IMG/VR virus record: IMGVR_UViG_3300033514_000074
Location: 1 to 16,592 of that record
Source of the DNA: a virus
Length of the DNA: 16,592 nt
Reading direction: 5' to 3' (one strand)
This document shows, in pieces, positions 1-16,592 of this stretch. Within the stretch, counting starts at the first letter, position 1. The number at the start of each line of letters is the position of its first letter. The notes beneath the pieces were generated by a model. That model was not told where the DNA came from and searched no databases. It saw only the letters and a program-made list of their open reading frames with translations. The translations under genes were made by a program, and so were the position numbers.

Positions 1-498
1 ACAAGAATCAAATAATCCACTTGGTATTGATGTTAATAATATACAATTAGCAAAAGTACTTGTAAAATTAGTTATTTTAGCAAACCCATTATTAATATCT
101 GAAGGAATAGTAGATAAATTTCCACAACCATAAAAATTTAATTGTTTAAATCCAACATTACCCCAATTTAAAACTTTACTAATTGTAGTTCTTATTGTAC
201 CAGCATTATTTACATAAAATGTTTCACAGATACCTTGTATTATTAATGTATATATACCTGGATTTGTATATATATGTGTACATCCTGTATCAGTATAAGA
301 TGTAATTGTTTTTAATCCACTATTATCACCATAATCTACTGTATAATTATAAACATAACCACTTAAATGTGGTATAGTTATTGATTGATTTGAAGAAGTA
401 GTAGTTATTTCTAATATAAATCTTAAATCTGGTAAGGTTAAATTAGTTAAATTACCATTTAATTTAATTAAATTTCCATTTAATTTTAATAATGCCAT
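1..498 (-). CDS. Partial CDS (N-terminal 166 aa; gene continues past window start). BspA-type leucine-rich-repeat-like surface/adhesin-type protein
   Basis: Manual translation of the minus strand from ATG (rc of 496-498) to position 1 has no stop: MALLKLNGNLIKLNGNLTNLTLPDL...KVLNWGNVGFKQLNFYGCGNLSTIPSDINNGFAKITNFTSTFANCILLTSIPSGLFDSC. Repeating F-x-(G/N)-C-x-x-L-(T/S)-(T/S)-IP units are typical of BspA-type LRR (LRR_5 / DUF285-like). An in-frame stop lies upstream at 520-522. Not in the supplied ORF track because it is edge-truncated. Confidence 0.5.
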   Translation of the reverse strand, partial: MALLKLNGNLIKLNGNLTNLTLPDLRFILEITTTSSNQSITIPHLSGYVYNYTVDYGDNSGLKTITSYTDTGCTHIYTNPGIYTLIIQGICETFYVNNAGTIRTTISKVLNWGNVGFKQLNFYGCGNLSTIPSDINNGFAKITNFTSTFANCILLTSIPSGLFDSC

Positions 499-554
499 TG
501 TTACAAATAATATTTTCTTCTATATATAAAAAAAGAGATTAAAAATTAATCTCT

Positions 555-899
555 TTATATTCTTGGAAAAGCAGAATTATTTCCCATTCCACCAAAATTC
601 TTCATTGCACTACCAGGATTAAACCCACCCATCATTTTAGATGGATTGAAATTACTCATATTTCCATATTTGCCTTGTTCTGCTTCATCTTGTTTCTTTC
701 TCTGTTCTGTTTCTTCTTTATTCTTTTCATTTAATAACTTAACATATTCTTCAAATTCCCAATAAAACCAAGTATTTACAACAGTTGTATCTATACTCAT
801 TTGAGACATCCATTCAAATTTATTTTTCAGAATACTTTGAATATCAGTTTGAAATAATGAAAATATTCTTGCATTAATTTTATTAAGATTATTTTCCAA
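555..899 (-). CDS. Hypothetical protein with Gly/Asn/Met-rich low-complexity C-terminus
   Basis: 114-aa ORF. Its start overlaps the upstream gene's stop by 11 nt (operonic). No recognisable domain. The C-terminus GKYGNMSNFNPSKMMGGFNPGSAMKNFGGMGNNS is low complexity. Confidence 0.4.
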   Translation of the reverse strand: MENNLNKINARIFSLFQTDIQSILKNKFEWMSQMSIDTTVVNTWFYWEFEEYVKLLNEKNKEETEQRKKQDEAEQGKYGNMSNFNPSKMMGGFNPGSAMKNFGGMGNNSAFPRI

Positions 900-1854
900 A
901 ACTTCCCATGATATTTGGGAGTTCGAATAAAGTTGATGCCCCGCCGGGAAACGTTAAGTCAGTGTGCACCTCCAAACCACACTCTTTACAATTCATCTTC
1001 AATCCTTTAATACCAACTGTCATTTTATTGACAACTTCATTAAGTCCTTGAAAAAGAGTTAAATCTTCCATATCTTTAAATTCTTTTAACTTTGCTTTAA
1101 GAGTTTCTTCAGTAATGAAATTTTTATCATGTAATAAGAATGGCATAATTTTTAAAAATGCAACATCTGGTTTTTTATCTACTTGAACATTTCTCTTAAT
1201 CTCTGCATAAAAATCTTCTTGTATTCCAATTGTAGGTGCTGCTAATTGATATGATACACCTTTATAAATCAATTCATATGTTTGTGTATCTTTATTATAA
1301 AATTTATCAATTGCTGGATTTGGTTCATGTAATTCAAATGTACTTGGTACTTCTGAACCAGGTGTTGATCTAAATGGAATATGAAATTCATTACCACAAG
1401 AACAAGTTACTTCTTTTGTTAAAGTATTACCACCTTGAAAAGTTAATTCCCTAATCATAAATATTAAAAATATTCTATCTGAATCTTTTATATCTTTATA
1501 ACTACCTTTACTACCATCTGGATGATAAAAAATTATATTTCTTGATAATAATTCATTCATCTTTTCAGTGATATCCACAAAATTTAAATCATCAATCATA
1601 GAATATGCTTGAATTTCAGAAACCTTTGCAGCTCTAATACTTATTTTAGTACCTCTTTTATAAAATCTACCTGCAGGTAATATACCTATATTAATATTAG
1701 AATATTCAATACTCGGTATATTATAATGATTATTATTATTTAAATCACTTGAAGTTGTTTTTGTAGTAGTATTAGTAATTACAGTACCTTTATCCTGTAA
1801 TAATTTTTCTAAATATTCTTGATTTTTTTGTTCTTTTTGTTCTTTTTGATTCAT
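889..1854 (-). CDS. Hypothetical protein with two C-x-C / C-x2-C ... His zinc-binding-like motifs
   Basis: 321-aa ORF. Contains TCSCGNEFH and CKECGLEVH (paired Cys plus His, zinc-ribbon-like). N-terminus is Q/K/N/T-rich low complexity. No confident family assignment. Contains a local GC-rich patch (936-975). Confidence 0.5.
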   Translation of the reverse strand: MNQKEQKEQKNQEYLEKLLQDKGTVITNTTTKTTSSDLNNNNHYNIPSIEYSNINIGILPAGRFYKRGTKISIRAAKVSEIQAYSMIDDLNFVDITEKMNELLSRNIIFYHPDGSKGSYKDIKDSDRIFLIFMIRELTFQGGNTLTKEVTCSCGNEFHIPFRSTPGSEVPSTFELHEPNPAIDKFYNKDTQTYELIYKGVSYQLAAPTIGIQEDFYAEIKRNVQVDKKPDVAFLKIMPFLLHDKNFITEETLKAKLKEFKDMEDLTLFQGLNEVVNKMTVGIKGLKMNCKECGLEVHTDLTFPGGASTLFELPNIMGSFGK

Positions 1855-1926
1855 AATTAAAATGATTATTTTTTACACTTATTATATATAAGTGAATAGT
1901 GATCTTAAATGAAATTTTTTATTAAA

Positions 1927-2826
1927 TTAAATTATAAAATTAAGTTTATCTTGAATATTATCAAGATAAGATATTCTAATGAGATTTATATTATTATTTT
2001 TACAATAATTTGTTTTAATTAAATCTCTTTTTTGTTGTTCTATAAATGTTTCTGTTCCACCAAATATTTCTCTTGGTTCAAAATGTTGAATACCATCATA
2101 TTCAATACAAATATTTTTTTCATATAAATAAAAATCAAAAGGTAATGGTTTAATGTATTTACAATCTTTAAATCTTTTTTGTATATTAAAATTTATATTA
2201 TTATTTTCTAATATTTTTTTAATTAGTTTTTCACCTTTACTTTCATTACAATATGGACATCCTTGACCTTGTAAATGTACATCAGGTCTTTGTGAAAATA
2301 TTCCATGAATAGGACATTTTATATCTACTTCTATCTTGTTATTAATGTAATCATTTGATGGATATTTATATTTATTTGAATGAATTACATTTGCTTTATT
2401 AATAAATATTTCAATGGTTGATTTTAAATTATTTTGACATTTTGGACATTTTTGACCTTGTATGTGATTATTTGGTTTTTGTTCAAATATTCCATGTTTT
2501 TTACATATAATTTTTACTTTTGTTTCTGAATCAATATAATCAACTAAAGAATAATCATATTCTAAATTATGTTTTTTATTTGCCTTTTTTATAAAAATCT
2601 CTTCATTATATCTTAATTTATTATGTCTTCTTATTTCACCACATTCAGGACAACCATGACCACTTAAATGTGTTTTTGGTACTTGTTTAAATACACCATG
2701 TAAAGGACATATTATTTCTACTTCTGTTATACCATTTATATAATTAACTAAAGAGTAATCATAAAAATTAGTATGAACTAAATTTCCTTTAATTTTAAAT
2801 GTATTATTTGTTAATTTTGTAAACAA
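1927..2826 (-). CDS. Putative (homing-type) endonuclease: three tandem ~65-aa Cys4 zinc-ribbon repeats plus a C-terminal PD-(D/E)xK / Vsr-like nuclease fold
   Basis: Three repeats of Y-x-YS-x-V-x-Y...V-x-I-x-C-x2-HG-x-F-x-Q-x-P-x2-H-x-x-G-x-x-GCP-x-C...E-x-FI-x-KAN. C-terminus is PFDFYLYEKNICIEYDGIQHFEP...FGG...QKRDLIKTNYCKNNNINLIRISY (D...E-Y-D-G-x-Q-H...K signature of restriction-endonuclease-like fold). Free-standing, with its own intergenic regions. Confidence 0.6.
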   Translation of the reverse strand: MFTKLTNNTFKIKGNLVHTNFYDYSLVNYINGITEVEIICPLHGVFKQVPKTHLSGHGCPECGEIRRHNKLRYNEEIFIKKANKKHNLEYDYSLVDYIDSETKVKIICKKHGIFEQKPNNHIQGQKCPKCQNNLKSTIEIFINKANVIHSNKYKYPSNDYINNKIEVDIKCPIHGIFSQRPDVHLQGQGCPYCNESKGEKLIKKILENNNINFNIQKRFKDCKYIKPLPFDFYLYEKNICIEYDGIQHFEPREIFGGTETFIEQQKRDLIKTNYCKNNNINLIRISYLDNIQDKLNFII

Positions 2827-2920
2827 GTTGTTAAATAATTATTTGATTAATAATATAAAAATATAAAACTATATATTAAAGTTGAAAATTCATTTTTTAT
2901 ATATAAAAATAAAAAATATT

Positions 2921-3322
2921 ATGACAGAAAAATTCCAAACTTATAGAATATTACATGTTGAGGATGAAAAATTATTCATCACTATGGTAAAATTAATGCT
3001 TAATGACAAGATGTTCATTATTGATAATGCTGAAAATGGTAGTGAAGCTGTTGATAAAGCATTTAAAAATATTTATGACATAATATTAATGGATGTTTAT
3101 ATGCCAATAATGGATGGTAGAGAAGCTGCTAAAACTATTAAATCTATGTTACCTGATTTACCAATAGTGGCATTATCTGCTTGTGAATTATCTGATTTAG
3201 CAGGTCTTCCACAATTTGACCATATTATTAGAAAACCAGTTACTAAACAAGTGTTATGGGATTCAATTATTGAAATTGCTGATGAATATATCCAATTTAA
3301 AAATGACAAAAAGAAAAAATGA
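2921..3322 (+). CDS. Stand-alone CheY-like response-regulator receiver (REC) domain protein
   Basis: Sequence is MTEKFQTYRILHVEDEKL...NGSEAV...YDIILMDVYMPIMDGREA...LPIVALSA...FDHIIRKP. All REC hallmarks are present: acidic pocket (EDE), phospho-acceptor Asp in LMD, conserved Ser/Thr in ALSA, and Lys in KP. The ORF track starts at a TTG (2882); the ATG at 2921 preceding the conserved core is the more likely start. Its stop overlaps the next gene's ATG (ATGA). Confidence 0.75.
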   Translation: MTEKFQTYRILHVEDEKLFITMVKLMLNDKMFIIDNAENGSEAVDKAFKNIYDIILMDVYMPIMDGREAAKTIKSMLPDLPIVALSACELSDLAGLPQFDHIIRKPVTKQVLWDSIIEIADEYIQFKNDKKKK

Positions 3323-3410
3323 TAAGTAAATTTAATCAATATATTAATGAAGGTATTAGAGATAAAATGACACCTAAATCAGAAGATGATATTAGAAAAT
3401 CTTTAGAAAA
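3319..3410 (+). repeat. Copy 1 of ~60-90 nt DNA repeat encoding the conserved N-terminal leader
   Basis: The 21-mer gataaaatgacacctaaatca is identical to copy 2. About 80% identity over ~90 nt with 3876-3965. Confidence 0.7.
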
Positions 3411-3873
3411 GTTACCACCTTTAGAAAGAATTACAAAAATCTATCATAATAATGCACAAGATTTATATACTAGGGATGAAATAAATGAAATATTAGAACA
3501 TATAAATCCAGTAGGTATATTAGAAATCGCAATATATTATTTACAAGATTTAGAATTGGTTAAAAAATTAATTAAAGAAGGGGTTGATTTATCTGTTGAT
3601 AATAATGCTTTTTTAAAAGCCATTATTATGGATGACCATTATGATAATAATATAGTTGATATTCTTGATGGTGATTTAACTAAAGAATATAAGCATCTTA
3701 CTGAAAGTTGGTTTACATGTCATTGTTTAGATGAAAGTGAAGAAGATCAAGAAAAAATTATGAATTTTTATAAAGAAGTTCTTAAATTATTTCTTACAGA
3801 CCCAAGAGTATATAAAAAATTAACAGCAATTGAAATAGTAGGGTATCGTACCTTATTAGGAATAAATCAATAA
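3319..3873 (+). CDS. Paralog 1 of leader-bearing family (MISKFNQYINEGIRDKMTPKSEDDIRKSL...), weakly ankyrin-like
   Basis: 184 aa. Shares a ~30-aa N-terminal leader with the next two genes. The central region LELVKKLIKEGVDLSVDNNAFLKAII is ankyrin-like. ATGA overlap with the upstream REC gene. Confidence 0.6.
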   Translation: MISKFNQYINEGIRDKMTPKSEDDIRKSLEKLPPLERITKIYHNNAQDLYTRDEINEILEHINPVGILEIAIYYLQDLELVKKLIKEGVDLSVDNNAFLKAIIMDDHYDNNIVDILDGDLTKEYKHLTESWFTCHCLDESEEDQEKIMNFYKEVLKLFLTDPRVYKKLTAIEIVGYRTLLGINQ

Positions 3874-3875
3874 AT

Positions 3876-3965
3876 ATGAAAAACTTTAACCAATTTGTAA
3901 ATGAAGGTGTTAGGGATAAAATGACACCTAAATCAAAAGATGATATTAAAAAATCTTTAGATGAA
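3876..3965 (+). repeat. Copy 2 of leader-encoding DNA repeat
   Basis: The first 29 nt, atgaaaaactttaaccaatttgtaaatga, are identical to 4883-4911. Confidence 0.75.
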
Positions 3966-4886
3966 TTGGCACCACAAGATAGGATTCAAACAATATATAA
4001 AAATCAAGTACAAAATTTATATACAGATAAAGAACTTAAAGATATATTTAATCAATTACCAAAAGACAAAAAATTTCCTATAATACTTAATTTTGGAGCT
4101 GGAAATTTATATACAGAAGATGAACTAAAACCTTATTTTAAAGATTTATCACCTAAAGAAAAAATAGGACAAGGAACAGAATATAATTTATTGTGGGTTA
4201 TTAAAGATGGTGTAGAACATTTACCAAAAAGGTCATATAATTGGTCAACAGTTTTAAATCGTGCAATATTTAGAGATATTGAAATTGTAAAATATTTATT
4301 GGATAATCTTACTATTAGACCAGATGATTTAAATTGGGCTATTACTGCATCTGATAAAATTGATAAAATTGATAAAAATCAAAAAGAAATAAAAAAATTA
4401 CTAACAGATAAGAAAAAAGAAATTTTATTAGGTAAAGAAAATTTTAATGATATATTAAAACATGCCTGTAAAGTAGGTGATTATAATTTAGCAAAAAGTG
4501 CAATAAATAATGGTGCTAATATAGAACATAAACAAGGAATATATCTATTATATGATGCAATAGATTCAAATAGTATAGAAATTATAAAAATGTTATTAGA
4601 TCTCGGTGTTAAGACTGATTCTCAAAATATATATCCTACACCAATAGGAAAAGCCATTAAAGATAATAATAATGTTGAAGTAGTAAAATTATTAGTAGAA
4701 TATGGTGCAAGAATTGAATTTTCTAATTGGGGTTTATTAAAAGATATAATAGATTGGATAAAAAAAGGTGGAAAAGATGAAATGATTAAATATTTAATGA
4801 CTAAAAATGATGTGGTAAAAGAAAAAATACAAGAACATATTAATGAACTTCAAGAAGAAACAAAATTATTCCAAAAATATTTATGA
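3876..4886 (+). CDS. Paralog 2: ankyrin-repeat protein with conserved N-terminal leader MKNFNQFVNEGVRDKMTPKSKDDIKKSL
   Basis: 336 aa. The C-terminal half has clear ankyrin repeats (ILKHACKVGDYNLAKSAINNGANIEHK...; IEIIKMLLDLGVKTDSQN...; VEVVKLLVEYGARIEF). It starts 2 nt after the previous stop, and its stop overlaps the next ATG. Confidence 0.7.
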   Translation: MKNFNQFVNEGVRDKMTPKSKDDIKKSLDELAPQDRIQTIYKNQVQNLYTDKELKDIFNQLPKDKKFPIILNFGAGNLYTEDELKPYFKDLSPKEKIGQGTEYNLLWVIKDGVEHLPKRSYNWSTVLNRAIFRDIEIVKYLLDNLTIRPDDLNWAITASDKIDKIDKNQKEIKKLLTDKKKEILLGKENFNDILKHACKVGDYNLAKSAINNGANIEHKQGIYLLYDAIDSNSIEIIKMLLDLGVKTDSQNIYPTPIGKAIKDNNNVEVVKLLVEYGARIEFSNWGLLKDIIDWIKKGGKDEMIKYLMTKNDVVKEKIQEHINELQEETKLFQKYL

Positions 4887-4955
4887 AAAACTTTAACCAA
4901 TTTGTAAATGAGGGTATTAGAGATAAAATGTTACCTAAATCAGAAGATGAATTAC
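4883..4955 (+). repeat. Copy 3 of leader-encoding DNA repeat
   Basis: 29-nt identity with copy 2, then about 85% identity through gataaaatg...cctaaatcagaagatga. Confidence 0.75.
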
Positions 4956-5653
4956 AATCTGCTTATAATAATTTAATTAAAGATATAAATAATCCATTAT
5001 CTACATATCCATATGGAATTAATAGGGAATTTCAAGAGATTGCCGATTTATTTAAACTAAATAAAAAAGATTTACATTTAATTACAGAAGATAATGATAA
5101 ATGGAATTTATTAGATGAATTATTTACAAAATATACAGAAAATATAGAGAATAAAATAATTGAAGTAAAAGAAACAGAAACAGAATATGGTGGTGAATGG
5201 GTATGTTGGTCTGATAAAAAATTAGCATATTGGAATAGTAATGAAATAAATGATGTTAATGCATGGATATTCTATAAAAATGATTTTGTAAATGAATCTA
5301 TTAGAGATAAAATGTCACCTAAATCAGAAGAAGATATATTAAATTCTTTAAAAGGATTATCAACACATCAAAAATTAATGTTAGGTTGTAAGAATGATAG
5401 TGTATTAGCAGTTAAATTAGTAATGGAAGAAGATGAACAAAAAAAGGATGAAGAAGATGAAAGTATCATACATATAGATGATGAATGGCCACTTAGAAAA
5501 GCATGTAAGGAAGGTTCTCTTGAAGTTGTTAAATTTTTATTAGATAATGGTGCTGATGTCCATGCTTGTGATGATGATGCATTTTGGGTAGCAAGAGGAA
5601 ATAGACCATTAATTAAATTATTAAATAGTTATAAGTATAAAAAAAAGAATTAA
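4883..5653 (+). CDS. Paralog 3: two leader modules (aa 1 and aa ~133) plus a C-terminal ankyrin repeat
   Basis: 256 aa. N-terminus is MKNFNQFVNEGIRDKMLPKSEDEL. An internal second copy is YKNDFVNESIRDKMSPKSEEDILNSL. The C-terminus LRKACKEGSLEVVKFLLDNGADVHACDDDAFWVARGNRPLIKLL is a canonical ankyrin repeat. Confidence 0.7.
   Translation: MKNFNQFVNEGIRDKMLPKSEDELQSAYNNLIKDINNPLSTYPYGINREFQEIADLFKLNKKDLHLITEDNDKWNLLDELFTKYTENIENKIIEVKETETEYGGEWVCWSDKKLAYWNSNEINDVNAWIFYKNDFVNESIRDKMSPKSEEDILNSLKGLSTHQKLMLGCKNDSVLAVKLVMEEDEQKKDEEDESIIHIDDEWPLRKACKEGSLEVVKFLLDNGADVHACDDDAFWVARGNRPLIKLLNSYKYKKKN
5279..5350 (+). repeat. Copy 4 (internal) of leader-encoding DNA repeat
   Basis: gattttgtaaatgaatctattagagataaaatgtcacctaaatcagaagaagat inside gene 4883..5653. 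This indicates module duplication or fusion. Confidence 0.65.
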
Positions 5654-5664
5654 TAAATTAATTC
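5647..5664. terminator. Weak AT-rich hairpin between convergent genes (possible bidirectional terminator)
   Basis: gaattaat-aa-attaattc is a perfect 8-bp inverted repeat. It spans the stop of 4883..5653 (+) and the stop of 5658..6008 (-). Stem is AT-only, so it is weak. Confidence 0.2.
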
Positions 5665-6008
5665 CTTTCTATTAAATGTCTATCTCTTGTATAACATTTA
5701 AGTTTATATTCATAATATGTTGAATCTTTATAATATGTACTGAATATTAAATAATAAATAGTTTTCTTATTTTCTTTAGTAACATATCTATCAATTGTAT
5801 AACCATCTTTTTTAGTATATTCATAATAAACCGGAATCCAATCATCCATTGAAATTGAATCCATTTTTAAATAATAAAATGTTTTATTTATATCAAAAAG
5901 TGCTTTATCTTTCTGATCAATTGTATATGTTTCATTATATAAAATAAATGACCTTGTTTGTACACAACCCATCATAAATATAAGAGTAATTAAAAAGAAT
6001 TTTTTCAT
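5658..6008 (-). CDS. Small Tyr-rich putative lipoprotein / secreted protein
   Basis: 116 aa. The N-terminus MKKFFLITLIFMMGC has a hydrophobic signal peptide ending in a lipobox-like M-G-C. The mature part is Tyr/Lys/Asp-rich. This suggests a bacterial (not eukaryotic) host. Confidence 0.45.
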   Translation of the reverse strand: MKKFFLITLIFMMGCVQTRSFILYNETYTIDQKDKALFDINKTFYYLKMDSISMDDWIPVYYEYTKKDGYTIDRYVTKENKKTIYYLIFSTYYKDSTYYEYKLKCYTRDRHLIERN

Positions 6009-6032
6009 TAAAGTTTTTTATTCTTATATATA

Positions 6033-6063
6033 AAAAAACCATTTGATTTTTCAAATGGTTTTT
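6033..6063. terminator. Bidirectional Rho-independent terminator
   Basis: aaaaaaACCATTTGAttttTCAAATGGTttttt is a 9-bp stem with a 4-nt loop, an A-run on one side and a T-run on the other. It sits immediately downstream of the minus-strand MVP gene stop (6068). Confidence 0.7.
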
Positions 6064-6067
6064 ATTT

Positions 6068-16592: not shown

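What the first reader, a model, noticed from the sequence alone, without database searches (positions are those of the whole stretch)
3319..5653. Tandem ankyrin-type paralogs carrying a T4 capsid-targeting-sequence-like leader (MKNFNQFVNE|G): candidate head-packaged injected effectors
Three consecutive, translationally coupled genes all begin with M-(K/I)-(N/S)-x-FNQ-(F/Y)-(V/I)-NE-G-(V/I)-RDKM-(T/L)-PKS-(E/K)-(D/E)-(D/E)-(I/L). The third contains a second internal copy (NDFVNESIRDKMSPKSEEDI). The first 10 residues closely resemble the T4 internal-protein CTS as I recall it (IPIII: MKTYQEFIAE). Like it, they end in hydrophobic-x-Glu (FVNE, YINE). That is the recognition/cleavage motif of the T4 gp21 prohead protease (L/I-x-E|). 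The sheath and tube here are demonstrably T4-like. T4 internal proteins are packaged in the head and injected with the DNA, and IPI is an anti-restriction factor. The payloads here are ankyrin repeats, protein-protein interaction modules common in host-manipulating effectors and in some phage anti-defence proteins. The leader is also conserved at DNA level (29-nt identical starts), which suggests recent cassette shuffling by recombination.
Basis: partly seen in the sequence, partly recalled or inferred. Interest (0 to 1): 0.85.

Follow-up and report, generated by a model that had tools for sequence, protein, structure and literature searches.

The report
T4-like capsid-targeting leader in huge phage
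Three neighbouring genes of an uncultivated huge phage start with the same about 25-residue tag, whose first ten residues match the signal phage T4 uses to load proteins into its head; the tag ends in the cut-site motif found in this phage group's own head proteins, so it may allow packaged (perhaps injected) proteins to be predicted from sequence.

Summary
ORFs 3319-3873, 3876-4886 and 4883-5653 are translationally coupled. All three start with M(K/I)..FNQ(F/Y)(V/I)NE-G(V/I)RDKM.PKS, and ORF3 has a second internal copy.

The leader has two parts.
- Part 1 is a decapeptide. It keeps the four experimentally defined determinants of the T4 capsid targeting sequence (CTS): aromatic residues at 4 and 7, a hydrophobic residue at 8, Glu at 10.
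- Part 2 is a box, [SG][VIL]RD.M.PKS.[ED][ED][IVL]. It has no T4 counterpart and also recurs inside proteins at flexible domain junctions, up to 13 times per protein.

The window comes from a Mahaphage-clade huge phage. In that clade, including a contig that also carries box proteins, the T4-type protease-scaffold protein has hydrophobic-N-E|S at its domain boundaries, and the capsid protein has an invariant [ML]NE|N. The leader ends the same way.

The tag sits on at least 41 unrelated cargo families (34% ankyrin). It gives 1,097 profile hits among 1.84 billion protein representatives and is essentially absent from cellular genomes.

Against a simple effector reading, decapeptide-like leaders also sit on roughly 10% of a related 735-kb genome's ORFs, including enzymes such as CoaE; GluRS carries one in box-lineage contigs.

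Best reading (about 0.55): a prohead-protease-cleaved targeting propeptide. Packaging, cleavage and injection remain untested.

The parts
2921..3322 (+). Response-regulator receiver gene. It is the first gene of the four-gene + strand operon, and its stop overlaps the ORF1 start (ATGA).
   Evidence: Pfam Response_reg 3.3e-16. Overlap read directly from the sequence. The syntenic relative L098 has the same gene upstream of its leader genes.
3319..3873 (+). ORF1, 184 aa: leader, box, then a helical cargo of unassigned family.
   Evidence: AF2 gives residues 1-21 as coil with low pLDDT; the first helix starts at SEDDI.
3319..3351 (+). ORF1 decapeptide-type leader MISKFNQYINE. It is one residue longer than in ORF2/ORF3 (F5, Y8, I9, E11).
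3352..3393 (+). ORF1 box GIRDKMTPKSEDDI.
3876..4886 (+). ORF2, 336 aa: leader, box, three helical LYT-x-[DE]EL-K..L.P.[DE]K units, then ankyrin repeats (aa 165-282, nt 4368-4721).
   Evidence: Pfam Ank_2 4e-13, 50.2 bits. Sequence read. Absent from the syntenic relative L098.
3876..3905 (+). ORF2 leader MKNFNQFVNE (F4, F7, V8, E10).
   Evidence: T4 determinants from PMC9026906.
3906..3947 (+). ORF2 box GVRDKMTPKSKDDI.
4883..5653 (+). ORF3, 256 aa. It is a fusion of two leader-bearing modules: an alpha/beta N-domain (aa 21-131) and an ankyrin C-domain (aa 149-255).
4883..4954 (+). ORF3 N-terminal leader MKNFNQFVNE plus box GIRDKMLPKSEDEL.
5279..5338 (+). ORF3 internal copy: leader remnant NDFVNE plus box SIRDKMSPKSEEDI, in the flexible inter-domain linker.
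15809..16147 (-). Small ORF (112 aa) with a leader-only N-terminus, MKIKKFNES..., and no box.
16172..16423 (-). Small ORF (83 aa) with a leader-only N-terminus, MKIKKFNEN..., and no box.
9459..13616 (-). Context: tail tube (9459-10022) and tail sheath (10185-13616). These place the window in the Mahaphage clade of huge phages.
   Evidence: PHROG tail sheath 2.1e-78 and tail tube 3.4e-9. tblastn best hit is the 735-kb LR756501 at 49% identity. phmmer with T4 gp18 gives 7.6e-12. Clade and host assignment from PMC7162821.

Best explanation
The three genes belong to a large family, known only from uncultivated phage and metagenome sequence (the window itself is Mahaphage-clade), defined by a bipartite N-terminal tag rather than by their cargo.

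Part 1 is M-K-x-[FY]-x-x-[FY]-[IV]-N-E. It works like the T4 capsid targeting sequence: a short amphipathic peptide that docks the protein on the scaffolding core of the assembling prohead. The T4-gp21-type prohead protease then cuts after the Glu, in the context [hydrophobic]-N-E|[S/G]-[LIV].

Internal copies of the junction plus box mark places where multi-module 'beads-on-a-string' proteins are cut into separate pieces inside the head. Every released piece would then begin with the conserved box, [S/G]-[VIL]-R-D-x-M-x-P-K-S. I infer that the box is a second function kept on the mature protein, for example retention with the DNA or core, or ejection. That role is unassigned.

The ankyrin and other cargos would be virion-internal proteins, delivered with the DNA if the T4 analogy extends to ejection.

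Shown here: the motif anatomy, its distribution, predicted disorder, cargo diversity, and the same motif in the clade's head proteins.

Inferred: docking, cleavage, packaging and injection.
For: 1. Match to the T4 CTS determinants. In T4 IPIII, residues 4 and 7 determine targeting and residues 8 and 10 determine processing (PMC9026906). ORF2 and ORF3 have F4, F7, V8 and E10; ORF1 has the same pattern shifted by one residue. Family members reach 9/10 identity to the T4 CTS: MKTYQEFINE|G in L035 and L037 versus T4 MKTYQEFIAE|A.

2. Regex controls. A regular expression for this N-terminus picks only ipI, ipII, ipIII and one spurious ORF among 89 T4 ORFs, and 1 of 50 ORFs in a Flavobacterium phage. 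It picks 81% of box proteins.

3. Independent T4-like example. Serratia phage PS2 has tandem genes starting MKSFNEFINE|S and MKSFNSFLNE|G near tRNA genes and an e.6 homologue, neighbours that ipII/ipIII also have in T4. The PS2 gp23 maturation site is GFLNE|A where T4 has SFLTE|A. So the P2 residue co-varies between the leader and the capsid site.

4. Head module in the clade. LR756501 has a T4-type portal (Pfam 1e-69), a protease-scaffold fusion (Peptidase_S77 6.7e-5; phmmer with T4 gp21 0.004) and a Gp23 capsid protein (1.8e-25). L139 carries the same module on the same 135.6-kb contig as the box proteins of L010.

5. Same motif in the head proteins. In 50 distinct protease-scaffold homologues, [LIVT]NE[SAEQ] is conserved near residue 20. 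It lines up by eye with T4 gp21 PMLE|S. [LIM]NES|LGFNE[SN] is nearly invariant directly after the protease domain. All 51 capsid proteins have [ML]NE|NV[GA]Y. NE[SGA] is 7.8-fold denser, and NES 13-fold denser, in protease-scaffold proteins than in other proteins. The L139 protease-scaffold has 5 NES against 0.56 expected, including VKTNES|V, the same junction as KTNES|[IV]RD in box proteins.

6. Leader-site logo from 249 sites: P3 is Y/I/L/V/F in 227, P1' is S/G/N/A, P2' is L/I/V.

7. Predicted flexibility. Both copies in ORF3 and the ORF1 leader are low-pLDDT coil between folded domains.

8. Cargo diversity. There are 41 cargo clusters among 126 complete box proteins. Pfam on the 116 distinct ones finds ankyrin in 39, plus HD, PolyA_pol and DUF7448. 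The tag is an N-terminal extension relative to the Pfam domain start.

9. Repetition. Up to 13 boxes occur per protein.

10. Selection acts on the protein. Ser in the box uses both AGY and TCN codons, and synonymous codon usage in the leader equals that of gene bodies.

11. Distribution. Only one hit in 185,579 GTDB genomes, a 7.5-kb MAG contig.
Against: - No proteomic or biochemical data exist. The head-protein cut sites are inferred by analogy with T4, not mapped.
- The Pfam Peptidase_S77 hit is below the gathering threshold (22.9 versus 27 bits).
- My automatic pairwise alignment of the T4 gp23 and LR756501 capsid N-termini did not place the NE site opposite T4 E65. That correspondence rests on the GY(N)AT block matched by eye.
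- The most conserved residues (RD.M.PKS) lie downstream of the proposed cut. That is more than a protease site normally needs, and nothing like it exists in T4.
- Internal junctions often have Thr at P3 rather than a hydrophobic residue.
- Decapeptide-like leaders occur on about 10% of LR756501 ORFs, including CoaE, a cytidylyltransferase, DeoC and radical-SAM proteins; GluRS carries one in box-lineage contigs, and a CCA-adding enzyme has a looser leader-like extension. These are an odd set to package in a capsid.
- No box protein lies inside any of the 68 head-module loci.
- The window itself contains no head genes, so the presence of the protease is shown only for relatives.
Confidence: 0.55

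Rival explanations
1. The tag is an uncleaved short linear docking motif. An amphipathic helix plus a conserved peptide would recruit many different phage proteins to a common partner other than the prohead core. Candidates are a phage chaperone or assembly factory, the clade's vault-protein (MVP) shell, or a host factor. Repeated boxes would give multivalent binding.
For: - The strongest conservation is a 12-residue linear peptide in predicted disordered linkers, typical of binding motifs.
- It recurs up to 13 times per protein.
- Leaders occur on metabolic and translation enzymes that are not expected in capsids.
- An MVP homologue lies 415 bp from the cassette and is conserved in LR756501.
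Against: - This reading does not explain why the motif ends in the hydrophobic-N-E|small site that is conserved at the boundaries of the clade's protease-scaffold protein and in its capsid protein.
- It does not explain the position-by-position match to the T4 CTS determinants.
- No candidate partner was identified.
Confidence: 0.2
2. The tag is a cleavable propeptide and polyprotein junction, but processing happens in the cytoplasm by the S77-type protease or a paralogue. It would be a general maturation step, as in eukaryotic-virus polyproteins, with no capsid targeting or injection.
For: - The beads-on-a-string architecture.
- The breadth of cargo, including enzymes.
- A diverged paralogue of the prohead protease is reported in SPN3US-type giant phages (PMC5694885).
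Against: - T4-family proteases are known to act inside proheads.
- The N-terminal aromatic positions 4 and 7, which are targeting rather than cleavage determinants in T4, are conserved in N-terminal copies but not in most internal ones. That pattern fits targeting plus cleavage.
- No paralogous protease was looked for or found here.
Confidence: 0.12
3. The shared start is only common descent within an expanded paralogue family of ankyrin-like proteins. It would be an N-terminal cap of the fold with no signal function.
For: - The largest cargo cluster (68 of 126) is ankyrin-related.
- The tail of the box (SxEEIxxxLxxLxPxEK) resembles the first of three repeated helical units in ORF2.
Against: - There are 41 unrelated cargo clusters, and about 60% of box proteins have no Pfam domain.
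- The box is attached to HD, PolyA_pol and DUF7448 domains.
- It is predicted as coil, not part of a fold.
- The box is conserved far more strongly than any cargo (mean column identity of A3 is 3% outside it).
Confidence: 0.08
4. The conserved start is a nucleic-acid-level feature: a translation-initiation ramp for a Shine-Dalgarno-less Bacteroidetes host, or a recombination or regulatory cassette. The peptide would be incidental.
For: - ORF2 and ORF3 have 29 identical nucleotides at their starts.
- The genome is AT-rich (25% GC).
- Cassette content differs between close relatives.
Against: - Ser positions use both AGY and TCN codons.
- Synonymous codon usage in leader codons 2-11 equals that in gene bodies.
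- Internal copies are conserved although they are not at starts.
- ORF2 and ORF3 are translationally coupled and have no upstream regulatory space.
Confidence: 0.05

Closest known systems
Capsid targeting sequence (CTS) of phage T4 internal proteins IPI, IPII and IPIII (and the Alt propeptide), cleaved by prohead protease gp21
   Same: - An N-terminal peptide of about 10 residues with aromatic residues at 4 and 7, a hydrophobic residue at 8, Glu at 10, then a small residue.
- Shared by otherwise unrelated cargo.
- Genes sit in tandem in plastic regions.
- The phage group has a T4-type portal, protease and Gp23 head module.
- The P2 residue matches that of the lineage's own capsid site.
   Different: - A second, more conserved box follows the putative cut.
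- Junction-plus-box copies occur inside proteins, up to 13 per protein.
- P2 is Asn rather than Ala or Thr.
- The number of carriers is one to two orders of magnitude larger (about 100 per genome versus 3-4 in T4).
- Carriers include enzymes.
- Nothing has been tested experimentally.
Propeptides of head and ejection proteins of giant phages phiKZ, 201phi2-1 and SPN3US (protease gp175/gp245; motif S/A/G-x-E or A-x-E)
   Same: - A large myovirus with many head-internal proteins.
- Glu at P1.
- Multiple cleavages within one protein.
- Paralogues sharing identical N-termini (SPN3US gp53/gp54, PMC5694885).
- Protease processed at its C-terminal boundary.
   Different: - Those propeptides are mostly longer than 100 residues and have no common short leader.
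- The motif there has a small P3 residue; here P3 is hydrophobic at N-termini.
- There is no sequence relationship to the box.
T4 gp22 / gp67 / gp68 scaffold-core proteins cut into small peptides at L/I-x-E sites
   Same: The clade's protease-scaffold protein has about 12 tandem YSEY[IL]AE units, which resemble the T4 CTS YQEFIAE and the gp22 N-terminus EQLIAE. This suggests the leader imitates a scaffold unit.
   Different: Here the scaffold is fused to the protease. The repeats are regular 14-mers. The leader genes themselves are not scaffold proteins.
Phage-encoded ankyrin proteins (for example ANKp of sponge-symbiont 'ankyphages', bioRxiv 10.1101/608950; phage WO ankyrins)
   Same: Ankyrin-repeat cargo encoded by a phage, a module commonly proposed for host manipulation.
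   Different: I know of no shared CTS-like leader or box reported for those proteins (from memory; their sequences were not examined here), and they are not proposed to be capsid-packaged. Here the ankyrin repeat is only one of at least 41 cargo types.

Membership tests
T4-type capsid targeting sequence (CTS) propeptide | Located at the extreme N-terminus, about 10-20 residues long | tested here: met
   The leaders occupy aa 1-10 or 1-11 of all three ORFs. Caveat: the junction plus box also occurs internally (ORF3 aa 133-152; 13 of 35 copies in IMG/VR loci).
T4-type capsid targeting sequence (CTS) propeptide | Targeting determinants: aromatic or hydrophobic residues at positions 4 and 7 (Mullaney & Black 1996, as summarised in PMC9026906) | tested here: met
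   F4 and F7 in ORF2 and ORF3; F5 and Y8 in ORF1, shifted by one residue.
T4-type capsid targeting sequence (CTS) propeptide | Processing determinants: hydrophobic residue at 8 and Glu at 10 (L/I-x-E), followed by a small residue | tested here: met
   V8/I9, E10/E11, then G. Across 249 family sites, P3 is Y/I/L/V/F in 227 and P1' is S/G/N/A.
T4-type capsid targeting sequence (CTS) propeptide | Unrelated cargo proteins share only the leader | tested here: met
   41 cargo clusters among 126 proteins. Pfam finds ankyrin in 39 of 116, plus HD, PolyA_pol and DUF7448; most have no domain.
T4-type capsid targeting sequence (CTS) propeptide | The same genome encodes a gp21-type (S77) prohead protease and a scaffold core | tested here: inconclusive
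   The window has no head genes. The relatives LR756501 and L139 (L139 is on the same contig as the box-bearing L010) have portal (1e-69), protease-scaffold and Gp23 (1.8e-25). The Peptidase_S77 hit is 22.9 bits, below the gathering score of 27; phmmer with T4 gp21 gives E=0.004.
T4-type capsid targeting sequence (CTS) propeptide | The leader's cleavage motif equals the motif at the maturation sites of the phage's own head proteins | tested here: met
   At motif level only. [LIM]NES|LGFNE[SN] follows the protease domain, [LIVT]NE lies near the protease N-terminus, and [ML]NE|N is in the capsid protein, in 50-51 homologues. NES is enriched 13-fold. PS2 shows the same co-variation. The actual cut sites are not mapped.
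T4-type capsid targeting sequence (CTS) propeptide | The protein is physically packaged in the head, the leader is removed, and the protein is ejected with the DNA | not testable with these tools
   Needs virion proteomics or reporter packaging. The phage is uncultivated.
Ankyrin repeat proteins (Pfam clan Ank) | Significant match to ankyrin repeat models or the ankyrin fold | tested here: met
Ankyrin repeat proteins (Pfam clan Ank) | The same criterion applied to ORF1 | tested here: not met
   No Pfam ankyrin hit at E<=0.1. The AF2 model is helical but of low confidence (pLDDT 65).
phiKZ-type head-protein propeptides | Cleavage motif S/A/G-x-E with long (>100 aa) propeptides | tested here: not met
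   N-terminal sites have hydrophobic P3 and 10-residue leaders. Only the internal T-N-E junctions approach that motif.

The most novel reading that the evidence does not exclude
Mahaphage-clade huge phages would use a T4-like targeting and cleavage leader on roughly a tenth of their proteome. Carriers would include ankyrin arrays, HD hydrolases, GluRS, CCA-adding enzymes and CoA-pathway enzymes. The phage would thereby pre-load its very large capsid with a 'starter proteome' of about 100 different proteins, cut from precursors and polyproteins by the prohead protease and co-injected with the DNA. The RDKM.PKS box kept on every mature fragment would be a new retention or ejection tag. If so, the packaged and injected proteome of uncultivated huge phages could be read directly from sequence.
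Probability: 0.25. Interest if true: 0.9.

Novelty: new variant of a known kind. Interest (0 to 1): 0.75.

Why it matters
Huge phages of more than 500 kb are known only from metagenomes, and most of their genes have no assigned role.

A sequence-readable tag that marks proteins destined for the capsid would assign a location to over a thousand protein clusters at once. It would also assign a likely time of action, namely the first seconds of infection.

It would extend the T4 CTS principle to a very distant, uncultivated clade. It would suggest that delivering proteins together with the genome scales up with genome size.

The bipartite tag and its polyprotein use could also serve as engineering parts for loading cargo into phage heads.

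If the tag is instead a general docking or processing signal, it is still a previously undescribed and very abundant linear motif in phage proteomes.

Tried and rejected
- tblastn of ORF2 and of the 58-aa leader against 50,697 phage records. ORF2 gave nothing; the leader gave only a weak hit (E=5) to Serratia phage PS2, which proved informative.
- Pfam and PHROGs have no family for the leader or box.
- The search for homologous proteins with the leader profile returned only 20 short proteins. The full HMM scan of representatives was far more informative.
- The look-up of encoding contigs for ORF2 found only a 3.8-kb contig, so the window could not be extended.
- phmmer with T4 gp20/21/22/23 found no head genes in any leader-selected locus. 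I therefore fetched all of LR756501 and located the head module at 72-78 kb.
- A 50-kb region of Flavobacterium phage MaF61 contained no head genes. It served only as a control.
- The sigma-70 promoter scan around the cassette was no better than shuffles (43 versus 36.5).
- Pairwise alignment of the T4 gp23 and LR756501 capsid N-termini was ambiguous about the exact equivalent of the T4 E65 site. I therefore treat the capsid-site correspondence as motif-level only.
- Hypothesis rejected: an RNA- or DNA-level signal.
- Hypothesis rejected: a family-specific fold cap.
- Hypothesis considered and left open: the invariant Met of the box as an internal start codon.

Full report
**1. The observation**

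The + strand carries a four-gene, translationally coupled block:
- a response-regulator receiver gene (2921-3322; Pfam 3.3e-16);
- ORF1 (3319-3873, 184 aa);
- ORF2 (3876-4886, 336 aa);
- ORF3 (4883-5653, 256 aa).

The junctions are an ATGA overlap, a 2-nt gap and another ATGA overlap.

The three ORFs begin as follows:
- ORF1: MISKFNQYINE|GIRDKMTPKSEDDI
- ORF2: MKNFNQFVNE|GVRDKMTPKSKDDI
- ORF3: MKNFNQFVNE|GIRDKMLPKSEDEL

ORF3 repeats the motif internally at aa 133-152: NDFVNE|SIRDKMSPKSEEDI (nt 5279-5338).

ORF2 and ORF3 share their first 29 nt exactly.

In AF158101, ipII and ipIII start MKTYQEFIAE and ipI starts MKTFKEF.

**2. Where the window comes from**

The 1143-aa sheath and 187-aa tube are T4-like (PHROG 2.1e-78 and 3.4e-9; phmmer with T4 gp18 7.6e-12).

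The closest records are the 634-735-kb 'uncultured phage' genomes LR756501-4 and LR745206, at 45-49% identity. Those genomes define the Mahaphage clade, predicted to infect Bacteroidetes (PMC7162821).

Window GC is 25%.

The cassette lies in an insertion between conserved tail genes. With it sit two homing/HNH-type endonuclease genes, a lipoprotein gene and a major-vault-protein homologue.

The cassette content differs among close relatives:
- L098 (63-kb JGI contig) has the same synteny but only two leader genes. One is a 183-aa ORF1 homologue. The other is P0021, which joins the ORF3 N-domain through a YINES junction to a different C-terminal module. ORF2 is absent.
- L006 has three different leader genes. 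One is a 115-aa gene equal to the C-half of ORF3.

So ORF3 is a fusion of two leader-bearing genes, and the cassette is plastic. T4 internal-protein loci behave the same way.

**3. Anatomy of the tag**

Searches with the leader found the following:
- 10 IMG/VR loci;
- 145 metagenome stretches, of which 80 were fetched;
- one hit in 185,579 GTDB genomes, on a 7.5-kb MAG contig;
- none in 50,697 phage records, apart from a weak hit discussed in section 5.

The tag is bipartite.

*Part 1* is M-K-x-[FY]-x-x-[FY]-[IV]-N-E. A shorter variant, MKYLK[ST][FY]NE, also exists.

*Part 2* is the box [SG]-[VIL]-R-D-x-M-x-P-K-S-x-[ED][ED]-[IVL].

In 35 copies from the IMG/VR loci and the window, 22 are N-terminal. 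The other 13 are internal and are usually preceded by (K)TNE|S.

Ser residues in the box use both AGY and TCN codons. Synonymous codon usage in leader codons 2-11 equals that of gene bodies. Selection therefore acts on the peptide, not on the DNA or RNA.

AlphaFold2 places both ORF3 copies (aa 1-17 and 138-144) and the ORF1 leader (aa 1-21) in low-confidence coil between folded domains. The first helix starts at S-E-[ED]-D-I.

**4. Cargo**

Among 126 complete box proteins there are 41 cargo clusters once the tag is masked.

Pfam on 116 distinct ones gives:
- ankyrin in 39 (34%);
- DUF7448 in 3;
- PolyA_pol (CCA-adding type) in 2;
- HD in 1;
- nothing for most of the rest.

A profile of the tag finds 1,097 proteins at E<=1e-3 among 1.84e9 cluster representatives, and 311 at E<=1e-10. 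Many carry several copies. P0036 (1591 aa) has 13 boxes, each starting a new module. L056's 1220-aa protein has 6 strict and 3 relaxed boxes between ankyrin modules. These proteins look like polyproteins.

**5. Comparison with the T4 CTS**

In T4 IPIII, residues 4 and 7 carry targeting and residues 8 and 10 carry processing (PMC9026906). ORF2 and ORF3 have F4, F7, V8 and E10. ORF1 has the same pattern shifted by one residue.

Some family members read MKTYQEFINE|G, which is 9 of 10 identical to T4.

A regular expression for this N-terminus gave these hit rates:

| Set | Hits |
|---|---|
| T4, 89 ORFs | ipI, ipII, ipIII plus one spurious ORF |
| Flavobacterium phage MaF61, 50 ORFs | 1 |
| Internal-Met pseudo-N-termini | 2.8% |
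| Box proteins | 81% |
| Non-box ORFs in the same loci | 21.7% |

The only phage-database hit to the leader was T4-like Serratia phage PS2. Near tRNA genes and an e.6 homologue — neighbours that ipII/ipIII also have in T4 — it has tandem genes starting MKSFNEFINE|S and MKSFNSFLNE|G. The PS2 gp23 maturation site reads GFLNE|AEIGG where T4 has SFLTE|AEIGG. So the residue before the Glu co-varies between the leader and the capsid site within a phage.

**6. The clade's own head proteins**

I fetched all of LR756501 and found a T4-type head module:
- portal at 71969-73795 (Portal_T4 1e-69);
- an 807-aa protease-scaffold fusion at 73913-76336 (Peptidase_S77 6.7e-5, below the gathering score; phmmer with T4 gp21 0.004);
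- a Gp23 capsid protein at 76415-78166 (1.8e-25).

Searching IMG/VR with the capsid protein gave 68 loci. L139 lies on the same 135.6-kb contig as the box-bearing locus L010.

Across 50 distinct protease-scaffold homologues:
- a [LIVT]-N-E-[SAEQ] site is conserved near residue 20, which lines up by eye with T4 gp21 PMLE|S;
- DPGFSSA[KR]ME.[KR].[LIM]NES|LGFNE[SN]|ANFRIY is nearly invariant directly after the protease domain, and gp21-type proteases are known to be processed at their C-terminal end (PMC9026906, PMC5694885);
- about 12 tandem 14-residue units contain YSEY[IL]AE (compare the T4 CTS YQEFIAE).

All 51 capsid proteins carry W[MI][SA]EYAEMH[QS][ML]NE|NV[GA]Y.

NE[SGA] is 7.8-fold denser, and NES 13-fold denser, in protease-scaffold proteins than in other proteins. 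These homologues are not independent, but the positions are conserved.

The L139 protease-scaffold has 5 NES against 0.56 expected. They include VKTNES|V, the same junction as in box proteins.

The logo of 249 leader sites is [YILVF]-N-E|[SGNA]-[LIV]. The leader therefore ends in what is most plausibly this clade's prohead-protease site.

One further detail fits. LR756501 encodes an 84-aa protein, MKRVITFTEYLNES|DGGGGVAFATANGNGMGNIVAPTVGSVP. A leader is joined at its NE to a copy of the capsid segment that follows the capsid's own NE.

**7. What argues against a simple 'injected effector' story**

- The best-conserved residues lie after the proposed cut and have no T4 equivalent.
- Internal junctions often have Thr at P3.
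- Decapeptide-like leaders without the box are very common. They occur on 103 of 964 ORFs (10.7%) of LR756501 and on 7% of ORFs in the 68 head loci.
- These leaders form N-terminal extensions on enzymes:
  - GluRS (catalytic domain starts at aa 24);
  - CoaE (domain starts at aa 14);
  - a cytidylyltransferase (aa 20);
  - DeoC;
  - a CCA-adding enzyme (aa 39), whose extension (MIKKYNDMNQLNER) is leader-like but looser than the others;
  - radical-SAM proteins.

  PPK2 and some other hits in this set may be false positives of the regular expression.

Either these phages package an unusually broad proteome, or the leader has a more general role.

No head genes lie in the window, and no experimental data exist.

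**8. Verdict**

The most likely mechanism (about 0.55) has three steps:
1. Part 1 docks the protein on the scaffold core.
2. The S77-type protease cuts after N-E, both at N-termini and at internal junctions.
3. The released modules, each starting with the box, stay in the head.

The function of the box and any ejection are inferred only.

The rivals are:
- an uncleaved docking motif for another partner (0.2);
- cytoplasmic polyprotein-type processing without packaging (0.12);
- a plain paralogue-family cap (0.08);
- a nucleic-acid-level signal (0.05).

The last two are disfavoured by cargo diversity and by the codon data.

Relative to what is known, this is a new variant of the T4 CTS principle. 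It is bipartite, used inside polyprotein-like chains, hugely expanded, and found in uncultivated Mahaphage-clade phages. I found no description of it in Pfam, PHROGs or the literature searched.

Noticed in passing
window 6068-8548 (-): An 826-aa major vault protein homologue (Pfam MVP_shoulder 1.6e-26, Vault_3 2.8e-10) lies 415 bp from the cassette. It is conserved in LR756501 (17179-19608, E 1e-242) and in L098. Phage MVPs have been described in a 2023 preprint (10.1101/2023.11.10.566534). Its role and any link to the leader are unknown.
   Followed up: partly
L107:23913-26336 (LR756501 73913-76336); L139:7517-9913: The clade's prohead protease is fused to a long scaffold-like region. That region has about 12 regular 14-residue repeats, YSEY[IL]AE..D..I (mean 11.7 Y[ILV]AE per protein in 64 homologues), and an acidic/Gln-rich stretch. 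The repeat resembles the T4 CTS YQEFIAE.
   Followed up: partly
LR756501, many loci, e.g. L109:25924-26205(-), L099:29019-29330(+), L101:26484-26762(-): In LR756501 many leader-bearing small proteins carry a different second motif, DPYGEE(N)W, shortly after the leader instead of RDKM.PKS. This suggests that the second box is lineage-specific.
   Followed up: no
L102:30457-30708 (LR756501 730457-730711): An 84-aa ORF joins a leader (MKRVITFTEYLNES) to a copy of the capsid-protein segment that follows the capsid's own NE site. One member of the scanned set gives Pfam Gp23 2.8e-5, inferred to be this ORF from its sequence.
   Followed up: partly
L005:2217-4010, L039:12529-14334: Phage-encoded glutamyl/glutaminyl-tRNA synthetases carry an 18-30-residue N-terminal extension. 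It starts MK[IV]LK[ND]YN[DQ]F and ends LNE|[SA] before the canonical RFAPSPTG start.
   Followed up: partly
window 15809-16147 (-) and 16172-16423 (-): Two adjacent small ORFs start MKIKKFNES / MKIKKFNEN. They have the leader without the box.
   Followed up: no
window 1927-2826 (-) and 8627-9301 (-): A homing-endonuclease-like gene (PHROG HNH endonuclease 5.5e-83) and a Cys-rich HNH-like gene interrupt the tail module. L139 likewise has endonuclease genes between the portal, protease and capsid genes.
   Followed up: no
window 14355-15788 (-): A 477-aa protein matching PHROG peptidase family phrog_4191 (7.1e-70), with an internal run RRKKKKKKKSRNKSK. It is not a prohead protease. Homologues are conserved in L098 and L072.
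   Followed up: no
window 6034-6063: A 13-bp perfect hairpin with T-runs on both strands lies between the MVP gene end and the lipoprotein gene start. It is the only terminator-like site in 2600-6100 (2 found versus 0.6 expected, counting both strands).
   Followed up: no
window 3948-4170 (ORF2 aa 25-98): The tail of the box and the next about 70 residues form three copies of a roughly 30-residue unit, (LYT)x[DE][DE][IL]K..[LF]..L.P.[DE][KR][IF], ahead of the ankyrin repeats.
   Followed up: no
L096 (GCA_043956695.1 JBINOA010003474.1, 248-kb contig): A related contig encodes a hybrid histidine kinase/response regulator, a 924-aa ankyrin protein and a peptide deformylase next to the HD-domain leader protein P0024. 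The window's receiver-only response regulator may belong to a phage two-component circuit.
   Followed up: no

Follow-up and report, generated by a model that had tools for sequence, protein, structure and literature searches.

Two-component signalling is considered part of the equipment of cells. Copies of its components are occasionally annotated in phages, and we know of none that has been studied mechanistically. Among the single-domain response regulators, proteins of the Spo0F/DivK type function in phosphotransfer or protein binding, and MrrA was described as a hub (PMC5964349). The literature on response regulators of phages and megaphages yielded two items only, namely a gene of phage V22 that contains a receiver (REC) domain and was tabulated as a class II auxiliary gene (PMC7289586), and the proposal of the cRec proteins of jumbo phages, which are divergent, never linked to a histidine kinase and located in NAD+/RNA-repair neighbourhoods (PMC7824862). 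It contained nothing on the receiver family described here. The REC families of the PHROG collection are all annotated as 'unknown function'.

The window analysed here, 16,592 nucleotides in length, is an entire contig of 16.6 kb (IMGVR_UViG_3300033514_000074) with a GC content of 25% and a non-coding share of 9.5%. It encodes a stand-alone receiver, referred to below as REC. T4-type tail sheath, tail tube and baseplate-hub-like genes were found on the same contig, and the tail sheath shared 49% identity with the sheath of the 735-kb phage LR756501. This bore out the original prediction that the REC gene is phage-encoded. The window is a fragment of an AT-rich megaphage with T4-type tail genes, the host of which was probably a member of the Bacteroidota. 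Neither tRNA genes nor Rfam matches were detected in the 16.6-kb window. A recent horizontal acquisition of REC was considered on the basis of base composition and was unsupported, as the GC content (27%) and GC3 (17%) of the gene lay within the range of its neighbours.

The REC gene and its predicted transcription unit

The REC gene (2921..3322, plus strand; Pfam PF00072) encodes a protein of 133 aa and is the first cistron of a four-gene unit. TTG at position 2882 was considered as the start codon and rejected in favour of ATG at 2921, because all orthologues begin there and because the promoter-like motif TTTATATATA (2896..2905, plus strand) falls inside the TTG extension. This motif, located 16 nt 5' of the REC start codon, is the sole motif of its kind preceding the four-gene unit, and a copy was kept 5' of REC in the related loci L001, L002, L004, L006 and L010. 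Exact copies of TATATATA occurred nine times in the window, and eight of the nine were intergenic (non-coding sequence being 9.5% of the window). Copies were located about 17-40 nt 5' of REC, of the tail tube gene, of the hub-like gene and of a 116-aa ORF, and none was present between 2906 and 6024, i.e., inside the unit. The motif may serve as a promoter, and its presence in front of the REC, tail tube and hub genes suggests co-expression of REC with virion genes. As TATATATA also lies 5' of non-structural genes, it does not establish a late timing of REC. A sigma-70 promoter scan was uninformative at 25% GC (46 matches vs. 38 expected).

The predicted ATGA overlap between the REC stop codon and the start codon of the following ORF2 (3319..3322, plus strand) was read in the sequence and is real. 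The junction with the next gene was tight or overlapping also in the five loci named above, and at the REC 3' end it varied from a 14-nt overlap (L002) or a 1-nt overlap (L006, L010) to a 1-nt gap (L001). A fusion of REC to ORF2 via -1 slippage on the A-run before ATGA was rejected, because junction geometry and frame offset vary among orthologues.

The receiver domain and its relatives

REC matched the Pfam family PF00072 (Response_reg) with 60.2 bits (cut-off 30.2; E 2.5e-16) over residues 10-112. Alignment with E. coli CheY revealed the acidic metal-binding pair E14-D15 (codons at 2960..2965; corresponding to D12/D13 in CheY), the predicted phospho-acceptor D58 (3092..3094; D57 in CheY), S86 (3176..3178; position T87 in CheY) and K105-P106 (3233..3238; K109-P110 in CheY), all encoded on the plus strand. 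Among 23-27 relatives with identities as low as 48%, D15, D58 (27 relatives), K105 and P106 were invariant and position 86 was always occupied by S or T, and E14 was retained in at least 90% of the family sequences. The full set of active-site residues expected of a complete stand-alone receiver was thus confirmed and, with both the phospho-acceptor Asp and the Lys invariant, REC is not a pseudo-receiver. By contrast, a REC-like ORF of LR756500 carries Asn at the acceptor position and lacks the K-P pair. Judged by its residues, REC is apparently a complete, conserved, phosphorylatable single-domain receiver.

The AlphaFold2 model of REC (pLDDT 90.4) adopted a (beta-alpha)5 fold with five strands and the helices 1, 2, 3 and 5, whereas alpha-4 was cut to one turn. 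Residues 87-100 formed mainly coil with one 3-residue helical turn, and relative to each REC in the alignments the alpha-4 segment lacked 2-4 residues. Foldseek comparison of the model with solved receivers gave TM scores of 0.75-0.84. The switch position Y106 of CheY is occupied by Ile/Leu in REC; it is aromatic in the outgroup RECs P0033 and P0035 and in the REC of a sister lineage (see below). Helix alpha-1, the usual docking helix of receivers for a kinase or Hpt, was strongly conserved in the REC family (KLFIxMVKLML). The designation of REC as 'CheY-like' was appropriate at the level of the fold but not beyond it: no che genes were found in any REC locus examined, and the NCBIfam CheY profiles scored far below their cut-offs (51 bits for CheY_Halo, whose cut-off is 200).

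About 35 REC orthologues were found, all of them on phage-like metagenome contigs, with dN/dS values of 0.11-0.30 that denote purifying selection. No orthologue was present in 185,579 species genomes, where no match exceeded 48% identity, and the annotated phage collection contained no close relative (best match, 39% identity). The REC family is phage-only, and its gene is conserved within a single clade of huge, AT-rich phages that carry T4-type tail genes. Its nearest cellular relatives were the receiver domains of hybrid histidine kinases, with 35-44% identity. Ten matches picked for high per-domain identity were scanned with Pfam; nine of these were multi-domain proteins, and seven contained HisKA and/or HATPase_c beside their receiver domain. 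The best genome match was a hybrid kinase of Flavobacteriaceae, and the top genome matches spanned many phyla, Bacteroidota among them. The best PDB sequence match was the AHK5 receiver (4euk, E 4.5e-12), the top Foldseek matches comprised hybrid-kinase receivers, GacS D1, ChpT-CtrA and Sln1-R1, and the best NCBIfam matches were the LuxN, BarA and ArcB receivers, all with scores far below the family cut-offs. A REC of 52% identity (in L009 and L162) was found in a genomic context that differs from that of the loci described here; in L162 (53% identity) it lies near genes whose N-termini, judged by eye, resemble those of NAD-salvage enzymes.

The leader-bearing genes downstream of REC

REC is followed on the plus strand by ORF2 (3319..3873; 184 aa; leader MISKFNQYINEG...), ORF3 (3876..4886; 336 aa; leader MKNFNQFVNEG...) and ORF4 (4883..5653; 256 aa; N-terminal leader). 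ORF2 and ORF3 are separated by 2 nt, and ORF3 and ORF4 overlap in an ATGA at 4883-4886. These genes had been described as three leader-bearing ankyrin genes. The leader, MxxFNQ(F/Y)(V/I)NEG(I/V)RDKMxPKS, was present in all three, with a second, internal copy at about aa 134-151 of ORF4. Ankyrin repeats, however, were identified in ORF3 (Pfam Ank_2, 4e-13) and at the C-terminus of ORF4 (Pfam Ank, 4.9e-6) only, while ORF2 showed no ankyrin match even at E<=1. The leader fits the capsid-targeting sequence of T4 internal proteins (MKNFNQFVNE vs. MKTYQEFIAE in T4); positions 4 and 7 are aromatic, and positions 8-10 read V/I-x-E (I/L-x-E in the T4 type, which spans about 10 aa). It was absent from REC itself.

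In seven loci, one or more leader-bearing genes came directly after REC, and at the junction the stop and start codons overlapped or abutted. Across these loci REC and the leader were conserved, whereas the cargo was not, and the cargo domains varied. Leader-bearing genes were also found apart from REC, in L004 (at 497 on the plus and 3978 on the minus strand), in LR756501 and in L016. Moreover, in a sister lineage (61% identity in the sheath, 70% in the hub) a stand-alone REC lies at the corresponding junction, between tube and hub and on their strand, without the cassette. The functional link between REC and 'injected' ankyrin proteins, which had been proposed from their common operon, comes down to adjacency. 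Because the sister-lineage REC occupies the same junction without an ankyrin cassette, the link looks positional rather than functional, and the leader-bearing cassette looks like a variable insertion that would share the transcription unit of REC.

Candidate partners and possible roles of REC

Profiles of HisKA, HATPase_c and Hpt matched no ORF of the 16.6-kb window, as had been predicted for histidine kinases. As the window comprises the whole contig, this result is hardly informative for the genome. The seven related loci yielded neither a kinase nor an Hpt within 10 kb of REC, and tblastn, an insensitive method for Hpt, gave no Hpt match in the phage collection. Hybrid kinases were nevertheless present in related megaphages. 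LR756501 encodes a 737-aa PAS-HisKA-HATPase_c-REC kinase, the family of which extends across phage-like contigs with 50-78% identity. Three AT-rich huge viral contigs (24-26% GC) encode a 775-aa REC-PAS-HisKA-HATPase_c-REC kinase and, 12-50 kb from it, a stand-alone 121-aa REC. These 121-aa RECs shared 42-45% identity with the 133-aa REC. The best cellular RECs come equally close (40-48%), so that the 121-aa proteins are at most putative orthologues. None of the three contigs figured among the top 80 sheath matches, and close kinship to the REC phage is unsupported. Among the 120 relatives listed for the LR756501 kinase, none was located on a contig equal in size to the REC-family contigs (248,662; 75,592; 63,115; 28,077), and the LR756501-type kinase contigs that were looked up had no sample in common with the REC contigs; an IMG/VR scan revealed one sample (3300037067) shared by kinase contigs and REC contigs. 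A derivation of REC from the REC of a phage kinase was rejected, as the identity (26-31% to the LR756501 type and 37-42% to the 775-aa type) was no better than that to cellular RECs. The hybrid kinase of LR756501 and the three contigs with both kinase and stand-alone REC indicate that the partner of REC may be phage-encoded.

We tentatively favour the explanation that REC is a phospho-accepting single-domain response regulator which is made with the virion genes and has a phage-encoded hybrid kinase as its partner. This explanation is built on the fold, the active-site residues, the conservation, the purifying selection, the synteny and the co-occurrence of kinase and REC in relatives, from which we infer the phosphorylation of REC, the identity of its partner, the timing of its expression and its role as sink or shuttle. 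REC would be synthesised along with the adjacent virion genes rather than delivered early, as it has no leader of its own and shares its motif with the tube and hub genes. Lacking a capsid-targeting leader, it would remain cytoplasmic, where D58 would be phosphorylated by a hybrid-type histidine kinase or an Hpt. Because it has no output domain, carries Ile/Leu at the Y106 position and possesses a short, barely formed alpha-4, REC would most likely serve as a diffusible acceptor, shuttle or sink for phosphate, or as a simple protein binder, and not as a classical alpha4-beta5-alpha5 allosteric switch. The sink argument rests on a clade-specific feature, the switch residue being aromatic in P0033, in P0035 and in the REC of the sister lineage. 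A phage kinase elsewhere in the genome is favoured as the phosphoryl donor because related megaphages carry hybrid kinases on contigs with such stand-alone RECs; host hybrid kinases would be the alternative. A further-reaching and rather improbable version is a His-Asp phosphorelay owned by the megaphage, in which a phage PAS hybrid kinase would sense the state of the infected cell and phosphorylate REC, and REC in turn would adjust assembly, the loading or choice of ejected leader-bearing proteins, lysis timing or some other late step.

The original prediction had proposed that REC intercepts host phosphorelays. REC would then mimic a host hybrid-kinase receiver and drain or divert phosphoryl groups from kinases or Hpt, with no phage kinase involved, and host two-component responses would be silenced or rewired during infection. 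The intact, conserved receiver and the kinase-free window agree with this possibility, as do the 35-48% identity to cellular hybrid-kinase receivers with Bacteroidota among the top matches, the strong conservation of the docking helix alpha-1, the lack of a kinase in neighbourhoods of about 20 kb at seven loci, and a single-domain architecture that fits a sink. It is not the sole reading, however, since related megaphages encode hybrid kinases. Moreover, without a targeting leader and with a motif shared with virion genes REC would be absent at the onset of infection, and the spread of the top matches over many phyla points to no particular host donor lineage. We regard host interception as possible but on the whole unlikely, and a phosphorelay run by the phage as at least as likely.

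The position of REC inside the tail/baseplate block, which is conserved in two lineages, the orientation of the sister-lineage copy, which lies between tube and hub on the strand of the structural genes, and the promoter-like motif that REC shares with structural genes would also suit a non-signalling virion component (tail, baseplate or head) or assembly factor, which could act as an early decoy if ejected. This is improbable, as a purely structural role would not need the full set of phospho-chemistry residues that is invariant under purifying selection, and REC lacks a T4-type targeting leader. Equally, the retention of REC with at least one leader-bearing gene in seven loci, and the conservation of both while the cargo varies, might mean that REC binds, chaperones or gates the downstream proteins (prohead loading, inactivity), with phosphorylation being optional. 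Leader-bearing genes far from any REC (L004, LR756501, L016), the sister-lineage REC without a cassette and the 52%-identity REC of L009 and L162 in another context all make this distinctly improbable, and the T4 targeting sequence works without an adaptor (PMC9026906). Finally, cRec in jumbo phages retains catalytic Asp residues (PMC7824862), and the NAD-salvage-like N-termini read by eye lie near the 53%-identity REC of L162, so REC might be a cRec-like phosphoesterase that acts on cyclic phosphate or ADP-ribose derivatives outside His-Asp signalling. REC is, however, a conventional Response_reg domain whose closest relatives reside in histidine kinases, and no NAD+/ADP-ribose or RNA-ligase genes were found beside it in eight loci; its assignment to the cRec phosphoesterase domains was rejected, and the chance that it is such an enzyme is very small.

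Significance and comparison with known systems

REC represents a phage-only receiver family, catalytically intact by its residues, that has a fixed place in the virion module of one clade of megaphages. Within this AT-rich megaphage group stand-alone receivers were encountered repeatedly, and related genomes carry hybrid sensor kinases. If kinase and REC are partners, huge phages would sense and compute by a phosphorelay of their own, which would be a new layer of infection control. A relay in which REC tunes a late step would constitute a virus-owned two-component decision circuit and not a host-mimicking decoy. Should REC drain host kinases instead, it would amount to a small natural inhibitor of the hybrid two-component systems of the Bacteroidota.

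The receivers of hybrid kinases (AHK5-RD 4euk, GacS D1 7qz2, Sln1-R1 2r25, and those of Flavobacteriaceae) share the fold and the same five active-site positions with REC and are its best sequence and structure matches (Foldseek TM 0.77-0.80; 38-44% identity to RECs of cellular hybrid kinases). In the Flavobacteriaceae receivers the Y106 position is aliphatic, as it is in REC. Unlike all of these, REC is free-standing and phage-encoded, and its alpha-4 is 2-4 residues shorter. The single-domain regulators Spo0F, CheY-type sinks, DivK, CpdR and MrrA resemble REC as lone receivers with no output domain, and Spo0F was among the structural and CpdR among the NCBIfam matches. In contrast to REC they are not phage-encoded, and scores far below the cut-offs indicate no orthology.

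The leader-bearing genes compare with the T4 genes ipI, ipII and ipIII. ipII and ipIII start with MKTYQEFIAE|A, and the leader found here starts with MKNFNQFVNE|G; the two agree in the aromatic targeting residues (positions 4 and 7) and in I/V-x-E at positions 8-10 (cleavage by the prohead protease), and a hypervariable cargo follows a conserved leader as in the T-even phages. Unlike in the T4 genes, the leader is about 28 aa long, extends beyond the putative cleavage site and recurs within proteins, and packaging is predicted from sequence alone. With cRec, REC has in common that both are REC-fold proteins of very large phages with conserved catalytic aspartates, but REC is a conventional receiver with affinities to those of kinases and lies among virion genes. 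In contrast to the phage REC genes reported earlier, the REC family is limited to one megaphage clade, in which its gene holds a fixed place at the tube/hub junction and comes first in a unit of leader-bearing genes.

The stand-alone receiver and its relatives

The receiver gene (REC, 2921-3322(+)) encodes a protein of 133 aa that matched Pfam Response_reg with an E-value of 2.5e-16 and twice the gathering score. ATG 2921 was taken as the true start because all orthologues begin there and because a promoter-like motif falls within the longer, TTG-initiated ORF. Alignment with E. coli CheY paired E14/D15 of REC with D12/D13, D58 with D57, S86 with T87 and K105-P106 with K109-P110, in agreement with the original prediction of a complete receiver with acidic pair, phospho-acceptor Asp, Thr/Ser and Lys. 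Across 23-27 relatives, down to 48% identity, D15, D58, K105 and P106 were invariant and position 86 was always S or T, so that neither the acceptor nor the lysine is substituted as in a pseudo-receiver. Pairwise dN/dS among seven loci was 0.11-0.30. REC is therefore real, intact and under selection. The AlphaFold2 model (pLDDT 90.4) has a (beta-alpha)5 fold in which helix alpha-4 is a single turn and residues 87-100 are largely coil; the alpha-4 segment was 2-4 residues shorter than that of other receivers in all pairwise alignments, and the position of CheY Y106 is occupied by Ile/Leu in the REC clade and by Tyr/Phe in the 50%-identity outgroup.

A word-indexed protein search returned 37 homologues at E <= 1e-5, nearly all of them (35/37) single-domain proteins of 109-134 aa with 50-100% identity. 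No orthologue was found in the 185,579 species-representative genomes scanned, where the best matches were the C-terminal receivers of Flavobacteriaceae hybrid kinases (38-40%, nearly full length) and a stand-alone receiver of Marinifilum with 48% identity over residues 1-87. An exhaustive HMMER search yielded 180,101 receiver hits, and when ten of these, picked for high per-domain identity, were scanned with Pfam, seven carried HisKA and/or HATPase_c beside the receiver, some together with Hpt. The top PDB sequence match was the AHK5 receiver, the top Foldseek matches to the model were hybrid-kinase receivers, GacS D1, the ChpT-CtrA complex and Sln1-R1, and the top NCBIfam matches were the LuxN, BarA and ArcB receivers, all far under the family cut-offs. 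From these affinities, REC is a conventional receiver domain of hybrid-kinase or phosphorelay flavour. By the same affinities, it is neither a chemotaxis CheY nor the divergent cRec domain proposed for jumbo phages. Within a very well-known domain family, REC is a new member that is restricted to phages and has an unusual genomic setting. In another locus (L162, 1409-4452), the genes upstream of a 53%-identity REC relative have N-termini that, read by eye, resemble NAD synthetase, isochorismatase/nicotinamidase-like and nicotinamide phosphoribosyltransferase-like proteins.

Genomic setting among virion genes

The window is a complete metagenomic contig of 16,592 bp with a G+C content of 25%. 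Its tail sheath (1143 aa) is 49% identical to that of LR756501, a 735-kb uncultured phage, with 96% of the length covered, and more weakly matches those of other 460-640-kb phages, Lak phages and T4-like phages. The tail tube protein belongs to PHROG 45, and a match to PHROG 634, the T4 gp51-type baseplate hub assembly catalyst, adjoins a hub-region protein. The window is therefore a piece of a huge phage's virion module, with tail genes of the T4 type. A major-vault-protein (MVP)-like gene of 826 aa (6068-8548(-); shoulder domain 1.6e-26, Vault_3, weak SPFH/Band-7 matches) lies between the genes downstream of REC and the tail tube gene; it is kept in the REC-bearing lineage and missing at the syntenic site in LR756501 and in a sister lineage. 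The module also contains a homing/HNH endonuclease with DUF723 and treble-clef repeats (1927-2826(-)) and an EndoVII/HNH-like endonuclease (8627-9301(-)). The former is present in the window and in the related loci L001 and L004 and absent from L002, L006 and L010, a patchy presence that would suit a mobile homing element. An ORF cut off by the 5' end (1-520(-)) encodes the N-terminus of a BspA-type leucine-rich-repeat protein, whose counterpart in L001 has 1011 aa (4566-7601). Two tandem small paralogues (15809-16147(-) and 16172-16423(-)) both start with MKIKKFNE and neighbour a 477-aa M28/PepT-like peptidase homologue (14355-15788(-)) with an eight-lysine run (RRKKKKKKKKSRNKSKN).

The motif TATATATA occurs in nine exact copies in the window, eight of them in non-coding DNA, which makes up 9.5% of its length. 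REC, the tail tube gene, the hub-region gene and a 116-aa ORF have copies 17-40 nt in front of them, and the copies ahead of start codons are at 521-530, 1883-1890, 2898-2905, 6025-6032, 10047-10054 and 13709-13716; one-mismatch versions precede the sheath and other genes. The copy upstream of REC is kept in five other loci, and no exact copy was found between 2906 and 6024. The motif is a candidate phage promoter consensus, and REC, ORF2 (3319-3873(+)), ORF3 (3876-4886(+)) and ORF4 (4883-5653(+)) would form one transcription unit with a promoter type common to the adjacent virion genes. The obvious analogue would be the T4 late promoter, TATAAATA; late timing is a tentative reading, since the motif also precedes non-structural genes. 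A possible bidirectional terminator, a hairpin with a perfect 13-bp stem and flanking T-runs on both strands (6034-6063), separates the MVP-like gene from the motif that precedes the 116-aa ORF.

The ATGA overlaps of REC with ORF2 (3319-3322) and of ORF3 with ORF4 (4883-4886) were confirmed. Of the three leader-bearing ankyrin genes originally proposed, all carry the leader and only ORF3 and ORF4 match ankyrin repeats significantly, ORF2 giving no such match. Seven independent loci share one gene order: hub-region gene (-), REC (+), one to three genes with the leader, a set that varies between loci and abuts or overlaps REC, and last the MVP-like, tube and sheath genes (-). REC and the leader are constant, and the cargo of this cassette differs by locus, comprising ankyrin repeats, a ParB/Srx-like 'IIDGxHRAN' module and unknown domains. 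Cassette proteins of L002 (10874-11323), L004 (10957-11796) and L006 (8126-9124) share a C-terminal module, 'YPPIVVD...IIDG(I/T)HRAN...ILAF(V/I)G', which resembles a ParB/sulfiredoxin-type motif, has no Pfam match and is missing in the window cassette.

Among sheath relatives, only the one with 74% identity carries an orthologue of REC as well as the MVP-like gene. The sister lineage (sheath 61%, hub 70% identical) has a stand-alone receiver of 126 aa (L185, 13831-14211; L191, 17517-17897) between tail tube and hub and on their strand, and its locus has neither MVP-like gene nor cassette. This receiver, about 40% identical to REC, keeps DD, D, S and K, with K-D replacing K-P and an aromatic switch residue. 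Lineages with sheath identity <= 53%, including LR756501, have no receiver at the tube/hub junction. From this distribution, either the free receiver was at this junction before the cassette, or it was captured there more than once. Under either origin its consistent neighbours are virion genes and not ankyrin genes, and the proposed tie of REC to the ankyrin cassette looks positional rather than functional.

Phage-borne kinases and the proposed role of the receiver

No ORF of the window carries a kinase or Hpt domain, in line with the original remark that it has no cognate histidine kinase. A tblastn search with a kinase core led to LR756501, which encodes a 737-aa hybrid kinase, PAS-PAS-HisKA-HATPase_c-REC (36067-38280; L014, 3909-6122), and also an intact stand-alone receiver of 123 aa. 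Members of this kinase family (50-78% identical) occur on many phage-like contigs, and their cellular relatives, at 33-43%, are from Bacteroidota. A Bacteroidota host fits this affinity as well as the window genes, which are without Shine-Dalgarno-like sequences and have A-rich leaders, the Bacteroidota style of translation initiation. In LR756500, a 117-aa stand-alone receiver-like ORF (L012, 3998-4351) has its acceptor Asp replaced by Asn and lacks K-P, which makes it a phage pseudo-receiver. Three IMG/VR contigs (L118-L120; G+C 24-26%; 97.9, 640 and 676 kb) encode both a 775-aa kinase, REC-PAS-HisKA-HATPase_c-REC, and an intact stand-alone receiver of about 121 aa, 42-45% identical to REC, spaced by 12, about 49 (if the genome is circular) and 44 kb, respectively. 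One of them comes from sample 3300037067, which also has a contig with a true REC orthologue. With LR756501 and these contigs, the pairing of a phage-borne kinase with a free receiver recurs in this phage group, and it is a possible feature of the window's own phage.

The most economical mechanism would make REC a diffusible phospho-acceptor of a His-Asp pathway that is supplied by a kinase of the hybrid type. The lack of an output domain and the weakened alpha4-beta5-alpha5 face of the model suggest that it may serve as a shuttle or sink, or in simple binding. A phage-encoded kinase is the favoured partner, if tentatively. The recurring pattern speaks for it; against it, none of the orthologous loci had a kinase within 10 kb of REC, no kinase relative among the matches listed was on a REC-family contig, and no kinase-bearing contig was among the best 80 sheath relatives of the window. 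Interception of host phosphorelays, the role originally proposed, is held somewhat less likely; the resemblance of REC to receivers of cellular hybrid kinases speaks for it, and the kinases carried by phages of this group speak against it. Smaller weight is given to a role as partner of the cassette proteins, next to whose genes REC lies in seven loci and without which its sister-lineage counterpart occurs, to a virion-associated role, as its constant neighbours might suggest, and to an enzymatic role for what is a conventional receiver. REC is moderately interesting alone and more so as part of a wider pattern of two-component hardware in huge phages of this group.

The leader of the cassette proteins

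The cassette proteins share a leader of about 28 aa with the consensus MKxF(N/K)xF(V/I)NE(G/S)(I/V)RDKMxPKSxE(D/E)I, of which the window has copies at 3319-3400, 3876-3960, 4883-4965 and about 5282-5335 (within ORF4); REC has no such leader. Further copies were found in related loci (L010, 9904-11526; L004, 497(+) and 3978(-); L015, 10847(+); L016, 13386(-)), and LR756501 has MKTFNQFINEG, with the leader also on genes far from REC. The leader is kept across megaphages with sheath identity of only 49%, and it repeats within proteins, one of 540 aa having three copies, as though the copies were cleavage points of a polyprotein.

The T4 internal proteins begin with MKTYQEFIAE/A (ipII, ipIII) or MKTFKEF... 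(ipI). Their capsid-targeting sequence comprises the first ten residues; positions 4 and 7 are important in targeting, and positions 8 and 10 (L/I-x-E) in processing by the prohead protease gp21 (PMC9026906). By this analogy, the ORF2-4 products, originally regarded as putative injected proteins, are good candidates for packaged, ejected proteins. Their leader, MKNFNQFVNE/G in the window, agrees with the T4 sequence at exactly positions 4, 7, 8 and 10, and the internal proteins of T-even phages are likewise hypervariable behind a conserved tag (PMC3012670).
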